Program-made: the position numbers and the translations under genes
Sequence record: NC_047713.1
Length of the DNA: 64,000 nucleotides
Reading direction: 5' to 3' (one strand)
The notes under the pieces: generated by a model
Database searches by the model: none
The model's input: only the letters and a program-made list of their open reading frames with translations
What the model was told of the DNA's origin: nothing
In this document: positions 1-64,000 of the stretch, piece after piece
How positions within the stretch are numbered: the first letter of the stretch is position 1
Layout: every line of letters begins with the position of its first letter

Positions 1-2
1 AT

Positions 3-3000
3 GCAGAGGACGTGTTTGGTGCCATCTCAGAGATTGAGACATTTACTAGAGATAACAAATTATATTACAGAATCTACTTCTTTGTTAGTAATGATGAAAT
101 TGCTAATGAGAGAAAACTATTCACTATCCCTGGTAGATCAAGAACACAGAGAGGATGGAATCAGGGTGACACTACAATCACTGTAGATACTACTCTTGGG
201 TTTAGGGATAACAACGAGTTTATCACTGAAGATGGAACTAAGTTTACATACTTGGAGAGAACTGTTAACCAGTTTCTAGGTGTTGAATGTAGTGATACAG
301 AGAAAACACTAGGTGTTAATGAAGATATCATTGATGATATTACTATCTTTGGTATTAATGATGCTGGTGAGACTGTCTCATTACGTATGACTGGTGTTAT
401 CTCTGATATTGAGTTCCCCGATGAAGTCCCATTCACTACACCTGGGGAGAAGATATCTGTAGATACCTTAGGTGAGAATATCATCTCTGCTGATGTAACT
501 AGAAGTGAGCCTACACAGAGACAGATCATTGCTAATAGTTTCATCTATAACACTTCAGTAAGAATGGAAGTAGATGAACTCAATGGTTCTGATTTCCAAA
601 TCAATACTGCCTACTTAGATAAAGCTTTCATTTCTCCTGGTGACTCTGTTGATATTCTCCAAAGAGGCTCGCAGCTTGTCTATGTCGCTAATCGCAAAGT
701 AACCTCAGTTGACTATCTCAATAGTATTATAACAATCAATGACTCATTTGGCATCCCTTTAGATCAATCACTTGATATCAGAAGGAATCAGAACTATGCA
801 AAGAGTAGCACTACAGATATTGAGTATGGTCAGAACTCTGTTCTATCCAATGTTCTGAACCTTTATGATGCAACAGAGTTTGATGGTAACTTCTATGTTG
901 CAACTAACTCCCTACCTTCCTATGATATGGAAGTTAAAGTTGTTGAGAGTATCCTCACTGGAATCACTACTTCTAACTTTGAAGGATATAACTCATTCAC
1001 TGATCAGTACTCAACAATTATCTTTGATTCTGCCACTTCATTCATAACTGGTGATCTAATTTCATATAGAGTTATCTCAGTAGAAAGAACAGGTATTCCC
1101 CTTATCACTGAAGGTGAATACTTTGTAGAGGTTCTCAGCAACCCCAGAAAGATTAAACTATATGTATCACCTTCCTTCATTGGAAGTGATAACTTTGTTG
1201 GATTCGTATATAACGATGCAGTAGGTGCTCATGCATTCACTCTAGAGGAACAGAAAGATAGAAGAATCAATACTAAGAATGTATTCAAGAAGATTCCCTT
1301 TACAGCAACCAAACAGAATATCACTATCCCTAGAACACCCGATGTAACCCCCTCAGGTTCCCCTGTGGCAGTTCTTACTAATGGTGTAGAGGTATTGTCA
1401 TATAAGTCACCAGATAAGGTGTTCTTGGGTCCTTTAGAAGAAGTTGTTCCTGTTGCTTCTGGTGAGGGTTATAGTGTTATTGGACCACCCAATATCCTAA
1501 TCACACCACCTAATATTCAAGTTACAGATCCAACTGGTATTCCTACTGATGGTGGTGTTGCTAGAGTATCACCAGTTATCTCTGGTAGGTTGAAGAAGAT
1601 CTATATCGATCCACAAGACTTTGATATTGAGGAAGTATTCTCAATCACTGTTGTTGGTGGTAACAGTCGTGGTGCCACAGCAAAACCACAGATTTCTAAG
1701 AGAACTCGTTCTATCCCCTTTGATACGAGACTTGATATCTACGGTGGTGGTATTAATCCAAATGAAGAGACCATCCTATTCTTAACTGAACACAAACTCG
1801 CCAAGGGTGATGCAATTATCTACGAAAACAACGATACACAAAGTATTGGTGTTAATGTTGCTGGTGGTAGTAACATCTATAATGGCCAGACACTATCTAA
1901 CGGTGCTGTGTATTTTGCAGAACCCCTTAATAATGTAACCATTAAGATCTATGAGACTCTAGAAGATTTGAACTTGGGTATCAATACCGTTGGGTTCACT
2001 TCAAGTCAAACTGGGTTTGGTGTTCAGGACTTTACTACTATTCCTAGAAACCAACTCACTGGTGCTTTCATCACAGATGATGGTGGTGAGTTTGTATATC
2101 GTAAGATGGAGTTCCAACCAGAGAACATCTATCCTGAGTATGATGAGTTGAGATACGACGGTCATGGTTTCTCCAGTGGTGATTTGGTGGAGTATGGAAC
2201 CTTTGGTTCTGTTGTTGGTGGTTTATCCACTGAGAAGCAATACTATGTTGATGCTTTAGATGAAAACGTCATCAAACTATCTGATGCCGGTATTGGTGGA
2301 ACAAGTAGGTTTGACTATGATAGGAAGGACTATGTTGATTTCACCAACATTGGTGTTGGAACACAGTTTATCAAGTATCCTGATGTCACTGTCAATGTTG
2401 TAGTATCCTATGCCTCATCTATCACTGGTATTATTACAGCAACACCTATTATCCGCGGTGGTATTATTCAAACATATGTTGAGACTGGAGGATACTATGG
2501 TTCTGATATTCTCAACTTTGCCAAGACACCAGAAGTAACAGTTCAGACTGGTGAAGGTGCTAGAATCAAACCAGTTATTGTTAATGGTAAGGTTACCACA
2601 GTTCAGATTCTAAGTAAGGGTATCAACTACCCACCCACACCAGATATTCGTGTTATTGATAAGTCCCGTAAAGGTGCTGGTGCTCTTCTTCGCCCAGTAG
2701 TTATTGATGGTGTTATCCAGAGTGTTGTTGTTATTAGCACTGGTGAAAACTATGATCCATTGAATACTGATATTACAGTAATTGATACTGCTAGACGATG
2801 TATTCTTGTTCCTAGAATTACACCTCTCACAGTTAATACCTTTGCTAGATTTGGATTCGAAGGTCTATCTAATAATGACTACTCGGTTGTTGCCTATGAC
2901 AGAAAGATTCGTGAGGATGTATATGGTGACCTAGGTGCTTCCCACTCACCCATCATTGGTTGGGCAAACGATGGTAACCCCATCTATGGTGGTTTTGGTT

Positions 3001-6000
3001 TCGATGATCCAGAGAACTCCAGTTCTGGTTTCCGGGCGATGAGAACTTCCTATGAACTCTTCCCTGGTGAGATCTATGGTCGTCCCCCACTAACACTATA
3101 TCCTGCTGGTTCTTTTGTTGAGGACTACAAGTTTACAGATAATGGTGATCTAGACATCTATAATGGTAGGTATGGTAGAACTCCTGAGTACCCTAATGGT
3201 GTGTATGCATACTTCGCTGGTATCTCCACTGATACTCAGTCACTAGCAAGAGAACCACAATTCCCTTACTTCATTGGTCCTGAGTTTAGGGATGGATTGG
3301 GTATTCAAGATAATACTGTATCCCAAGATTTTGATATTAATAATAAGGATATTTTCCGTAATACTTTCCCATATGCCGTAGGTAACCCTATTATCGGCAG
3401 TGAGTTCCTAGATCAATCATACTTAGAGGATACTCAGGATTCTATTATACAATCTATCAATAATGGTACTGTTGATAACTTAACCATCGTTGGTGCTGGT
3501 GTTAGTTACTCTGTTGGTGATATTGTTAATTTTGATGATACTTTCGACTACATTAGTGTAGTTGTAGATCAGGTAGATGGTCCCGAGGTAACACAGATTC
3601 AAACTCTCATCAAGAGTTATGGTAAAGCAGAAACCAAAGTCATTAAAGTTGATAACACAACTGTTCGTGTTTATGTTGATCCCTTCCACGAGTATCTTGA
3701 TGGAGATAAAGTTGTAATTAGTGGTCTATCAACAAACACAGATCAACTCAACGGGACTCATGAGATTAACTTCATGAGGGAGCAAATGACAATGTTTGCT
3801 CCTATTCCTCCTACTTTGTTTGAGACAGTATCTGATATCTTTGTCAATACTATTTCAGATAAGGTTTCTGTTGGTTCTAGTATTACTGTTGGTCTTGGCA
3901 CTCTATCGGAGGATATGGAAGTTATCAACATCTTCCCTATTAATAAGGCACTTCGGGTTAAGAGACCAGTAGGTTATGGTTTCACACACCCAATTGGTGA
4001 TGCTGTTAACATTGCTCCTAATTACTTTGATATTAAGAAGAATGTAGATTCATTCCCGTCTGAGATTGATGTTGAGTACTACTTCAACCCACACCAAACA
4101 GTGGCAGTTGGATTGGAGACTGGTGCAAGTGTTGGTTTGGTGTATTCAATTGGTACTATCGATAAGAATATCTCAGTACAGACTCAAAGAATATATGCAC
4201 CATCCCATGGTTTCAGAACTGGTGAGGAGATTACTTTTGAGAAGAATGATACTGATACTGCATTAGTTGTAACAGACGGTAGTACTGTATATACACTACC
4301 TGGTGTAGGTAATACAAGTAACGCATATGTTGTATCACTATCCAAAAACTATATTGGTATTAGAACAGTAACAGATGGTCCTGATCTATTCTTCTCTACT
4401 GATGGTTCCGATTCTCCTCTATATTCTATTAAGACTAATCGTTTCGCTGAGACTGCATTAGTAGATAGAATTCAGGCAGAAGTTAAAACGAAAACGGATC
4501 ATAGGTTGGGGAATGACGATCAGATATTTACTGATGTTATTTCTTCTGGAAAATCAGGTGTAGGTACTAACCCCAACATCAAACTTGAGTTCGATGATTC
4601 ATCACAATCACTTATTGTAGATCCATACTTCACACAACCTAGTGATATTGATACGGTTAATAACCTAATTAATATCAATAACCACGGTTATACTAATGGG
4701 GATATTGTTCTATATCAAAACTATGGAAGTTCTATTGGTGGTTTAACAACTCATCACAAATATTACACTATTCCCTTTGATAGGGATAAGTTCTATGTTG
4801 CTGAAACATTTGTTGATGTAAGACCCGGAACTAAACTACCTGTGAATCTAACTTCTGTTGGTATTGGTTCCCATAAGTTCTCCAAGGTCAATCCACCACT
4901 ACTCATCACTAATAATAATGATATTGAGTTTGATGTGTCATCACCAACTCTATTTGGTAAAACACTAGAATTCTTCTTTGATCGGACTCTAACTGAAATA
5001 TTTGATAATAACAGTATAGACAATGTATTTGTTGTTTCTGGTGTATCTACTGAGGGATACGAGGATGCTAGGAAGTCTATTAGATACTCTGATAACAATC
5101 CAGATGTATTCTTCTATGGTATTACTGAAGGTGGTTATATTTCCACTGCAGATACTGAAGTATCTAGAAACAACTCTATTAGATATGAGGCAAGTGAGTA
5201 CGCAATTGAAGGTAGAGTAACCGTTATAGACGATAGCACCTTTACCTATACACTCAATACTATTCCCGAGAAGCCACTATACACTAATCCTGATACACAA
5301 CTCTCATACAAGACTTCCTCTAGTACTGCTCTAGGTGGTGTTGGTAGATTGAATATCATCTTCAGTGGTAATAACTTCCCAACTCTACCTGAGTTTGAGG
5401 GTATTCAAACTGAGTATGGGCAGAACGCAACTATCAGAGCAGAGTCTGATGATATTGGAACACTTGCTTCCTTCAGAATCCAGAACGCTGGTTGGGATTA
5501 CTCCGCTGATAATACACTTCGCCCCTTTGGTGTTATTCAACCAACCATTAGATTTGATAATAGTGACTTTGTTACTGAGGTTACTGTTCTTGATGGTGGT
5601 AATGGATATCAGAACCCCCCTAATGCTGTTCTAGTAGACTCTGTAACAAGAGAAGTAGTAGATAATGGATCTATCATCCTAGAGGTACAATCATCCACCA
5701 TCACAGATGTTATTGTTGAGGTTGCTCCTTCTGGTTTATCCAAGGATCTCCAAGAACTATGGACTGTCAATAATAGTAATGGTATTCCTATCCTACTAAT
5801 TGGTAACATTGATAATGTTGCTGGTGTAGTTACATATACAGTACAGACTCCTATTGAGGGTTATGCAACACCACCATTCTCAGTTGGTGATAGAGTATTT
5901 GTTGAGAATATTCTAGTAGATCAAGATGCTCCCCCCTCTAAACTCAATTCTGGTGATTATGGGTATCAGTTCTTGGAAGTTGTTGCCGTAACACCAACAA

Positions 6001-9000
6001 ACCCAATCACTATTGGTATTCAGTATCCTGAAGAAGCTATTGGTAACCTAGGTTATGGTGTTACTTTCCAACAGGCTTTCTCTGGTATTGTTAATGAGGA
6101 TATCTATCCTAAGTTTGCAGTACAACAGACAACTGCAGTCTTCCTAGAGGGTGAGAGACTTTCTATCTTTGATTCCTTTGGTAATCTTGATGAGACTGAC
6201 CTAGTTGTGGAAGAGTCCAACACTAGTTTCTTTAAAGTTACTGGAAACTATGATTTATTGGTTGGTGATGTACTCAAGGGTAACAATAGTGGTGTTATTT
6301 TAACTGTTACTGAAATTGACAGTAGTAGTTGTAGATATCTAGTTGATTCTATCTCCAGAATCAACACTGGTTGGAACGATAAGACAGGTTTCCTTAATGA
6401 GGAGACACAGAACCTACCAGATAACGATTACTATCAGAATCTATCTTACTCCATTAAGAGTACAATTAACTTCGAGGAACTTATCAACCCAGTCAATAGA
6501 TTGGTACATCCTTCTGGTCTAAAGAACTTCTCTGATACCAAGATTGAGTCCATTGGTGATATTGGTGTTGGTAGTAGTGAGAGCTCTGAGTCAACAGTTA
6601 CTATTGACTTTATTGGTCTAACTGATATAGCAGAAACTCCACTGAGAGTTGATCGCATCAATGTATTCGACTTGGGTTGGGATGCCAATGTCAATAACAA
6701 CAGATCTAACGCCATTAGACTTCAGAGTAGAACTCCTAACAAGAGACTAACTGACTATATCGAAGTTCGTACTAACAGAGTATTGATGCATGACGACATC
6801 AGTAACGAGTTTATTGACTCAGATAACGCCTCTTCCAAGTCCCCCTATAGTGAGTTCAATATTATCACTGGTGAGTACACCAGAGGATTGGTTCAGGCAA
6901 GAAATCCCTTCACCGATCAAGTTCAATTCACTGAGATTATTGTTTTATCAGTTGATAACAGTGCCTTCACTTTACAGAAGGCGAGTATCTCTGATAATGA
7001 TCTTGGTTATGGTATCTTTGAGGGTAGATCTTTAGCTAGTAGTGAATATCAAATGAGATTCACTCCCTTCAACACAGATGATTTTGATATTGACCTAAAA
7101 CTACTATCCCATAAGTTTATCTTTAGTGGTGAGTCAGCTGAAGAGATTGGATATGTAAACCTAGCCGGTAATACACTATCTACACCAGACGCTGCTAGTA
7201 CTCAAATATATGGAGCTAGTAATAGTAATAATAGAGCAGTTGTTGTTCACGCAAATATTACCACAATTGATGGTCTTCTTTATTACTATGAGATATATGC
7301 TTTTACTGATGGTACTGATGTATACTATGCACCTTATGGTTATAGTAGTGATGTACTAAAGGGTTTCAATAGTGAGTTGGATGGTGATTTTAACGCCACA
7401 CTACAAGGTGGTAAGTTGGCAATCTACTTCACTAATAATACTGGTGGTCCAGTTAGTATCACCACCAAGTCTATTGAGTTCAAGCAGTCTTTCAGTGGAA
7501 CATCACCTTATAGATTTAAGAAAAATAATGTTCCTGATACTGAAGAAAGAAGTATTATTCTAGACTCAGTATCCACTGCGGGTGTTAGTACACAAACCAC
7601 TGAGGTATTCAGATACGACACCACTCTATTCCAGAGTGTTAGATCTATCGTTCATATCTCTGGTACGGATGTTGGTGCCATTCATCAGGTAATGACTATC
7701 AATAGTGATGGTTCTACTTATTGTGAAGTGTATCCTTTCATTACTGAGGGTGATGAGGTAGATTCTACTTCTGGTATTGGTACCTTTGGTTCATCAATTG
7801 ATGGAACTGATATGGTTCTAACTTTCTATCCAGATGCAGCTATTGGAAGTCAGGCACTAACTCTCACCTCCTATAACGAAACATTCTATAGAGAATTGGA
7901 TGAAGTTAACTACACATTCGGTAGACCATTAGTTTATTCTGAGAGTGAGGAGAACTACTACCTAGAGAGGTATATTGCTCCTCTAGGTTTGAGAAACAAC
8001 CTACTTAGATTCCCTCTGACATACGAAGGTATTCCCATCTATGAGAAGGCATTTGATCCAGCAACTACAATTAGCATAAACAACGGTAATTTGACATTGT
8101 TCAACATTACTGAGCACTTCTTTAGTCCAGCTGAAGAACTATATTACCTACCAGATACAACTTTAGCTAACAACCTCAAATCTCCTATCGAGATTCAACC
8201 AGTTGTTGATTATAGAGGTATAACAACTTCTACAATGCCTGACAGAGTGTATGCCATCAAGAGGGATCTAAATGTATTCCAACTAGCACCAACTGCATCT
8301 GATGCACTTGCTGGTCAAGCAATTGTTATCACTGGGTTTGGTACTGGTATTTCCCATAGATTGGGTATGATGAAGAAGCTAGAGAAGACTATCATTACCA
8401 TTGATGGTGTTATCCAGTCTCCTATTACTAGCGCACTCAAAACATTCAATCTAGATGCACCACTAGGTTTTGATGACGAATATGCAGTTCTAACTGGTAT
8501 TGGTACTATTCGTGTTGGTGATCTATTTCTAATTGATGAGGAGTACTTAAAGATTGATAATGTTGGATTATCTACATCACAGACTGGTCCTATTAGTAAT
8601 ACTGGTACTATTCCTCTAATTGAAATTAGTAGAGGTGTTGTTGGTTCTTCCGCAACTAGTCATACTAGTGGTTCTGATCTCGATCTATACAGAGGTAGCT
8701 TCAATATTGTTGAGAGTGACGTTGTATTCACCGAAGCACCTGCTGGTAGGGGTGAGATTAATATCAATGAGTCCAACCTAGTACAGGTTAACTCATCATT
8801 CCAAGGTAGAACATTCCTACAGAGAGAGTATGATCAGATTGCACTATTTGATGATATCAGTGATTTGTTCAATGGTTCAGATTATGAGTTCAACATTACT
8901 TCCGCTGGTAGTACTATTGGTGAGATTGAGAATGGTTCTGGTGTTCTAACTATCAACGATATCTACCAAACTCCAACTACCGATAACAACGCAGGTAACA

Positions 9001-11876
9001 ACTATTTCTATAGTTATGGAGCACAAACTGGTATCAATACTCTAACCTTTACTGGTATTACTTCCACTAATGGTCAGAGAGTTGAGTCTAGATTTGATAT
9101 CAATCAGAACCAGATTCCTCGCGGTGGTGTTATCGTATCACTAGGTTCTACACCTGGTTTGGGATATGCCCCACTCTATGGAGCAAAGATAACTCCAGTA
9201 GTTACTGGTGGTGTTATTACTGATATTGTATCAACCAATAGAGTTGGTTTTACAACTGATGTTCTTTGGGCAGACTATGATAACGAAACTGGTGACTTGG
9301 TTGTTTCTGGTATTGGATCGGCACTAACCACACAGTTCAACATCACAGATGCCGACTATCGTAACACCTCCGGCGTCCTAATTATTACGAGCGCAACTTC
9401 TCTAATATCTGCTGGTATCAACCCAGGTGATATTATGTATCTGAGAGGTATGGACTTCTCCTGTACTTCAGGTGGAGCACCTGCCACACTTACATACCCA
9501 GACCAAGACCCAGTATACGCTGTGGATAGGATTGTAGATGAGTTTAGGTTCTCAGTGAACGCTGGAATATCTACTATTCCACATACTTATGTTTCTGGTG
9601 GTACCTGGCAAAAGTATTCACCATTCCAGTTTGGAAGGGAACAGATTAACCCCAAACAGGTTTATCTAAATGGTTTGGAGTTTGATTGTACCAATAGTCC
9701 ATTCATCACTACCAATATCTTCCCTGATAGTTTCGAGTCAGCATCTTTTGTTACTCGTGATGATGATGCACACTTCAGACTAAACGTTGGTATCGCAAGT
9801 TTCACACACGACTATGTTGGTAGTGGAATCTTTGGTCAGTATATTGAAAACAACCCAGGTTCTGGTTATATCGATAGAGTTTCTATCGCAGTTACTGATC
9901 CCAACCACTCTGGAACACCTGCAGAGATTGTGGGTATCCCAACTGCTGGTGGTGAGTTATCATTCACAATTATTGGTGGTGGTTCTGGATATAACCAACC
10001 AACCACAGATACCTTTGCTCCTGATCCAGCATACTTTAACCTTCCAGTTATTGGTGTATCTAGGAGAAATGTTGGATTCACAACTATCACTGGTAAGAAT
10101 CTCTTTGTAACTGTTGAGGTATCAGCAGCAACCACCACGGCAATCGGTCGTAGTGAGTTCTTTGAAGTCAGTGGGTATCAAATCACTAACCAAGGTTATG
10201 GTTTTGAAGAAGGTGATGTTATTGAGGTTGTTGGTATTCCTACTGATAAGAATCTATCCCAACCAATTGAACCCTTCCAACTCACAGTTCTAGACACCTT
10301 CACCGATAACTTCTCCGCCTGGAACTTCGGTGAAACTGATTATATTGATAGTATCAAGACTCTACAGGATGGTTCAAGACTTAACTTCCCACTTTCATAC
10401 AAAGGTGAGGAACTATCCTTCGAATCAAATCCCTCCAATGAAGACTCTGCGGCAATTGATTTAGACGCTATCCTCCTCATCTATGTGAATACAGTACTAC
10501 AAGTACCTGGTGTAAGTTATGAGTTTACTGGTGGTAACACCTTTACATTCTCACAACCACCATTCCCACAGGATGATGTTGATATTTACTTCTATAGAGG
10601 TAAGAGGAATATTGATAGTACAGTTATTACTGAAATTGATGAATCTATTAGACCTGGTGATCAGTTACAACTTGTTAAAAACAATAAGTACAATGACAAT
10701 GTATTCATTGACCTAACCAGAACACAGGACCTTAGAACAGTCACAGAGATTGCTTCTTCTGACACAGTTAGAACTAATATCTACTTTGGTAACAAAGACT
10801 TAGATACTCTAAGAGAAAGGCAAGTCGGTTGGGAAAAACAGAAGAGAGATATCTTCATCTATGGTGAACCAGCACCTAAGACTAGAGATAGTCTAGAACC
10901 TGTTATTGTACCAACAGCGGCAATCATCAGAGATACCTCCAAATCACAAACAGAACTCTTTGTTAGTAACTCTGAGATATTTGTTTATGAAGAAGATGTT
11001 CCTGGTTCTAGTATTGTTCTAACCAATATCAGTGGTGAGATCTATAGACCAGTTGAGTATAAGTACAATCCACCAGTACTATTCGAACCCGCGTCAATAC
11101 GCGCGAATGTAGATGGTAATGGTAAAGTAACTTCACTCACAATCCTAGACGCAGGACAAGGTTACCCAACAGGTACTGAAATCACTATTGGTATTTCTTC
11201 CACGGGTGATAGGGCAGAGGTTGGTACTACTATCCTCAATCCAATTGATGGTTCTATTATCTCTGTTATCCTATCTAAGAGTGGATCTGGTTACAATCAA
11301 AGTAACCCACCATTCGTTCTTATTTCAGAACCACAGGTAGATATTGAACCTTTGGAACTTATTCCAAATATCCAAGGTTTCAGTGGTATTGTTACTGGTA
11401 TTCAGGCAACTACAGGTTCCTCTGGGGCAACCAAGGGTATCCGGGTATTCTACACAGTAGATTCCACAGTTGTTGCTTCTGAACTAAATGCAGGTTACTC
11501 AGTTGTTCTATCTAATACTGTTGTTGGTAATGGTGTTGAAACTATCGGAACTAACGCAGCAACCGTGGTTGGTTTGGGAACACAGTTCCTAGATGCTGTT
11601 TATGAGATTAGGTCTAATGGTAACCTAGGAATAAATGGTGTATGGGAAGCAAATGTATCCAATGGAACTAACATATCTGGTATTGATATTTCTGGAGATA
11701 ACCTCGGAAGTTTCAGCTGGGGTAGGTTATCCAATGTTCCAAGAGATATTGATTTGGCACTCTCATACAATGTAGATGGAACTACATACTCACCCAATAT
11801 GGATAACTACCCAACTCTCAAGAGAAGTAGTGAAGGTCTCCGTAACGAAGGTGGTATCGCTAAGAGGGTTCTGTAG
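3..11876 (+). CDS. gp7: Giant baseplate wedge initiator-like structural protein (5'-truncated, >3950 aa)
   Basis: Frame 3 is open from the window start (gca gag gac gtg...), so the true start lies upstream. The gene sits directly before gp8, the usual cyanomyovirus gp7 position. It is beta-rich with many GxGY and H-G-x-x-x-G-D repeats and a YHYH-like segment. Confidence 0.7.
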   Translation, partial: AEDVFGAISEIETFTRDNKLYYRIYFFVSNDEIANERKLFTIPGRSRTQRGWNQGDTTITVDTTLGFRDNNEFITEDGTKFTYLERTVNQFLGVECSDTEKTLGVNEDIIDDITIFGINDAGETVSLRMTGVISDIEFPDEVPFTTPGEKISVDTLGENIISADVTRSEPTQRQIIANSFIYNTSVRMEVDELNGSDFQINTAYLDKAFISPGDSVDILQRGSQLVYVANRKVTSVDYLNSIITINDSFGIPLDQSLDIRRNQNYAKSSTTDIEYGQNSVLSNVLNLYDATEFDGNFYVATNSLPSYDMEVKVVESILTGITTSNFEGYNSFTDQYSTIIFDSATSFITGDLISYRVISVERTGIPLITEGEYFVEVLSNPRKIKLYVSPSFIGSDNFVGFVYNDAVGAHAFTLEEQKDRRINTKNVFKKIPFTATKQNITIPRTPDVTPSGSPVAVLTNGVEVLSYKSPDKVFLGPLEEVVPVASGEGYSVIGPPNILITPPNIQVTDPTGIPTDGGVARVSPVISGRLKKIYIDPQDFDIEEVFSITVVGGNSRGATAKPQISKRTRSIPFDTRLDIYGGGINPNEETILFLTEHKLAKGDAIIYENNDTQSIGVNVAGGSNIYNGQTLSNGAVYFAEPLNNVTIKIYETLEDLNLGINTVGFTSSQTGFGVQDFTTIPRNQLTGAFITDDGGEFVYRKMEFQPENIYPEYDELRYDGHGFSSGDLVEYGTFGSVVGGLSTEKQYYVDALDENVIKLSDAGIGGTSRFDYDRKDYVDFTNIGVGTQFIKYPDVTVNVVVSYASSITGIITATPIIRGGIIQTYVETGGYYGSDILNFAKTPEVTVQTGEGARIKPVIVNGKVTTVQILSKGINYPPTPDIRVIDKSRKGAGALLRPVVIDGVIQSVVVISTGENYDPLNTDITVIDTARRCILVPRITPLTVNTFARFGFEGLSNNDYSVVAYDRKIREDVYGDLGASHSPIIGWANDGNPIYGGFGFDDPENSSSGFRAMRTSYELFPGEIYGRPPLTLYPAGSFVEDYKFTDNGDLDIYNGRYGRTPEYPNGVYAYFAGISTDTQSLAREPQFPYFIGPEFRDGLGIQDNTVSQDFDINNKDIFRNTFPYAVGNPIIGSEFLDQSYLEDTQDSIIQSINNGTVDNLTIVGAGVSYSVGDIVNFDDTFDYISVVVDQVDGPEVTQIQTLIKSYGKAETKVIKVDNTTVRVYVDPFHEYLDGDKVVISGLSTNTDQLNGTHEINFMREQMTMFAPIPPTLFETVSDIFVNTISDKVSVGSSITVGLGTLSEDMEVINIFPINKALRVKRPVGYGFTHPIGDAVNIAPNYFDIKKNVDSFPSEIDVEYYFNPHQTVAVGLETGASVGLVYSIGTIDKNISVQTQRIYAPSHGFRTGEEITFEKNDTDTALVVTDGSTVYTLPGVGNTSNAYVVSLSKNYIGIRTVTDGPDLFFSTDGSDSPLYSIKTNRFAETALVDRIQAEVKTKTDHRLGNDDQIFTDVISSGKSGVGTNPNIKLEFDDSSQSLIVDPYFTQPSDIDTVNNLININNHGYTNGDIVLYQNYGSSIGGLTTHHKYYTIPFDRDKFYVAETFVDVRPGTKLPVNLTSVGIGSHKFSKVNPPLLITNNNDIEFDVSSPTLFGKTLEFFFDRTLTEIFDNNSIDNVFVVSGVSTEGYEDARKSIRYSDNNPDVFFYGITEGGYISTADTEVSRNNSIRYEASEYAIEGRVTVIDDSTFTYTLNTIPEKPLYTNPDTQLSYKTSSSTALGGVGRLNIIFSGNNFPTLPEFEGIQTEYGQNATIRAESDDIGTLASFRIQNAGWDYSADNTLRPFGVIQPTIRFDNSDFVTEVTVLDGGNGYQNPPNAVLVDSVTREVVDNGSIILEVQSSTITDVIVEVAPSGLSKDLQELWTVNNSNGIPILLIGNIDNVAGVVTYTVQTPIEGYATPPFSVGDRVFVENILVDQDAPPSKLNSGDYGYQFLEVVAVTPTNPITIGIQYPEEAIGNLGYGVTFQQAFSGIVNEDIYPKFAVQQTTAVFLEGERLSIFDSFGNLDETDLVVEESNTSFFKVTGNYDLLVGDVLKGNNSGVILTVTEIDSSSCRYLVDSISRINTGWNDKTGFLNEETQNLPDNDYYQNLSYSIKSTINFEELINPVNRLVHPSGLKNFSDTKIESIGDIGVGSSESSESTVTIDFIGLTDIAETPLRVDRINVFDLGWDANVNNNRSNAIRLQSRTPNKRLTDYIEVRTNRVLMHDDISNEFIDSDNASSKSPYSEFNIITGEYTRGLVQARNPFTDQVQFTEIIVLSVDNSAFTLQKASISDNDLGYGIFEGRSLASSEYQMRFTPFNTDDFDIDLKLLSHKFIFSGESAEEIGYVNLAGNTLSTPDAASTQIYGASNSNNRAVVVHANITTIDGLLYYYEIYAFTDGTDVYYAPYGYSSDVLKGFNSELDGDFNATLQGGKLAIYFTNNTGGPVSITTKSIEFKQSFSGTSPYRFKKNNVPDTEERSIILDSVSTAGVSTQTTEVFRYDTTLFQSVRSIVHISGTDVGAIHQVMTINSDGSTYCEVYPFITEGDEVDSTSGIGTFGSSIDGTDMVLTFYPDAAIGSQALTLTSYNETFYRELDEVNYTFGRPLVYSESEENYYLERYIAPLGLRNNLLRFPLTYEGIPIYEKAFDPATTISINNGNLTLFNITEHFFSPAEELYYLPDTTLANNLKSPIEIQPVVDYRGITTSTMPDRVYAIKRDLNVFQLAPTASDALAGQAIVITGFGTGISHRLGMMKKLEKTIITIDGVIQSPITSALKTFNLDAPLGFDDEYAVLTGIGTIRVGDLFLIDEEYLKIDNVGLSTSQTGPISNTGTIPLIEISRGVVGSSATSHTSGSDLDLYRGSFNIVESDVVFTEAPAGRGEININESNLVQVNSSFQGRTFLQREYDQIALFDDISDLFNGSDYEFNITSAGSTIGEIENGSGVLTINDIYQTPTTDNNAGNNYFYSYGAQTGINTLTFTGITSTNGQRVESRFDINQNQIPRGGVIVSLGSTPGLGYAPLYGAKITPVVTGGVITDIVSTNRVGFTTDVLWADYDNETGDLVVSGIGSALTTQFNITDADYRNTSGVLIITSATSLISAGINPGDIMYLRGMDFSCTSGGAPATLTYPDQDPVYAVDRIVDEFRFSVNAGISTIPHTYVSGGTWQKYSPFQFGREQINPKQVYLNGLEFDCTNSPFITTNIFPDSFESASFVTRDDDAHFRLNVGIASFTHDYVGSGIFGQYIENNPGSGYIDRVSIAVTDPNHSGTPAEIVGIPTAGGELSFTIIGGGSGYNQPTTDTFAPDPAYFNLPVIGVSRRNVGFTTITGKNLFVTVEVSAATTTAIGRSEFFEVSGYQITNQGYGFEEGDVIEVVGIPTDKNLSQPIEPFQLTVLDTFTDNFSAWNFGETDYIDSIKTLQDGSRLNFPLSYKGEELSFESNPSNEDSAAIDLDAILLIYVNTVLQVPGVSYEFTGGNTFTFSQPPFPQDDVDIYFYRGKRNIDSTVITEIDESIRPGDQLQLVKNNKYNDNVFIDLTRTQDLRTVTEIASSDTVRTNIYFGNKDLDTLRERQVGWEKQKRDIFIYGEPAPKTRDSLEPVIVPTAAIIRDTSKSQTELFVSNSEIFVYEEDVPGSSIVLTNISGEIYRPVEYKYNPPVLFEPASIRANVDGNGKVTSLTILDAGQGYPTGTEITIGISSTGDRAEVGTTILNPIDGSIISVILSKSGSGYNQSNPPFVLISEPQVDIEPLELIPNIQGFSGIVTGIQATTGSSGATKGIRVFYTVDSTVVASELNAGYSVVLSNTVVGNGVETIGTNAATVVGLGTQFLDAVYEIRSNGNLGINGVWEANVSNGTNISGIDISGDNLGSFSWGRLSNVPRDIDLALSYNVDGTTYSPNMDNYPTLKRSSEGLRNEGGIAKRVL

Positions 11877-11881
11877 GGTGT

Positions 11882-11889
11882 TATAAATA
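11882..11889 (+). promoter_or_regulatory. T4-type late promoter TATAAATA upstream of gp8
   Basis: Exact gp55-recognised consensus in the gp7-gp8 intergenic gap. Confidence 0.75.
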
Positions 11890-11927
11890 GGGTTTAGGTA
11901 CTGTATCCTAAATCCTGTATATACACA

Positions 11928-13472
11928 ATGGCTGCTTTAATCACAGATGATTTTAGGCTGTTTAACGCCGACAACTTCATCGAATCTGTAACTGATCCGA
12001 ATAACTCATATTATATCTTTGTAGGTCTTCCCAACCCGGTTGGTGGAGGCTATGGTAGATCCCTTAATTGGAATAATGATCCACCACAACCCATCGATAA
12101 CTTCGCATACCTCCGTCATTGTTATGACACTATGATGTATGGACGAAGAATCACGCCTGGAAATGTCAAGAGGGTGATTCGTCGTATCAACTGGGTCAAG
12201 GGGACCAGATACGATCAGTATCGAGATGACTATAGTGTGAATAACGTTTCACCTAATACTGGTTCCACCAGACTATACGATGCTAACTATTACATTATTA
12301 ATAGTGAGTTTAAAGTATACATTTGTTTAAGTAATGGTTCTAACGGCAATAACCCCAAGGGTGCTGGATCTGAGGATGAGCCTAACTTTGTAGACACTGA
12401 ACCGTCCGCAGCAGGTTCCAGTGGTGATGGATACATATGGAAGTATTTGTTTACAGTATCTCCTTCCGACGTTATCAAGTTCGATAGTACCGACTACATC
12501 ACTGTACCCAATGACTGGGGTACAACTGATAACTCACAGATTGTTGCCATTAGAGAAAGTGGAGACTCCCTCATCAATGATAGTCAACTAAAACAAGTTT
12601 ATGTTGATATCCAAGGTGTTGGATATGCTGGAGGTATAGGTCAGGAGTTACCTATTATTGGTGATGGTGAAGGTGCTAGAGCCATTGTTGATGTCAACTC
12701 TGGACGTGTTACTAACGCTATTATTGCCAAGGGTGGTAAGAACTATAGTTGGGGTTTGGTTGATCTTGGTACTATCAATCAGAGTGCTACAACAGCAGCC
12801 AAACTAGATGTTATCATCCCACCCTCAAGAGGACATGGTTATGATATCTACCAAGAACTAGGTACCGACAGGGTTCTAGTATATGCTAGATTTGATGACT
12901 CTACTCAAGACTTCCCTATTGATACTAAGTTTGCTCAGATTGGTTTAGTTAGAAACCCAACAGTTAATGGATCTAACCAGATCTTCACTGAGAACACATT
13001 CACTTCCTGTGAATCACTCAAGATGTTATCTTTCAGTGGTGGTGTAGAAGTTGGTGATATTATCAATCAAGATACTACAGAAGGTACCGCTAGAGGATAT
13101 GTTGTTTCCTTTGATGAGGAAACAAAGGTTATGAAGTATATCCAGGATAGGTCACTATACTATAACCCCAATACATATGATAATACTGACTATGTTGGTA
13201 TTACTACTAGTGGAAAGAAGATATCCTTTGAGTCTAATCTAAACCCAGTTATTACTAACGACGGTTTCCTATCTACTATTGATACAACCTTTAATGGATC
13301 TACCGAAACAGTGGGTGCCAAATCAGTAGAACTCGGTGTAGAATTCACAAATGGGGTTGCAGTATCGGAGATAAATACTCAGAGTGGTGAGATACTTTAC
13401 TTGGATAACAGACCAGTAGTACCCAGGAATCCACGACAAAAAGAAGACGTTAAGATCATCTTGGAATTCTAA
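11928..13472 (+). CDS. gp8: Baseplate wedge subunit gp8
   Basis: Motifs MAALITDDFR, RRINW..G..YD.YR, KVYICL.NG, DGYIWKYLFT and the C-terminus YLDNR..V.R...QKEDVKIILEF are typical of T4-like gp8. Confidence 0.9.
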   Translation: MAALITDDFRLFNADNFIESVTDPNNSYYIFVGLPNPVGGGYGRSLNWNNDPPQPIDNFAYLRHCYDTMMYGRRITPGNVKRVIRRINWVKGTRYDQYRDDYSVNNVSPNTGSTRLYDANYYIINSEFKVYICLSNGSNGNNPKGAGSEDEPNFVDTEPSAAGSSGDGYIWKYLFTVSPSDVIKFDSTDYITVPNDWGTTDNSQIVAIRESGDSLINDSQLKQVYVDIQGVGYAGGIGQELPIIGDGEGARAIVDVNSGRVTNAIIAKGGKNYSWGLVDLGTINQSATTAAKLDVIIPPSRGHGYDIYQELGTDRVLVYARFDDSTQDFPIDTKFAQIGLVRNPTVNGSNQIFTENTFTSCESLKMLSFSGGVEVGDIINQDTTEGTARGYVVSFDEETKVMKYIQDRSLYYNPNTYDNTDYVGITTSGKKISFESNLNPVITNDGFLSTIDTTFNGSTETVGAKSVELGVEFTNGVAVSEINTQSGEILYLDNRPVVPRNPRQKEDVKIILEF

Positions 13473-13475
13473 TCA

Positions 13476-16400
13476 ATGTCTCAGATTAACCTAGATACCA
13501 GCCCATACTTTGACGACTTCGATCCGTCAAAGGACTACTATAAAGTACTCTTCAAGCCAGGATTCCCGGTTCAAGCAAGAGAACTTACCACTTTGCAATC
13601 AATTTTACAGAACCAGGTAAGTAACTTTGGAAAGCACCTCTTCAAAGAGGGATCCATGGTTATCCCTGGTAGTATAACTTATAATGCAAAGTATGAGTCT
13701 ATTGTCATAAACAAACAACAGGGGGGTATCGACGTTTCTCTATATGCTTCTCGACTAGTTGGTAAAACTATTCAGGGTAAAACTAGCGGAGTTACCGCTA
13801 AGGTTATTAACTTCCTACTACCACCAAATAACGGAGTAACAAGCCCAACAATCTTTGTTTCATATATCAATAGTGGTTCGGATGCGGCAACAACTGTTTT
13901 CGACAATAACGAGGAGTTAATTTCCACTTCCGACATTGTATATGGTAATACTACAATTACTGCCGGGACTACATTTGCTAGTACTATTTCAACTCTATCC
14001 ACAGCGGTAGGTTCTGCTGCCCAGATCAGAGATGGTATCTACTTCATTCGGGGTTTCTTTGCTCAGGTTCGTGAAAGTGTAGTAATCTTAGAACCTTTTA
14101 GTAATACTCCTTCATATAGAGTTGGTCTACAGATCACTGAACAGGTTATTACTGCTGGTCAGGACAACTCACTATATGATAACGCCAAGGGGTTCAATAA
14201 CTTCTCAGCACCAGGTGCGGATAGACTAAAAATATCCACCAAACTTATTAAGAAACCACTAGACGATTATAATGATACTAACTTTGTAGAGTTATTACGT
14301 GTTGATAACGGTGAAGTTAAGAAAATTGCGGAGAATAGTGACTATAATATCATTAAGGACTACCTAGCACAAAGAACCTATGAGGAGTCTGGTGACTATA
14401 CCCTGTTTGGTATGGGTATTAAAGTTGCAGAGTCATTAAGTGATAACTTAGGTAACGGTGGTGTATATCAGTTTGATCAGAAAACAGAGCAAGGGGGAAC
14501 ACCCACTGACGATCTAGCGGTAGTTAAAGTATCTGCTGGTAAGGCATATGTTCGAGGTTATGACATCAATAATCCTGGAACTGTTAACCTAGACATCAAC
14601 AAACCCAGAACAACAGAGAACGTCGAAGCAAGTTCCGTTCCCTTTGAGATGGGAAGTAAGTTCTTCATCAATAACGTTAAAGGAACTCCTGTTATTGGTC
14701 TAGACGTTAATGATAATATCGTCGAACTATACAATGGTCGTGTAGATGGTGCAGGGTCCTCCACAGGAGACCTTATCGGTGAGTCTCGTGTATATTCCTA
14801 TTCCCTAGAAGACGCACCCTATACAGGTCCTTCTACACCTTGGAACCTATATCTATATGATACTCAGATCTTTACCAAACTAACTCTAAATGTAGATGCA
14901 ACTGGTAATATCCTAACTTCATATAAGGTGAGGGGTCTCAGTAGTAACGCTACTGGTTATGTTCGTTCTGTTAGTACCACAGAAGTAGTTCTAACTCAGG
15001 TATCTGGTGAATTTATCAGAAACGAAGCTATTTCTGTTAATGGAAAGATATCCAGTTCACTTAGTGTATCTTTAGTTGATAGTTACAGGAATAACGATGT
15101 TAGATCCATTAGCCAGGCAAGTTCCTCACTAGATCCAAACATTGAAGTTGACTTTAGTGCAGATACTCTCCAATACTCTGCTATTCCAACTGGTTTCACA
15201 GCTTCAGATTCAGTTACAATCACTACTGGTGGTGTTGTTACTTGTCCTGGTAGAATATTTGATGCTTTCCGAGTTGGTGATGTTATTGGATATCAGAAAG
15301 CTGGATCAGAAGTAATTACATACAATCAAGTATTATCACTCAACGCCACTAACACCAGTATTACTGTTGATGCAGTTGCAAATGTTGCTGGTGTTTGTGA
15401 TGGAACTTTACCTTCATCCGAAACTAGATCTGGTATTAGGTTATACAACTCTAGACTCCTTAACCAAGAGATTTCTCAGTTATATGCAACTTTAGAAGAG
15501 AGGAATATTTCCAGTGTTGATTTGGCATCATCGTCATTAACCTTCGCCAAACAGATCAACAACTTATCTACAGATGCTAGTGGTGTTCTAACTGTAAATG
15601 TATCCGACCTAGATGTTTCTGGTGCGGTATTTGAAGCCTTTGATCAAGAGAGATATAGTATTCATTATTCCAATGGAACTACACAATCTCTTAGTTCTAG
15701 TCAGGTAACTATTACATCCTCAACAGCAGAATTTACAAACTTACTCCCAAGTCAGACAACCAACGTAACACTCAATTGTACTGCTATCAAGACTGGTATT
15801 AAGTCTAAGACTAAAGTTCTACTTAGGTCTCAACTATTAGAAGTTACCAAGGCAAGCAGTGGTATTTCTACTGTGGCTCAGGGTTTGGGACAAAATGACT
15901 ACTATGGTTTAAGGGTTGATGATGAAGAGATCTCACTAAATGTATCAGATGTAACTAATATTGTTGCTGTATATGAGTCATTGGATGATGGTACCCCAAC
16001 GTTTGATGTTCTAGGTTTTGTCAATGGTTTAGAACTAGACACTAGAGTTGCAGTTGGAGAACAGATCAAGGGTGATGTATCTGGTGCTATTGCTCGGGTT
16101 GTTACAGTTGCAACACCTGCTTCAGTCAATATTGTATACCTAACTGAATCAACTTTTGAAGTTGGTGAATTAGTTACGTTTATGGAATCCAAGATTGAAA
16201 CTAATCTTCAATCTATTACAGAAGGTAACTACAGTAACATTACAAACAGATTTACACTTGATAAAGGACAACGTGAACAGTTCTATGACTATTCTCGTCT
16301 AGTCAGGAATAAGAATGCTAAAGCACCTAACAAGAGAATACTAATCATCTATGATAGATTCGCTGTTCCAGTGAATGACAAAGGTGATTTCTACACTGCC

Positions 16401-19400
16401 AATAGTTACTCCGAAGAAGACTTCAGTAAAGGTGTTCCTATGTTGGCTGGTGGAACTCTCCGTGCCTCGGACACCCTAGATTTTAGACCCAGAGTCGCCG
16501 CCTTTACCTCACTCAACTCCTCACCATTTAACTACACTTCTCGTGACTTTGGTGACAATGGTAATACTGTTATCCTAGTTACCAAACCAAGTGAAAGTAT
16601 GGTTCTAGGTTATAGTTACTTTGTTGGAAGAAGGGATCGTATTGTACTAGGATCTAATGGAAAATTCAGTGTAATTGAAGGTACACCCGCTGAGTTCCCA
16701 ACATTACCCACAATTGGTGATGGTGTAATGGAACTCGCCCAAATAACTTATCCACCATACCTATACTACATCGAAGACGTTCAAATTATCGAGGTTGATA
16801 ATAGACGATATACGATGAGAGATATTGGTAAGTTGGAAGATCGTATTGAGAACTTAGAAGAAGTTACGTCACTTTCACTACTAGAAAGGGAAACAGAATC
16901 ACTACAAGTTTTGGATGAAGATGGTAACGACAGATTTAAATCTGGTTTCTTTGCCGATGATTTCACGAATGCAGAATTTATTGATAATGATTATGAAGAT
17001 ACCAACATTGATGTTGAACCTGCAACTTCTTCCCTAGTCACTAGACAGTTATTTTCCACCATTCCATTAAGAGCTCAACTATCAGAAAGTATTGATGAGA
17101 ACATAGTTGATTTGAGTGATAACTTACCTCTAGTAGATACTAATCTACAAAAGACTGGTGATATAGTTACCCTATCATATGTTGAAGTTCCTTGGATTAC
17201 ACAACCACTATCTTCGAGAACAGAAAATGTTAACCCATTCAATGTTATTCTATTCAATGGTAGTATTACATTAAACCCAGCTTCTGATGATTTTGTTATT
17301 ACTAGACAGATTCCAGGCAATACTCAAACTATTGATGTATTTGGTGATGGAAACAGTTCTAATTTCGATCAGACGTTTGTTGAGAGTGTAGAAACTGCTC
17401 AGTGGATGAGATCACGTAACATTGCTTTCCACGGTCGTGGAATCAAACCCTTCACTCAGTTCTATGCGTTCTTTGACGGAACTTCTGGTATTGATATTAT
17501 CCCCAAACTTATTGAAATCACCATGACTAACGGTGCTTTCTCCGTTGGGGAGAGGGTTGTTGGTACTACTGGAGGTAGAAGAATCTTTGCAGCTAGAGTA
17601 GCTACACCTAATCATAAGGAAGGTACTTTCAATAGTCCAGATAGAACTTTTGAGACAAATCCATATAATAGGGACGCTCAGTTGGCGTCTTCATACTCAG
17701 CCTCGTCTACAATTCTCAATATTGATACCAACTCACTAGCAGATATCACTGACTCACGTTTCTTTGGTTATATCACACCAGGAACTAGATTAGTTGGTCA
17801 GTCTAGTGGAGCTATTGCTGATGTTACAGAAGTAAAATTAATCGCTGATACATTTGCTGAACTATATGGTGCTATTTGGTTGAGGGATCCATACGCATCC
17901 CCAACACCATCATTCAGACTTGCTACCGGTGTTCGTACACTAAAACTAACCTCTAGTACAACTAACGCACAATCTACACTTGGTGGAACAACGATCTCCT
18001 TTGCAGAGTCTAACTTCCAATCTAGTGGTTTGGTTCAGAACAGGCAGACTGATACTACTGTGGTAACAGTTAGACCCCTACCACCACCACCCCCACCAAT
18101 TATTATTGACCAAACAGTTACTATTGTCAATAACAATACGACAGTTATCGATAATACTGTTACTCAAAATATCGATAATACTCAAACTATTATCCGAGAA
18201 GTGGAAGTTGACGATGACGACCCATTGGCACAGACCTTTATGGTTGATGAGACCGGTGCGTTCCTAACCAGTATTGATCTGTTTATGGCTACTAAGTCTG
18301 AAACAGATAACTTAATTGTTCAGGTTAGAACTACTGAGTTGGCAACTCCAACCAACCTTCTTATTCAAGATTTTGCTGAGGTTGTTCTATCACCTGATCA
18401 AGTTAATGTATCAGAAGATGGGACTGCGGTAACTAAAGTTACTTTCCCCTCTCCCATATATCTTGAGTCAGGTATAACATATGCCGTTGTACTACTTGCC
18501 CCAACTACTGACGAATACACTTCGTTTATTGCTGTTATGGGTGAGGAGAATCTCTCTGGTGAGATTGATCCTAACTTAGATCTAAACGCAACACTTCCAG
18601 AAGGATCTACTCAAAGTAACTCCAATCTCCCAGGAACTGCTATTATTTCCCAGCAGTATCTCGGTGGATCACTCTTTAAGTCTCAGAATGGTACTATCTG
18701 GACACCAACTCAGTTTGAGGATCTTAAGTTCACTCTCAACAAAGCACAGTTTAACCAGACTCCAGGAACTCTATTCCTCAACAATCCACCACTAACTGAG
18801 ACCGGAATTCTACCACCTGATCCAATTGAAACACTACCTAGAAAACTCAAGGTATCTGTAAGTTCTAATACTTACAACTTCAGTGAAGGTGATATCATTT
18901 CTTCTGTTGGTTCAGGTGCTACCAATACCGCGTTGGTAACTGGTGACCTAGAGACCCTAGGTGGTCCACTAGCAACACTCGATGTAACTGACCCTGGTGT
19001 TGGTTTCATTGATGGTTCCTACAGTAGTGTAACTGTATATCCAATTACCAGTTCTGGTTCAGGTGCTGAACTCAATGTTACCATTTCTGGTAATGTAATT
19101 ACAGCAGCAACAGTAACTACTGGTGGTTCTGGTTATAGAGTTGGAGATACTATTGGTATTACAACCGCTGATGTTGGTGCCGCTGGTGGTGACTCTGTAT
19201 TGACTCTCGATACCATTGGTGATACAGATACACTATTCCTCACTAACGTACAAGGTGAGAAGATGGTTATAACAGAGAGTATTAAGGTATACGATACTGT
19301 TACTGAATCCCTAAGGACAACTGGTGTAGATATTACAACAGAATCTGAAGTTCTCAATCCAATGTATAATGGTAGTATCTTTGTTGCTAACATACCCAAT

Positions 19401-20696
19401 CATGGTATGGAAGCAGACAACAATGTGGTTAGTATCACAGATATCCAACCAGATACAATTGGTACCCCACTAACACAGAGAGTTGATGTTTCCTCTAGTA
19501 GTTTGACAATTCAGGACTCTTCCTCATTCTCCACCTTTGAGGGTATTACTACCAGTATTGGTTATGCTCTAGTTGGTGGTGAGATTATTGAATACTCCAA
19601 CAGTGGTAGTGGTACTATTGGTATTACTTCTAGAGGTGTAGATAATAGTATTATTTCTACTCATAACGCTGGTGAGAGAGTATTCAAGTATGAACTCAGT
19701 GGTGTATCACTAAGGCGTATCAATAGGGAACATTTGATTCCTAATGATAGTCTCTTAGGTAATACTAGAGAGATTAATAACTTACCCATACAGATTAGTA
19801 GAAGTCCAAGAGTATCTGGTAGAGATCAATTGAGCTTCAATCAGGAACAGACCGCAGGTGGAGCATTTGGTAGATCCTCTCAAAACTATGAGTATACTAG
19901 AATCCTACCCAATCTAGCAGCCTTTGGTTTCGGTGATTCTACTAGTATTAGATCCGTAGCAAGAACCATATCAGGTACAAGTGCTGGTGGTTCTGAAGTA
20001 TCTTTCCTAGATCAGGGAAGTATACCTGTGAATCTAAACACCTGGAACACTTTCCCCAGTGTGAGAATGGTTGCTTCTCAGGTCAATGAGATTGAATATC
20101 TACAAGATCTTCCTAGACAGAAGTCGTTTACACTAGGGTTGACACTAACCAGTACAGATCCCAACCTCTCTCCAGTAGTTGATCTTCAACAGGTTAGTTT
20201 GATTACCTCTAGAAACTCCCTAAACAAACCAATCACCAACTACGCAGATGATTCAAGAGTTAACTTACTAGTAGGTGATCCTCACGCTTCTATCTATGTT
20301 TCACAGGTGATCAACTTAGAAACACCAGCTACCTCACTTGAGGTCATCATTAGTGCGTATCGTGATGTATCAGCTGACTTCCGTGTTCTCTATAGGTTGT
20401 ATGGTCCCAACTCCAATAACTCCACAGAACCAACTTGGGAGTTATTCCCTGGTTACACCAACATGCTAGATACTACTGGTGATGGTGTTGGTAATAGAAT
20501 TATTGATCCTTCCAAGAACAATGGTTTACCAAATGCAAGAGTTAGGGATAGTAACATTGGTGAAGTTCTAGAGTATGGTTACCACGTAGATGAGTTATCT
20601 GAGTTTTCTGGTTTCCAACTTAAGATTGTCTTTAGTGGAACCAATGAAGCAAGACCACCACTATTTACCGATATTAGAGCAATCGCGTTGGCTTAA
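13476..20696 (+). CDS. VrlC-like (DUF4815-type) large virion structural protein, 2406 aa
   Basis: N-terminus PYFDDFD..KDYYKVLFKPG.PVQARELT.LQSILQNQ, then LA.RTYEESGDY, RFKSGFFAD.F and DPLAQTF.VDE.G.FLTSIDLF. Position after gp8 as in cyanomyoviruses. Confidence 0.85.
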   Translation: MSQINLDTSPYFDDFDPSKDYYKVLFKPGFPVQARELTTLQSILQNQVSNFGKHLFKEGSMVIPGSITYNAKYESIVINKQQGGIDVSLYASRLVGKTIQGKTSGVTAKVINFLLPPNNGVTSPTIFVSYINSGSDAATTVFDNNEELISTSDIVYGNTTITAGTTFASTISTLSTAVGSAAQIRDGIYFIRGFFAQVRESVVILEPFSNTPSYRVGLQITEQVITAGQDNSLYDNAKGFNNFSAPGADRLKISTKLIKKPLDDYNDTNFVELLRVDNGEVKKIAENSDYNIIKDYLAQRTYEESGDYTLFGMGIKVAESLSDNLGNGGVYQFDQKTEQGGTPTDDLAVVKVSAGKAYVRGYDINNPGTVNLDINKPRTTENVEASSVPFEMGSKFFINNVKGTPVIGLDVNDNIVELYNGRVDGAGSSTGDLIGESRVYSYSLEDAPYTGPSTPWNLYLYDTQIFTKLTLNVDATGNILTSYKVRGLSSNATGYVRSVSTTEVVLTQVSGEFIRNEAISVNGKISSSLSVSLVDSYRNNDVRSISQASSSLDPNIEVDFSADTLQYSAIPTGFTASDSVTITTGGVVTCPGRIFDAFRVGDVIGYQKAGSEVITYNQVLSLNATNTSITVDAVANVAGVCDGTLPSSETRSGIRLYNSRLLNQEISQLYATLEERNISSVDLASSSLTFAKQINNLSTDASGVLTVNVSDLDVSGAVFEAFDQERYSIHYSNGTTQSLSSSQVTITSSTAEFTNLLPSQTTNVTLNCTAIKTGIKSKTKVLLRSQLLEVTKASSGISTVAQGLGQNDYYGLRVDDEEISLNVSDVTNIVAVYESLDDGTPTFDVLGFVNGLELDTRVAVGEQIKGDVSGAIARVVTVATPASVNIVYLTESTFEVGELVTFMESKIETNLQSITEGNYSNITNRFTLDKGQREQFYDYSRLVRNKNAKAPNKRILIIYDRFAVPVNDKGDFYTANSYSEEDFSKGVPMLAGGTLRASDTLDFRPRVAAFTSLNSSPFNYTSRDFGDNGNTVILVTKPSESMVLGYSYFVGRRDRIVLGSNGKFSVIEGTPAEFPTLPTIGDGVMELAQITYPPYLYYIEDVQIIEVDNRRYTMRDIGKLEDRIENLEEVTSLSLLERETESLQVLDEDGNDRFKSGFFADDFTNAEFIDNDYEDTNIDVEPATSSLVTRQLFSTIPLRAQLSESIDENIVDLSDNLPLVDTNLQKTGDIVTLSYVEVPWITQPLSSRTENVNPFNVILFNGSITLNPASDDFVITRQIPGNTQTIDVFGDGNSSNFDQTFVESVETAQWMRSRNIAFHGRGIKPFTQFYAFFDGTSGIDIIPKLIEITMTNGAFSVGERVVGTTGGRRIFAARVATPNHKEGTFNSPDRTFETNPYNRDAQLASSYSASSTILNIDTNSLADITDSRFFGYITPGTRLVGQSSGAIADVTEVKLIADTFAELYGAIWLRDPYASPTPSFRLATGVRTLKLTSSTTNAQSTLGGTTISFAESNFQSSGLVQNRQTDTTVVTVRPLPPPPPPIIIDQTVTIVNNNTTVIDNTVTQNIDNTQTIIREVEVDDDDPLAQTFMVDETGAFLTSIDLFMATKSETDNLIVQVRTTELATPTNLLIQDFAEVVLSPDQVNVSEDGTAVTKVTFPSPIYLESGITYAVVLLAPTTDEYTSFIAVMGEENLSGEIDPNLDLNATLPEGSTQSNSNLPGTAIISQQYLGGSLFKSQNGTIWTPTQFEDLKFTLNKAQFNQTPGTLFLNNPPLTETGILPPDPIETLPRKLKVSVSSNTYNFSEGDIISSVGSGATNTALVTGDLETLGGPLATLDVTDPGVGFIDGSYSSVTVYPITSSGSGAELNVTISGNVITAATVTTGGSGYRVGDTIGITTADVGAAGGDSVLTLDTIGDTDTLFLTNVQGEKMVITESIKVYDTVTESLRTTGVDITTESEVLNPMYNGSIFVANIPNHGMEADNNVVSITDIQPDTIGTPLTQRVDVSSSSLTIQDSSSFSTFEGITTSIGYALVGGEIIEYSNSGSGTIGITSRGVDNSIISTHNAGERVFKYELSGVSLRRINREHLIPNDSLLGNTREINNLPIQISRSPRVSGRDQLSFNQEQTAGGAFGRSSQNYEYTRILPNLAAFGFGDSTSIRSVARTISGTSAGGSEVSFLDQGSIPVNLNTWNTFPSVRMVASQVNEIEYLQDLPRQKSFTLGLTLTSTDPNLSPVVDLQQVSLITSRNSLNKPITNYADDSRVNLLVGDPHASIYVSQVINLETPATSLEVIISAYRDVSADFRVLYRLYGPNSNNSTEPTWELFPGYTNMLDTTGDGVGNRIIDPSKNNGLPNARVRDSNIGEVLEYGYHVDELSEFSGFQLKIVFSGTNEARPPLFTDIRAIALA

Positions 20697-20920
20697 TGGG
20701 AAAGAAAAGGGTACAGGGTTACAATAACCTTTATCGTAACGAATCCGGTGCTATCGTTAATACCGATACCACTGGTTATGTTGCATACAAAAAGAAAAGA
20801 GATTCCTCCAAACTGAAACAGGATCAAATTGAATCCTTAGGAACTCAGTTGGAGGAAGCAAAGAATGAGATCAATGAGCTCAAGGATCTGGTCAAACAGA
20901 TGATTAATAAGAACGTCTAA
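20696..20920 (+). CDS. Small coiled-coil hypothetical protein (74 aa)
   Basis: TAATG-coupled to the VrlC-like gene. Contains NLYR.ESGAIVNTD..GY.AY and a heptad-rich C-terminus. Confidence 0.75.
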   Translation: MGKKRVQGYNNLYRNESGAIVNTDTTGYVAYKKKRDSSKLKQDQIESLGTQLEEAKNEINELKDLVKQMINKNV

Positions 20921-20923
20921 ATA
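20917..20923 (+). promoter_or_regulatory. Probable late promoter variant CTAAATA
   Basis: One-off variant of TATAAATA located about 25 nt before the next start codon. The same variant recurs before gp15, the 839-aa gene and gp20. Confidence 0.5.
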
Positions 20924-20947
20924 TTAGAGTAATACTAGCTAATTCTC

Positions 20948-21481
20948 ATGGCAAGTGCCTACGTATCAAATATAACTATTGATCAGGGTGCTGACTTTTC
21001 TGCTTATTTCACATTAGATGATGCTGGAACCTCGGTTCCTATCAATCTAACTAGATTTACTGCATATGGGCAACTTAGGAAACATCCTACTGCCCCTTTT
21101 GGTGTGCAGTTTGATATTAAGATCGCTAAGCCAAAAACTGGCGAGATTATTATCTCATTGAACTCAGCACAGACCTCCGCTTTAGATGAGGGTCGTTATG
21201 TATATGATGTATATCTCAGAAGCACCACGAACGCTAAAGTGTATCGTGTTGTGGAGGGAATGGCACTAGTTAACCCCGGTGTAACCGACATGCAAACTGG
21301 AATTATCCCACCATCATACCCACCCGTCGCTATCGGACCAACTCCACCCACAGATCCCATCGAAGGGAATCTCTGGTGGAACTCTGAAGATGGGCGTATG
21401 TATATCTACTATATTGATAAAGACTCAGCACAGTGGGTACAGACCAATCCAAGTAGTAAAGACACAGAGAGGACTAACTGA
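20948..21481 (+). CDS. Virion structural protein: beta-sandwich domain plus a C-terminal fibre-type motif
   Basis: N-terminal YVSNITIDQGADF...G.IIISL...QT..L..GRYVYDV domain. C-terminal P.P....GNLWWNS.DGR.YIYY.D.DSAQWV motif is typical of cyanophage fibre proteins. Confidence 0.7.
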   Translation: MASAYVSNITIDQGADFSAYFTLDDAGTSVPINLTRFTAYGQLRKHPTAPFGVQFDIKIAKPKTGEIIISLNSAQTSALDEGRYVYDVYLRSTTNAKVYRVVEGMALVNPGVTDMQTGIIPPSYPPVAIGPTPPTDPIEGNLWWNSEDGRMYIYYIDKDSAQWVQTNPSSKDTERTN

Positions 21482-21738
21482 TGGCAAACTTACTCGATCA
21501 AATCGGTCAGAGAAATGTTGTTAGGGTAGTATCCCAAGGTGTCCCAGCAACACTATCTGGACTTTCAGATACAGACTTTAGTGGTATTGGTACTGGAATG
21601 GTACCAGTATGGGATGGTGATGCTTTCACACCAATAGTAGGAGGTGCCAACCAAAGTGTCTCCAATATCATTCTAACGACAAACCCAGTCACACACGCAA
21701 CTGCATGGACTGATACTATTGATGGTGGATTCTTCTAA
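21481..21738 (+). CDS. Small structural/hypothetical protein (85 aa)
   Basis: Translationally coupled on both sides. Contains LSGLSDTDF.G...G.VPVWDG and ends in IDGGFF, a fibre-protein-like ending. Confidence 0.7.
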   Translation: MANLLDQIGQRNVVRVVSQGVPATLSGLSDTDFSGIGTGMVPVWDGDAFTPIVGGANQSVSNIILTTNPVTHATAWTDTIDGGFF

Positions 21739-22631
21739 TGGCAAAACCCCACACACGACAAGAACTTGTCAATTATGGATTGAGGCAGTTGGGCGCTCCA
21801 GTTCTAGAGATTAATATTGCAGATGAGCAAATTGATGATCTACTAGACGATACTATCCAACACTTCCAAGAAAGGCACTACGATGGTGTTGTTAGAACAT
21901 ATCTAAAGTATGAACTAACAAAAGAAGATATTGCACGCGGTGGTGACATCAATCCAATGGTGAATCCAGGTATCACTACAGTAGGACCAGTAACATATCC
22001 AAACCCACCCAAACAAGTAGAAGACAGGTACATAGAGAACTCCAATTGGATTCATCTACCTGATTATGTTATCGGTGTTGAGAAGGTCTATGTACCCCGA
22101 GAAGCGACTGGTGGTGTAGGTGGATATATAAACCTGATTGGTCCCGATGGGGGTCTTGGAGGAGGTTGTGGCGGTGGCGGACTCGGTGGTGGTGGTCTAG
22201 CCGGTATGGGTTATCTTGGTGGTGGAGATATAATTTCATATTTTATGGCTAAGCAATGGATGGCAACATATGACTATATGTTCAACCCAGACGCTGCTAT
22301 TCGGTTCAATAAGAGAATGGATCGTCTATATCTTGACATCAACTGGCGTCGCCTAACAGCAGGTGAGCTTATTGTTGTTGATTGCTACAGAGCACTTGAT
22401 CCTGAACAATTTGTAGAAGTCTACAATGATAGTTGGGTGAAGAAGTGGTTTACTGCTCTATTGAAAAAGCAATGGGGTCAGAACCTAATGAAGTTCAAAG
22501 GAACTAGACTTGCTGGTGGCATTGAGATGAATGGTAGAGAAATCTACGATGAAGGTGTCAAAGAACTTGAGATCATTAAGAATGATATGTCTAGTCATTA
22601 TGAACTTCCTCCATTGGATATGATTGGTTAA
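21738..22631 (+). CDS. gp13: Neck protein gp13
   Basis: MAKP.TRQEL..Y.LRQLGAPVLEIN, WVKKW.TAL.K.QWGQNL.KF.G..L.GG...NG..IY, and a PPLDMIG end. Confidence 0.92.
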   Translation: MAKPHTRQELVNYGLRQLGAPVLEINIADEQIDDLLDDTIQHFQERHYDGVVRTYLKYELTKEDIARGGDINPMVNPGITTVGPVTYPNPPKQVEDRYIENSNWIHLPDYVIGVEKVYVPREATGGVGGYINLIGPDGGLGGGCGGGGLGGGGLAGMGYLGGGDIISYFMAKQWMATYDYMFNPDAAIRFNKRMDRLYLDINWRRLTAGELIVVDCYRALDPEQFVEVYNDSWVKKWFTALLKKQWGQNLMKFKGTRLAGGIEMNGREIYDEGVKELEIIKNDMSSHYELPPLDMIG

Positions 22632-22636
22632 GTAAA

Positions 22637-24115
22637 ATGGTTGTTAATCCCTTTTTCCTACATGGTTCCACTCAGGAACAAAACCTGATGCAGAATCTGG
22701 TCAATGAACAGATTCAAATGTACGGGATCGATGTATATTACATCCCTCGTACATTTATTAGGGATGCGACCATCATGCGGGAGGTCACTTCCTCTGCATT
22801 TCGATCATACTTTGTTCTAGAAGCATACCTAGAGAACTTTGATGGATATGGTGGTCAAGGAGACCTCATGTCCAAGTTTGGCATTCAAGTCAAAGATGAA
22901 GTTACACTTACCATCTCCAGGGATAGGTATGAGAACTATATTGCACCATTCCTGAACTCCAGGATGTTGTACTTAATGGACTCTCCCCAAGATGATGGTC
23001 AAATGATGACCATCCAGAGACCCAAAGAAGGGGATCTAATCTACTTCCCATTGGGTAGAAGACTATTTGAAATTAAGTTTGTAGAGCATGAGAAACCCTT
23101 CTATCAGTTAGGTAAGGGATATGTTTATGAACTTCAGTGCGAACTATTTGAGTATGAAGATGAAGTCCTCGATACAAGTGTCGATGAGATCGATAGTACT
23201 CTACTTAATAAGGGTTATATTACAACTATTAACCTTGTCCCCGTTAGTAACAGAGCTGTTGTTACACCCAAAACTGGCACTGGATACATCACAGAACTAA
23301 CTATCTTCAATGAGGGTAGTGGATATAAGTCACCACCTAGTATTGTTATTGATCCACCACAACTGGGAACAGATCCTAGTGTTGTTGCACTACTCACTAG
23401 ACCAGATTCTAGTACCCCTGAACCTGCCATCAAACAGGTTGTAGTATTTAATAGTGGTTCTGGATATGTGGAACCACCTAGTGTTATTGCAGTTGGTGGT
23501 GAAGGAGAGGGTTCTATTATTAGAGCAGGTATCAATAGCCTATCTGATGGTATTATTGATTTTGTTGTGTCTGAGAAGGGTGCTGGTTATCCAGAAGATG
23601 TGGATATCATTGTATATGATGATGACAATAATATTGTGGCGCAGGGTAAAGGGCTATCTGATGGTGATCAGATTGTATCTGCTATTATCACAAACCCAGG
23701 AAAAGACCTACCATCCAGTGTGAGGGCTATTGTGGCAAAACCAGCAGATGAGGGTGATGGTATCTTTGTATACAATGAGATTGTAGTGGGACAACAGTCC
23801 GGTATGAGAGCGAGAGTTCGTGGATGGGATCAACCCAATTACCAACTACATATCACTAACTTAGATCCCACTCAGAAGTCTATTAACTTCCAAGCAGGTG
23901 AGACTATTGTTGGTGAAACCAGTGGTGCCAAGTATTCTCTCAAGAACTTTGTGGATACACAATCCAAAGCAGACTTCTACTCCGATAACGATAATATTGG
24001 AAATGGGGGTGAGGAGATTGTGAATACTGATGACGAATATAACCAGTTCTTTGATACTAATAGAAACTACTTTAACCCTGATTTCAGTAACAACGATCCC
24101 TTCGGTGAACAGTAA
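22637..24115 (+). CDS. gp14: Neck protein gp14 (with GSGY-repeat insertion)
   Basis: NPFFLHGS..EQ.L.Q.L.NEQI.MYG.DVYYIPR, P.EGDLIYFP....LFEIKFVEHE.PFYQLGK.YVY.L.CELFEY, and an NDPFG end. Confidence 0.92.
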   Translation: MVVNPFFLHGSTQEQNLMQNLVNEQIQMYGIDVYYIPRTFIRDATIMREVTSSAFRSYFVLEAYLENFDGYGGQGDLMSKFGIQVKDEVTLTISRDRYENYIAPFLNSRMLYLMDSPQDDGQMMTIQRPKEGDLIYFPLGRRLFEIKFVEHEKPFYQLGKGYVYELQCELFEYEDEVLDTSVDEIDSTLLNKGYITTINLVPVSNRAVVTPKTGTGYITELTIFNEGSGYKSPPSIVIDPPQLGTDPSVVALLTRPDSSTPEPAIKQVVVFNSGSGYVEPPSVIAVGGEGEGSIIRAGINSLSDGIIDFVVSEKGAGYPEDVDIIVYDDDNNIVAQGKGLSDGDQIVSAIITNPGKDLPSSVRAIVAKPADEGDGIFVYNEIVVGQQSGMRARVRGWDQPNYQLHITNLDPTQKSINFQAGETIVGETSGAKYSLKNFVDTQSKADFYSDNDNIGNGGEEIVNTDDEYNQFFDTNRNYFNPDFSNNDPFGEQ

Positions 24116-24122
24116 CTAAATA
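24116..24122 (+). promoter_or_regulatory. Probable late promoter variant CTAAATA upstream of gp15
   Basis: Intergenic, immediately after the gp14 stop. Confidence 0.5.
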
Positions 24123-24150
24123 ACTTATCTAGTTATTATCATTAATACCC

Positions 24151-24951
24151 GTGGGTGAATATTTTTATCATGAGATCATCAAGAGAACTGTTGTCGGTTT
24201 CGGCAATCTCTTCAATGGTCTTACTATCCAAAAGGTAGACAAGAAGCAAAACGTCATTAACGTGATGAAGGTGCCTCTTGCATATGGTCCTACCCAGAAG
24301 TTTCTGGCAAAGATTACTCAGCAGGGTGAGTTAAACCAACCTACTGAGATTACTTTACCACGTATGTCTTTTGAGATGAACTCTCTTGCATATGACGGAT
24401 CGCGGAAGACCGCACCCACTCAGATGTTTAAGACACTAGATAACGGGGAGACACTTAAAAAGGTTTATCTTCCAGTTCCATATAATATTGGTTTTGAACT
24501 TAATATTATGACCAAGTTGAATGAGGATGCTCTACAACTTGTCGAACAAATTCTTCCATATTTCCAACCTTCCTTTAATATTACTGTCGATCTAGTTGAT
24601 CAGATTGGTGAGAAGAGAGATATCCCTGTGGTACTCGACTCCATCAACTTCACTGACGACTATGAAGGAGACTTCACAGGTAGACGTATTCTAATCTATA
24701 CTCTATCATTCACTGCCAAATCCTACATGTTTGGACCTGTCAGTGAATCTGGGGATGGTCTTATTCGTAAGGTTCAGGTTGATTATCATACTTCAACCGA
24801 GAGGGATTCACCTCGTGAGGTTCGTTACACAGCCACACCAGACCCAGTTGATGCCGAACCCACTGATGACTTTGGGTTTAGTGAAGAAACTGTAGTATAC
24901 TTTGATTCTAAAGTATACAGTCCAACTCAAGGTGAGGATTACACTCCATGA
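24151..24951 (+). CDS. gp15: Tail sheath stabiliser/terminator gp15 (GTG start)
   Basis: YFYHEIIKRTVV.FG.LFN, KVPLAYGP.QKFLA, TLPRMSFE, QILPYFQP, KRDIP.VL, DDYEGDF..RR..IYTL.FTAK. Confidence 0.92.
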   Translation: MGEYFYHEIIKRTVVGFGNLFNGLTIQKVDKKQNVINVMKVPLAYGPTQKFLAKITQQGELNQPTEITLPRMSFEMNSLAYDGSRKTAPTQMFKTLDNGETLKKVYLPVPYNIGFELNIMTKLNEDALQLVEQILPYFQPSFNITVDLVDQIGEKRDIPVVLDSINFTDDYEGDFTGRRILIYTLSFTAKSYMFGPVSESGDGLIRKVQVDYHTSTERDSPREVRYTATPDPVDAEPTDDFGFSEETVVYFDSKVYSPTQGEDYTP

Positions 24952-25373
24952 GCTTTGAATCAATAGATGATGCACTGGATATTGAATCCAGTATTGTGAA
25001 AAAAGAAGAAGAGGTGGAGGTTACTCCTACCAATTCTAAAGAGAAACCATCTACTCCCCAAACTGAACAAGATTACAACTATAGTAGGGGACAACTCTAT
25101 TCTCTCATTGAGAAGGGACAAGAGGCGGTTAACAACGCATTAGAACTCGCCAACGAAGGTTCTAGTGCTAGATCATATGAGGTTGTTGGTGGTCTTATTA
25201 AGAATGTCGCAGACGTTACTGATAAACTACTAGATCTCCAAAAGAAGGTTAAGGATCTGGATGAAATTTCAGTTACTAATAACCAAACCAATGTAACCAA
25301 CAATTCGGTATTCGTCGGATCAACTACTGAACTCCAGAAGATGTTGAAAGAAGGATTGTTGAATAACGATTAA
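24948..25373 (+). CDS. gp16: Terminase small subunit gp16
   Basis: DY.YSRGQLYSLIEKGQEA....LELA......R.YEV.G.LIK.VAD.TDKL.DLQKK and NNSVFVGSTTELQKML. Confidence 0.9.
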   Translation: MSFESIDDALDIESSIVKKEEEVEVTPTNSKEKPSTPQTEQDYNYSRGQLYSLIEKGQEAVNNALELANEGSSARSYEVVGGLIKNVADVTDKLLDLQKKVKDLDEISVTNNQTNVTNNSVFVGSTTELQKMLKEGLLNND

Positions 25374-25378
25374 CTACT

Positions 25379-25792
25379 ATGGCTTACGAAGAAGAAAATC
25401 AGTGTAACTCTACACCTGAGGGTGAAGATTGCCCTAAGCACAAGAAGAAGTGCTGCAATTCTGAGGAAAAGAAACGCAAAAAGGGGATGTACGGTCTCCA
25501 GGATGAGGATAGTGAAGGCGATGAGTCCTCACAAGAGAATGGTGGCATGCCTCAGGATAGTGCCAATGAGGAAAGACAACTTAACCCAGACACTGACCTG
25601 AAGGACATGTCCAGTGATAGTAAGAAGAGGGCTATGGATTCTTTCCGTGAAAGAAGTTCTGAAGCTAAGAAAAGAAAATCAGATAAAGATAAGAAGGATG
25701 AATTGGCAACTGAACGCATGACAAAGGGCATAAGGTTCTTTGACAAACAGGGTTCAGGTTATATTAAAAAAGGTAAAAAGAGTTACGACTAA
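25379..25792 (+). CDS. Charged hypothetical protein with an N-terminal Cys/His cluster (137 aa)
   Basis: Fills the gap after gp16. QCNSTPEGEDCPKHKKKCC motif, and a C-terminal RMTKGIRFFDK.GSGYIK.GKK.YD module. Confidence 0.75.
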   Translation: MAYEEENQCNSTPEGEDCPKHKKKCCNSEEKKRKKGMYGLQDEDSEGDESSQENGGMPQDSANEERQLNPDTDLKDMSSDSKKRAMDSFRERSSEAKKRKSDKDKKDELATERMTKGIRFFDKQGSGYIKKGKKSYD

Positions 25793-25794
25793 CC

Positions 25795-26406
25795 ATGACA
25801 CTAATTAACGAACATAATCTTGGAGCTTGGAAAGCTTTAAACCCCCAAGACAAAAGACTACAAGCATTAACACTCTCAGAACTATTGGAGAATGTCGATC
25901 CAACTAGCGTAGATTTCAGTAGTATTACCTTTAAGGGGCGTACAGACGGTCTACTCGGAGATGGTCTCGATTGTGCTGAAAGTATTGGTTTTGTTGTATT
26001 TGATTGTGTATGTCTGTTCCTAGGAGCAGCAACACTAAGAGCTTCAGCCACTGCTGAGGTAGCCGAAGATATGGCTAAAGCTGCAGAACCTGTTGTTAAC
26101 CAACTAACACAGTATATTAGAACCATTTCTGATTCAGCATCATCAACATATGATGTTGCTTATGCTGTGTTTAAGGTAATCTCTACCATCTACAGTGGAG
26201 GTGCTTTAGGTGCTGTTTGTGGTGTGTTCTTCACGTCCCTAACTTGGTACAATGCTATTCTCTATGGAATGACTGCTGTTGGTACTATTATGGCTGCTTT
26301 GGCAACTGATGGTGCTGCTGAAATTGGTATTATTGTTGTGGAAATAGCAACAGCTGGTTTCCTAATTTCCGACAGTGTTGCCTGCTCTAAAGCTTGCAAC
26401 TACTGA
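25795..26406 (+). CDS. Hydrophobic helical hypothetical protein (203 aa), possibly membrane-active
   Basis: Clean ORF 2 nt after the previous stop. Three to four Ala/Gly/Val-rich hydrophobic stretches; Cys at both ends of the hydrophobic region. Confidence 0.75.
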   Translation: MTLINEHNLGAWKALNPQDKRLQALTLSELLENVDPTSVDFSSITFKGRTDGLLGDGLDCAESIGFVVFDCVCLFLGAATLRASATAEVAEDMAKAAEPVVNQLTQYIRTISDSASSTYDVAYAVFKVISTIYSGGALGAVCGVFFTSLTWYNAILYGMTAVGTIMAALATDGAAEIGIIVVEIATAGFLISDSVACSKACNY

Positions 26407-26410
26407 GTTG

Positions 26411-26417
26411 CTAAATA
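26411..26417 (+). promoter_or_regulatory. Probable late promoter variant CTAAATA
   Basis: Intergenic, upstream of the 839-aa gene. Confidence 0.45.
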
Positions 26418-26507
26418 TATCTGAAAGGCAATCTAGTCGTGGGCGGTATTTTAATATCGTTAACAATTGTCCATTGAAGCCTTTCCCACATTTACGGTTC
26501 AATAGAT

Positions 26508-29027
26508 ATGGGTAATCTACACAAATGGTTTTCAGGTTCCAAGTCCAAAGACGGCAAGTCTGGATGGGTGAATGTAAAGACTGGTGGTACCTGTGCAAGT
26601 GATGAACCCGGAGAGGGCACACCCAAGTGTGTGTCTTCATCTAAAAGAGCTAGTATGACCAAATCCGAAAGGGAGTCTGCTTCTCGTAGAAAGAAAGCTG
26701 CTGACCCTGGACAACAACAAAAGTCAGGTGCTGCTAAACCAACTTACGTATCTACCGACAAGCCTAAGAAGATGAAAAAAGAACATTTTTCTAATTGGAG
26801 GGATGATACACCAGAACCAATGGTCAATGAACTCTTTGGAATGGGTAAGAAGAAGGAAAAGAAAAACAACGGTTCTGGTGGTTCTTTCTCAGCTTCTACG
26901 GCAGAGGCGAACGCTAGATCCAGGGGGTGGAAACCTGAAAACGAAAAACCAAAACCCATGGGTGCTTTTGGTCCAGAAAAAGGAAAGAGTAAATCCCCAG
27001 ACCAATTCAAAAATGTGAAGAAAGCTTTGGGTATTCGTCCAAAAACAGAACCCAAAGTTACAAGTCAAACAAAACCAGAACCCAAAGTTACAAGTCAAAC
27101 AAAAACAGATCCTACACCCAAGTCCAATCCATATTCTGGAAAGGATAAGTTAAAACCCCAAAGTTTTAGTACTGCAGTTAAATCTGGTACTAAAATGAAA
27201 AAGAGTACTCCATCAGCCCCAGGTAAAATTGTGACTCAACAAGGTAATCAAAAAGAGCAGTTTTCTAACTGGAGAGATAACTACGTAGCCACTGAGCACG
27301 AGTTCATCGATCTCATAAAACCAGAACCTATGGTAGGTATCTCTGAAACCAAACAGGATGGTCCTGAACCCACAAGGAAACAGACTCGTGGTGCCATGAA
27401 GAACATTCGTAGTAAAATGAATACTGCAAGTCACAAAGACCCAGATAAGAAGAAGACAAAGCAAGAACTAGCTTTCCAAAAGGCTAGAGCTAAGGCTTGG
27501 GGTATGACTGAAGAAAAGATGTCAGAACGAGATAAAGAAGTTGCAAAGTATCGCGATCAGGCTAAGAAGAAAACTACTATGCCCGATGGTGATGTTGGTC
27601 ATGATATTCACAAGAGAGCAGTCGATCAATATAACAAACAGAACCCTAGTAAGAAGGTGAAGGAGGAAGTAGAAATCTCCGAAGAAGATAAGAAGGGTTC
27701 AGGTAGTGGTAAGAAAGACGCCTGTTACAATAAGGTGAAGGCATCAGCTTCTGTATGGCCATCAGCTTATGCTTCTGGTCGTTTAGTTCAGTGTCGCAAG
27801 AAAGGTGCTGCCAACTATGGCAAATCCAAGAATGAGGAGTTTATCAGTATTGTAGCCTCCGAGTATTTCATCAATGAAGGACTCAATGATGAGGGAGTGG
27901 CGGAACTAGTTGATTTGTTGGGACCTATTCAGTTTGGTGAATTGGTTAATGAGATTGCTGAGGGTGTAGAAGAAGATCTACTCATTGAAGCTAGAGCTGG
28001 TGGAGTTAAGATTGAGCCCAAGAATAAGTCTGGTACTAGAGTTTCGGATCTATCCAAGGGAGCTAGAACTAGAGCTATTAACACACTCCGTAAAGAGAAG
28101 GCAGCTAAGAGAGCTGGTGAAGGTGAAGGTGGTAAGGGTAGTCTAAAGGACTCCCTAAAATCACAAGCCAAGGCAGCTAAGAAATCAGAGCCCAAAAAGG
28201 CTAAGAAGGAAGAACCCAAAAAGGAAGCAGCTAAACCAGCAGTTGAGAAGGCTAAAGCCACTCAACCTAAGAAGAGAGGTTTCTTAGATTCTGTAGCCCG
28301 TCAGGTTAATAAGGGTATGGATCGCCATAGAAAGGCAATGGAACTAGCCCGTGAAACTGGTAAGGTAGCTAAGAAGGCAGCCAATATTGGTGGTCAAGTT
28401 GCTAAAGGTGCAGTTCAAGGTGTTAAGGACACCGCCAAGACAACCAAAAACGTAGCTGATAAACTAAAAGAAGAATACGTATTGGTTGTATCTGAAGAGT
28501 GGAAGCCTGACCCCACTGAGAAACGTGAAAAGAAAGCGGCTAAGCTAGGTAGGGATGAAGAGATCGAGAAAGGCAAGTCCAAGAAATATGGACGCGATGA
28601 ATCCAAGATTGACAAACTCTACAAGCGTCGTATGGCTGTTCAGTTCAAAAAGAAAATGAGTGAGGAAAGACTAGACGAACTCAAGTGTTGGAAAGGTTAC
28701 AAGCGTAAGAAGGGTTCTACACCTGGAGCTCCTGGTTCCTGTGTGAAAGAAGGTTTCTCCAGTTGGAGAGACGACCTTGACCTTATGGAAGGTGTTGCAG
28801 CTTGGCAACGTAAAGAGGGAAAGAATAAAGCCGGGGGGCTTAACGAGAAGGGACGTAAGTCCTATGAACGAGAGAACCCCGGCAGTGACCTCAAAGCACC
28901 ACAACCCGAAGGTGGTCCTCGTAAGAAGTCATTCTGTGCAAGGATGGGCGGTATGAAAGGACCTATGAAAGATGAGAAAGGTAAGCCAACTCGTAAGGCG
29001 TTGGCACTAAGAAAGTGGAAGTGTTAG
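26508..29027 (+). CDS. Lys-rich modular protein (839 aa), candidate internal head polyprotein
   Basis: Long clean ORF. Basic Cys-containing modules alternate with acidic spacers ending in xxE/EE; three FS(N/S)WRD repeats. Confidence 0.85.
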   Translation: MGNLHKWFSGSKSKDGKSGWVNVKTGGTCASDEPGEGTPKCVSSSKRASMTKSERESASRRKKAADPGQQQKSGAAKPTYVSTDKPKKMKKEHFSNWRDDTPEPMVNELFGMGKKKEKKNNGSGGSFSASTAEANARSRGWKPENEKPKPMGAFGPEKGKSKSPDQFKNVKKALGIRPKTEPKVTSQTKPEPKVTSQTKTDPTPKSNPYSGKDKLKPQSFSTAVKSGTKMKKSTPSAPGKIVTQQGNQKEQFSNWRDNYVATEHEFIDLIKPEPMVGISETKQDGPEPTRKQTRGAMKNIRSKMNTASHKDPDKKKTKQELAFQKARAKAWGMTEEKMSERDKEVAKYRDQAKKKTTMPDGDVGHDIHKRAVDQYNKQNPSKKVKEEVEISEEDKKGSGSGKKDACYNKVKASASVWPSAYASGRLVQCRKKGAANYGKSKNEEFISIVASEYFINEGLNDEGVAELVDLLGPIQFGELVNEIAEGVEEDLLIEARAGGVKIEPKNKSGTRVSDLSKGARTRAINTLRKEKAAKRAGEGEGGKGSLKDSLKSQAKAAKKSEPKKAKKEEPKKEAAKPAVEKAKATQPKKRGFLDSVARQVNKGMDRHRKAMELARETGKVAKKAANIGGQVAKGAVQGVKDTAKTTKNVADKLKEEYVLVVSEEWKPDPTEKREKKAAKLGRDEEIEKGKSKKYGRDESKIDKLYKRRMAVQFKKKMSEERLDELKCWKGYKRKKGSTPGAPGSCVKEGFSSWRDDLDLMEGVAAWQRKEGKNKAGGLNEKGRKSYERENPGSDLKAPQPEGGPRKKSFCARMGGMKGPMKDEKGKPTRKALALRKWKC
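27041..27109 (+). repeat. 30-bp in-frame tandem repeat, about 2.3 copies (KTEPKVTSQT / KPEPKVTSQT)
   Basis: aaaaacagaacccaaagttacaagtcaaac, then aaaaccagaacccaaagttacaagtcaaac, then aaaaacaga. Confidence 0.95.
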
Positions 29028-29030
29028 AAA

Positions 29031-29147
29031 ATGGAACTGCTGAGAACTGCCCTATCCCACACTTGGTTTGTGGGACTTTTGTCATATTTACTGGTAACAA
29101 TTCCCGTTATTGGGATTGATATAATCCACAGACAAGAAAACAACTAA
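29031..29147 (+). CDS. Micro-ORF, single-pass membrane peptide (38 aa; not in the ORF track)
   Basis: MELLRTALSHTWFVGLLSYLLVTIPVIGIDIIHRQENN. It fills the gap exactly, 3 nt after the upstream stop and 2 nt before the next ATG. Confidence 0.65.
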   Translation: MELLRTALSHTWFVGLLSYLLVTIPVIGIDIIHRQENN

Positions 29148-29149
29148 CA

Positions 29150-30361
29150 ATGTCTATCCTAACTCACACTAATAATAACTACGAAAGGTACGATGAGGAC
29201 AACGTTCTAGCGTCACCTCAGCCTGCATTTAGAAGTGAGAGTATGGATGCAGTTGGTTGGACTAACTTTACCTGGAAAGATTTTGATGGTGATTATGTCA
29301 AACATCTAGTTGGTGGTGGTGTAACTTCTATTCAGGGGTATGTGAAAAGGGACGTAGATAATAATATAGTCATTCAACCCCAATACATCAGGCACGACAT
29401 AGACAATAACCCACTGGGTAGTTTGGATCCACTAGAACTTGTAGGTGTTGGTAATATTACAGCACCTGATGGGTTTGCTGTCGGTAGAGATATGGCTGGT
29501 CAGGTTGCTGGTTATCAGGGTGGTACTGAACCCATCACTGTTGAAGGTCAGTTACAGAAACAAGAAACCCCTGGTGGTGCTTGGATTGGTATTAGTCCTT
29601 GGACGGAAGTTGATACTGCAGTAAAAGAAATAGACTCTTCTTTGGTGGGAGCTAAACTTCGTATTTCTACTAGAATTCAAGATGCCATAATCGCTCCATC
29701 ATATCTCACTACCAATACTCCTGGTTCGGATGTTGTTGTTGATGAGATGACTCCCGATGTGAATGGTACTCTTACTTGTAGTGGAGCGGACCCTGCATAT
29801 CCAGGAGATGTACTTACTATGACAGAAGGCACTATAACCGGTGGTATCGGTCCATTTACTAAGAAATATCAATGGTTTAGAAGAGAAGTTGGCGCCACTG
29901 GTTCATATGCATTCTTTGGTGCTCCAGATGGATTGACTTATACTATTCAGTATAGTGATATTGGTTATGATGTTAAAGCAAGAACTAGGTGGCAAGATTC
30001 ATATAACTATCTTAGAACCGTCGGTACGGTTCCAAACCACATTGAGGTTATAGCAGAACCACTAGAATTGGTATCAAAGGGAACTCTAGATGGAGTTGGT
30101 CAGTCAGGCACAGTCCTAACACAAACTGCAGCAGTATTCAGTGGTGGTGTTCCCCCATTCACTTATAGATATGAATGGGTTAGGAGAGTGACTGGTGAGT
30201 CTGGATTCTTCGAGTTTGGTGCTCCAGATGGTCTTCAGTATATTATTAGGTCTTCTGATATCGGTTATGATATTAGAGGAAGAACCGAAATCTTTGACTC
30301 CCTAGGAAATTCGAAGAGTAGTAGTTCTACTACTCCTGGAGATGTTACCGTAACATCATAA
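29150..30361 (+). CDS. Protein with tandem Ig-like repeats (403 aa), possible virion decoration/adhesion protein
   Basis: Two clear repeats of GTL..G....G.VLT.T.....GG..PFT..Y.W.RR..G..G.F..FGAPDGL.Y.I..SDIGYD...RT...DS, plus one degenerate copy. Confidence 0.75.
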   Translation: MSILTHTNNNYERYDEDNVLASPQPAFRSESMDAVGWTNFTWKDFDGDYVKHLVGGGVTSIQGYVKRDVDNNIVIQPQYIRHDIDNNPLGSLDPLELVGVGNITAPDGFAVGRDMAGQVAGYQGGTEPITVEGQLQKQETPGGAWIGISPWTEVDTAVKEIDSSLVGAKLRISTRIQDAIIAPSYLTTNTPGSDVVVDEMTPDVNGTLTCSGADPAYPGDVLTMTEGTITGGIGPFTKKYQWFRREVGATGSYAFFGAPDGLTYTIQYSDIGYDVKARTRWQDSYNYLRTVGTVPNHIEVIAEPLELVSKGTLDGVGQSGTVLTQTAAVFSGGVPPFTYRYEWVRRVTGESGFFEFGAPDGLQYIIRSSDIGYDIRGRTEIFDSLGNSKSSSSTTPGDVTVTS

Positions 30362-30390
30362 CTACTACATAAGGTAGGTATAATATTATT

Positions 30391-32037
30391 ATGGCGGATA
30401 CTAAGTATCTTGGGAATCCAAACCTGAAGAAGGCAAACGTTGCTGTCAACTTCACTTTGGAACAGGTGAAGGAGTATGTTAGATGTAAAGAAGACCCAAT
30501 CTTTTTTGCCAGGAACTACATTAAGATTGTGTCCCTGGACCATGGTCTTGTGCCATTTAAGTTGTATGATTTCCAGGAAGACTTAGTTAGAAGTTTCCAT
30601 GAGAAGAGATTTACTATCTGTAAGATGCCTAGACAGACAGGTAAGTCTACAACCTGTGTGGCGTTTCTTCTCCACTACTTGGTATTCAATGATAATGTCA
30701 ACGTCGGTATCCTAGCAAACAAAGCAGCAACTGCTAGAGAGATTCTAGGACGACTACAGATTGCATATGAAAACTTACCGTCGTGGATGCAACACGGTAT
30801 TGTTTCTTGGAACAAAGGTTCAGTGGAGTTAGAAAATGGCAGTAAGATATTGGCAGCTTCTACGTCTGCAAGTGCTGTCCGAGGTATGTCTTTTAATATC
30901 ATCTTCCTCGATGAATTTGCGTTCGTTCAGAACAATATTGCAGAGCAGTTCTTTGCCTCTGTTTATCCTACTATTACTTCTGGTAAATCAACGAAAGTAA
31001 TCATCGTTTCCACGCCACATGGTATGAACCACTTCTACCGAATGTGGCATGATGCTGAGAGGGGTATAAATGAGTACAATCCAATTGAAGTTCACTGGTC
31101 TCAGGTACCGGGAAGAGACTCCATATGGAAAGAACAAACTATTAAGAACACTTCTGCTGAACAGTTCAAGGTTGAGTTTGAGTGTGAGTTCATTGGTTCT
31201 GTTGATACTTTGATTGCTCCATCTGTTCTCAGGGCGATGGAATACAGAGAACCAATTAGGAAGCAAAAAAGTTTAGATATATTCTACGAACCAGAAAAAG
31301 ATAACATCTATGTAATCACCGTAGATGTCGCCAGAGGGGTCGGAAAGGATTACTCTGCCTTTGTGGTGTTTGATGTCACAAAGTTCCCCTACAAGGTCGT
31401 GGCGAAGTATAGAGACAACGAAATCAAGCCAATGGTATTCCCCAGTATCATTGAGAGGGTGGCAAAGTCATATAATAGGGCGTGGTGTCTTATTGAGGTG
31501 AATGATATTGGTGATCAGGTTGCCTCTATACTAAACTATGATTTGGAATACCCCAACCTCATGATGTGTGCTATGAGAGGTAGGGCTGGTCAGCAACTAG
31601 GTGCGGGTTTCAGTGGGTCCAAGACTCAGTTGGGTGTGAAGATGAGTGTTGCCACCAAGAAACTAGGTTGCTCCAACCTCAAGACTCTGGTGGAGGAAAC
31701 TAAACTAATCTTTGAAGACTACAATATTGTTCAGGAACTGACGACCTTTATTCAAAAGAACAACTCATTCCAAGCGGAAGAGGGGTGTAATGATGACTTG
31801 GCTATGTGCTTGGTTATCTTCTCTTGGGTAGTGGCTCAGGACTACTTCAAAGAGATGACTAACAATGATGTGAGAAAGGAGATATACAATGAAAAGGAGA
31901 ACCAGATTGAACAGGATATGTCACCATTTGGTTTCTTCTCTGACGGAACTGAAGAGGGTACTTTTGTAGATAATAGTGGAGATGTGTGGCACACTGATGA
32001 ATATGGCGATATGAGCCATATGTGGGAATATATGTAG
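30391..32037 (+). CDS. gp17: Terminase large subunit gp17
   Basis: YLGNPNLKKAN, Walker A MPRQTGKST, Walker B IFLDEFAF, IIVSTPHGMNHFY, and nuclease motifs VDVARG.G.DYS and EEGCNDDLAM. Confidence 0.97.
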   Translation: MADTKYLGNPNLKKANVAVNFTLEQVKEYVRCKEDPIFFARNYIKIVSLDHGLVPFKLYDFQEDLVRSFHEKRFTICKMPRQTGKSTTCVAFLLHYLVFNDNVNVGILANKAATAREILGRLQIAYENLPSWMQHGIVSWNKGSVELENGSKILAASTSASAVRGMSFNIIFLDEFAFVQNNIAEQFFASVYPTITSGKSTKVIIVSTPHGMNHFYRMWHDAERGINEYNPIEVHWSQVPGRDSIWKEQTIKNTSAEQFKVEFECEFIGSVDTLIAPSVLRAMEYREPIRKQKSLDIFYEPEKDNIYVITVDVARGVGKDYSAFVVFDVTKFPYKVVAKYRDNEIKPMVFPSIIERVAKSYNRAWCLIEVNDIGDQVASILNYDLEYPNLMMCAMRGRAGQQLGAGFSGSKTQLGVKMSVATKKLGCSNLKTLVEETKLIFEDYNIVQELTTFIQKNNSFQAEEGCNDDLAMCLVIFSWVVAQDYFKEMTNNDVRKEIYNEKENQIEQDMSPFGFFSDGTEEGTFVDNSGDVWHTDEYGDMSHMWEYM

Positions 32038-32054
32038 TCTAAAATGTATATTTC

Positions 32055-32062
32055 TATAAATA
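32055..32062 (+). promoter_or_regulatory. T4-type late promoter TATAAATA upstream of gp18
   Basis: Exact consensus, intergenic. Confidence 0.75.
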
Positions 32063-32104
32063 TTTCTAGATTAATTTCGGACTTTCAAAAGGGAGAACCA
32101 AAAG

Positions 32105-34300
32105 ATGCCAGTAAACTTAGCATCGCCCGGAATTGTCGTAAGAGAGGTGGACCTTACCCTAGGTAATGTACAGACTTCTACGGACAAAACCGGCGCAATT
32201 GTTGCCTCTTTCGCAAGAGGACCTGTTGATAAGCCAACCCTAATCGCAAGCGAGAACGAGCTTCTCGATGTCTTCGGACAACCCTCATCTACTGATAGGC
32301 AGTATGAAGGATGGCTAGCCATTTCTTCTTATTTGTCATATGGCGGTATTATGCAGGTTGTTCGTTCTGACAACGAGAAACTCAATAATAGCTTTGTGGG
32401 TACGGCCAGCAGCATTAAAATTAAAAGCTTAGAGGATTATAACGATCTAGCTTATGATGAGAACCAGATTCCTGGTGTCACGGTAGCATCCAGAAACCCA
32501 GGATCCTGGGCAAACGGTATTAAGGTAGCGTTTATTGATGGTAAAGCTGACCAATATGTCAGTTCAGTGGGTCTTGGCACTTCAGCCACTTCTTCCATTG
32601 CTCTAGGACAGGGTGTAATTCAAACTATCAGCAAAGTTGCTGCTGGTGCGGGTACTACACAATTAGTAGAAGGAGACCTTAAGGGTATTATTACTGGAGT
32701 AAACACCTCCACGGATCAACTAGAAGTTAAAGTCCTTTCATTCACTCCCTCAACTGGTTCAAACGCAGGTGTACAATTCGAAGTTGATTATCAACAGGGT
32801 GGTACTTGGTCGTTTGTAACTGGACTCTTCCAGGTATATTCTAGCGTAGGTCTAGTGACCTCAGTAGTAGCCGGTGGAGCATCAGATTGGTTTGATGATC
32901 AAACTATCTCCGTTCAAGGTGGTAGAACAACAGTTAATTGGAACTCCCTAGCCAACAGACCAACCACAACTGAGTTCGCAAGAACTAGAAACGCTCGTTT
33001 CGATGAATTCCACATTGTCATTTTTGATGACACAGGTGATGTTACTGGTAATGCCGGTACCATTCTAGAGAAGAATATTGGAATGTCCAAGGGTACAGAT
33101 GCTGAGTTCTCAGCTGGTACTCCTTCTTACTGGAGAAAGTATCTAGCTAACACTTCTTCTTATCTCTTTGGTGGATCATCCCCAGTTGGTGTTGTTACAA
33201 CTTCCTTTGAGCCCGATAACGGTAATGGTTTCGTTCCTGAAACTGGCGGTGAGTGGGATCAACAGACCCGTAATAAGAACTTCTATTCCTGTGGTAACCT
33301 AGCGGTAACTATGGAGGGTGGTAAGAACTACGACGGTGGAACTGATATCGATGCAATCGGTGCGTTAAGAGTAGATGTTGGTGATATCGCAGCAGGTTAC
33401 GACAACTTTGAGTCCGATGACGAGACTGATATTGATTTCCTAATTATGGGATCAGCAGCCTACAACGAACCTGAAACTCAGTCACTAGCTAACAAGATCA
33501 TCTCGATCGCAGAACTACGTAAGGACGCTATGGCGTTCATTTCACCTTACAGAGGTTCTCAAATTACTGATTCTGGATCAGGTGCTCAGGTTACTATCAA
33601 CTCTAACAAGATTACTGATAACCTAATCAGTTTCTACTCAACTGTAGCTTCTTCCAGTTACGCCGTATTGGACACTGGTTACAAGTACATGTACGACAGG
33701 TTCGCAGACAAGTTCAGATATGTTCCTATGAACGGAGACATCGCTGGATGTTGTGCAAGAACCGATCAAGTAGCTTTCCCTTGGTTCTCACCAGCAGGAA
33801 CTACAAGAGGAGCAATCCTCAATGGTGTAAGACTAGCTTACAACCCAACACAACAACAGAGAGATCGCCTCTACTCCGCTAGAATCAATCCCGTCATCTT
33901 CGCTAATGATGTTGGTGGTATTGTTCTCTTCGGTGATAAGACAGCCCTATCAGCCTCCTCCGCTTTCGATAGAATCAACGTTCGTCGTTTGTTTATCTAC
34001 GTAGAAGACGCTGTTAGTTCAGCCGCCAAGGATCAACTCTTTGAATTTAACGATGAAGTTACTAGAACTAACTTCGTGAATATTGTAGAACCTTTCCTTC
34101 GTGATGTTCAAGCGAAAAGAGGTATTACAGACTTCATTGTAGTTTGTGACGAAACCAATAACACACCTGCTGTTGTTGATAGAAACGAGTTCGTCGCTGA
34201 CATCTTCATCAAACCAACCCGTTCCATTAACTTCATCGGTCTAACGTTTGTTGCTACCCGCACTGGCGTAAGTTTCGAAGAGGTTGTTGGTACTGTTTAA
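32105..34300 (+). CDS. gp18: Tail sheath protein gp18
   Basis: LASPGIVVREVDLT, PWFSPAG..RGAILN, LFGDKT.....SAFDRINVRRLF, EFVADIFIKPTRSINFI.LTFVATRTGVSFEEV. Confidence 0.97.
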   Translation: MPVNLASPGIVVREVDLTLGNVQTSTDKTGAIVASFARGPVDKPTLIASENELLDVFGQPSSTDRQYEGWLAISSYLSYGGIMQVVRSDNEKLNNSFVGTASSIKIKSLEDYNDLAYDENQIPGVTVASRNPGSWANGIKVAFIDGKADQYVSSVGLGTSATSSIALGQGVIQTISKVAAGAGTTQLVEGDLKGIITGVNTSTDQLEVKVLSFTPSTGSNAGVQFEVDYQQGGTWSFVTGLFQVYSSVGLVTSVVAGGASDWFDDQTISVQGGRTTVNWNSLANRPTTTEFARTRNARFDEFHIVIFDDTGDVTGNAGTILEKNIGMSKGTDAEFSAGTPSYWRKYLANTSSYLFGGSSPVGVVTTSFEPDNGNGFVPETGGEWDQQTRNKNFYSCGNLAVTMEGGKNYDGGTDIDAIGALRVDVGDIAAGYDNFESDDETDIDFLIMGSAAYNEPETQSLANKIISIAELRKDAMAFISPYRGSQITDSGSGAQVTINSNKITDNLISFYSTVASSSYAVLDTGYKYMYDRFADKFRYVPMNGDIAGCCARTDQVAFPWFSPAGTTRGAILNGVRLAYNPTQQQRDRLYSARINPVIFANDVGGIVLFGDKTALSASSAFDRINVRRLFIYVEDAVSSAAKDQLFEFNDEVTRTNFVNIVEPFLRDVQAKRGITDFIVVCDETNNTPAVVDRNEFVADIFIKPTRSINFIGLTFVATRTGVSFEEVVGTV

Positions 34301-34340
34301 TTCACTTCTACCTAAACAAATTTTCAAGGAGCAACCCTAA

Positions 34341-34937
34341 ATGGCAAGCACAAGATCTCAGGTAGAGGGTCCAGTATTGAGGACGCTGAGTGACTTTAAA
34401 GCTAAAATGACTGGTGGCGGTGCCCGCCCCAATCTATTTGAAGTCGTTCTTCAGTTCCCAATCTCAGCACCTACCGATACCGATACACTACAGAAAACAC
34501 GTTTCTTAGTTAAGGCAGCTGCACTTCCAGCTTCAAACATTGGTCCCATCGAAGTTCCCTTCCGTGGTCGTGTTTTGAAACTAGCAGGTGACAGAACCTT
34601 CGATACCTGGACTATTACAGTTCTAAATGACACGGATTTCTCAATCCGTTCAGCGTTCGAGAAGTGGATGAACTCCATGAATCGTATGGAAGACGCAACT
34701 GGTACTCAGGATCCAGCTTTCTATCAGTCAGACGCATATGTCTATCAGTTAGACAGAGATGGTTCAACTCTACGTACCTATCGTTTCCACGACGTGTTCC
34801 CCAATAACCTATCTTCTATGGATCTCAACTATGAGACCACAGATAGCATCCACGAATTCACAGTGGAAATGCAGGTTCAGTGGTGGGAAGCAATCAGAGG
34901 AACCGGACGTAACGCCGGTGGTGAAGATATCTTCTAA
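34341..34937 (+). CDS. gp19: Tail tube protein gp19
   Basis: GGGARPNLFEV, VPFRGR.LK.AGDRTFDTWTITV.ND.DF.IR.AFEKWMN, EFTVE.QVQWW. Confidence 0.96.
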   Translation: MASTRSQVEGPVLRTLSDFKAKMTGGGARPNLFEVVLQFPISAPTDTDTLQKTRFLVKAAALPASNIGPIEVPFRGRVLKLAGDRTFDTWTITVLNDTDFSIRSAFEKWMNSMNRMEDATGTQDPAFYQSDAYVYQLDRDGSTLRTYRFHDVFPNNLSSMDLNYETTDSIHEFTVEMQVQWWEAIRGTGRNAGGEDIF

Positions 34938-34954
34938 ACCCAGTTCAGTACAAG

Positions 34955-34983
34955 AGACCTCCTCAAAAAGGGGGTCTTTTTTT
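34955..34983 (+). terminator. Rho-independent terminator after gp19
   Basis: Stem AGACCTCCT/AGGGGGTCT (one G-U pair) followed by a T run. Confidence 0.8.
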
Positions 34984-34988
34984 ATGCG

Positions 34989-34995
34989 CTAAATA
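34989..34995 (+). promoter_or_regulatory. Probable late promoter variant CTAAATA upstream of gp20
   Basis: Directly after the gp19 terminator. Confidence 0.55.
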
Positions 34996-35045
34996 TATTC
35001 ACGGGTCGTACCCATACATGCTATTATAGGAAGAAAATACTCGTT

Positions 35046-36806
35046 ATGGGAAGGTTATTCGGTTTTTCAATTGAAGAAGACGACATCCAACGCCCTGGAT
35101 CGATAAGTCCGGTTCCCGAAAATAACCAGGATGGTGTAGATTACTATGCCTCTGGTGGTGCGTTTGGTTCTTCTTACGTTGATATTGAAGGTGTATTTAG
35201 AACAGAGTATGATCTGATTCGTAGATACAGAGAAATGGCACTCTACCCCGAAGTGGATTGTGCGGTAGAAGATATTGTCAATGAAGCAATTGTTAGTGAC
35301 CTATATGAATCACCAGTTCAGATTGAACTCAGTAATGTAGATGCTAGTGAGAAAGTAAAGAATATTATTCGTGATGAGTTCAAATACATCAAGGAGATGT
35401 TGGACTTTGATAAGAGAGCACACGAGATTTTCCGTAACTGGTATATCGACGGTCGTATGCACTACCTGAAGGTTATCGACTTCGAGAGACCCCAAGATGG
35501 TATTATGGATCTACGATATATTGATCCTATGAAGATCAAGTTTGTTCGTAAGATCAATAATAAGGCACAAAATAGTCCTATTGCAAGTAAGGTACTAACA
35601 CTAAACAATACTGGAGCACAGATTCCTAACGGTAGAAACGATGCTTTCAGTGCTGGTATTGATGAGTATTATGTTTATACTCCTGGCGCATCTACTGGTG
35701 GTTGTGGAACTGCTGGTATGGCAGTTGGTAACTCAGCACAATCATCCATCAAGATTGCTAAAGATTCAATTGCCTACTGTAACTCTGGTCTAGTTGATAG
35801 GAACGCACAGACAGTTTTGTCCTGGATTCACAAGGCAATCAAAGCGGCCAATCAACTCCGTATGATTGAAGACTCTATTGTTATCTACAGACTATCAAGA
35901 GCACCAGAAAGAAGAATCTTCTATATTGATGTTGGTAATCTACCCAAAGTAAAGGCAGAGCAATACCTACACCAGGTGATGCAGAGATATAGAAATAAGA
36001 TGACGTATAACGCATCTACTGGTGAGATGAAGAGTGATAAGAAAGTACTTTCTATGTTGGAAGACTTCTGGTTGCCTAGAAGAGAAGGTGGTAGAGGAAC
36101 AGAAATCTCTACACTTCCCGGTGGTCAGAACCTAGGTGAGATCAGTGACCTAGAGTATTTTAGGAATAGACTATATGATTCCCTAAACGTACCTCGTTCC
36201 AGACAACCTGGTTCCAGCGATGGTTTTAGTTTGGGACGTTCCAGTGAAATTCTAAGGGATGAAGTTAAGTTCTCCAAGTTCGTAGCTAGACTCCGTAAGA
36301 GATTTGCTGGTCTATTCAATGATATCCTAAAGACTCAACTGATTCTCAAGAATATCATTACTCCCGAAGATTGGGAGATGTTAAAGGATAACATCCAGTA
36401 TGATTTCCTCTATGACAACCATTTTGCCGAACTCAAAGATACTGAACTTATGCAGGAGAGATTCAATCTCCTAGCACAGGCAGAACCTTATATCGGTAAG
36501 TATTATTCCCAACAGTATATCAGAACTAAAATCCTCCGTCAAACTGACGGTGAGATGGTAGAGGAAGATAAGCAAATTGAGAAAGAAATTGAGAGTGGGG
36601 CTATTCCAGATCCCGCTCTTATTGATCCCATTACTGGGGAACAAATGATTCCTGGTGGTGAATCTCCACCTGTTCCAGGAGAAGATCAACCTCAAGATGG
36701 TGTTGGTGGTAAAGCTGAAATGGGAGCCCCTATTCAAGATAATGATGTGAAGGTTAACATTGATCGGTCTACCAAAATGCCTGAAAAGGGATTAGGTGAA
36801 ATCTAA
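35046..36806 (+). CDS. gp20: Portal vertex protein gp20
   Basis: LIRRYREMAL.PE.D.A.EDIVNEAIV, IYRLSRAPERRIFYIDVGNLPKVKAEQYL, MLEDFWLPRREGGRGTEI.TLPGGQNLGE. Confidence 0.97.
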   Translation: MGRLFGFSIEEDDIQRPGSISPVPENNQDGVDYYASGGAFGSSYVDIEGVFRTEYDLIRRYREMALYPEVDCAVEDIVNEAIVSDLYESPVQIELSNVDASEKVKNIIRDEFKYIKEMLDFDKRAHEIFRNWYIDGRMHYLKVIDFERPQDGIMDLRYIDPMKIKFVRKINNKAQNSPIASKVLTLNNTGAQIPNGRNDAFSAGIDEYYVYTPGASTGGCGTAGMAVGNSAQSSIKIAKDSIAYCNSGLVDRNAQTVLSWIHKAIKAANQLRMIEDSIVIYRLSRAPERRIFYIDVGNLPKVKAEQYLHQVMQRYRNKMTYNASTGEMKSDKKVLSMLEDFWLPRREGGRGTEISTLPGGQNLGEISDLEYFRNRLYDSLNVPRSRQPGSSDGFSLGRSSEILRDEVKFSKFVARLRKRFAGLFNDILKTQLILKNIITPEDWEMLKDNIQYDFLYDNHFAELKDTELMQERFNLLAQAEPYIGKYYSQQYIRTKILRQTDGEMVEEDKQIEKEIESGAIPDPALIDPITGEQMIPGGESPPVPGEDQPQDGVGGKAEMGAPIQDNDVKVNIDRSTKMPEKGLGEI

Positions 36807-36837
36807 ACCTAATAAATAAAACATATATCTTTTTATT

Positions 36838-37065
36838 ATGGAAATCGACACATCGGTTGTGGATGCCATTGTGAGTGGTGAAACACCCGCAGGTATTACA
36901 CAATCCATTAAGGATCTTCTGTATGCAAAAGCAAGCGAAAGGGTTGATACCTATCGTGATGTAGTAGCAGACAGAATGTTTGGTGGTTCCGAAGTTCCCG
37001 AAGGGGAAACAGAAGAACCAGTAGCCGAACTTGAGAGTGATGAGGAAGGGGTAGAAGAGGAGTGA
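36838..37065 (+). CDS. Small acidic prohead-core-like protein (75 aa)
   Basis: Located between portal and protease, the T4 gp67/68 position. Contains IKDLLYAK.SE and an acidic tail. Confidence 0.7.
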   Translation: MEIDTSVVDAIVSGETPAGITQSIKDLLYAKASERVDTYRDVVADRMFGGSEVPEGETEEPVAELESDEEGVEEE

Positions 37066-37319
37066 TTAAGATTGTATTCTCCGAGGTTGATAGTCCAACG
37101 GACTCTGACCAGGCAATCAGTCTCAACAACTCTAGTGGTGTTAGGGCAATTAATTGTTCTAAAAAACCATATCTACTCTACCTAATCGATAACATAAGTG
37201 GAGAGACTAGATCACTTACATTAGTGAGTAATGAAAGTCTTATCCTTAAAAAACACAGTTACGATAAGGTATATGCTTCATCGAAAACTGTTCGTATCGC
37301 TGGAGTAAGCATCTACTAA
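37062..37319 (+). CDS. Small beta-rich hypothetical protein (85 aa, GTG start)
   Basis: GTGA overlap with the previous stop; ends 1 nt before gp21. Confidence 0.65.
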   Translation: MIKIVFSEVDSPTDSDQAISLNNSSGVRAINCSKKPYLLYLIDNISGETRSLTLVSNESLILKKHSYDKVYASSKTVRIAGVSIY

Positions 37320-37320
37320 C

Positions 37321-37971
37321 ATGAAACTAATTACAGAAGAAATTAACAAGGTTGAATTTATTGTCGAAGAAAACAATGGCAAACAGTCATGTTTTATTGA
37401 GGGAAACTTCCTTCAGGGCAATATTAAAAACCGAAATGGTCGTGTCTATAGAACCGAGACACTAGCCCGTGAAGTTGCCCGTTACAATGAACAGTATGTT
37501 CAGAACGGACGCGCTCTCGGTGAACTTGGGCATCCTGATGGACCCACAGTTAACTTAGACCGAGTATCACATAACATTATTTCACTTCGTCAAGAGGGAA
37601 ATAATTTCATAGGTAAGGCAAAACTTCTTGATACTCCTATGGGAAATATCGCTAAGAGCCTTATTGGTGAAGGTGTTAAGCTTGGTGTTTCTTCTCGTGG
37701 TGTTGGTTCCATTAGTGAAACGAAGCAAGGATATAAGCTTGTTGGTGAAGACTTTATGTTGGCAACCGCAGCTGATATTGTAGCTGATCCTAGTGCCCCA
37801 GACGCTTTTGTTCAGGGTATCATGGAAGGAAAAGAGTGGGTTTTTGTTAATGGACTCTTGAGAGAGAGTGACATTAAGAGCACACAGTCTACAATTGACA
37901 AACTAGTTGTCACAAGGGAACTTGAAGAGAAGAAGGTTCAACTTTTTCAAGATTTCCTTTCAAATCTATAA
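37321..37971 (+). CDS. gp21: Prohead core protease gp21
   Basis: MKLITEE, IEG.FLQG.IKNRNGR.Y, RALGELGHP.GPT.NLDRVSH, LGVSSRG.GS, DIVADPSAPDAFV.GIMEGKEW. Confidence 0.97.
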   Translation: MKLITEEINKVEFIVEENNGKQSCFIEGNFLQGNIKNRNGRVYRTETLAREVARYNEQYVQNGRALGELGHPDGPTVNLDRVSHNIISLRQEGNNFIGKAKLLDTPMGNIAKSLIGEGVKLGVSSRGVGSISETKQGYKLVGEDFMLATAADIVADPSAPDAFVQGIMEGKEWVFVNGLLRESDIKSTQSTIDKLVVTRELEEKKVQLFQDFLSNL

Positions 37972-37975
37972 ACTC

Positions 37976-37983
37976 TATAAATA
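37976..37983 (+). promoter_or_regulatory. T4-type late promoter TATAAATA upstream of gp22
   Basis: Exact consensus immediately after the gp21 stop. Confidence 0.75.
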
Positions 37984-38040
37984 AACATAGATTTATATTA
38001 TATAAATTACACTCGTCGGTAGCAACCTATTTTACAAGAC

Positions 38041-39144
38041 ATGGAAAACGTAGTAACGAAAGGTGCTAAGTCGGCTGAGGCTATGGATAAAGTCTCACCC
38101 AGCGTAGTACCCGGACAGTCAATCACCGATCTCGGTGGTCCTACTCCCGAAAACTATACTAATGAGCCTGACGGCTCTGCGAAGCTTAATGACGCCGGTG
38201 GTCCCCTCAAGAAAGTTGAGGATGTGGTCACCAAAGGCGCTAAGAAGTCAGAAGGTATGGAAAAGGCATCCCCAGAACCACCATCTGGTGGAACAACTGA
38301 TGCCCGATCCGCTTCTTCACAAGCTGAGAAAGTAACAACCAAACCCCCCGGTCAAACCACTAAGGAAGAGACTGAGGTAGAGGAAGAGGAAGTTCTTATT
38401 TCAGAAATTGATATTGAAGAAGACGTAACTGCACTTCTAAGTGGTGAGGAGCTCTCTGAAGAATTTCAGAGTAAGGCTCGTACCATCTTTGAAGCGGCCA
38501 TCCGTAACAAGGTTGCTATCGCTAAAGAAGAACTCCAAGTAGCATACGAAACTCGCCTAGTTGAAGAACTAGAGCTAGTACGTGAGTCAGTCGCTAGTCG
38601 AGTTGACGCATACTTAGAGTACGTAGCCGATGAGTGGATGGCTGAAAATGCCATCGCCGTCGAACATGGACTAAGAACTGAAATGACAGAGAGCTTTATC
38701 TCTGGCATGAAGCAACTATTTGACAGTCACTATGTTTCAATCCCTGAAGAGAGATTTGATGTAGTAGAGTCCATGGTTGAGAAACTTGATGAAATGGAAG
38801 AAAAACTCAATGAGCAAATTGAGCGTAACATCACCCTAAACAGCCGTTTAGGTCAAACTGTTGCTGAAGGTATCTTCATAGAAGTATCTGAAGGATTAGC
38901 TGAAACCCAAAAGGATAAGCTTATCGCCCTTGCTGAAAACGTTGAGTTTGATAGTGAAGCAGGTTATCGTGAGAAACTAGAGAGTCTCAAGGAATCTTAT
39001 TTCCCTGGTAGACCCTCAACTATCGCGAGCAGAAACAGTGTAGAGGACCTTACTGAAGAGGTTAACGTTGGTGGGGAAGCCCGTCAGGTTACCGGTTCAA
39101 TGGCCGCCTACCTACAGACACTCGATAGAGTTTCTAAAAAGTGA
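38041..39144 (+). CDS. gp22: Prohead core scaffold protein gp22
   Basis: EEDV.ALL.GEELSEEF..KA.TIFEAAI, VDAYLEYV..EWM.EN..A.E.GLRTE..ESF..GMK.LF. The N-terminal extension has a duplicated VVTKGAK motif. Confidence 0.93.
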   Translation: MENVVTKGAKSAEAMDKVSPSVVPGQSITDLGGPTPENYTNEPDGSAKLNDAGGPLKKVEDVVTKGAKKSEGMEKASPEPPSGGTTDARSASSQAEKVTTKPPGQTTKEETEVEEEEVLISEIDIEEDVTALLSGEELSEEFQSKARTIFEAAIRNKVAIAKEELQVAYETRLVEELELVRESVASRVDAYLEYVADEWMAENAIAVEHGLRTEMTESFISGMKQLFDSHYVSIPEERFDVVESMVEKLDEMEEKLNEQIERNITLNSRLGQTVAEGIFIEVSEGLAETQKDKLIALAENVEFDSEAGYREKLESLKESYFPGRPSTIASRNSVEDLTEEVNVGGEARQVTGSMAAYLQTLDRVSKK

Positions 39145-39197
39145 ATTCTAAATTATTAGATCAAACAAAACATTTTTAACAATAGGTTTTAAAACAA

Positions 39198-40601
39198 ATG
39201 TACAATTCCGCAAACTCCGAATTTCTCCAGGAGAAGTGGGCACCAATCCTCGAGCACGGTGAGTCCATCCAGGACGCACACAAGCGTGCCGTAACTGCCC
39301 AACTTCTAGAGAACCAGGAAGTAGCCCTTTCCGAAGAGCGTGCTTTCCTTTCAGAAGCTCCAACAGTAAACACCGACCCTAACGCAACTGGCAACGCTGG
39401 TTTCTCTGGTAATGGTGATCAATCAGTAGCTGGTTTCGATCCAGTACTCATCAGCCTCATCCGTCGTTCAATGCCTAACTTGATGGCATACGACCTTTGT
39501 GGTGTTCAGCCAATGAACGGTCCTACCGGTCTTATCTTCGCGATGAGAAGCCGTTATGACTCACAGACAGGCGACGAGACCTTCTACAACGAAGTCAACT
39601 CTGCCTTCTCCGCACAGAACCAGTCCGGTACAGCTACTCAGGGTAACTACTCTGGTCAGGTTGGCGCTGGTAACACAGTTGGTTTCGGTACAACCGCACA
39701 ACGTGGTTCTAACCCCTCCATCCTCAACCCAGAGCCCGGTGACCAAGTTGGTTACAACGTAGGTCAGGGTATGTTGACCCAGGACGCTGAGAACCTTGGC
39801 GAAACTGGTACAGAGTTCAATGAGATGGGCTTCTCAATCGAGAAGGTCACCGTAACTGCTAAGTCACGGGCACTCAAGGCTCAGTACAGCATGGAATTGG
39901 CTCAGGATCTCAAAGCGATCCACGGTCTAAACGCCGAAGCTGAACTATCTAACATCCTCGCCTCTGAAATTCTTTCAGAGATCAACAGAGAAGTTGTTAG
40001 AACTATCTACAAGTCAGCTGTATTCGGTGCTCAGAACAACGTAGCCACTCCTGGTGTATTTGACCTAGACGTTGACTCCAATGGTCGTTGGTCAGTTGAG
40101 AAGTTCAAAGGACTTATCTTCCAGATCGAAAGAGACGCTAACGCGATCGCGCAACAAACTCGTAGAGGAAAGGGTAACTTCATCCTTTGTTCCGCGGATG
40201 TTGCTTCAGCTCTAACCATGGCTGGTGTACTTGACTACACCCCAGCACTCAACGCTAACCTTAACGTTGATGACACCGGTAACACCTTCGCTGGTGTTCT
40301 ACAAGGTAAGTATAGAGTCTACATTGACCCATACGCAGCTAACGTCAGCAACAACCAGTACTATGTCGCTGGTTACAAAGGTTCCTCACCTTATGACGCT
40401 GGTCTCTTTTATTGCCCCTATGTCCCACTACAGATGGTACGTAGCGTCGGTCAGGACACCTTCCAGCCACGTATCGGATTTAAGACCCGTTACGGTATGG
40501 TCGCAAACCCATTCGCAGAAGGTCTTGAAGCTGGCTATGGCCGCATCACTCCTAACAGTAACGTCTACTACAGACGCGTTCAAGTGAAGAACTTGATGTG
40601 A
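39198..40601 (+). CDS. gp23: Major capsid protein gp23
   Basis: LQEKWAPIL, AGFDPVLISLIRRSMPNL.AYD.CGVQPM.GPTGLIFAMR, AKSRALKA.YS.ELAQDLKAIHGL.AE.ELSNIL, FYCPYVPLQM, YYRRV.VKNLM. Confidence 0.98.
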   Translation: MYNSANSEFLQEKWAPILEHGESIQDAHKRAVTAQLLENQEVALSEERAFLSEAPTVNTDPNATGNAGFSGNGDQSVAGFDPVLISLIRRSMPNLMAYDLCGVQPMNGPTGLIFAMRSRYDSQTGDETFYNEVNSAFSAQNQSGTATQGNYSGQVGAGNTVGFGTTAQRGSNPSILNPEPGDQVGYNVGQGMLTQDAENLGETGTEFNEMGFSIEKVTVTAKSRALKAQYSMELAQDLKAIHGLNAEAELSNILASEILSEINREVVRTIYKSAVFGAQNNVATPGVFDLDVDSNGRWSVEKFKGLIFQIERDANAIAQQTRRGKGNFILCSADVASALTMAGVLDYTPALNANLNVDDTGNTFAGVLQGKYRVYIDPYAANVSNNQYYVAGYKGSSPYDAGLFYCPYVPLQMVRSVGQDTFQPRIGFKTRYGMVANPFAEGLEAGYGRITPNSNVYYRRVQVKNLM

Positions 40602-40643
40602 TCCAATAGCTCCGACGAGTTTTATCACATCAAACACTTACTG

Positions 40644-40652
40644 TGTTATACT
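40644..40652 (+). promoter_or_regulatory. Extended -10 sigma70-type promoter TG-T-TATACT abutting the gp23 terminator
   Basis: TGnTATACT at 40644-40652. The same 12-mer TGTGTTATACTT recurs at 41106-41117. Confidence 0.5.
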
Positions 40653-40653
40653 T

Positions 40654-40679
40654 GGGGGACTTCGGTCCCCCTTTTTTTT
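40654..40679 (+). terminator. Rho-independent terminator after gp23 (cUUCGg tetraloop)
   Basis: GGGGGAC-TTCG-GTCCCCC followed by 8 T. Confidence 0.92.
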
Positions 40680-40684
40680 GTGCT

Positions 40685-41023
40685 ATGGATGAATTCAGTT
40701 GGTTTGTAGGTTTATATGAAGGTGAGGGGTGTCTATACTCCCGTAGGATCAAGAGAACCGTTAAGGGTAAGACTTACCACAGTATTGAGATAGCACTCAC
40801 TATCAAGATGGTGGATGAAGATGTTATTGATAGGGCAGCAAAGTTTCTCGGTAACTCCTACCACTCAGTCAAACCAAATCCAGGATGCAAACCACTATTC
40901 AGAGTAAGAAAGAATGGTGGACTGAATGGCAAGTTGAGAACACTCCTAGAAGAAATGAGACCACACCTATCAAAAAGAAGACAGGAACAACTAGATACCA
41001 AAATCAACCAACACAAATCATAA
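40685..41023 (+). CDS. Free-standing single-motif LAGLIDADG endonuclease-like protein (112 aa)
   Basis: The N-terminal helix FSWFVGLYEGEGC matches the LAGLIDADG pattern. It is followed by basic beta-strands, MVDEDVIDRAAKFLG and a L..MRPHL.KRR end. Start placed at the ATG after the terminator. Confidence 0.7.
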   Translation: MDEFSWFVGLYEGEGCLYSRRIKRTVKGKTYHSIEIALTIKMVDEDVIDRAAKFLGNSYHSVKPNPGCKPLFRVRKNGGLNGKLRTLLEEMRPHLSKRRQEQLDTKINQHKS

Positions 41024-41075
41024 ATTAAAGTGGTGATATCCCTACATCATGTTGCCGGACGCAAATACTTAATGT

Positions 41076-41083
41076 TATAAATA
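41076..41083 (+). promoter_or_regulatory. T4-type late promoter TATAAATA upstream of the beta-barrel gene
   Basis: Exact consensus, intergenic. Confidence 0.7.
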
Positions 41084-41143
41084 CTAGGAATACATACCTA
41101 GTGTATGTGTTATACTTAACAGTCCGTATTCGGAGAAGAATTA

Positions 41144-41551
41144 ATGAGTCTTAAAATGATTGCGCTAGCTAGTCTAGCTGCCCCCGCTGCACTACTAGCA
41201 GCACCTTCAGCACAAGCTGAAGTAATCTTTGCTGGCGAACCACAAGAACTAAGTGGTTTCTATGTAACCACCGAAGCCAACTCTGGTTGGACCGGTGATG
41301 ACTACAGAGGATCCATCATTGATGTTCGCGCTGGTTACGAAGCCGCACTTACAGACACAATCGACGCATATGTCGAAGTAGGTCCTGCCTTCCTAATGCC
41401 TGATGGTAGTGACAACACAACCGAAGTCGGAGCTGAGGTAGGTGCATCTATTGCCGCCACCGATCACCTAGAATTCTACGGAGAATTCGAAGTCATCTCT
41501 GGTGATCTTAATGATTATGGCACCAAGTTTGGCGCTACATATCGCTTTTAG
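41144..41551 (+). CDS. Secreted small outer-membrane beta-barrel-like protein (135 aa)
   Basis: Signal peptide ending in AQA|E, amphipathic alternating strands, and a C-terminal GTKFGATYRF with terminal Phe (BAM-type beta-signal). Confidence 0.75.
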   Translation: MSLKMIALASLAAPAALLAAPSAQAEVIFAGEPQELSGFYVTTEANSGWTGDDYRGSIIDVRAGYEAALTDTIDAYVEVGPAFLMPDGSDNTTEVGAEVGASIAATDHLEFYGEFEVISGDLNDYGTKFGATYRF

Positions 41552-41588
41552 TGTTATAATGTAAGTAGCTTGGGAAGCTGAGTTACTC

Positions 41589-41616
41589 ACCCCTACCCAA
41601 GCGGTGGGGGTTTTTT
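41589..41616 (+). terminator. Rho-independent terminator after the beta-barrel gene
   Basis: ACCCCTACC-CAAGC-GGTGGGGGT (one G-U pair) followed by a T run. Confidence 0.8.
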
Positions 41617-41635
41617 ATTGCCTAGATAAACAACT

Positions 41636-41896
41636 ATGAACGGATCATTAGACCCAGACGAAAGAGTGTTGAGTGCTAACTCCAAACTATCAGAAGTACC
41701 AGTATCCCTACAAAGGGCTATTGATATTCTTGGTTGGGATGATGTAGACGACATTCGTGTAGAGATTGGTGGATGTGCTACTAGTGGTATTCACCAGAAA
41801 GAAGACGCAAACCCAAAGTGGTCTCGTGAATTTGGTGATACTGTCTATAACAAGGACGCGTTTATTGTTATCAAAAATAGAAGCAGAAGTCAATGA
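41636..41896 (+). CDS. Hypothetical protein (86 aa)
   Basis: Clean ORF, ATGA-coupled to gp3. Confidence 0.7.
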   Translation: MNGSLDPDERVLSANSKLSEVPVSLQRAIDILGWDDVDDIRVEIGGCATSGIHQKEDANPKWSREFGDTVYNKDAFIVIKNRSRSQ

Positions 41897-42474
41897 CCAA
41901 CATCTACTACAAACAACTAGATAATAGAAACTTTATGAGTCCTATTGGATTCCAGTTTTCTATTGCTAGATATCCTAAAGTTTCTTTCTTTAGTAATAAA
42001 GCAGGACTACCTGAGATTCGTTTGGGTGGGGCAGAACAAGCCAACTATCTAAAACAGATTATGCACCCTGGAGACAGGGTAGAGTATGGTGAACTCAATA
42101 TTGAGTTCCTAGTGGACGAAGATATGTTGAACTATACTCTCATTCATAACTGGATTACTGGATTGGGATTCCCAGAGACTCCCCAACAATTCAAAGATAT
42201 CACCACCAATCAAAAAGGTGAAGATGATATGAAGATCCAGTATAGTGATGGAACACTTGCTATTTTGAATAGTAACTATAATACTATTGCGAAAGTTAAG
42301 TTCTGGGATCTATATCCCACTTCACTATCAACTCTTGAGTTCTCTGCTACAGATGCTGATATCAATTACTTCATTGCAAGTACAACATTCAGTTTCTTGT
42401 ACTATCAGATCTTGGGTAAGGATAATGAACCCCTAACTCCTGAATTTGTAAACCAATCATTGAATACTCGATGA
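41893..42474 (+). CDS. gp3: Tail completion/sheath stabiliser gp3
   Basis: NRNF.SP.GF.FSI..YPKVSFF...A.LP.I.LG, PGD.VEY..L.IEFLVDED..NY..IHNW..GLG, F..LYPTSLSTLEF. Confidence 0.88.
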   Translation: MTNIYYKQLDNRNFMSPIGFQFSIARYPKVSFFSNKAGLPEIRLGGAEQANYLKQIMHPGDRVEYGELNIEFLVDEDMLNYTLIHNWITGLGFPETPQQFKDITTNQKGEDDMKIQYSDGTLAILNSNYNTIAKVKFWDLYPTSLSTLEFSATDADINYFIASTTFSFLYYQILGKDNEPLTPEFVNQSLNTR

Positions 42475-42905
42475 ACCTTGATGAACTTCAATCCATGTGG
42501 GAGCGTGACTCCAAGATGGATATGGATAACTTACACGATGAATCACTAAAGATACCCCAACTTCACCAGAAATACTTTACCCTGTATACTACTACCAAAC
42601 TTCTAAAGAAGAAGGCAGAGGATACTATCAGTAAGGTGAGGTTGGAACGCCACAACTACTATAGTGGCAAAGCTTCCGCAGAGGTATATGTGGAGGAACC
42701 CTTTCCATATAAGGTAAGGGACAAAGAATCTATGAACCTACACCTGAACGCAGATGAAAAACTGACGAAGGTGAAGTTGAAAATACAGTATTACGAAATG
42801 ATGTTGGAGTATCTTGAGGATGTCCTCAGGATGATTCATGCACGTGGATACCAAATTAAAAACAGTATAGATTTCCTCCGGTTCCAAGCAGGGATCGGCA
42901 TGTAA
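42471..42905 (+). CDS. uvsY: Recombination mediator UvsY
   Basis: MNLD.LQ.MW..DS.MD..NL..ESL.IP.LH.KY, YYSGKA, ADE.L, I..R.YQIKN.I.F.RFQAG. Confidence 0.92.
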   Translation: MNLDELQSMWERDSKMDMDNLHDESLKIPQLHQKYFTLYTTTKLLKKKAEDTISKVRLERHNYYSGKASAEVYVEEPFPYKVRDKESMNLHLNADEKLTKVKLKIQYYEMMLEYLEDVLRMIHARGYQIKNSIDFLRFQAGIGM

Positions 42906-42910
42906 CAACT

Positions 42911-43099
42911 ATGAAACAATACGACTACTCAGTAGATCTCACAATAGCTGATGTAAAACTCATCCACCATTGTGTAACCAAGAGGATTGAAATGTGGGAG
43001 GGTTCTCCTGCACGTCCCCCAGAAGAACAAGAACACTTGTGGGCACTAAGGGATGGGTTTTTCACTATCATCCTAGAAGAAACATTTAATAGAAAGTAA
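42911..43099 (+). CDS. Hypothetical protein (62 aa)
   Basis: Fills the uvsY-uvsW gap; contains WEGSPARPPEEQEHLW.LR. Confidence 0.7.
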   Translation: MKQYDYSVDLTIADVKLIHHCVTKRIEMWEGSPARPPEEQEHLWALRDGFFTIILEETFNRK

Positions 43100-43146
43100 T
43101 ACTATTTGATGGCATATACATACTAATAGGTTATGCCTATTACATT

Positions 43147-44610
43147 ATGTCATCTGACTTGACTATAACCAAAGTTAATGAAGTATATTTAAAAGTAGAT
43201 TGTGACCCTCATATTCAGTATGAGTTGAGAGATGCTTTCTGCTTTGAAGTTCCTGGTGCTAAATTCCATCCGTCATACAGAAAGAAGTTCTGGGATGGAA
43301 ATATTCACCTGTTCTCACCACAGACTAGACAACTATACGTAGGTCTATTGGATAGACTGATTGCCTTCTGTGATCAGTATGGGTATACGTATGCCTTTAA
43401 AGATAATAAGTTCTATGGTCTCCCATATGAGATTAACGAGAACATCTCCCCAGAAGGGGTTACAGACTGGGTGAAGTCTATTACCAGTTATAAACCCCGT
43501 GACTACCAGTTGCATGGTATCTACGCCGCTCTAAGGTCCAATAGGAAGTTGATTGTATCTCCTACTGCATCTGGTAAGTCATTAATGATCTATGCCTTGG
43601 TGGCATACTACACACAGAAACACGAAAATATATTGATTGTTGTTCCTACTACATCTCTAGTGGAACAGATGTATAAGGATTTTGCAGACTACGGGTTTGA
43701 TGTGGGAACGAACTGCCATAAGATATATGCTGGACGAGAGAATACAACAGATAAACAAGTAACTATTACAACCTGGCAGTCTATCTACAAGTTACCTAAG
43801 ACATACTTTCAGAAGTATAGTGTAGTGATTGGGGATGAAGCACACAACTTTAAGTCTAAGTCTCTAGTATCCATTATGAGTAAGTTGTGTGATGCAAAGT
43901 ATAGATATGGGTTCACAGGTACTTTAGACGGGTCACAGACCCATAAGTGGGTGTTAGAGGGGTTGTTTGGTCCTTCATACAATACCATCAGAACAAAAGA
44001 GTTGATGGAGGCAGGTCATGTTGCTAAACTAGACATCAAAGTTCTTCTACTAAAACATGATGAACAAATCTTTCCAAGATTTGAGGATGAAATCCAATAT
44101 CTAATTGGACATGAGAAGAGAAACAAGTTTATCAGTAACTTATCTTTAGATCTAAAAGGTAACACTCTAGTTCTCTTTGCTAGGGTGGAGAAACACGGAG
44201 AGGTCCTCTACAATCTAATAAATAGTAAGGCAGAAGAGGGTAGAAACGTCTTCTTCGTTCATGGTGGTGTTGATGTAGAGTCCAGAGAACAGGTACGAAC
44301 TATTACTGAGAGGGAGAACAATGCTATTATCATTGCCTCTTATGGAGTTTATAGTACGGGTATTAACATTAAAAACCTACACAACGTTATCTTTGCTTCC
44401 CCATCTAAGTCCAGGATCAGGAACCTGCAATCGATTGGTAGGGTACTGAGAAAGGGAACAAATAAAGATAAGGCAATGTTATACGACATTGCTGATGACT
44501 GCACAAAAGGATCAAGAAGAAACTACACACTTAATCATCTTATAGAGAGGATCAAGATTTACAACAATGAAAAGTTCAATTATGACATAGTAAATATCAA
44601 TCTAAGGTAA
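43147..44610 (+). CDS. uvsW: SF2 DNA helicase UvsW
   Basis: PRDYQ, Walker A SPTASGKS, DEAH, GFTGTL, STGINIKNLHNVIFASPSKSRIRNLQSIGRVLR. Confidence 0.96.
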   Translation: MSSDLTITKVNEVYLKVDCDPHIQYELRDAFCFEVPGAKFHPSYRKKFWDGNIHLFSPQTRQLYVGLLDRLIAFCDQYGYTYAFKDNKFYGLPYEINENISPEGVTDWVKSITSYKPRDYQLHGIYAALRSNRKLIVSPTASGKSLMIYALVAYYTQKHENILIVVPTTSLVEQMYKDFADYGFDVGTNCHKIYAGRENTTDKQVTITTWQSIYKLPKTYFQKYSVVIGDEAHNFKSKSLVSIMSKLCDAKYRYGFTGTLDGSQTHKWVLEGLFGPSYNTIRTKELMEAGHVAKLDIKVLLLKHDEQIFPRFEDEIQYLIGHEKRNKFISNLSLDLKGNTLVLFARVEKHGEVLYNLINSKAEEGRNVFFVHGGVDVESREQVRTITERENNAIIIASYGVYSTGINIKNLHNVIFASPSKSRIRNLQSIGRVLRKGTNKDKAMLYDIADDCTKGSRRNYTLNHLIERIKIYNNEKFNYDIVNINLR

Positions 44611-44614
44611 TCTT

Positions 44615-45019
44615 ATGAATGAGGTAAGACTAGCAGCAATCAAATTAGATAGTGGTGAAGAAATTATATGCTATGTCGTAGACGTAGTAGATAGGGGTTT
44701 GAATAAGAACCTTATAATTAAAGATCCACTTAAAGTTGAATATGTAGAAAGTACTAGAAAGAAAGCATATAAATTTACTCCATGGTTTCTACTAACTACA
44801 AGTAGGGAACATGAAATAGACATGAATAAGATCTTTGCTATCACAGGTGTCTATGATGAAGAAGTTAAAAAAGAATACACTAAATCATTTCACTTACAAA
44901 TTGGACCACATAGTTTCAACCATACCAGTGAAACTGGTTATGTTGGATCAGTGAATAGGTTTAGAAAGCTTTTAGAGAAGATCTATAAGGAGGTGCCAAG
45001 TTCTCCTGATGAATGCTAA
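44615..45019 (+). CDS. Small Sm/SH3-like barrel hypothetical protein (134 aa)
   Basis: IKLDSGEEIICYV..., KDPL.V, TPW pattern, shared with three other ORFs in the window. Confidence 0.7.
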   Translation: MNEVRLAAIKLDSGEEIICYVVDVVDRGLNKNLIIKDPLKVEYVESTRKKAYKFTPWFLLTTSREHEIDMNKIFAITGVYDEEVKKEYTKSFHLQIGPHSFNHTSETGYVGSVNRFRKLLEKIYKEVPSSPDEC

Positions 45020-45098
45020 TCGACCCCTTTTCAACTCCACAAGAGTATTATAACGACCACCTGTTCAAATGGCAAGTATGAACCCCAAGGTATTCGTG

Positions 45099-45107
45099 TG
45101 TTATAAT
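45099..45107 (+). promoter_or_regulatory. Extended -10 sigma70-type promoter upstream of gp55
   Basis: TG-T-TATAAT, 30 nt before the ATG. Confidence 0.6.
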
Positions 45108-45137
45108 ATAAACATACTCAGATCCTAAGGAAATGAC

Positions 45138-45614
45138 ATGGCAAAGGCTAAATCAGAACACTACGTAAACAATAAAGAGTTGCTAGCAGCACTCATCGAT
45201 TATCGTGATAGGTTGGATATCGCAAGAAGAAGAGATTTACCTAAACCACGTATCAGTAACTACGTAGGAGAGTGTTTCCTTAAGATTGCCACTCACCTTT
45301 CATACAAACCCAACTTCGTTAACTACATGTTCCGTGAGGACATGATCTCGGATGGTATCGAGAACTGCGTACAATACATTCACAACTTTGACCCTAATAA
45401 GTCCAGAAACCCCTTTGCCTACTTCACTCAGATCATCCACTATGCTTTTCTGCGTAGGATCCAAAGAGAGAAGAGACAACTAGACATCAAGAACAAGATT
45501 GTCGAGAAGACTGGTTTTGAGTCTCTGATGACAAGTGACACTAACTTGACAAACGAGTATAGGAACGACTATAATGCCATCAGGGAAAACATTATTAACA
45601 AACTGAACTCATGA
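45138..45614 (+). CDS. gp55: Late-transcription sigma factor gp55
   Basis: HYVNNKE.L.AL, ECFLKIATHLSYKPNFVNYMFREDMISDGIENC.QYIHNFDP.KS.NPFAYFTQI. Confidence 0.96.
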   Translation: MAKAKSEHYVNNKELLAALIDYRDRLDIARRRDLPKPRISNYVGECFLKIATHLSYKPNFVNYMFREDMISDGIENCVQYIHNFDPNKSRNPFAYFTQIIHYAFLRRIQREKRQLDIKNKIVEKTGFESLMTSDTNLTNEYRNDYNAIRENIINKLNS

Positions 45615-45775
45615 ATCAGTACCCCACATCTTCTGATAATAGAAGGAATGATGCACATCAAGAAGGCAGAACAACTTATATTAGTGAATCTGAATGCAAG
45701 GAATGTGGGTGTGTAGTCAAACTCGTATGGTCCAATAGGTGTCATTTCTGCACCATCAATAAATCAAACTCATAA
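45611..45775 (+). CDS. Micro-ORF with a CxxC...CxxC zinc ribbon (54 aa; not in the ORF track)
   Basis: MNQYPTSSDNRRNDAHQEGRTTYISESECKECGCVVKLVWSNRCHFCTINKSNS. ATGA overlap with the gp55 stop; fills the gap before gp47. Confidence 0.65.
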   Translation: MNQYPTSSDNRRNDAHQEGRTTYISESECKECGCVVKLVWSNRCHFCTINKSNS

Positions 45776-45790
45776 AGGGAACAAACTAGA

Positions 45791-46840
45791 ATGGCATTGA
45801 TCGCAGTTATCACGGATACTCATTATGGGGCGAGAAAAGGTGCTCAGTATCTTCATGATCACTTTGAGAAGTTCTACTCTGAGGTATTCTTCCCCACACT
45901 AAAGGAGAGAGGTGTTAAAACCATTCTCCACATGGGTGACGCCTTTGATAGTAGGAAGTCTATTGGGTTTGAGGTACTCAACTGGGCAAAGAGAGTTGTA
46001 TTCGATCCTATGGCAGAATACGATGTACATATGATTGTGGGAAATCATGATTGTTATTACAAATCTACCAACAGAACTAACTCTCCAGACCTACTACTCA
46101 AAGACTACGACAATATTACAACCTATCATAGACCTACAGAGGTAACTCTAGAGGGTATGAATACACTTTTATTGCCTTGGATTTGTGATGAGAACCGGGA
46201 AGAGTCCCTGAAGATGATCAAGTCTTCCAAGTCTAAGTTTGCTGCTGGTCACTTAGAACTAGATGGGTTTGAGGCATATAGGGGACATACTTACAGAGAT
46301 GGTAAGTTGGACAATGGGGTATTCAATAACTTCGATAAAGTATTCTCTGGACACTTCCATACTCGTTCAGACAACGGAAAGATCTTCTATGTGGGTAACC
46401 CTTATGAGATGTTCTGGAATGATGTAAATGATCCCAGAGGGTTTGTTCTACTGGATACTGAAACTCTAGAAGTTGAGTATATCAACAATCCACATACCCT
46501 TTTCTCCGTTATCTACTATGAAGATACCAACTATAAACTCTTCAATGCCAAAGAGTATGAAGGTAAGATTGTAAAGGTTATTGTCAGAAAGAATACTGAC
46601 AGGAAACTCTTTGATAAGTTTCTAGACAAACTTATGAAGACCAATATCCTAGACATGAAGATCGTAGAGAACTTCAATATTCAGGAGGGGGAGGACTTCC
46701 AGGTAGAAGATATCGAAGAGAACACCCTATCAATTCTCAACCGATATGTAGATGAAGCAGACTATGAAGATAGTTCTATTCAGAAAGATGATATTAAGAA
46801 TCTTATCTCTCAAATCTACCGAGAGGCATGTGAGGTATGA
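45791..46840 (+). CDS. gp47: Recombination endonuclease subunit gp47 (Mre11/SbcD-like)
   Basis: Metallophosphoesterase motifs TDTHYG, HMGDAFD, VGNHD, GHLE, SGHFH. Confidence 0.95.
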   Translation: MALIAVITDTHYGARKGAQYLHDHFEKFYSEVFFPTLKERGVKTILHMGDAFDSRKSIGFEVLNWAKRVVFDPMAEYDVHMIVGNHDCYYKSTNRTNSPDLLLKDYDNITTYHRPTEVTLEGMNTLLLPWICDENREESLKMIKSSKSKFAAGHLELDGFEAYRGHTYRDGKLDNGVFNNFDKVFSGHFHTRSDNGKIFYVGNPYEMFWNDVNDPRGFVLLDTETLEVEYINNPHTLFSVIYYEDTNYKLFNAKEYEGKIVKVIVRKNTDRKLFDKFLDKLMKTNILDMKIVENFNIQEGEDFQVEDIEENTLSILNRYVDEADYEDSSIQKDDIKNLISQIYREACEV

Positions 46841-47130
46841 GAGACGCATGTTATATCATTACTGCATCAGAAGCAAAGGGTATGGATGTATACACCATCA
46901 AATCTGAGGGTGTGAAGAATGTTCTAATCTTTGAGAAAGGTGAAGACGCTGAGAGGTATGTTATAATGTTGAATGAAGATGAAGGATACATTGTGGGTGA
47001 AACACTAGAACTGGAAGTTTTTGAGGTTCCACTATCTGCCGTGGTAGAATCCCTGAACGAGAAAGGCTATAGTTACATCTATGTTAAACCCGATGACCTG
47101 TTTATTCCACCTGATGCCAAGAAAGTTTAA
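46837..47130 (+). CDS. Hypothetical protein, DUF3110-like (97 aa)
   Basis: VLIFEK.EDAERY..ML.ED motif recalled from cyanobacterial DUF3110 proteins; located between gp47 and gp46. Confidence 0.6.
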   Translation: MRDACYIITASEAKGMDVYTIKSEGVKNVLIFEKGEDAERYVIMLNEDEGYIVGETLELEVFEVPLSAVVESLNEKGYSYIYVKPDDLFIPPDAKKV

Positions 47131-47132
47131 TT

Positions 47133-48860
47133 ATGTTGTTGTTTAAGAAACTAAGATGGCAGAACTTCCTATCCACTGGAGACAAGGGTATTGAAGTTGA
47201 TTTCCTAATGAACAATACCAATCTTATCATTGGTAGTAATGGTGCTGGTAAGAGTACCCTTTTGGATGCTCTTACCTTTGTTCTATTCAATAAGCCATTC
47301 AGGAAGATCACCAAACCTCAACTAGTTAATAGTATCACTGAGAAGAGGTGTGTAGTTGAGATTGAGTTTGAAACAAACAATAAGAGTTACTTGGTTCGCC
47401 GTGGAATCAAACCTAATGTATTTGATATCGTAGTAGATGGGAAACTATTAGACAAGCGTGGTGATGACAGGGATAACCAGAAACTATTAGAAGAGAATAT
47501 TCTTAAGGTTAATTATAAATCATTCACTCAGGTGATTATCCTTGGGGCATCTACCTTCGTCCCCTTTATGCAACTCACTGCCTCCAATCGTAGAGATGTG
47601 ATTGAGGATCTACTAGACATCCGTGTATTTAGTCAGATGTCAGGTATCGTCAAGGATCGTATCAGGCAACTCCGTGAAGATATCAAGATTCTAGATCTCA
47701 AGAGGGGATCTCTTAGAGATAAGTCTGAGATGCAGAAGAACTTTATCAATGAGATTACTAAGAAGGGTGAGAGTAATATTGAATCCAAAGGAGAGAAGAT
47801 CAAGACTCTATTATTTGAGAAGCAAACTCTAGAAACCGAGAATATCACAACTCTAACTAAACTGAAAGAACTTCAGGATGAGTTGGAGGGACTAGAGGAT
47901 GCTTCTGATAAACTACGTAAGTTGGGTAGTCTAAGGGGTAAGATTTCCCAGAAGATTACTACACTCACTAAGGAACACAAGTTCTTCAAAGACAATGCTT
48001 CCTGTCCTACCTGTACTCAGGATATTGATGAAGAGTTTCGTAGTGTCAGACTAAGTGAGTTGGGTGACAAAGCAAAGGAGATGAACAAAGGGTTTAAAGA
48101 ACTAGAAGATACTATTGAACGAGAAGAGAACCGAGAGAATGAGTTTAAGAGTATCTCCAAACAGATTCTAGAACTCAACACCCAGGTAAGTACCAATAAT
48201 ACAAAGAACACCAGTATCAGTATGAATATTGGTGATCTCGAAAGTGAGATTGGATCTATCAGGCACTCCATTGATAACCAAACAGAGGAGAAAGAGAAAC
48301 TAGATCGTTTCCAAGATGACCTGAGTCGAGTATTTGATACCCTCTCCACTAGAAACTCTGAGATGGATAACAATAAGTTTGTCTATGAGTTACTGAAAGA
48401 TGGTGGAGTGAAGACTAATATCATCCGCAAGTACATCCCCTTCATCAACAAACAGGTGAATAGGTATCTCCAGATGATGGAGTTCTATATTAACTTCGAG
48501 TTAGATGAAGAGTTTAATGAGACTGTAGTATCACCTATTCATGAGAACTTCTCCTACTCCTCATTCTCTGAGGGTGAGAAGATGAGAATTGACTTGGCAC
48601 TTCTATTCACCTGGAGAGAAGTTGCTAGGGTTAGAAACTCTGTGAATACAAACCTCCTAATTATGGATGAGGTGTTTGATAGTTCTCTTGATGGTTTTGG
48701 AACAGAAGAGTTCCTCAAAATCATCAGATATGTTGTACAAGATGCTAATGTATTCATTATTAGTCACAAACAAGAACTTCACGAACGTTTCGATAGTGTT
48801 CTACGATTTGAAAAAGATCGAGGGTTCTCCAAACTAACTCTAAATAAAACAAACGATTAA
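47133..48860 (+). CDS. gp46: Recombination ATPase subunit gp46 (Rad50/SbcC-like)
   Basis: Walker A GSNGAGKST, coiled coil with a CPTC zinc hook, signature FSEGE, Walker B LIMDEVFD, IISH. Confidence 0.96.
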   Translation: MLLFKKLRWQNFLSTGDKGIEVDFLMNNTNLIIGSNGAGKSTLLDALTFVLFNKPFRKITKPQLVNSITEKRCVVEIEFETNNKSYLVRRGIKPNVFDIVVDGKLLDKRGDDRDNQKLLEENILKVNYKSFTQVIILGASTFVPFMQLTASNRRDVIEDLLDIRVFSQMSGIVKDRIRQLREDIKILDLKRGSLRDKSEMQKNFINEITKKGESNIESKGEKIKTLLFEKQTLETENITTLTKLKELQDELEGLEDASDKLRKLGSLRGKISQKITTLTKEHKFFKDNASCPTCTQDIDEEFRSVRLSELGDKAKEMNKGFKELEDTIEREENRENEFKSISKQILELNTQVSTNNTKNTSISMNIGDLESEIGSIRHSIDNQTEEKEKLDRFQDDLSRVFDTLSTRNSEMDNNKFVYELLKDGGVKTNIIRKYIPFINKQVNRYLQMMEFYINFELDEEFNETVVSPIHENFSYSSFSEGEKMRIDLALLFTWREVARVRNSVNTNLLIMDEVFDSSLDGFGTEEFLKIIRYVVQDANVFIISHKQELHERFDSVLRFEKDRGFSKLTLNKTND

Positions 48861-48865
48861 ATCTT

Positions 48866-48994
48866 ATGAAAAGGTTCTTGTTATTTGGTGCTATATTCGC
48901 ACTAGTTGGTGCTGGACTATCACATGGTCAGTTTCACCTCTACAACTCTTCTGTTCCACATGTTCATGAAAATGGAGTAATTCATTCACACTAA
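48866..48994 (+). CDS. His-rich exported/membrane micro-protein (42 aa; not in the ORF track)
   Basis: MKRFLLFGAIFALVGAGLSHGQFHLYNSSVPHVHENGVIHSH. It fills the gp46-oxygenase gap, with a basic/hydrophobic N-terminus and 6 His. Confidence 0.7.
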   Translation: MKRFLLFGAIFALVGAGLSHGQFHLYNSSVPHVHENGVIHSH

Positions 48995-48998
48995 TATT

Positions 48999-49721
48999 AT
49001 GCAAGGTCTAGATCTAGTTATTGAATACCCAAACGTATTTCCCGATGATCTATGTGATGAGATGATCGAGAGGTTTGAGAGGGATGATAGGAAAAGTAAG
49101 GGACATAACGGCTCCTTTGGACCTGAATTTACAACAGATAAGGTATCAATAGACCTATACTATACAGGACTACCCGAATGGGTTGATATTGATACTAAAT
49201 CATTTGAGTTAATAACACCCTATGTTGCGGAATATGTGAATTTATTGAGTGATAACTTCCACATGAAGGAAACTGCTTTTATAAATGACCAGGGATATCA
49301 GATACAGAGAACTGATCCTGGTGGTTTCTTTAGTTGGCACTGTGACCATACTTCATATCCAATACTAGACCAACGCCTTATCAATACGCAGGGTGGTGAT
49401 TCATATTGTATTCGTGATAGGATAGCTACCTATATCATATACTTAAATGACAGAACTGGACTATCTGATGGAGTTACAGAGTTTGGGTTTGGTGATAACT
49501 TGAAGACAGTCACTGCAGAAAAAGGAAAACTCATCATGTTTCCTGCTAACATTTTATATCCACATAGGGGAACTACCCTGGAAAATGGAGTAAAATACTT
49601 AATGACAGGTTGGGTAGTCCGTGACGCAGTGATGAGATCTGAAATTTCACCACAAGATTATGAAGAAAGGTTTGAGAGATACGAGAGGATGCCCTATCTC
49701 ACTCCAGTGGACAATCGATAA
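48999..49721 (+). CDS. 2OG-Fe(II) oxygenase (prolyl 4-hydroxylase-like)
   Basis: HxD (WHCD), RIATYIIYLND, G.TEF, KGKLIMFP, distal His YPHRG, KYLMTGW. Confidence 0.9.
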   Translation: MQGLDLVIEYPNVFPDDLCDEMIERFERDDRKSKGHNGSFGPEFTTDKVSIDLYYTGLPEWVDIDTKSFELITPYVAEYVNLLSDNFHMKETAFINDQGYQIQRTDPGGFFSWHCDHTSYPILDQRLINTQGGDSYCIRDRIATYIIYLNDRTGLSDGVTEFGFGDNLKTVTAEKGKLIMFPANILYPHRGTTLENGVKYLMTGWVVRDAVMRSEISPQDYEERFERYERMPYLTPVDNR

Positions 49722-49728
49722 ACTGTCC

Positions 49729-49754
49729 ACCCCCACCAGTCATGGGGGTTTTTC
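49729..49754 (+). terminator. Hairpin plus T run after the oxygenase, overlapping the next promoter
   Basis: ACCCCCA-CCAGTCA-TGGGGGT followed by TTTT. An extended -10 TG-C-CATAAT follows at 49757-49765. Confidence 0.6.
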
Positions 49755-49789
49755 TATGCCATAATAGGTTCATACCAAGGGAAACACCT

Positions 49790-51934
49790 ATGATCAACCT
49801 AGAAGTCAAAGGACAACTAGCGAAGCTCCTAGCAACTGAGGATCTTATTGTGGAACACCGCAATGTAGATACTGCGATGTTCAATGTGGATACTCGCGTC
49901 CTGACTCTCCCTAGGTGGGATAAAGCAAGTAATACCGTATTTGATCTTCTAATCTCACATGAGGTTGGCCACGCTCTCTTCACTCCTAATGAAGACTGGA
50001 CTGCTAAGGTATCCTGTCCAAAGATGTTTGTGAATGTAACTGAAGATGCTCGTATTGAGTCTCTGATGAAGCGTAGGTTTGGTGGACTACCCAAGACTTT
50101 CTATAACGGATATAAAGAGTTATACAATGAAGACTTCTTTGGTATTGGTGATGAAGATCCATCTGGTATGCAGATTGCAGATAGGGTAAACCTACACTTC
50201 AAAGTTGGCAACTTTATCAAGATCCCCTTCACTAAAGAGGAACAGGTTGTTGTTGATCAGATTGCTAGTGCAAAGACTTTCAAAGACGCATTAGAATCCG
50301 CTGAAGCGTTATACGCCCTTCATAAAATAGAGAAAGAAGAGAAGGAGAAAGAGGTGGTGGCACCAATATCAGGTGATGATGGTGGCGGTGAATCTGATCA
50401 AGAAGATACAGATGGTGAGGAAGAAACAATCCAAACAGAAACTGATAGTGGGGTTGAGGGTGGAGATAATACTGATGATGAACCAGGAGATTCTGAATCT
50501 AATACAGAAGACACAGTAGATAGTTCTGGTGGTGGAGATCAGAGTGATATAGATGATGACATAGTGAAGACTATGGAGAATGTGGAGGATAAACTAAAAG
50601 ATCTAACCAACCCAAACCTCAGTGGTGAACCAATATATCTTACCCACCCTAAGATTGATTTGGATAAAGTTGTTATTTCCAATGAAACAGTTCACGAACG
50701 CATTGCCAGACACTGGAATATTCGTTTGTCACTACTCAAAACTGAGGATGAATCGAAACTAAAGGAAGTTGAATACTTTATCCATAGGGATTATGGTAGA
50801 CATGAAGAAAGTTTCAGGAAGTTTAGGAAAGATATTCAACCTGAAGTTAACTATATGGTGAAAGAGTTTGAGTGTAAGAAGTCCGCAGATGCATACTCAC
50901 GAGCAACAGTTTCTAAGACTGGTGTTCTGGATTGCACCAAACTACATACTTACAGATACAATGAAGATCTGTTCAGGAAAGTTACCACTCTCCCTGAAGG
51001 TAAGAATCATGGTTTGATATTTGTTCTTGACTGGAGTGGTTCCATGTGTGAGGTTCTTTCCAACACTGTGAAGCAACTCCTATCACTGGTTATGTTCTGT
51101 GATAAAGTTGGTATTCCTTTTGATGTGTATACCTTCACCAATGACTACAACAAATATGATCCATATGCTCCCAGAGAACTTGGGGAGGTGAATACCTTTG
51201 ATCTAGGTGGCAATTTCAATATGGTGAATATTCTAACCAGTAAGGTTAACCGTAAGACTCTAACCAAACAGATGGAGAGAATCTATATGATTGCCGAAAT
51301 GTTTACCTATGGTAACTATGGATGTGTTCCTGATTGTATGTGCCTCTCAGGAACTCCCCTGAATGAAGCTATCCTTACTCTTCACTCAATTCTCCCTAAG
51401 TTTCAGAGTGAAAACAATGTTCAGAAAACACATACTATCATTCTTACTGATGGTGAAGCGGGTGGTTCTAGATGTGTAAAGGAAAATAACCAGGAAGGTG
51501 GACGTGGTAAGTATGTTAGTCGTTTTGTTGGTAACCATACTTACCTCCGTAATAGGAAAACAGGTGTAACTCGTAAGATTGAAACCTTTGGTGTTACTAA
51601 AGACCTATTAGAAGATCTTCGTGAAACCTTCCCCCACAGCACTTTCACCGGGTTTCGTATTCTAGAAATTGGTGGTAGTTGGTTTGTTCGTCAGGCTGTT
51701 GGTTATGATCAACAGAAACTAACAGAATGGAAAAAGAACAAATCAATTTGTTTAGAAAACCAAGGTTATAATAAATACTTTGTTATACAATCAAACAAAC
51801 TCAAGTATGATACTGAGTTTGATGTTGATGAAGGAGCTACAAAGGCGAAGATCAAATCCTCATTCGCCAAGTCCCTTAAAGGGAAGAAGAACAACAAACG
51901 TATCCTAGGTGATTTTATTGGAATGATCGCCTGA
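49790..51934 (+). CDS. HEXXH metallopeptidase-like plus vWA (MIDAS) protein, CobT-like partner of the AAA ATPase
   Basis: Start revised to MINLEVKGQLAKLLATEDL at 49790. HEVGH at 49958-49972, VTEDARIE, a long acidic linker, MIDAS DWSGS at 51029, SGTPL and IILTDGE. Confidence 0.85.
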   Translation: MINLEVKGQLAKLLATEDLIVEHRNVDTAMFNVDTRVLTLPRWDKASNTVFDLLISHEVGHALFTPNEDWTAKVSCPKMFVNVTEDARIESLMKRRFGGLPKTFYNGYKELYNEDFFGIGDEDPSGMQIADRVNLHFKVGNFIKIPFTKEEQVVVDQIASAKTFKDALESAEALYALHKIEKEEKEKEVVAPISGDDGGGESDQEDTDGEEETIQTETDSGVEGGDNTDDEPGDSESNTEDTVDSSGGGDQSDIDDDIVKTMENVEDKLKDLTNPNLSGEPIYLTHPKIDLDKVVISNETVHERIARHWNIRLSLLKTEDESKLKEVEYFIHRDYGRHEESFRKFRKDIQPEVNYMVKEFECKKSADAYSRATVSKTGVLDCTKLHTYRYNEDLFRKVTTLPEGKNHGLIFVLDWSGSMCEVLSNTVKQLLSLVMFCDKVGIPFDVYTFTNDYNKYDPYAPRELGEVNTFDLGGNFNMVNILTSKVNRKTLTKQMERIYMIAEMFTYGNYGCVPDCMCLSGTPLNEAILTLHSILPKFQSENNVQKTHTIILTDGEAGGSRCVKENNQEGGRGKYVSRFVGNHTYLRNRKTGVTRKIETFGVTKDLLEDLRETFPHSTFTGFRILEIGGSWFVRQAVGYDQQKLTEWKKNKSICLENQGYNKYFVIQSNKLKYDTEFDVDEGATKAKIKSSFAKSLKGKKNNKRILGDFIGMIA

Positions 51935-51966
51935 TGTGACACTCCACAAACTGGCACAATGGGGGG

Positions 51967-51994
51967 TTGCAGGAATCCCCTTCCCGTGTATAAT
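51967..51994 (+). promoter_or_regulatory. Sigma70-type promoter (TTGCAG-16-TATAAT) upstream of the AAA ATPase
   Basis: -35-like TTGCAG at 51967-72 and TATAAT at 51989-94, inside a G6...C4 inverted repeat. Confidence 0.6.
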
Positions 51995-52027
51995 AGTTGT
52001 ATACCAAACAAGGAAACCACAAACTCA

Positions 52028-53161
52028 ATGGCCCGACTCGCTATGACAACTGATCAAATTGTTGAGAAACTGAAAGAGACCTATGGTGAGAACGTAACTA
52101 CAGCTGAACTCAAAGCCTTCTGTGCTATGAATGATTGTGGTTACCCTACAGTCACTCGTCGATTGGAAGAATATAAGTCTGGTCGTGGTCGTTGGAATCT
52201 AACCCTAAACGAGAAGTTGGAACAAACCTATCAAGGACCATCTGGTGTCCCTGCTGTTATGGATATTTCAGAAACAAACCTTGTTCCAGACAAAGATAGT
52301 AACTTTGTTTCATTCGGTAACTTCACTGATTTGAAACAAGTCATCAAGTCTGGTATCTTCTATCCTACCTTTATCACTGGTTTATCTGGTAACGGAAAAA
52401 CCTTTGGTGTAGAACAAGCTTGTGCTCAACTTGGTAGGGAACTGATTCGAGTAAATATTACAATTGAAACCGATGAAGACGATCTTATTGGTGGTTTCCG
52501 TCTCATTGATGGTGCTACTGTTTGGCATAATGGTCCAGTCATCGAGGCTCTGGAACGGGGAGCTGTTCTTCTTCTAGATGAGATTGATCTGGCTTCTAAC
52601 AAGATTCTTTGTCTTCAATCTATCCTAGAAGGTAAGGGAGTATTCCTCAAGAAGATTGGTAAGTTTGTGAGACCTACCAATGGGTTCAACGTGATTGCAA
52701 CCGCAAACACAAAAGGTAAGGGTTCTGACGATGGTAGGTTTATTGGAACTAATGTTCTGAATGAAGCATTCCTAGAACGTTTCCCTGTAACCTTTGAGCA
52801 GGAATATCCAGTAGCATCAGTAGAAACTAAACTCCTGAAGAAGTATGCTTCTTCATTGGGTATCGTAGATGATAAGTTTTGTAAGTATCTGGCAGACTGG
52901 GGTGATATCATCCGTAAAACATTCTATGATGGTGGTGTAGATGAGGTTATCTCCACACGACGTTTGGTTCACATCCTTCGAGCATACAGTATCTTTGATG
53001 ACAAATCAAAGGCAGTTGCTATCTGTCTAAACAGGTTTGATGATGAAACCAAACAAGCCTTTATGGATCTTTACGACAAGATTGACAACGAAGTCACCTT
53101 TCAATTTGGTGAAGGTACAGATAACGTTCAGTACTCTGAAACACCAGATACAAACTTCTAA
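52028..53161 (+). CDS. cobS: MoxR/CobS-like AAA+ ATPase
   Basis: Start revised to MARLAMTT at 52028. Walker A GLSGNGKT, Walker B LLLDEID, IATANTKG, LNEAFLERF, ISTRRL. Confidence 0.88.
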   Translation: MARLAMTTDQIVEKLKETYGENVTTAELKAFCAMNDCGYPTVTRRLEEYKSGRGRWNLTLNEKLEQTYQGPSGVPAVMDISETNLVPDKDSNFVSFGNFTDLKQVIKSGIFYPTFITGLSGNGKTFGVEQACAQLGRELIRVNITIETDEDDLIGGFRLIDGATVWHNGPVIEALERGAVLLLDEIDLASNKILCLQSILEGKGVFLKKIGKFVRPTNGFNVIATANTKGKGSDDGRFIGTNVLNEAFLERFPVTFEQEYPVASVETKLLKKYASSLGIVDDKFCKYLADWGDIIRKTFYDGGVDEVISTRRLVHILRAYSIFDDKSKAVAICLNRFDDETKQAFMDLYDKIDNEVTFQFGEGTDNVQYSETPDTNF

Positions 53162-53602
53162 ATGATTTATCCTACTATGAACTCCTGGTCTATGTTATTC
53201 GATGAAATTGGTGAAATCAATTTTGATGACTCCGAATACACTGAAGACGTTATTATTCAACCCAACACTATGAAAGAAACAACTAAAGACGAAACATTCT
53301 GGAGGTATGATGAGGGTAAAATTCTCCGTGAAGTAGAAGCTTACCTCTCAAGTACATACAAAGGTCACTACGTTGGGGGTGAAACCAAAATCCAAACTCT
53401 AGATCTTATTGATTCTATTGGTGATTCTGAATCATTCTGTAGATCTAACGCAATCAAATACCTCTCTAGGTTTGGGAAGAAGGAGGGCAAAAACCAGAAG
53501 GATCTCCTAAAGGTTATTCACTATGCCATCCTCCTTTACCACTTTGCAGGACTACCCTTCACAGAAGATGCTGTGGAAACTCACTCGCCTACTGGGCGTT
53601 AA
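53162..53602 (+). CDS. DUF3310-like protein (putative nucleotide kinase family)
   Basis: HY.....IQT.D.I......SFC.SNAIKYLSRFGKK......DLLKVIHY motif. Confidence 0.7.
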   Translation: MIYPTMNSWSMLFDEIGEINFDDSEYTEDVIIQPNTMKETTKDETFWRYDEGKILREVEAYLSSTYKGHYVGGETKIQTLDLIDSIGDSESFCRSNAIKYLSRFGKKEGKNQKDLLKVIHYAILLYHFAGLPFTEDAVETHSPTGR

Positions 53603-53612
53603 CCCATATCTG

Positions 53613-53621
53613 TGGTATAAT
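53613..53621 (+). promoter_or_regulatory. Extended -10 promoter upstream of gp45
   Basis: TG-G-TATAAT, intergenic. Confidence 0.55.
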
Positions 53622-53658
53622 ACACAGGAAACCATCTCATCCTTTATCTTTTATATTA

Positions 53659-54327
53659 ATGAAACTATCTGACGAAACTATTGCAGTGTTGAAGAACTTC
53701 TCTTCTATCAACCAGAGCATCATTGTTGGTGAGGGTAACACCCTAAGAACTATTTCTGTCATGAAAAACATATTGGCAGAAGCAACAGTCTCTGAGAACT
53801 TTGAGAAGTCCTTTGCTATCTACGACCTCAATGAGTTTCTAAATGGTTTATCACTTCATGACAACTACGCATTGGATTTCACCAATGACACATTCGTTGT
53901 TATCCGTGAAGGTCGTCGCCGTGTGAACTATCACTTCGCAGACCCTGAAGTTATTGTTGCTCCACCTGATAAGCAACTCCAACTTCCCTCTGAGGATGTA
54001 TGTTTCCAATTGGATCACAGCCAACTCCTACAACTAGTGAAAGCTGCTTCTATCTACAAACTCCCTGATCTATCCGTTGTTGGTGAGAATGGTACTATCT
54101 CCCTAGTTGTTCGTGATAAGAAGAACGACTCATCCAATGTGTATTCTGTGGATGTTGGTGAGACTACCGATGACTTCACCTTCAACTTCAAGGTTGAGAA
54201 TACTAACAAGATTCTCGCTGGTAACTACGATGTGGTTATCTCCCAGAAACTACTCGCCAAGTTCACTGGACAGAAGAACAATGTTGAGTATTTTATCGCT
54301 TTAGAACCAGACAGCACCTTTGGGTGA
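53659..54327 (+). CDS. gp45: DNA polymerase sliding clamp gp45
   Basis: MKLS.ET..VLKNFSSINQSI, LRTISVMKNILAEA, FAIYDLNEFL, YFIALEPDS. Confidence 0.96.
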   Translation: MKLSDETIAVLKNFSSINQSIIVGEGNTLRTISVMKNILAEATVSENFEKSFAIYDLNEFLNGLSLHDNYALDFTNDTFVVIREGRRRVNYHFADPEVIVAPPDKQLQLPSEDVCFQLDHSQLLQLVKAASIYKLPDLSVVGENGTISLVVRDKKNDSSNVYSVDVGETTDDFTFNFKVENTNKILAGNYDVVISQKLLAKFTGQKNNVEYFIALEPDSTFG

Positions 54328-54333
54328 TATTAT

Positions 54334-54358
54334 GGGAGGGTAACACCTCCCTTTTTTT
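54334..54358 (+). terminator. Rho-independent terminator after gp45
   Basis: GGGAGG-GTAACA-CCTCCC followed by 7 T. Confidence 0.8.
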
Positions 54359-54886
54359 ATGAATGTATTCGCGACAGAACAGTCCCCCAGAGGTAGTGCC
54401 GTTGTATTACCTGACAAACATATCGTGAAGATGCCCCTTGAGTGTTGCCAGATGGTGGCTATCATCTACTCTCACTGGTATTACAACTGGGGTGAGATAC
54501 ACAAAGCGAACGGAGAACCATACTCTACTGAGAAGGGTGCGTTTCGCAACCACCCCTGCACCAAGTGGGCAGCAGAGAGTATGTACAACACAGCCTGGTT
54601 GATCGCTCATGGTCTAGCACTCTGTACTGAATACACTGCTAGGTATGGTAAAGTTCACTCTTGTGCTAAGACCTTGTTTGAAGCCAAGAAGATGTTCCAT
54701 AGATACACTGGTGAGACCATTCTATGTTACAATATGGTGGAGGACTTCACCCGTGCCATGCCTGATGAGTTCAAGCTTGACACTGGTATCTCTACCTTTG
54801 ATGCGTATAAGATGTATATTTCATCCAAACCTTGGGTGAAAGACAACTATCTCCGCAAACCTGAACGCAAACCCTCTTGGGTTTGA
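54359..54886 (+). CDS. Pyrimidine-dimer DNA glycosylase/endonuclease V-like protein
   Basis: MN.F......SA..LPDKH.VKMPLECCQM, HPCT.WA, L..EY..RYGK.H, AMPDE.K, AY..Y. Family assignment is by recall of the motif. Confidence 0.65.
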   Translation: MNVFATEQSPRGSAVVLPDKHIVKMPLECCQMVAIIYSHWYYNWGEIHKANGEPYSTEKGAFRNHPCTKWAAESMYNTAWLIAHGLALCTEYTARYGKVHSCAKTLFEAKKMFHRYTGETILCYNMVEDFTRAMPDEFKLDTGISTFDAYKMYISSKPWVKDNYLRKPERKPSWV

Positions 54887-54907
54887 TTACTTTATTATCT
54901 TTTTATT

Positions 54908-55858
54908 ATGAACGAACGCACTGATTTCCTATGGACAGAGAAATACCGCCCACAGGTTATTGATGATTGTATTCTCCCCGATCACGTAAAGAATACATTC
55001 AAGGAGTTTGTTGCTAAGGGTGAGATCCCTAACCTCTTGTTATCTGGTCCTCCTGGTATTGGTAAGACCACAATTGCCAAAGCTCTTTGTAATGAGATTG
55101 GTGCCGACTACTATGTAATCAATGGATCCGATGAGGGAAGATTCCTTGATACAGTCCGTAACCAAGCAAAGAACTTTGCTTCCACAATGTCCCTTACCTC
55201 GGAAGCAAAACACAAGGTCATCATTATTGATGAGGCAGATAACACAGGTAGTGATGTTCAGATGTTGCTTCGTGCAAACATCGAGGCATTCTACAAGAAC
55301 TGTCGTTTCATCTTTACCTGCAACTATAAGAACAAGATCATTGAACCCCTCCACAGTAGGTGTGCAGTGGTTGAGTTCTCCGCTAAGGGTAAGGATAGAC
55401 AACAGATCGCCGCGTCCTTCTTCCAGAGACTCTCTGGTATCTTAGAAAAGGAACATGTAGAGGCTGACAAGAAGGTTCTGGTAGAACTAGTTCAGAAACA
55501 CTTCCCTGACTTCAGGAGGGTTCTAAATGAGGTTCAGAGGTATTCCAGTAGTGGTAAGATCGACTCTGGTATCCTAGCAACCTTCTCTGAAGTTAAGGTA
55601 GAGGACCTTATCAAACACCTTCGTGAGAAGAACTTTGTTGAAGTCCGTAAGTGGGTTGTTGCTAACTTAGATAACGATACTAATAGTATCCTCCGTAAGT
55701 TATACGACACCCTATCTACACAACTAAAAGGTCCTTCCATCGCTGCTGCTGTATTGGTTATCGCCAAGTATCAGTACCAGGGAGCCTTTGTAGCTGACCA
55801 GGAGATTAACCTCCTAGCAGCTCTAACCGAAATTATGATTGAATGTGAGTTTTCTTAA
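54908..55858 (+). CDS. gp44: Clamp loader large subunit gp44
   Basis: LWTEKYRP....DCILP, Walker A SGPPGIGKTT, IIIDEAD, IIEPLHSRC, AFVADQEINLLA.LTEIM. Confidence 0.97.
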   Translation: MNERTDFLWTEKYRPQVIDDCILPDHVKNTFKEFVAKGEIPNLLLSGPPGIGKTTIAKALCNEIGADYYVINGSDEGRFLDTVRNQAKNFASTMSLTSEAKHKVIIIDEADNTGSDVQMLLRANIEAFYKNCRFIFTCNYKNKIIEPLHSRCAVVEFSAKGKDRQQIAASFFQRLSGILEKEHVEADKKVLVELVQKHFPDFRRVLNEVQRYSSSGKIDSGILATFSEVKVEDLIKHLREKNFVEVRKWVVANLDNDTNSILRKLYDTLSTQLKGPSIAAAVLVIAKYQYQGAFVADQEINLLAALTEIMIECEFS

Positions 55859-55860
55859 TT

Positions 55861-56151
55861 ATGAATGTTAAACTAATCCGTATGAATTCCGGCGAAGATG
55901 TTATCGCCGACCTCATCAGTGAGACTGATGATACACTAGTTCTATCCAACCCTATTGTTTTAGTTCCTGGTCAAGGTGGAACACTAGGTTTTGCACCATG
56001 GTCACCAGTTATCTCCCCAGATGTTAAAGAGATTACTATTCGGGCTAACTATGTTGTATTCATGAGTGAGCCAAATGAGGATGTAGTGGATAACTACAAC
56101 CAAATCTTTTCCCCCATTGTCACACCAAGCAGTAAAGGATTAATCTTATGA
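55861..56151 (+). CDS. Small Sm/SH3-like barrel hypothetical protein (96 aa)
   Basis: KLIRM.SGEDVIADL, L.LSNPI, FAPWSP, I....VVF..EP...V.DNY. Confidence 0.75.
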   Translation: MNVKLIRMNSGEDVIADLISETDDTLVLSNPIVLVPGQGGTLGFAPWSPVISPDVKEITIRANYVVFMSEPNEDVVDNYNQIFSPIVTPSSKGLIL

Positions 56152-56390
56152 TGGATACAGTTGTACTCTATACAAACAACGGTCAAGAGTCGGAGAGAAT
56201 CCAACAACTACTGACTAGTGTAGGTGGTGAGTTTCATATCTATACCTTAGATCAAGACTTCACACAGGACCAATTCCGTAAGGAGTTTGGTGTATCTGCG
56301 GAATACCCACAGGTCGCCATAGGTTATAATCATATTGGGGGTCTCAAGGAAACCCTACATTATCTAACGGACGAAGGACTTATTAAATGA
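56148..56390 (+). CDS. Glutaredoxin-fold protein lacking cysteines (80 aa)
   Basis: VVLYT, L..DFT..QF..EFG..A.YPQV.I...HIGG..E pattern of phage glutaredoxins. No Cys anywhere. Confidence 0.7.
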   Translation: MMDTVVLYTNNGQESERIQQLLTSVGGEFHIYTLDQDFTQDQFRKEFGVSAEYPQVAIGYNHIGGLKETLHYLTDEGLIK

Positions 56391-56797
56391 CCCTGGAACT
56401 CAAAGACTGGTTGAATAGTTTAAACATGAGTAAGGAAGACCTTATTGATGGAGATCCTGATGTGGAGAAAGAGTATCCACCATTCATTGTCAATAAGTGT
56501 ATGTCTGGTCAGATGGATGCACTTATGTTTGCTAATGAGATGAATAAGTTCCCCTCACTAGATAAAAAGTTACAATATGATTTTTATCTAAATAGTTTGC
56601 GGAAGAGAAAGCGTTTCTCTCCTTGGTTAAGGAAGGATAAGATTAAACACCTTGAGACCGTTCGTAAGTTTTATGGCTTTTCCACTGAAAAAGCAGAACA
56701 AGCTTTGAATATTTTATCCAATGAACAACTTGACTTTATCTATGATAAGCTTGACACTGGGGGAACCAAACCATGCAAACGGACGAAAGGGGGGTAG
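56387..56797 (+). CDS. gp62: Clamp loader small subunit gp62
   Basis: LKDWLNS.N..K, YPPFIVNKC.S...D.LMFANEMN, QYDF.LNSLRKRKRFSPW, FYG.S.EKA.QAL.IL. Confidence 0.94.
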   Translation: MTLELKDWLNSLNMSKEDLIDGDPDVEKEYPPFIVNKCMSGQMDALMFANEMNKFPSLDKKLQYDFYLNSLRKRKRFSPWLRKDKIKHLETVRKFYGFSTEKAEQALNILSNEQLDFIYDKLDTGGTKPCKRTKGG

Positions 56798-57201
56798 TAT
56801 CTTGGGACCCCTCATATATGATAGAAGTATTTTTGTCAGAACCTGACGACTTCTTAAAAGTAAGAGAAACTCTTACTCGTATTGGTGTGGCATCTCGCAA
56901 AGAGAAGAAGATATATCAGTCTTGTCATATTCTACATAAACAGGGAAGATACTTTATAGTTCATTTTAAGGAACTCTTTGCCCTTGATGGTAAGCATACT
57001 ACAATTACCTTGAATGATATACAGAGACGCAATCGTATTGTTAAACTACTATCCGATTGGAACTTGATTGAAGTTTCAGATAGTATCGATATTACAGATG
57101 TTGCCCCTCTGAATCAAATAAAAGTTCTCTCATATAAAGAAAAAGAAGACTGGATACTAGAACCGAAATATAACATTGGAAGTGTGAAACGTTCGGAATA
57201 A
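56773..57201 (+). CDS. regA: Translational repressor RegA
   Basis: M.EV.L.EPDDFLKVRETLTRIGVASRKEKK.YQSCHILHKQGRYFIVHFKELFALDG, LEPKY.IG. Confidence 0.97.
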   Translation: MQTDERGVVSWDPSYMIEVFLSEPDDFLKVRETLTRIGVASRKEKKIYQSCHILHKQGRYFIVHFKELFALDGKHTTITLNDIQRRNRIVKLLSDWNLIEVSDSIDITDVAPLNQIKVLSYKEKEDWILEPKYNIGSVKRSE

Positions 57202-57215
57202 CCGAACACTATATG

Positions 57216-57242
57216 GGGGAGTTTCCACACTCCCCTTTTTTT
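57216..57242 (+). terminator. Rho-independent terminator after regA
   Basis: GGGGAGT-TTCCAC-ACTCCCC followed by 7 T. Confidence 0.85.
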
Positions 57243-57320
57243 GTGCCTATGCTATATAATATAGGGGTAGTCGCCACTCAGGGACTACACCTTATACATC
57301 TCGCTTATTAGGAGAAACAC

Positions 57321-57764
57321 ATGTCTGGATTAGCACGCTATTATGGTTCTGGGGATATTGAGAAGTTCCTCAAGGACGTTGATAAGTATTCAATCGGAAT
57401 GGATGAATGGTTCCATAGGTTCGGAGCACTTCACCAAACAGAAGCAAACTACCCACCCTACAACGTTATTCAGGAGAATGCAGTCTCCTATCGTGTGGAG
57501 GTTGCAGTTGCTGGATTTGCAACAAAAGAACTAGAAGTATTCACAGAGAACAACAAACTCTACGTGGAGGGTCAGAAGGAACTGGCAGAGCCTAAGGAGG
57601 GTGAGTCCTATGTTCATCGTGGGGTGGCTGCAAGGTCCTTCAAGAGGGTCTGGACCATCTCTGATGACGTGGAAGTGAAGGACGTGGAGGTTTCCAATGG
57701 TCTCCTCACCATCCGACTCTCTCGTATCGTTCCTGACCACCAGAAGAGACGTTCCTATCTCTGA
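57321..57764 (+). CDS. hsp20: Small heat shock protein Hsp20 (IbpA-like)
   Basis: NYPPYN.I, EVAVAGF, Y.HRGVA.RSF.R.W, NGLLTI.L.R.VP. AGGAGA RBS upstream and TATAAT at 57255-60. Confidence 0.95.
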   Translation: MSGLARYYGSGDIEKFLKDVDKYSIGMDEWFHRFGALHQTEANYPPYNVIQENAVSYRVEVAVAGFATKELEVFTENNKLYVEGQKELAEPKEGESYVHRGVAARSFKRVWTISDDVEVKDVEVSNGLLTIRLSRIVPDHQKRRSYL

Positions 57765-57803
57765 TAAATAAAGACGAGACTATTTTCTCGTATCGTCGCA
57801 CCT

Positions 57804-57839
57804 GGGGGTCCTGTCACAAAACAGGGTTGCCCCCTTTTT
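57804..57839 (+). terminator. Terminator-like hairpin after hsp20, overlapping a TTGCCC-16-TATAAT promoter
   Basis: GGGGG..CCTGT-CACAAA-ACAGG..CCCCC followed by TTTT. Extended -10 TG-T-TATAAT at 57846-57854. Confidence 0.6.
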
Positions 57840-57869
57840 GGTGCATGTTATAATATAGTACAAACTAAA

Positions 57870-58256
57870 ATGAACAATGATTATGATAGGGAACTTCCTT
57901 CCCCAACCGGATCTACGGGGGCAGTTGAACTAATGATTGAATCTATTGACTTGATGAGCAACAATGATCCAGTAGTAAAACTAGTTCTACTGAAGAATAA
58001 TGAAACTATTATTGCTGAGGTTCGTGAGAGTATCGATGGAAGTAGTGTTCAGCTCATTGATCCTCGTGTAGTTCTACTACAGGCAGCAAGACCATCTGAT
58101 GACGGACAGACTACAACAACTGCCATCTCATATACCGACTGGTTACCTTTGTCTGAGAGTAGAAACTTCACTATTGATGGTGATTATGTGGTCCTTATCA
58201 CTGATCCCATTGAAAGTTTAGTACAAAGTTATACACAGGCACGACAAAATGGATGA
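57870..58256 (+). CDS. Small Sm/SH3-like barrel hypothetical protein (start uncertain)
   Basis: KLVLLKNNETIIAEV, QLIDPRVV, YTDWLPL, IDGDYVVLITDP.ESL.QSY. Confidence 0.7.
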   Translation: MNNDYDRELPSPTGSTGAVELMIESIDLMSNNDPVVKLVLLKNNETIIAEVRESIDGSSVQLIDPRVVLLQAARPSDDGQTTTTAISYTDWLPLSESRNFTIDGDYVVLITDPIESLVQSYTQARQNG

Positions 58257-58530
58257 AACTATTAGAGTATTGGTCTTGACCAATGGAAAAGTCCTTATCA
58301 GTAAGATCGAAGAGATAGGAGGTGCTGATATCGGGGAGCCAGACTGCCGTCTAACCGACCCAGTATGGTATAATGATGAGGTGGAGGAAATGACCGAAGG
58401 GTTCAAACGCTTTCCTGGTAAGGGGATCACACCCGATACCAAGTTGGCCATCTCTTCTGTCAATATCTTGACTCTGGTTACCCCAGATAACAAACTCCTC
58501 AGTGAATACCTCGTGTTTATTAGTGATTAA
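58249..58530 (+). CDS. Small Sm/SH3-like barrel hypothetical protein (93 aa)
   Basis: RVLVLTNGKVLISKI, GEPDCRLTDP, I.S..ILTLVTP...L..EY. Coupled to gp43A. Confidence 0.7.
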   Translation: MDETIRVLVLTNGKVLISKIEEIGGADIGEPDCRLTDPVWYNDEVEEMTEGFKRFPGKGITPDTKLAISSVNILTLVTPDNKLLSEYLVFISD

Positions 58531-60005
58531 TGTCTAACAAGTTCTACACCAATGTTCAGCTTTATGGTAACAACATCCTCCTACGCGGGTATGAGAACGG
58601 AGAGAAGTTCCACACTAGGGAACAATACTCTCCTACACTATATGTGAGTTCCAAGAAACCCAGTAAGTGGAAAACACTTACTGGTGAGAATGTTCAACCA
58701 GTGAATCCCGGATCTATTAGAGATTGTAGGGATTTTATCAAGAAGTATAAAGATGTAGAGAACTTTAATGTGTTTGGTAATGAGAGGTTTGCCTTTCAAT
58801 ACATTGCAGACAACTATCCTGGGGAGATTGAATATGATCCCCAGTTGATTAATATCTTGAGTTTGGATATTGAGGTTGAGTCTGAACATGGTTTCCCAGA
58901 TCCAGAGTCTGCTAATGAGGAAGTACTACTCATTACTATTCAGGACTATGTTACCAAACAAATCATTACTTGGGGTCAGATAAAGCATGGGGAGTTTGAT
59001 AACCAACAGGATAATGTAGATTTCCGTCCATGTGAGAGTGAGTATCACCTACTGAGTGCCTTTATTCAGTGGTGGCAACAGAACCCACCTGATGTTATCA
59101 CTGGGTGGAACATTGACTATTATGATATTCCATACCTCGTCAGACGCATGAAGAGAGTGTTGGGTGATAAACTAGCAAGCACTATCTCCCCTTGGAAGTT
59201 CGTAACAGATGAAGAGCACTTCTTCAAAGGTATGAATAAACTATACTACAATATTGCTGGTATTACCCAACTAGACTACCTAGTTCTATACACTAAGTTC
59301 ACATATACGAACCAAGAGTCATACAGACTAGACCACATTGCTAATGTGGAGTTGGGTCAGCAGAAGTTAGACCACTCTGAGTTTGAAACTTTCAAAGACT
59401 TCTACCGAAAAGGTTGGCAGAAGTTTGTAGAATACAACATTGTTGACGTGGAACTGGTTGACAGGATGGAAGAGAAGTTGAAACTCATTGACCTTGCCAT
59501 CACTATGGCGTTCGATGCCAAGGTTAACTTCCAGGATGTATTCTCACAGGTGAGACTATGGGATACTATTATCTACAACTATCTCAGAGATAGAAACATT
59601 GTTATCCCCCAGAAGGAACAAACCAGTAAGAGTGAGAAGTTCGCTGGAGCATATGTAAAAGAACCCAAACCCGGTCTATATGAATGGGTAGTGTCCTTTG
59701 ACCTTAACTCCCTGTATCCTCACCTACTAATGCAATACAACATCTCTCCAGAAACATTGATGGAAGAGAGGTGTCCTAATATCTCCATTGAAAAGGTTCT
59801 CAATGAAGAAGTAACCTTTGAGATGTATAAAGACTATGCTGTTTGTCCTAATGGGGCAATGTATCGCAAAGATGTCCGCGGGTTCCTACCAACCCTAATG
59901 GAAAAGATGTATGATGAACGAAAGGCGTTCAAACAAAAGATGTTGAAGTCCAAACAAATCCTCGTTGATATCGAGGCTGAAATGAAAAGAAGAGGTGTAT
60001 TATGA
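58530..60005 (+). CDS. gp43A: DNA polymerase gp43, N-terminal half (exonuclease, motif A, first fingers helix)
   Basis: ExoI LDIEVES, ExoII VITGWNIDYYDIPY, ExoIII YNIVDV, motif A SFDLNSLYP, MYDERKAFKQKM, then a TGA stop. Confidence 0.93.
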   Translation: MSNKFYTNVQLYGNNILLRGYENGEKFHTREQYSPTLYVSSKKPSKWKTLTGENVQPVNPGSIRDCRDFIKKYKDVENFNVFGNERFAFQYIADNYPGEIEYDPQLINILSLDIEVESEHGFPDPESANEEVLLITIQDYVTKQIITWGQIKHGEFDNQQDNVDFRPCESEYHLLSAFIQWWQQNPPDVITGWNIDYYDIPYLVRRMKRVLGDKLASTISPWKFVTDEEHFFKGMNKLYYNIAGITQLDYLVLYTKFTYTNQESYRLDHIANVELGQQKLDHSEFETFKDFYRKGWQKFVEYNIVDVELVDRMEEKLKLIDLAITMAFDAKVNFQDVFSQVRLWDTIIYNYLRDRNIVIPQKEQTSKSEKFAGAYVKEPKPGLYEWVVSFDLNSLYPHLLMQYNISPETLMEERCPNISIEKVLNEEVTFEMYKDYAVCPNGAMYRKDVRGFLPTLMEKMYDERKAFKQKMLKSKQILVDIEAEMKRRGVL

Positions 60006-60160
60006 GTTTTCGTCACAAAACATATGGTGGTCTAGTTCATTATGACCACAATGATAAGATTATCGTCATTGAACGTCGATTGAATCCAATGCAACATCAC
60101 GCTATGCTTGTGAGTAAGTTGAAGGAAGAGTATCCAGAGTATCAAGTAGTTACTGGATAG
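60002..60160 (+). CDS. Micro-ORF inside the split gp43 (52 aa; not in the ORF track)
   Basis: MSFRHKTYGGLVHYDHNDKIIVIERRLNPMQHHAMLVSKLKEEYPEYQVVTG. ATGA overlap with the gp43A stop and a GAGGT RBS 5 nt upstream. Confidence 0.65.
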   Translation: MSFRHKTYGGLVHYDHNDKIIVIERRLNPMQHHAMLVSKLKEEYPEYQVVTG

Positions 60161-60375
60161 TGAGTGGTTTAGTTGCTGAGATTATGCAAGTCGTTACTAT
60201 GATTACTATGCTATTCAATATGTGCAATAGTAATGAGTTCAACAGACAAGCATGTATGAAAGACTGGGATACTTGGTTATTACCTGAGATATCCCGTGCG
60301 TGGCAAATTAAAACAGGTCAGGAAGCCCCTTACCAAAACGAGGAAGATGTGGTAGAATGGCACCAACAGCAGTGA
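60160..60375 (+). CDS. Second small ORF inside the split gp43 (71 aa; hydrophobic N-terminus, two Cys)
   Basis: GTG overlapping the previous TAG (an ATG at 60184 is the alternative). Contains MQVVTMITMLFNMC...ACMKDWDTWLLPEI.RAW. Confidence 0.6.
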   Translation: MSGLVAEIMQVVTMITMLFNMCNSNEFNRQACMKDWDTWLLPEISRAWQIKTGQEAPYQNEEDVVEWHQQQ

Positions 60376-60382
60376 GGTTATT

Positions 60383-61546
60383 ATTGGGTATCTGATCGGT
60401 GGAGCTGGTGAAGGACCTGATGAGGAGATCATTCAGTCGGATAGTGACTATTCTAAACTATCTGATAAACAACTGATCTACCTGCGTGGGCAAACTATTA
60501 AAGATATTGCGAAGTATCATAACTTCCAGCAAGTGAGAAAGATTACTCTAAACTCCGCTTATGGTGCTTTGGGTAACCAATACTTCAGATACTACAAACT
60601 GGCGAACGCAGAGGCAGTGACCTTCTCTGGTCAGTTGAGTATCCGTTGGATTGAGAATAAGATGAATGGATTCATCAATGAGATTTTAAAAACAGAGGGT
60701 AAGGATTATGTGATCGCCTCTGATACTGACTCTATCTACATTAACTTTGGTGATGTGGTGGATAAGTTCCTGAAGAAGTTTGATGGTGATAAAGAGAAGA
60801 CTGTATCAATGGTAGACAAGATCTGTAAGGATCAACTAGAACCATTCATTGATAAGTGTTATGCTCATTTGGGTGAGTATGTGAATGCATACGAACAGAA
60901 GATGCAGATGAAGAGAGAGAATATTGCTGATCGTGGTATCTGGACAGCGAAGAAGAGATATATCCTGAATGTATGGGATAGTGAGGGTGTTCGTTATGAG
61001 GAACCCAAACTGAAGATGATGGGTATCGAAGCAGTTAAGTCCTCTACACCTGCTCCCTGTAGAACTATGATTAAGGATGCTCTCCGTATTATCATTGAGA
61101 AATCTGAGGATGAGGTGATTGATTATATTGAGGATTGTAGGAGGAAGTTTAATAAGATGAAACCAGAGGAGATTGCGTTTCCTCGTTCCGTTAGTGATAT
61201 GATCAAGTTTCGTTCTGGAACAACAATATATGCTAAGAGTACTCCTATGCATGTGAGGGGAGCGTTACTATTCAATCATCACATTAAGAAGGGTGGGTTG
61301 GAGAATAAGTATTCTCTCATCAATAGTGGTGAGAAGATCAAGTTCTGTTACCTCAAGATTCCTAATCTAATTGGTGAGAATGTTATCTCATTCATCTCTG
61401 ATTTCCCTAGGGAACTTAAGTTGGAGAAGTATGTTGATTATGATACCCAATTCAATAAAGCATTCCTAGATCCACTTAAGATCATCTTGGATGCTATTGG
61501 TTGGAACTGTGAGAAGCAGATGTCCTTGGAGTCATTTTTCACCTGA
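60383..61546 (+). CDS. gp43B: DNA polymerase gp43, C-terminal half (second fingers helix, palm motifs B/C, thumb); probable ATT start
   Basis: Motif B QQVRKITLNSAYG, motif C ASDTDSIY, KKRY, KMMGIE. The frame is open from 60356 and the first canonical start (GTG 60533) lies inside motif B's helix. A GAGGT RBS at 60374-78 precedes ATT 60383. The gene call is high confidence; the start is moderate. Confidence 0.85.
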   Translation: MGYLIGGAGEGPDEEIIQSDSDYSKLSDKQLIYLRGQTIKDIAKYHNFQQVRKITLNSAYGALGNQYFRYYKLANAEAVTFSGQLSIRWIENKMNGFINEILKTEGKDYVIASDTDSIYINFGDVVDKFLKKFDGDKEKTVSMVDKICKDQLEPFIDKCYAHLGEYVNAYEQKMQMKRENIADRGIWTAKKRYILNVWDSEGVRYEEPKLKMMGIEAVKSSTPAPCRTMIKDALRIIIEKSEDEVIDYIEDCRRKFNKMKPEEIAFPRSVSDMIKFRSGTTIYAKSTPMHVRGALLFNHHIKKGGLENKYSLINSGEKIKFCYLKIPNLIGENVISFISDFPRELKLEKYVDYDTQFNKAFLDPLKIILDAIGWNCEKQMSLESFFT

Positions 61547-61574
61547 TATATAAAACCCCCAGAGGAGATCACCA

Positions 61575-61733
61575 ATGGAAAAACAAAATCTAGCGATGGA
61601 TCTATTCATCGAGTCTGTAATAAAACCAGACAGTGACCTTAGGGGTCAAGCATCAGAACAGGGTTGTCTAGAAGAACTATTGCAAATCCGTGATGATGTG
61701 ATAAAATATCTTTATAACGAGAGGAAAAACTAG
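61575..61733 (+). CDS. Small hypothetical protein (52 aa; not in the ORF track)
   Basis: MEKQNLAMDLFIESVIKPDSDLRGQASEQGCLEELLQIRDDVIKYLYNERKN, with a GAGGAG RBS upstream. Confidence 0.7.
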   Translation: MEKQNLAMDLFIESVIKPDSDLRGQASEQGCLEELLQIRDDVIKYLYNERKN

Positions 61734-61736
61734 TTT

Positions 61737-61970
61737 ATGGCGTTATCCCAATCAGTGGAGAATTCCCTCAGGGAGGCAAGTTCGTCCCTGAGGAATGCTC
61801 TAGCTTTTGCTGCCAGACAGGAGAGATCACATACCTGTCAGCATATTGCTAAAGTATTAAACGATATTGATCTTATTCAGAGAACGGATGAGATGTTTGA
61901 TACCCTTGATAGTATCAAGGATGGTAAGGGTGGTAGCAACCCATTTGGTAAATTTGGTTTTGATGAATAA
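61737..61970 (+). CDS. Small helical hypothetical protein (77 aa)
   Basis: MALSQSV..SL.EA..SLRNALAFAARQER; TAATG-coupled to uvsX. Confidence 0.75.
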   Translation: MALSQSVENSLREASSSLRNALAFAARQERSHTCQHIAKVLNDIDLIQRTDEMFDTLDSIKDGKGGSNPFGKFGFDE

Positions 61971-62977
61971 TGGATTTCTTAAAGGATATTGTAAATGAAA
62001 TTGGTGGCGACTTCACTCAGATTGCCTCAGAGATTGAAGAAAACGAAACATACGTGGACACTGGTTCGTTCATCTTTAATGCTCTTGTATCTGGGTCTAT
62101 CTATGGTGGTGTATCTGGTAACAAGATTACTGCAATTGCTGGGGAAAGTTCTACTGGAAAGACTTTCTTCTCACTCGCCGTGGTCAAGAACTTCTTGGAT
62201 ACTAATCCCGATGCATATTGCCTTTATTTTGATACTGAAGCTGCAATCAATAGAAGCCTTCTTGAGTCACGAGGTATTGACCTTAAGCGGTTGGTTGTCG
62301 TCAATGTCGTTACAGTAGAAGAGTTTAGGATGAAGGCACTTAAGTGTGTCGATATCTACCAGAAGAAACCAGAAGACGAACGCAAACCTTGTATGTTTGT
62401 CCTAGATTCTCTGGGTATGTTGTCTACAGAGAAAGAGATCAATGATGCTCTGAATGACAAGAACGTTCGTGATATGACTAAATCACAACTCATCAAAGGG
62501 GCTTTCAGGATGTTGACCTTGAAACTAGGTCAGGCTAAGATCCCAATGATTGTTACTAACCACACCTATGATGTGATTGGTGCCTATGTTCCTACTAAGG
62601 AAATGGGTGGTGGTTCAGGTCTTAAGTATGCCGCTTCTACTATTATTCACCTCACTAAGAAGAAAGAGAAAGATGGTAAGGATGTTATTGGTAACATTAT
62701 CAAGTGTAAGACCGCTAAGTCCAGACTCTCCAAAGAGAATACAGACGTAGGTGTTAGACTATTCTATGATGAACGGGGTTTGGATAAGTACTATGGTCTC
62801 CTAGAACTTGGTGAGCTTGGTGGTATGTGGAAGAATGTAGCTGGTCGTTATGACTTGGGTGATGGTAAGAAGATCTACGCTAAAGAGATACTAAAGGATC
62901 CAGAGAAGTACTTCACCGAAGAAGTTATGGAGAAACTAGATGTTGTTGCTAGGGGAACATTCTCATATGGGTCATAA
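61970..62977 (+). CDS. uvsX: RecA-like recombinase UvsX
   Basis: DTGSFIFNAL.SGSI.GG, Walker A AGESSTGKT, FVLDSLGML, VTNHTY, MGGGSGLKYAAS, KSRLSKEN. Confidence 0.96.
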   Translation: MDFLKDIVNEIGGDFTQIASEIEENETYVDTGSFIFNALVSGSIYGGVSGNKITAIAGESSTGKTFFSLAVVKNFLDTNPDAYCLYFDTEAAINRSLLESRGIDLKRLVVVNVVTVEEFRMKALKCVDIYQKKPEDERKPCMFVLDSLGMLSTEKEINDALNDKNVRDMTKSQLIKGAFRMLTLKLGQAKIPMIVTNHTYDVIGAYVPTKEMGGGSGLKYAASTIIHLTKKKEKDGKDVIGNIIKCKTAKSRLSKENTDVGVRLFYDERGLDKYYGLLELGELGGMWKNVAGRYDLGDGKKIYAKEILKDPEKYFTEEVMEKLDVVARGTFSYGS

Positions 62978-62982
62978 ACAAT

Positions 62983-63513
62983 ATGAGTGAGTATATCAAA
63001 CACTATAGGGGAGTTCTAACAGATACATCTTGTGATGTTCTGATAGATGCTCTTCTGAGTGTAGATAGAAAGCATATAAAGGAACATCGAACAGATCGTA
63101 AAACATTTGATCAGGTGTTTCTTAATGCTGCAAATATGGATCTGATTCCAGGTATTACTAAAATAGTTGGTAATGTAATCAAACAATACAAGATGGATGT
63201 TCCATACTTCACACAGTTCTTTCCCAAGGGACTGGAGATTGAAACACCAAAGGTCAAAGGTTACAGTCCTGGAGGACAATTCAAACCACATTGTGATGTG
63301 GATGCTACTTCCTGTCCAAGGTATCTTGCCTTTCTATTTTATCTTAATGATAATTTTACAGGTGGACAAACAGAGTTCTTACCTGGTATAATGGTGGAAC
63401 CTGTGAAAGGTTCAGTGGTGGTATTTCCACCCAACTGGCAACACCCTCATTGTGGATTACCAGTGGAGACTGGTAACAAATATATTATGTCAACTTATCT
63501 AAGATACGTTTAA
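62983..63513 (+). CDS. 2OG-Fe(II) oxygenase
   Basis: F.PHCD (HxD), RYLAFLFYLND.F.GG.TEF, G.VVVFPP.W.HPH.G, KYIMSTY. Confidence 0.9.
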   Translation: MSEYIKHYRGVLTDTSCDVLIDALLSVDRKHIKEHRTDRKTFDQVFLNAANMDLIPGITKIVGNVIKQYKMDVPYFTQFFPKGLEIETPKVKGYSPGGQFKPHCDVDATSCPRYLAFLFYLNDNFTGGQTEFLPGIMVEPVKGSVVVFPPNWQHPHCGLPVETGNKYIMSTYLRYV

Positions 63514-64000
63514 TGGATCGAATTGAGAATTTAATACTAAGATCACTCTCACATAGTGAAGGGTTTTCTAGGAAGGTTATCCCCTTCATCAAACCAGATT
63601 ATTTCCATGATAATGCTGAGAAAGTTCTCTTCGAAGAAATCGCACAATACATTGTCAAGTACAACTCCAATGTTACTGTACAGGCTCTAAGTATTGAGGT
63701 GGAACAGAGAACCGATTTATCTGATAGTGATGTCAAAACTATTAGAACCATCCTAGATGACTTTGATGCAGTCACAGGAACTGATGAGTGGATGATTGAT
63801 TCCACTGAGAAGTGGTGTAAGAAACAAGCAATCTACAACGCTCTTATGGAGTCTGTGAGTATTGCTAATGGAGATAGTCAGACTAAGGCTGAAGACGCTA
63901 TTCCTAGTATCCTCTCAGAGGCTCTGGGTGTATCCTTTGATAGTAATGTAGGTCACGACTATATCGAGAATGCAGAGGATAGGTGGGAGTACTATCACCA
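63513..64000 (+). CDS. gp41: Replicative helicase gp41 (3'-truncated)
   Basis: MDRIE..IL.SL...E.F.RKVIPFIK.DYF, TEKWC...AIY.ALMES..IA.G, IPSIL.EAL.VSFD..VGHDY. Runs off the window. Confidence 0.92.
   Translation, partial: MDRIENLILRSLSHSEGFSRKVIPFIKPDYFHDNAEKVLFEEIAQYIVKYNSNVTVQALSIEVEQRTDLSDSDVKTIRTILDDFDAVTGTDEWMIDSTEKWCKKQAIYNALMESVSIANGDSQTKAEDAIPSILSEALGVSFDSNVGHDYIENAEDRWEYYH

Follow-up and report, generated by a model that had tools for sequence, protein, structure and literature searches.

A T4-type DNA polymerase gene divided at the fingers tip in Synechococcus phage ACG-2014f

To our knowledge, biochemical evidence for a T4-type DNA polymerase made of two chains has so far come from a few Aeromonas phages alone. 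The gp43 of T4 and RB69 is one polypeptide, for which structures including 1IG9, 1CLQ and 9E5Y have been solved. The split gp43A and gp43B of Aeromonas phages 44RR2.8t and 25 were described by Petrov et al. (2006, 2010), as summarised in PMC2988022 and PMC2677866, with the phage 25 enzyme reported to co-purify and to have polymerase activity (PMC2988022 citing Petrov et al., 2010). In phage 25 a group I intron is present in 43B, and the polymerase halves are separated by a free-standing homing endonuclease gene; a gene of this kind also occupies that place in some marine relatives. In Aeh1 nrdA/mobE and T4 gene 60/39 with mobA, which are cases of gene splitting by free-standing homing endonucleases, an essential enzyme is likewise encoded by two cistrons whose products reassemble, as proposed here, and a homing endonuclease gene can sit at the point of division, as homing-endonuclease-like genes do in the polymerase slot of relatives.

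The window, a stretch of 64,000 nucleotides from record NC_047713.1, is from Synechococcus phage ACG-2014f_Syn7803C8 (genus Atlauavirus; 100% identity to KJ019058), in which the replicative DNA polymerase gene consists of two neighbouring co-oriented cistrons on the + strand, cut at the fingers tip. A likeness to the Aeromonas gp43A/gp43B enzymes had been proposed by a first-pass annotation and was borne out on comparison with phage 44RR2.8t, the chains of 498 + 391 aa in 44RR2.8t and of 491 + 387 aa in ACG-2014f both being T4-family PolB with the same fingertip cut. The A tails (...RGV...) and B heads (...LS-D-L...) of the two phages are homologous and in 44RR, phage 25 and ACG-2014f the gp43A and gp43B cistrons are adjacent and co-oriented. 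The phages differ in that 44RR and 25 are Straboviridae on Aeromonas salmonicida, whereas ACG-2014f belongs to the Kyanoviridae on Synechococcus. The halves are separated by a 49-nt untranslated spacer in 44RR and by two small genes in ACG-2014f, while in most marine relatives they meet in a stop/start overlap. Unlike Aeh1 nrdA/mobE and T4 60/39-mobA, the ACG-2014f slot holds two small non-nuclease ORFs and no endonuclease gene; its 43B has no intron, unlike that of phage 25, and its gp43B lacks a canonical start codon, unlike Aeromonas gp43B. This Synechococcus myovirus very probably encodes a two-subunit T4 gp43-type family-B replicative polymerase cut at the fingertip loop. As the layout is common in marine phage DNA, the split polymerase is real but fairly ordinary. 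It is not a new kind of system.

Two polymerase cistrons and the genes between them

The features of the locus are as follows.

58530-60005, + strand, gp43A, 491 aa, ending ...AEMKRRGVL* and ...LVDIEAEMKRRGVL*
58863-58883, + strand, Exo I of gp43A, LDIEVES
59103-59138, + strand, Exo II of gp43A, GWNIDYYDIPYL
59433-59459, + strand, Exo III of gp43A, YNIVDVELV
59697-59726, + strand, motif A of gp43A, FDLNSLYPHL
59916-59942, + strand, ERKAFKQKM of gp43A, first fingers helix
59958-60002, + strand, gp43A tail ILVDIEAEMKRRGVL, distal end of fingers helix 1, without variation in 10 ACG-2014f isolates
60002-60160, + strand, ORF52, small cargo gene between gp43A and gp43B
60160-60375, + strand, ORF71, small cargo gene after ORF52
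60374-60385, + strand, gp43B initiation region, with SD-like GAGG at 60374-60377, GTT at 60377, ATT at 60380 and ATT at 60383
60383-61546, + strand, gp43B, 387 aa if the start is at 60383; reading frame open from 60356, stop at 61546
60536-60574, + strand, motif B of gp43B, RKITLNSAYGALG
60713-60739, + strand, motif C of gp43B, IASDTDSIY
60944-60967, + strand, KKRY of gp43B
61523-61543, + strand, C-terminal SLESFFT of gp43B

In gp43A the N-terminal domain and the 3'-5' exonuclease are joined by the first palm part, which holds motif A, and by the first long fingers helix. This half matches Pfam DNA_pol_B_exo1 (PF03104) and the first part of DNA_pol_B (PF00136, positions 19-142), matches phrog_2062 (PHROGs) from end to end and is alignable to T4 and RB69 polymerase as far as residue 490/493. 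In gp43B the fingertip loop is followed by the second fingers helix, which bears motif B, and then by the palm (motif C, DTDS), KKRY, the thumb and the tail that binds the clamp, with Pfam DNA_pol_B continuing into this half and a match to phrog_1918 (PHROGs). The cores of both halves are strongly conserved, with pN/pS of 0.022 for gp43A (ACG-2014f isolates, n = 10) and 0.05 for gp43B. That the gene is genuinely divided at the tip of the fingers with both halves intact, as had been annotated, is upheld by the motifs, the Pfam domains and conservation in 45 genomes, and the assembly error that had been raised as a caution is effectively excluded by the same arrangement in these 45 genomes and in hundreds of independent metagenomic contigs with split halves.

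The second half had been described as a separate ORF some 380 nt downstream. The separate ORF was found, but the 378-nt gap is not an empty interval, since it holds two coding ORFs (60002-60160 and 60160-60375); it is not a spacer but two small genes under selection. The layout gp43A-ORF52-ORF71-gp43B is common to 45 of 45 ACG-2014f genomes (93-100% identity). Each stop codon overlaps the next start codon or lies almost directly against it, the ATG of ORF52 overlapping the gp43A stop (ATGA), the GTG of ORF71 overlapping the ORF52 stop (TAGTG) and the ORF71 stop leading into the gp43B initiation region (TGA-G-GTT-ATT-ATT), with an AGAGG within the gp43A tail 8 nt upstream of the next ATG. A promoter and terminator scan gave counts not above shuffled expectation, with none between the cistrons and no plus-strand terminator. 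From the co-orientation, the overlapping or near-abutting codons and the absence of a terminator, the four genes would be co-transcribed and translationally coupled.

ORF52 matches phrog_3538 (PHROGs, E 6e-43) and its protein is identical in 44 of the 45 genomes, with 2 variable sites only among 10 isolates; its homologues in Makaravirus sit elsewhere, adjoining a DNA adenine methylase gene. ORF71 matches phrog_3571 and phrog_703 (PHROGs) and has a pN/pS of 0.16. In the alignment of its family a hydrophobic N-terminal helix accompanies a domain in which two Cys are conserved, which suggests that ORF71 is probably a small membrane-anchored protein. Homologues of ORF71 separate gp43A from gp43B in Makaravirus S-H34, S-N03 and MC09 and are free-standing in Syn1, S-IOM18, S-CRES1 and most IMG/VR loci. 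Neither ORF has a nuclease-family match in Pfam or PHROGs and no homing endonuclease gene is present between the halves here. A 12-of-13-nt near-repeat at both ends of the insert is suggestive only; duplication of the A-tail/B-head segment was considered and dropped, the near-repeat being too weak a support.

It is unlikely that ORF71, alone or together with ORF52, serves the split polymerase as a third functional component (assembly factor or subunit) and is not cargo. Such a role would be in keeping with the presence of an ORF71 homologue between the halves in two genera, Atlauavirus and Makaravirus, with the purifying selection on ORF71, with the finding of family members elsewhere in replication modules and with the ORF71 stop lying 1-7 nt from the candidate gp43B starts, such that gp43B translation may depend on ORF71. 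However, in most split loci the interval is empty or filled by unrelated genes, no polymerase halves occur in the flanks (≤3 kb per side, less at contig ends) of the ORF71 homologues nearest in sequence (46-52% identity, L012-L018), and the hydrophobic helix and Cys pair of the family resemble a small membrane or secreted protein more.

The break in the fingers and the proposed enzyme

Each half had been thought to have gained a novel helical extension. This was not sustained, as both segments have aligned counterparts in the long helices of the T4 gp43 fingers and in the terminal parts of 44RR gp43A and gp43B. The cyanophage gp43A profile aligns with residues 1-495 of the 498 of 44RR gp43A, virtually its end, and the gp43A tail is homologous to the tails of Makaravirus, metagenomic split gp43A and Aeromonas 44RR gp43A (...AIKKILASRGVK...). 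The gp43B profile aligns from T4 gp43 residue 516 at node 15 onward and meets residue 18 of 44RR gp43B at node 24. From ERKAFKQKM/QRKDWKKKM to motif B the distance is 85 aa (two pieces summed) vs 90 aa in T4. Together these profile alignments and the similar span show the supposed extensions to be the ancestral long T4-type fingers helices. All motifs and domains of T4 and RB69 gp43 are matched in ACG-2014f and the length of the fingers is similar, the difference being that the ACG-2014f chain is broken in the fingertip loop.

Most cultured cyanomyoviruses, among them Syn9, S-CAM9, S-SSM7 and S-CAM7, have a fused gp43 with 57-69% identity to ACG-2014f over both halves, in the same neighbourhood of regA, hsp20, gp43, uvsX and gp41. 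This fused gp43 is a single chain whose fingertip is 31 aa shorter (54 aa vs 85 aa over the comparable span), whereas ACG-2014f has two chains and a long fingertip. The distance from GFLP to motif B is exactly 54 aa in 61 of 63 fused IMG/VR loci, while two fused loci (L058 and L059) have a 68-aa intermediate fingertip that retains split-type sequence and look like intermediates of a change from split to fused-short. The fused short-fingered gp43 may derive from the split long-fingered form via a deletion across the junction.

In the proposed enzyme the cut falls in the loop that joins two long antiparallel fingers helices at their tip. From gp43A come the N-terminal and exonuclease domains, fingers helix 1 and the palm strand bearing the motif-A aspartate, and from gp43B come fingers helix 2 (motif-B Lys/Asn/Tyr), the motif-C DTD, KKRY, the thumb and the C-terminal part that binds the clamp. 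With the catalytic residues divided in this way between the two proteins the catalytic site is composite, such that gp43A and gp43B would have to associate for function, the heterodimer presumably assembling by sharing the palm sheet and pairing the fingers helices in the manner of the single-chain enzyme. A gp43A/gp43B complex with polymerase activity is known for Aeromonas phages only. AlphaFold2 models of single halves have low confidence in the palm and fingers parts, which form the predicted interface. For gp43A alone the N-terminal and exonuclease domains are good and the palm part poor, with the C-terminus predicted as one long helix (residues 452-487) at low to at most moderate confidence; for gp43B alone the mean pLDDT is 58, with residues 1-87 below 50, values too poor to inform on the head or the interface.

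The gp43B start and alternative readings of the locus

The peptide quoted in the first-pass annotation (GYLIGGAGEGPDEE...) is in frame, but that frame has no canonical start codon before GTG 60533, there being no ATG, GTG or TTG from its opening at 60356 to that position in this genome. We infer a start near 60383 and not at the GenBank GTG 60533, the exact codon being putative. Position 60383 is ATT in this genome and ATG in most relatives, a conserved Met position, with the heads of the best 120 relatives reading M-GYLIGG at the equivalent position in 90/120 and V-GYLIGG in 9/120. Codon 60377 is GTG in 4/10 ACG-2014f isolates and GTT in 6/10, including this window. Translation of gp43B may be solely by termination-reinitiation or by SD-assisted initiation, at AUU 60383 or 60380 shortly past the ORF71 stop, and if this is true production of half the replicative polymerase would hinge on translating an inserted cargo gene. 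The joint reading, in which gp43B is AUU-started after the ORF71 stop and the split long-fingered form is also older than the fused form in cyanomyoviruses, is tentative and somewhat improbable as a whole. A +1 frameshift from ORF71 into gp43B was rejected, with a frame overlap of only 7 codons and no slippery or re-pairing site at CAG-UGA.

It is very unlikely that gp43B instead begins at the annotated GTG 60533, giving 337 aa with the upstream stretch untranslated and the second fingers helix truncated. This GTG is the first canonical start codon of the frame and is the GenBank annotation of this record, but it is GTA or GTT in 7/10 isolates, where a start inside motif B is annotated instead; GenBank is inconsistent as to the gp43B start in ACG-2014f records, in some of which it falls within motif B. 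The stretch 60377-60532 has coding-type constraint in the gp43B frame only (pN/pS 0.19 vs 2.0 and 3.0 in the others) and the sequence before 60533 aligns with the N-termini of more than 100 relatives and with T4 residues 516-560. In addition, a start at 60533 would delete 13 conserved residues from the motif B-carrying helix. The lost canonical start codon in this haplotype could also be read as the mark of a decaying pseudogene, with another polymerase replicating the phage. This is hardly credible given the very strong purifying selection on both cores, every catalytic motif being intact and the arrangement, which is widespread in nature, being shared without exception by 45 genomes deposited as isolates, while in Aeromonas phages an enzyme of this architecture is active according to PMC2988022.

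There is precedent for a single chain being restored at the RNA or protein level, either with the 378 nt acting as an intron or with the halves carrying a split intein, as introns and inteins occur in phage polymerase genes (e.g. 43B of Aeromonas phage 25, with its group I intron) and split inteins are known from fractured genes for cyanophage-like gp41 and NrdA (Dassa et al., 2009). For ACG-2014f either process is extremely unlikely. Splicing, which the first-pass annotation had wished to see excluded, appears effectively excluded at the sequence level, there being no intron match, the ORFs of the insert being selected and the halves overlapping in relatives. Scanned permissively against Rfam (E up to 10), 59500-61000 yielded two chance-level matches to unrelated families, neither of them close to a family threshold, and no group I or II intron, the two ORFs of the insert are under purifying selection, and among the matches listed 54 of 70 related loci have the halves abutting by a TAATG-type stop/start overlap in different frames, which leaves no room for an intron. 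The RNA fold of 60330-60430 has a z-score of -0.2, with no special or stable structure. Against a split intein, Pfam finds polymerase domains only and no intein/Hint domain, the tails extend about 15 and 25 aa beyond the helices, the end of the A tail (RRGVL) and the B head (GYLIGG) have no Cys/Ser/Thr splice-junction pattern seen by eye, and the gp43A tail and gp43B head are explained by homology to the T4 and 44RR fingers.

The junction in cultured relatives and marine metagenomes

Makaravirus S-H34, S-N03 and MC09 are a second cultured lineage with the same break. The two-chain architecture of the polymerase is thus fixed in two cultured cyanophage genera and is also abundant in ocean viromes. 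Split gp43B genes of 384-392 aa are plentiful in marine metagenomes and almost all of the best 120 matches to gp43B are complete proteins of this length. Real MGYLIGG heads account for 88/120 of the IMG/VR DNA-pattern matches listed, which serve as a sample of split heads (at least 88 real heads) and not as a total. As g43 serves as a marker gene, surveys and gene callers need to reckon with two cistrons.

Between the halves lies a variable cargo slot, filled here by ORF52 and ORF71. Its commonest state in relatives is empty, with homing-endonuclease-like genes, purM or other small ORFs found otherwise. If the split form is the older one, the junction may have been kept as a landing site at which homing endonucleases and cargo genes are exchanged by recombination. 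The natural fingertip series of fused-long, split, split with cargo, fused-intermediate and fused-short forms could be used to learn how fission and fusion are tolerated in an essential enzyme and by what route homing endonucleases and small genes come to occupy a site of this kind. A GIY-YIG label for the 174-aa ORF of one such locus (L019) was rejected, its matches to HTH (Pfam) and homing endonuclease (PHROGs) being weak, and the ORF is termed endonuclease-like only. Homing-endonuclease-like genes occupy the slot in four loci (L019, L046, L055 and L082), which is consistent with a past role of such genes in the split.

Organization of the split polymerase locus

Over 58530-61546 the sequence matches Synechococcus phage ACG-2014f_Syn7803C8 (KJ019058; Kyanoviridae, Atlauavirus) at 100% identity, with record coordinates equal to window coordinates plus 62000. 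The ORF list and the sequence together give the following features:

58530-60005, plus strand: gp43A, first part of the DNA polymerase, 491 aa
60002-60160, plus strand: ORF52, 52 codons
60160-60375, plus strand: ORF71, 71 codons
open from 60356 to 61546, plus strand: gp43B frame, remainder of the polymerase

The first-pass annotation described gp43 as split into two ORFs retaining all the named motifs, and this was borne out, with every motif located and with Pfam, PHROGs and structure alignments in agreement. Polymerase domains are distributed over both ORFs (Pfam, PHROGs) and each half has its own PHROGs family (phrog_2062 and phrog_1918), with gp43A aligning with the T4 polymerase structure up to residue 490 and with that of RB69 up to 493, and gp43B with the RB69 structure from residue ~550. 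The separation of about 380 nt between the halves holds as to length (378 nt) but not as a spacer, since it contains ORF52 and ORF71.

The split layout is identical in 45/45 ACG-2014f genomes of the phage collection (93-100% identity), contradicting the assembly error that had been raised as a possible refutation. Among ten ACG-2014f genomes pN/pS was 0.022 in the gp43A core and 0.045 in the gp43B core. Joining of the halves via an intron or intein would leave a single polymerase chain, but a permissive Rfam scan found no intron, a Pfam search found no intein and RNA structure around the ORF71/gp43B boundary was unremarkable. Likewise no plus-strand terminator was found between the cistrons. 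Judged on sequence, the split gp43 is neither an artefact, nor a pseudogene, nor spliced.

The fingertip break and its evolution

In Aeromonas phage 44RR2.8t (44RR), gp43 is a two-chain enzyme of the same type, comprising a 43A of 498 aa, a 49-nt spacer where the window instead has ORF52 and ORF71, and a 43B of 391 aa. The cyanophage gp43A profile aligned with residues 1 to 495 of 44RR gp43A, spanning the tail (...kqklvdieaelkkrgvk vs ...IRNQEAIKKILASRGVK), and the gp43B profile aligned with 44RR gp43B from residue 18, such that the parallel drawn earlier with the Aeromonas enzymes extends to the same break site. The gp43B profile aligned with T4 gp43 from residue 516, indicating that the N-terminal stretch of gp43B (B head, 60377-60532) corresponds to T4 residues 516-560. 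From the K-x-x-M helix motif to motif B there are 85 aa over the two chains, comparable to the 90 aa of the long fingers of single-chain T4 gp43, whereas in 61/63 fused loci of cyanophage type the fingertip is fixed and 31 aa shorter. In the remaining 2/63 (L058 and L059) the fused tip is intermediate and keeps split-type sequence on both sides (...KQKLVDIESKLK...TIKDIAKFNNFQ). The proposal that each half had gained a novel helical extension forming an interface is therefore unsupported; instead the alignments indicate that the supposed extensions are the ancestral fingers, a long helical hairpin that predates the split and is broken in its loop, at a site shared with Aeromonas phages. AlphaFold2 modeled gp43A alone with one long helix (452-487) reaching the C-terminus at low confidence, with the model of gp43B alone too poor to use.

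Judging from the homologous T4 and RB69 enzymes, the active site would combine the motif-A aspartate of gp43A with the motif-C aspartates and motif-B residues of gp43B, such that neither chain would work by itself. In Aeromonas phage 25 the split enzyme is described as co-purifying and having polymerase activity (Petrov et al., 2010, as cited in PMC2988022; also PMC2677866). On this basis gp43A and gp43B most likely form an obligate heterodimer, the two chains of which would be produced by coupled translation from a single operon.

Split and fused forms were intermixed in a rapidly built maximum-likelihood tree of 90 gp43B-core rows, with T4 and 44RR as the root. It requires at least 12 split/fused changes, of which the starred branches force at least five. 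One well-supported clade (96*) contains split L046, L042 and L051, intermediate-fused L059 and short-fused S-B05. This pattern could be read as repeated fission or fusion, but recombinational exchange of the fingertip region is more likely. Within ACG-2014f, diversity peaks locally in the B head, with 43 variable sites in 156 nt; the pS of 0.41 there, compared with 0.11-0.13 in the polymerase cores, fits local mosaicism. No variable sites occur in the 39 nt immediately before it (60340-60378), a juxtaposition suggesting that the junction is recombinant or mosaic.

A second split site in marine gp43 lies just after motif A (NISPETL) in IMG/VR loci L071 and L088, where an HNH endonuclease gene separates the halves; the L088 B core is nearly identical to fused L114. 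In cyanophage S-CAM7 (L249 2992-5595; fused, 867 aa) the same extra helical segment is present unbroken, and these tails (…NNRIAELEKML* and …REEIVEELDALKRVREL…) are missing from ordinary fused enzymes. The polymerase annotated in S-B05 (L002, MK799832, 1958-3838) is 626 aa and lacks the first ~218 residues, for which no match was found within the 5.5-kb locus; directly before it lies a gene with a baseplate-protein annotation.

Split relatives and the contents of the junction

The 44RR-type architecture, the PHROGs families for the halves and the two 'gp43 DNA polymerase' CDSs carried by GenBank were already known. Full-text searches found no mention of split gp43 in cyanophages, including in the S-N03/S-H34 genome paper. 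Ocean abundance, the cargo slot and the absent canonical gp43B start codon are modest additions.

A second cultured lineage with the same break is Makaravirus (S-H34, S-N03, ME01, MA01, MA10, MC09), with a gp43A of 488 aa (C-terminus ...EIKRRGL*), an 81-aa ORF71 homologue after it and a gp43B of 366 aa (N-terminus MDLTSLSNEDL). In PP110486 (MC09) product names around the polymerase appear displaced by one CDS. A metagenome search with gp43B, taking in proteins of 214-680 aa, returned 7,696 clusters (E ≤ 1e-10), the best 120 being almost all complete (384-392 aa, 70-96% identity, head covered), and split gp43 is abundant in metagenomes. On contigs of the best matches a gp43A of 487 aa is followed directly by gp43B, or by a 65-aa or 155-aa ORF.

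Among 120 IMG/VR MGYLIGG-head matches listed, 88 were genuine gp43B starts. Where a gp43A tail was recognisable among the matches listed (n = 70), 54 had a one-base stop/start overlap (TAATG type), with inserts of 154-1457 nt in the remaining 16. The junction holds homing-endonuclease-like genes (L046, L055, L082), an endonuclease-like ORF (L019), purM (L054) or small ORFs (L042, L051), and these variable contents argue that it is a cargo slot, of which the ORF52-ORF71 pair in ACG-2014f is one derived state. The purM gene (AIR synthetase; phrog_1207, E 7e-183; L054 2535-3467), also seen in L130 and L188, represents an auxiliary metabolic gene within the polymerase operon.

The ORF52 ATG overlaps the gp43A stop (ATGA) and the ORF71 GTG overlaps the ORF52 stop (TAGTG), with ORF71 ending at TGA 60373-60375. 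Each belongs to a PHROG family and both protein sequences are conserved across the ACG-2014f population (ORF71 pN/pS 0.16; ORF52 two variable sites in 156 nt; ten genomes). The ORF71 family (phrog_703) comprises cyanophage proteins of ~65-80 aa with an N-terminal hydrophobic helix and two conserved Cys, sharing the motif W-L-x-P-E...P-Y-Q-x-E (window 60160-60375; loci L007-L033). Its members are mostly free-standing and usually located in replication or recombination modules, as in S-CRES1 (replication module), with homologues after mazG in Syn1 and S-IOM18; the closest IMG/VR relatives had no polymerase halves in the available flanks (≤3 kb each side). In Makaravirus phages ORF52 homologues adjoin a DNA adenine methylase gene. 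The likeliest reading is that both ORFs are cargo; that ORF71 contributes to translation or assembly of gp43B is a minority possibility. The near-repeat GAGGT(G)TATTAT(G/T) at both ends of the insert (59993-60006 and 60374-60386) may be a trace of cassette entry into the junction; it includes Shine-Dalgarno and start context, so it may instead reflect chance or functional convergence.

The start of gp43B

In the window's GenBank record gp43B starts at GTG 60533, with other ACG-2014f records using positions equivalent to 60377 or 60569. Four observations put the gp43B start upstream of 60533. Coding constraint on 60377-60532 is restricted to the gp43B frame (pN/pS 0.19 vs 2.0 and 3.0 in the other frames), this stretch aligns with the N-termini of relatives, the Met position conserved in relatives corresponds to 60383, and codon 60533 is GTG in only 3/10 ACG-2014f isolates. 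Among the best 120 gp43B database matches 90 start M-GYLIGG and nine V-GYLIGG, while ~16 start five codons earlier and have Ile at the conserved position.

Codon 60383 is ATT in the window and ATC in other ACG-2014f haplotypes, and the metagenomic protein P0001 (96% identical) starts there with Met. Codon 60377, two codons earlier, is GTG in 4/10 isolates and GTT in 6/10 including the window, which thus has no canonical gp43B start in the conserved N-terminal region; IMG/VR contig L055 is an independent case lacking one at the gp43B start position. An invariant GAGG lies 5 nt, and the ORF71 stop 7 nt, upstream of ATT 60383. This context points to a putative AUU start, perhaps used by ribosomes that reinitiate after ORF71. 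Among near-identical genomes (KJ019058, KJ019059, KJ019098, KJ019102, KJ019144 and others; loci L001, L034-L041) the annotated gp43B is 389, 337 or 325 aa, the shortest beginning inside motif B.

Follow-up and report, generated by a model that had tools for sequence, protein, structure and literature searches.

Probable AUU initiation of the catalytic half of a split T4-type DNA polymerase in Synechococcus phage ACG-2014f

Introduction

Free-standing homing endonuclease cassettes split phage genes, as mobE does in nrdA of Aeh1 and mobA in the topoisomerase gene of T4. A split gene 43 (43A/43B) was described in the Aeromonas phages 44RR and 25 by Petrov, Karam and co-workers (summarised in PMC2988022 and PMC2677866), and the split subunits of phage 25 co-purify and are active (PMC2988022). 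As in those phages, the T4-type PolB considered here is encoded by two adjacent cistrons, and between such cistrons lies an untranslated spacer, a free-standing homing endonuclease gene or both. The two systems differ in that a non-canonical start was not reported in the Aeromonas phages (PMC2988022, PMC2677866), and in that the present split belongs to marine cyanomyoviruses and a very large uncultured marine clade, mostly without a spacer. No published report of a split gp43 or of a non-canonical start in cyanophages or ACG-2014f was found.

To our knowledge, natural AUU and AUC starts are very rare, the accepted cases in E. coli number two, and gene callers ignore these codons. AUU starts are known from the E. 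coli chromosomal genes infC, encoding IF3, and pcnB (PMC3592434). In E. coli reporters with a single cistron, AUU was 6-8 fold weaker than AUG; in the coupled infC context with its stop-GGU-AUU junction the difference was about 4 fold, a reduced but still substantial output (PMC3592434). Non-AUG starts have been described in one study as more sensitive to nutrient limitation and to ppGpp in vitro (PMC5499595).

Here, the gene for gp43 was analysed in a 64,000-nucleotide stretch of sequence record NC_047713.1 (the window), which corresponds to Synechococcus phage ACG-2014f_Syn7803C8 (KJ019058; Kyanoviridae, Atlauavirus; 100% identity over the region). From comparative sequence analysis we conclude that 43B, the catalytic C-terminal half of the split polymerase, is probably translated from ATT at 60383.

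Results and Discussion

Organization of the split polymerase locus

The T4-type PolB gene gp43 lies in pieces in the window, in the order 43A, ORF52, ORF71 and 43B. The features of the region are listed below.

58530..60005, + strand: 43A, the N-terminal PolB half, with the exonuclease domain, motif A and the first finger helix
60002..60160, + strand: ORF52, a small gene with no functional assignment, whose ATG overlaps the 43A stop (ATGA)
60160..60375, + strand: ORF71, a small gene with no functional assignment, whose GTG start overlaps the ORF52 stop
60286..60378, + strand: invariant block with zero variation in 13 strains and variable flanks, containing the promoter-like and Shine-Dalgarno sites
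60330..60358, + strand: promoter-like site, with -35 TTACCA at 60330-35, TG at 60350-51 and -10 TAGAAT at 60353-58
60374..60378, + strand: Shine-Dalgarno (SD) sequence GAGGT, 4 nt 5' of ATT 60383 and unvarying across strains
60383..60385, + strand: ATT, the proposed 43B initiation codon, ATC in other strains, aligned with orthologue ATG/GTG/TTG
60383..61546, + strand: 43B as proposed, 387 aa (MGYLIGG...), with the second finger helix carrying motif B, motif C, palm and thumb
60386..60532, + strand: 43B N-terminal 49 codons missing from the GenBank annotation, translated to judge from pN/pS
60533..60535, + strand: GTG, the GenBank 43B start, rejected as functional start

Alignment with the intact gp43 of P-SSM2 and S-PM2 showed that 43A and 43B, encoded on the same strand, together span the whole protein. 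The 491-aa 43A, with the C-terminus ...EAEMKRRGVL, occupied alignment columns 1-502. 43B showed homology from near column 497 through the last, with only a loose alignment of its ~50 N-terminal residues. Pfam assigned DNA_pol_B_exo1 and DNA_pol_B to 43A and DNA_pol_B to 43B. The break point fell between two finger helices, and the whole motif B helix must therefore be in 43B. Among GenBank phages, a split N-terminus of this type was confined to the ACG-2014f group. For the analysis of variation, 12 further ACG-2014f strains, chosen to cover the identity classes of 45 records, were compared with the window (13 strains in all). Over the annotated part of 43B pN/pS was 0.035, and over 43A it was 0.022. 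This strong purifying selection on both halves, together with the viability of the isolates, suggests that the two subunits assemble into an active polymerase.

ORF52 matched phrog_3538 and ORF71 matched phrog_3571 and phrog_703, all function-unknown families of PHROGs, and searches of Pfam and the ESM Atlas gave no function for either. In the 13 strains, pN/pS was 0.07 for ORF52, where diversity was very low, and 0.14 for ORF71, which showed third-position variation; both are protein-coding genes under purifying selection. ORF52 sits on the coupled start site that 43B uses in relatives where the two halves join directly, and at locus L022 an ORF52-like gene alone occupies the 43A/43B gap. A homologue of ORF71 was present at L017 and an ORF71-like C-terminus at L071; a scan for ORF71 over viral contigs returned a single locus. 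The ORF71 stop, TGA at 60373-75, overlaps the SD sequence of 43B and lies inside the open 43B frame.

No start codon would be needed if the 377-nt gap were removed at the RNA or protein level, by a group I intron, bypassing or a split intein. There are precedents: gene 43 of Aeromonas phage 25 is known to contain group I introns and homing endonuclease genes, and split inteins occur in cyanophage-like replication genes (PMC2677866, PMC2988022). At this locus, however, such removal is extremely unlikely. Rfam searches of 59500-61000, with E values of up to 10 allowed, gave no relevant match, and no match in six related loci reached the gathering score; the gap is filled by two genes under selection. 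Most relatives are split by a plain TAATG overlap that leaves nothing to splice, with the stop codon still present. 43A ends at the homology boundary, leaving no room for an N-intein, and 43B has only ~10 extra residues, without His-Asn plus nucleophile. The contigs contained no splice joints; RNA coverage was almost nil, the RNA runs yielding for this region a single 195-nt contig over 59900-60027. Neither the core structure and in-frame exon junction of a group I intron nor the hallmarks of a split intein were found.

Absence of a canonical start in the 43B frame

The 43B frame is open from 60356, directly after TAG at 60353-55, to the stop at 61544-46. The preliminary description had reported that the frame is open back to this TAG, with GAGGT at 60374-78, and that the first in-frame canonical start is GTG 60533. 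All of this was confirmed by direct reading, there being no in-frame ATG, GTG or TTG over 60356-60532. The GTG lies 2 codons 5' of the motif B Lys (AAG 60539) and 3' of Gln CAG 60527, and alignment with intact gp43 bore out the claim that a start there loses this conserved Gln. The in-frame near-cognate codons are ATT 60380, ATT 60383, CTG 60392 and ATC 60395. The chance of finding no canonical start over 59 codons is (61/64)^59, or ~0.06, which is not itself improbable; what gives the missing start its weight is the homology of the stretch to essential polymerase sequence and the selection acting on it.

Start codons of 43B orthologues

A protein search returned thousands of 43B-sized proteins from marine metagenomes, 384-392 aa long and 70-96% identical, with 387 aa as the commonest length. 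Most of the 120 orthologues listed had the N-terminus MGYLIGG or VGYLIGG, where the window has I-GYLIGG, starting at 60383. The codon before GYLIGG, determined for 81 loci or strains, was ATG in 48, GTG in 11, TTG in 1, ATT in 12 and ATC in 9, and a pattern scan of viral contigs gave 96 canonical versus 12 Ile-codon stretches. The check on orthologues proposed in the preliminary description thus located the Met codon (ATG, GTG or TTG) precisely where the window has ATT 60383. As Met is inserted at AUU by the initiator tRNA, the window protein would have the N-terminus normal for the family and a length of 387 aa.

It was also considered whether the real start is a neighbouring near-cognate codon, since ATT 60380, CTG 60392 and ATC 60395 are all in frame and near the SD sequence, and strain C16 carries TTG at 60392, from which its 43B is annotated. 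This is unlikely, however. Other strains have CTT or TTT at 60380, the codon is only 1 nt from the SD sequence, and in L020, an ACG-2014f-like viral contig, it falls out of frame. A start at 60392 or 60395 would lose the Gly-Tyr(-Leu) that follows the start, which was invariant in 16 diverse orthologues and which is preserved in the population, where the changes are synonymous. Of the two alternatives that the preliminary description had allowed, ATT 60380 and CTG 60392, each is accordingly less likely than ATT 60383, which is the preferred start.

Variation among ACG-2014f strains

The 13 strains were colinear, without indels. Codon 60383 was ATT or ATC in all 13 and ATG in none, and the near-identical contig L020 has ATC at this position. 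Third-position variation in the 43B frame starts right 3' of 60383, Gly 60386 being encoded by GGG, GGC, GGT or GGA. Over 60386-60532, pN/pS was 0.19 in the 43B frame versus 2.1 and 2.8 in the other frames, and pS was 0.41, ~4x that of the rest of the gene. This pattern of selection indicates that 60386-60532 is translated and that coding constraint extends back to the codon right after the ATT. On the same evidence, 43B translation must begin at or just before 60383, where no canonical codon is available.

The annotated GTG 60533, being the first canonical start and the one used by GenBank, could be taken as the true start, with the upstream frame a non-functional remnant, but the strain data make this exceedingly improbable. 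At this codon 10 of the 13 strains carry GTT or GTA, and five strains (C58, C80, US17, US43 and C90) have no in-frame ATG, GTG or TTG before TTG 60569, which lies 3' of the motif B Lys. A product begun at GTG 60533 would lose the conserved Gln along with the greater part of the motif B helix. Of the three frames across the 49 codons 5' of it, only that of 43B shows purifying selection, and these codons are conserved throughout the orthologue family.

The missing start might likewise be put down to an error of sequencing or assembly or to recent breakage of the gene, as ATT differs from ATG by one base (T for G at 60385). ATT or ATC was present, however, in all 13 strains, in L020 and in contigs of three independent metagenome runs, which match the window over 60286-60510. 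Sequencing error is thereby excluded. The isolates form plaques and 43B is under the strong constraint given above, so that this reading is barely credible.

Canonical in-frame codons upstream of or near ATT 60383 were found in some strains. GTG occurs at 60377 in 5 of the 13, and C16 is the one strain with TTG 60392. When the pattern was extended to 41 unique genomes, by inference from representative strains, identity classes and annotation patterns and not by reading each genome, 14 were without a canonical start before motif B, 10 had GTG 60533 only, 2 had TTG 60392 and 15 had GTG 60377. At several ATT loci from metagenomes, a GTG or TTG stands in frame 4-5 codons further 5'. Given these codons, other starts may serve in such genomes, and there the ATT might be a mere Ile codon.

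Relation of 43B to the upstream reading frame

The ORF71 stop lies within the open 43B frame and 43B is in the +1 frame of ORF71, which raises the question of a fusion by +1 frameshift at CAG-UGA (60370-75) or of other recoding, for example from ATG 60357 in frame 0. The variation at 60377, GTT/GTG, resembles that of a synonymous Val codon, and the block 60286-60378 is invariant, as a recoding signal might be. Nevertheless, the frame relation varies among relatives. L020, with a spacer 1 nt shorter, reads TGA GGT TTT ATC; its ORF71 remnant is in frame with 43B, and the in-frame TGA two codons 5' of the ATC excludes a frameshift or fusion with the upstream ORF. At L017, the closest relative outside ACG-2014f (43B 96% identical in amino acids), the ORF71 homologue is also in frame and ends in TAA, followed directly by ATG GGA TAC. 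At L018, L062 and L075, which are ATT/ATC loci, the nearest upstream ORF ends 27-50 nt away. The small ORF from ATG 60357 shifts frame relative to 43B in L020. Moreover, there is no slippery site, as tRNA-Gln on CAG cannot re-pair on AGU, nor an SD sequence 5' of the ORF71 stop, nor a stable RNA fold. The shift-prone codon, stimulatory SD sequence and conserved frame relation of a prfB-type +1 frameshift were all absent, and recoding is very unlikely. The sole arrangement common to all ATT/ATC loci was an SD sequence followed by ATY.

The duplex of GAGGT with the 16S 3' end was calculated at -7.7 kcal/mol, inside the range of the ATG orthologues, and a GGAGG-type site lies 3-5 nt upstream in every ATT/ATC locus. 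A stronger SD sequence that might make up for the weak codon at ATT/ATC loci was not found (mean -9.4 versus -8.8 kcal/mol at ATG loci, p = 0.36). The RNA fold of 60280-60420 was not stabler than that of shuffled sequence (z = +1.2), and structure therefore does not explain the invariant block.

Inserts at the 43A/43B junction and a shared module

In the clade, the 43A stop and the 43B start usually overlap by 1 nt (TAATG/TAGTG), without a spacer, and all 52 unique junctions of this direct kind start with ATG or GTG. ATT and ATC were seen only at junctions bearing an insert, at 13 of 37 unique ones (Fisher p = 2.5e-6, kinship uncorrected). Some of these inserts are small ORFs, some an HNH-endonuclease-like gene and some a spacer of 60-70 nt; that of the window is ORF52 plus ORF71, and at L104 and L209 just the 60-70 nt spacer plus the module described below is left.

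The ATT/ATC loci share a module made up of a TGnTAnAAT extended -10-like motif, a 14-23 nt spacer, a GGAGG-type SD sequence, 3-5 nt and ATY. It was present in the window and at L020, L018, L062, L054, L209 and L075. The -10-like motif is TGgTAGAAT (60350-58) in the window and TGgTATAAT at L018, L062 and L209. TGnTAnnnT at a similar distance was found at 12 of 13 ATY junctions, 3 of 24 insert junctions with a canonical start and none of the 52 direct junctions. The same module occurs at L026, where the start is TTG. The TGnTAnAAT motif of L062 lies in non-coding sequence, an argument that it acts at the DNA level. The promoter of the window is a consensus match only, such matches being no commoner there than in shuffled sequence. 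The link between ATT/ATC and an inserted promoter-like module is a new observation that has not been reported before.

In a tree of 99 43B proteins, the ATY state required at least 7 changes, and each ATY group adjoined near-identical ATG or GTG alleles with a direct junction. This is the pattern that would be expected for a mobile or repeatedly acquired insertion. The weak start codon thus seems either to be carried along by a mobile insertion or to arise after one. At L018, L054 and L062 the insert carries, exactly at the junction, a 155-aa ORF matching PHROG 374 'HNH endonuclease' (E 8e-62); the L018 ORF gave no match in a PDB sequence search. These loci resemble cassettes of the mobE/mobA type in the HNH-like ORF, predicted from sequence, at the junction and in the occurrence of insert-bearing alleles beside near-identical insert-free alleles, as for a mobile cassette. 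The window differs from that type in that its gap holds two small ORFs, in neither of which a nuclease signature was found. The possibility that ORF71 is a remnant of the HNH-like ORF of L018 was rejected (BLASTP E = 17).

Proposed initiation mechanism

According to the preliminary description, 43B apparently has to start 5' of GTG 60533 from a codon other than AUG, of which ATT 60383, following GAGGT, was judged the most likely. The start positions of the orthologues, the population genetics and the exclusion of rival explanations support this view. As at known AUU/AUC starts, no usable canonical codon was found, the orthologues start at the same position and an SD sequence lies at a working distance. 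We infer with high confidence that initiation at AUU 60383 is SD-directed. The initiator tRNA would read the near-cognate AUU, placed by GAGGT 4 nt upstream, and the product would be the same MGYLIGG... protein of 387 aa that relatives make from ATG.

Two routes to the AUU can be envisaged. The first is re-initiation after termination of ORF71 at the UGA 7 nt upstream, in a geometry close to that of thrS-infC. The second is de novo loading on a short-leader transcript from the extended -10-like site, which would start near 60365. With moderate confidence, both are considered to contribute. Initiation would be expected to be several-fold below that from ATG, on the basis of figures from E. coli reporters, the host here being marine Synechococcus.

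The locus resembles infC and pcnB in the use of a near-cognate AUU for AUG behind an SD sequence. It further resembles infC in the position of the AUU a few nt past the upstream stop, the junctions reading UAA GGU AUU in thrS-infC, UGA GGU UAU UAU U in the window and UGA GGU UUU AUC in L020. 43B thus appears to be a new, well-supported example of the known rare mechanism of AUU starts of the infC/pcnB type. Unlike in those cases, the product is part of a phage replicase; infC and pcnB encode a translation factor and a poly(A) polymerase. IF3-mediated feedback would here be an analogy with published cases, and ATT and ATC alternate between strains. A further difference is that close relatives have ATG, GTG or TTG in place of the 43B codon, which is associated with an inserted DNA module.

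That the AUU might throttle or autoregulate the replicase, as the preliminary description had suggested, is reasonable by analogy with infC. More speculatively, the weak codon could serve to balance the subunits after uncoupling from 43A, to regulate replication or to protect against a homing nuclease. A broader reading, which we put forward tentatively and regard as rather doubtful, is that the ATT/ATC start belongs to a portable expression module that arrives with mobile junction insertions; alternatively, the G-to-T change in the start codon may guard insert-bearing alleles from a junction-specific homing nuclease. In the first case, the module would consist of an extended -10 promoter, a strong SD sequence and a deliberately weak start codon. 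The catalytic half would be uncoupled from 43A, and its synthesis would depend on initiation fidelity (IF3, ppGpp and the nutrient state of the host). If this were true, phage replication would be tuned to the physiology of nutrient-limited marine Synechococcus.

The near-identical alleles with ATG, GTG, TTG, ATT or ATC at one site form a natural series for the study of start-codon strength and translational coupling in marine cyanobacteria. They also suggest that mobile insertions can alter the expression of a replicase subunit.

Annotation of 43B in public genomes

Because gene callers ignore AUU and AUC, the annotations of 43B diverge and are truncated. In 41 public ACG-2014f genomes the gene is annotated in four ways, three of which truncate it. 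In 24 genomes the annotated protein has lost motif B in part or entirely, and in 2 more it lacks three conserved N-terminal residues. With the corrected start, the 387-aa 43B matches thousands of environmental orthologues.

Position of the gp43 break and genes at the junction

The gp43 DNA polymerase gene is broken at the same point in marine viral and metagenome contigs (L020-L209) that represent a very large clade of uncultured marine phages. In this clade, the two halves mostly meet in a plain TAATG overlap of stop and start codons, and the conserved C-terminus of 43A (...KRRG-x-x*) also serves as the Shine-Dalgarno site of 43B. Within the GenBank phage set, ACG-2014f appears to be the sole cultured group with gp43 split in this form.

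The 43A-43B gap holds an ORF52-like gene alone in the related loci L022 and L023 and an ORF71-like gene in L071, each with a normal ATG for 43B. Therefore, the 43A-43B junction has repeatedly carried ORF52- and ORF71-like genes as passengers. A 155-aa ORF matching PHROG 374 'HNH endonuclease' was detected between 43A and 43B in L018 (2015-2482) and at the same place in L054 and L062, and it was found in several unrelated 43B lineages. In L104 and L209, just 60-70 nt of spacer is left, with the same end comprising a promoter-like motif, a Shine-Dalgarno site and an ATT, as if the 155-aa ORF had been lost from the junction.

The 5' junction of the ACG-2014f insert (59989-60004, GAGGTGTATTATG), which terminates in the start of ORF52, is similar to the 3' junction (60374-60385, GAGGT-TATTATT), which terminates in the proposed 43B ATT. 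The original coupled site, now used by ORF52, may have been duplicated, with the diverged copy serving as the ribosome-binding site of 43B. The junction spacer is not the same in other strains, and thus the resemblance could be due to chance.

Diversity across the insert

Comparison of 13 strains (the window and 12 colinear ACG-2014f strains) revealed very unequal diversity along 59950-60560. The inserted cassette was nearly without variation (pS of 0.017 for ORF52), and no changes were detected between 60286 and 60378. In the first 49 codons of 43B, which adjoin the cassette, pS was 0.41, fourfold higher than in the remainder of the gene. Such a pattern looks like an insert of recent spread, flanked by a tract of recombination or co-conversion.

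Changes were densely clustered at 60185-60285 within ORF71 in strain US42 and in the metagenome run X1. Among the changes in X1, one nucleotide is deleted at 60247 and another is inserted after 60252, so that together they leave the frame intact. Outside this segment, the 43A-43B region of US42 and X1 is near-identical to that of the window. The segment is a small recombinant patch.

Start region of 43B

Four different 43B starts are annotated across the ACG-2014f GenBank records (e.g., KJ019058, KJ019146, KJ019085 and KJ019037).

Annotated 43B starts (window coordinates)
60377, GTG
60392, TTG
60533, GTG
60569, TTG

Motif B is partly or wholly missing from the proteins beginning at 60533 and 60569.

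The invariant block also contains a 12-codon ORF in frame 0 (ATG 60357 to TGA 60393-60395), which overlaps the start region of 43B. This ORF lacks conservation in other strains and probably has no meaning. The 43B initiation region (60376-60386, GGUUAUUAUUGG) is rich in U/A. A RegA-type translational repressor is encoded a few kb upstream of 43B (56773-57201, as annotated in KJ019058).
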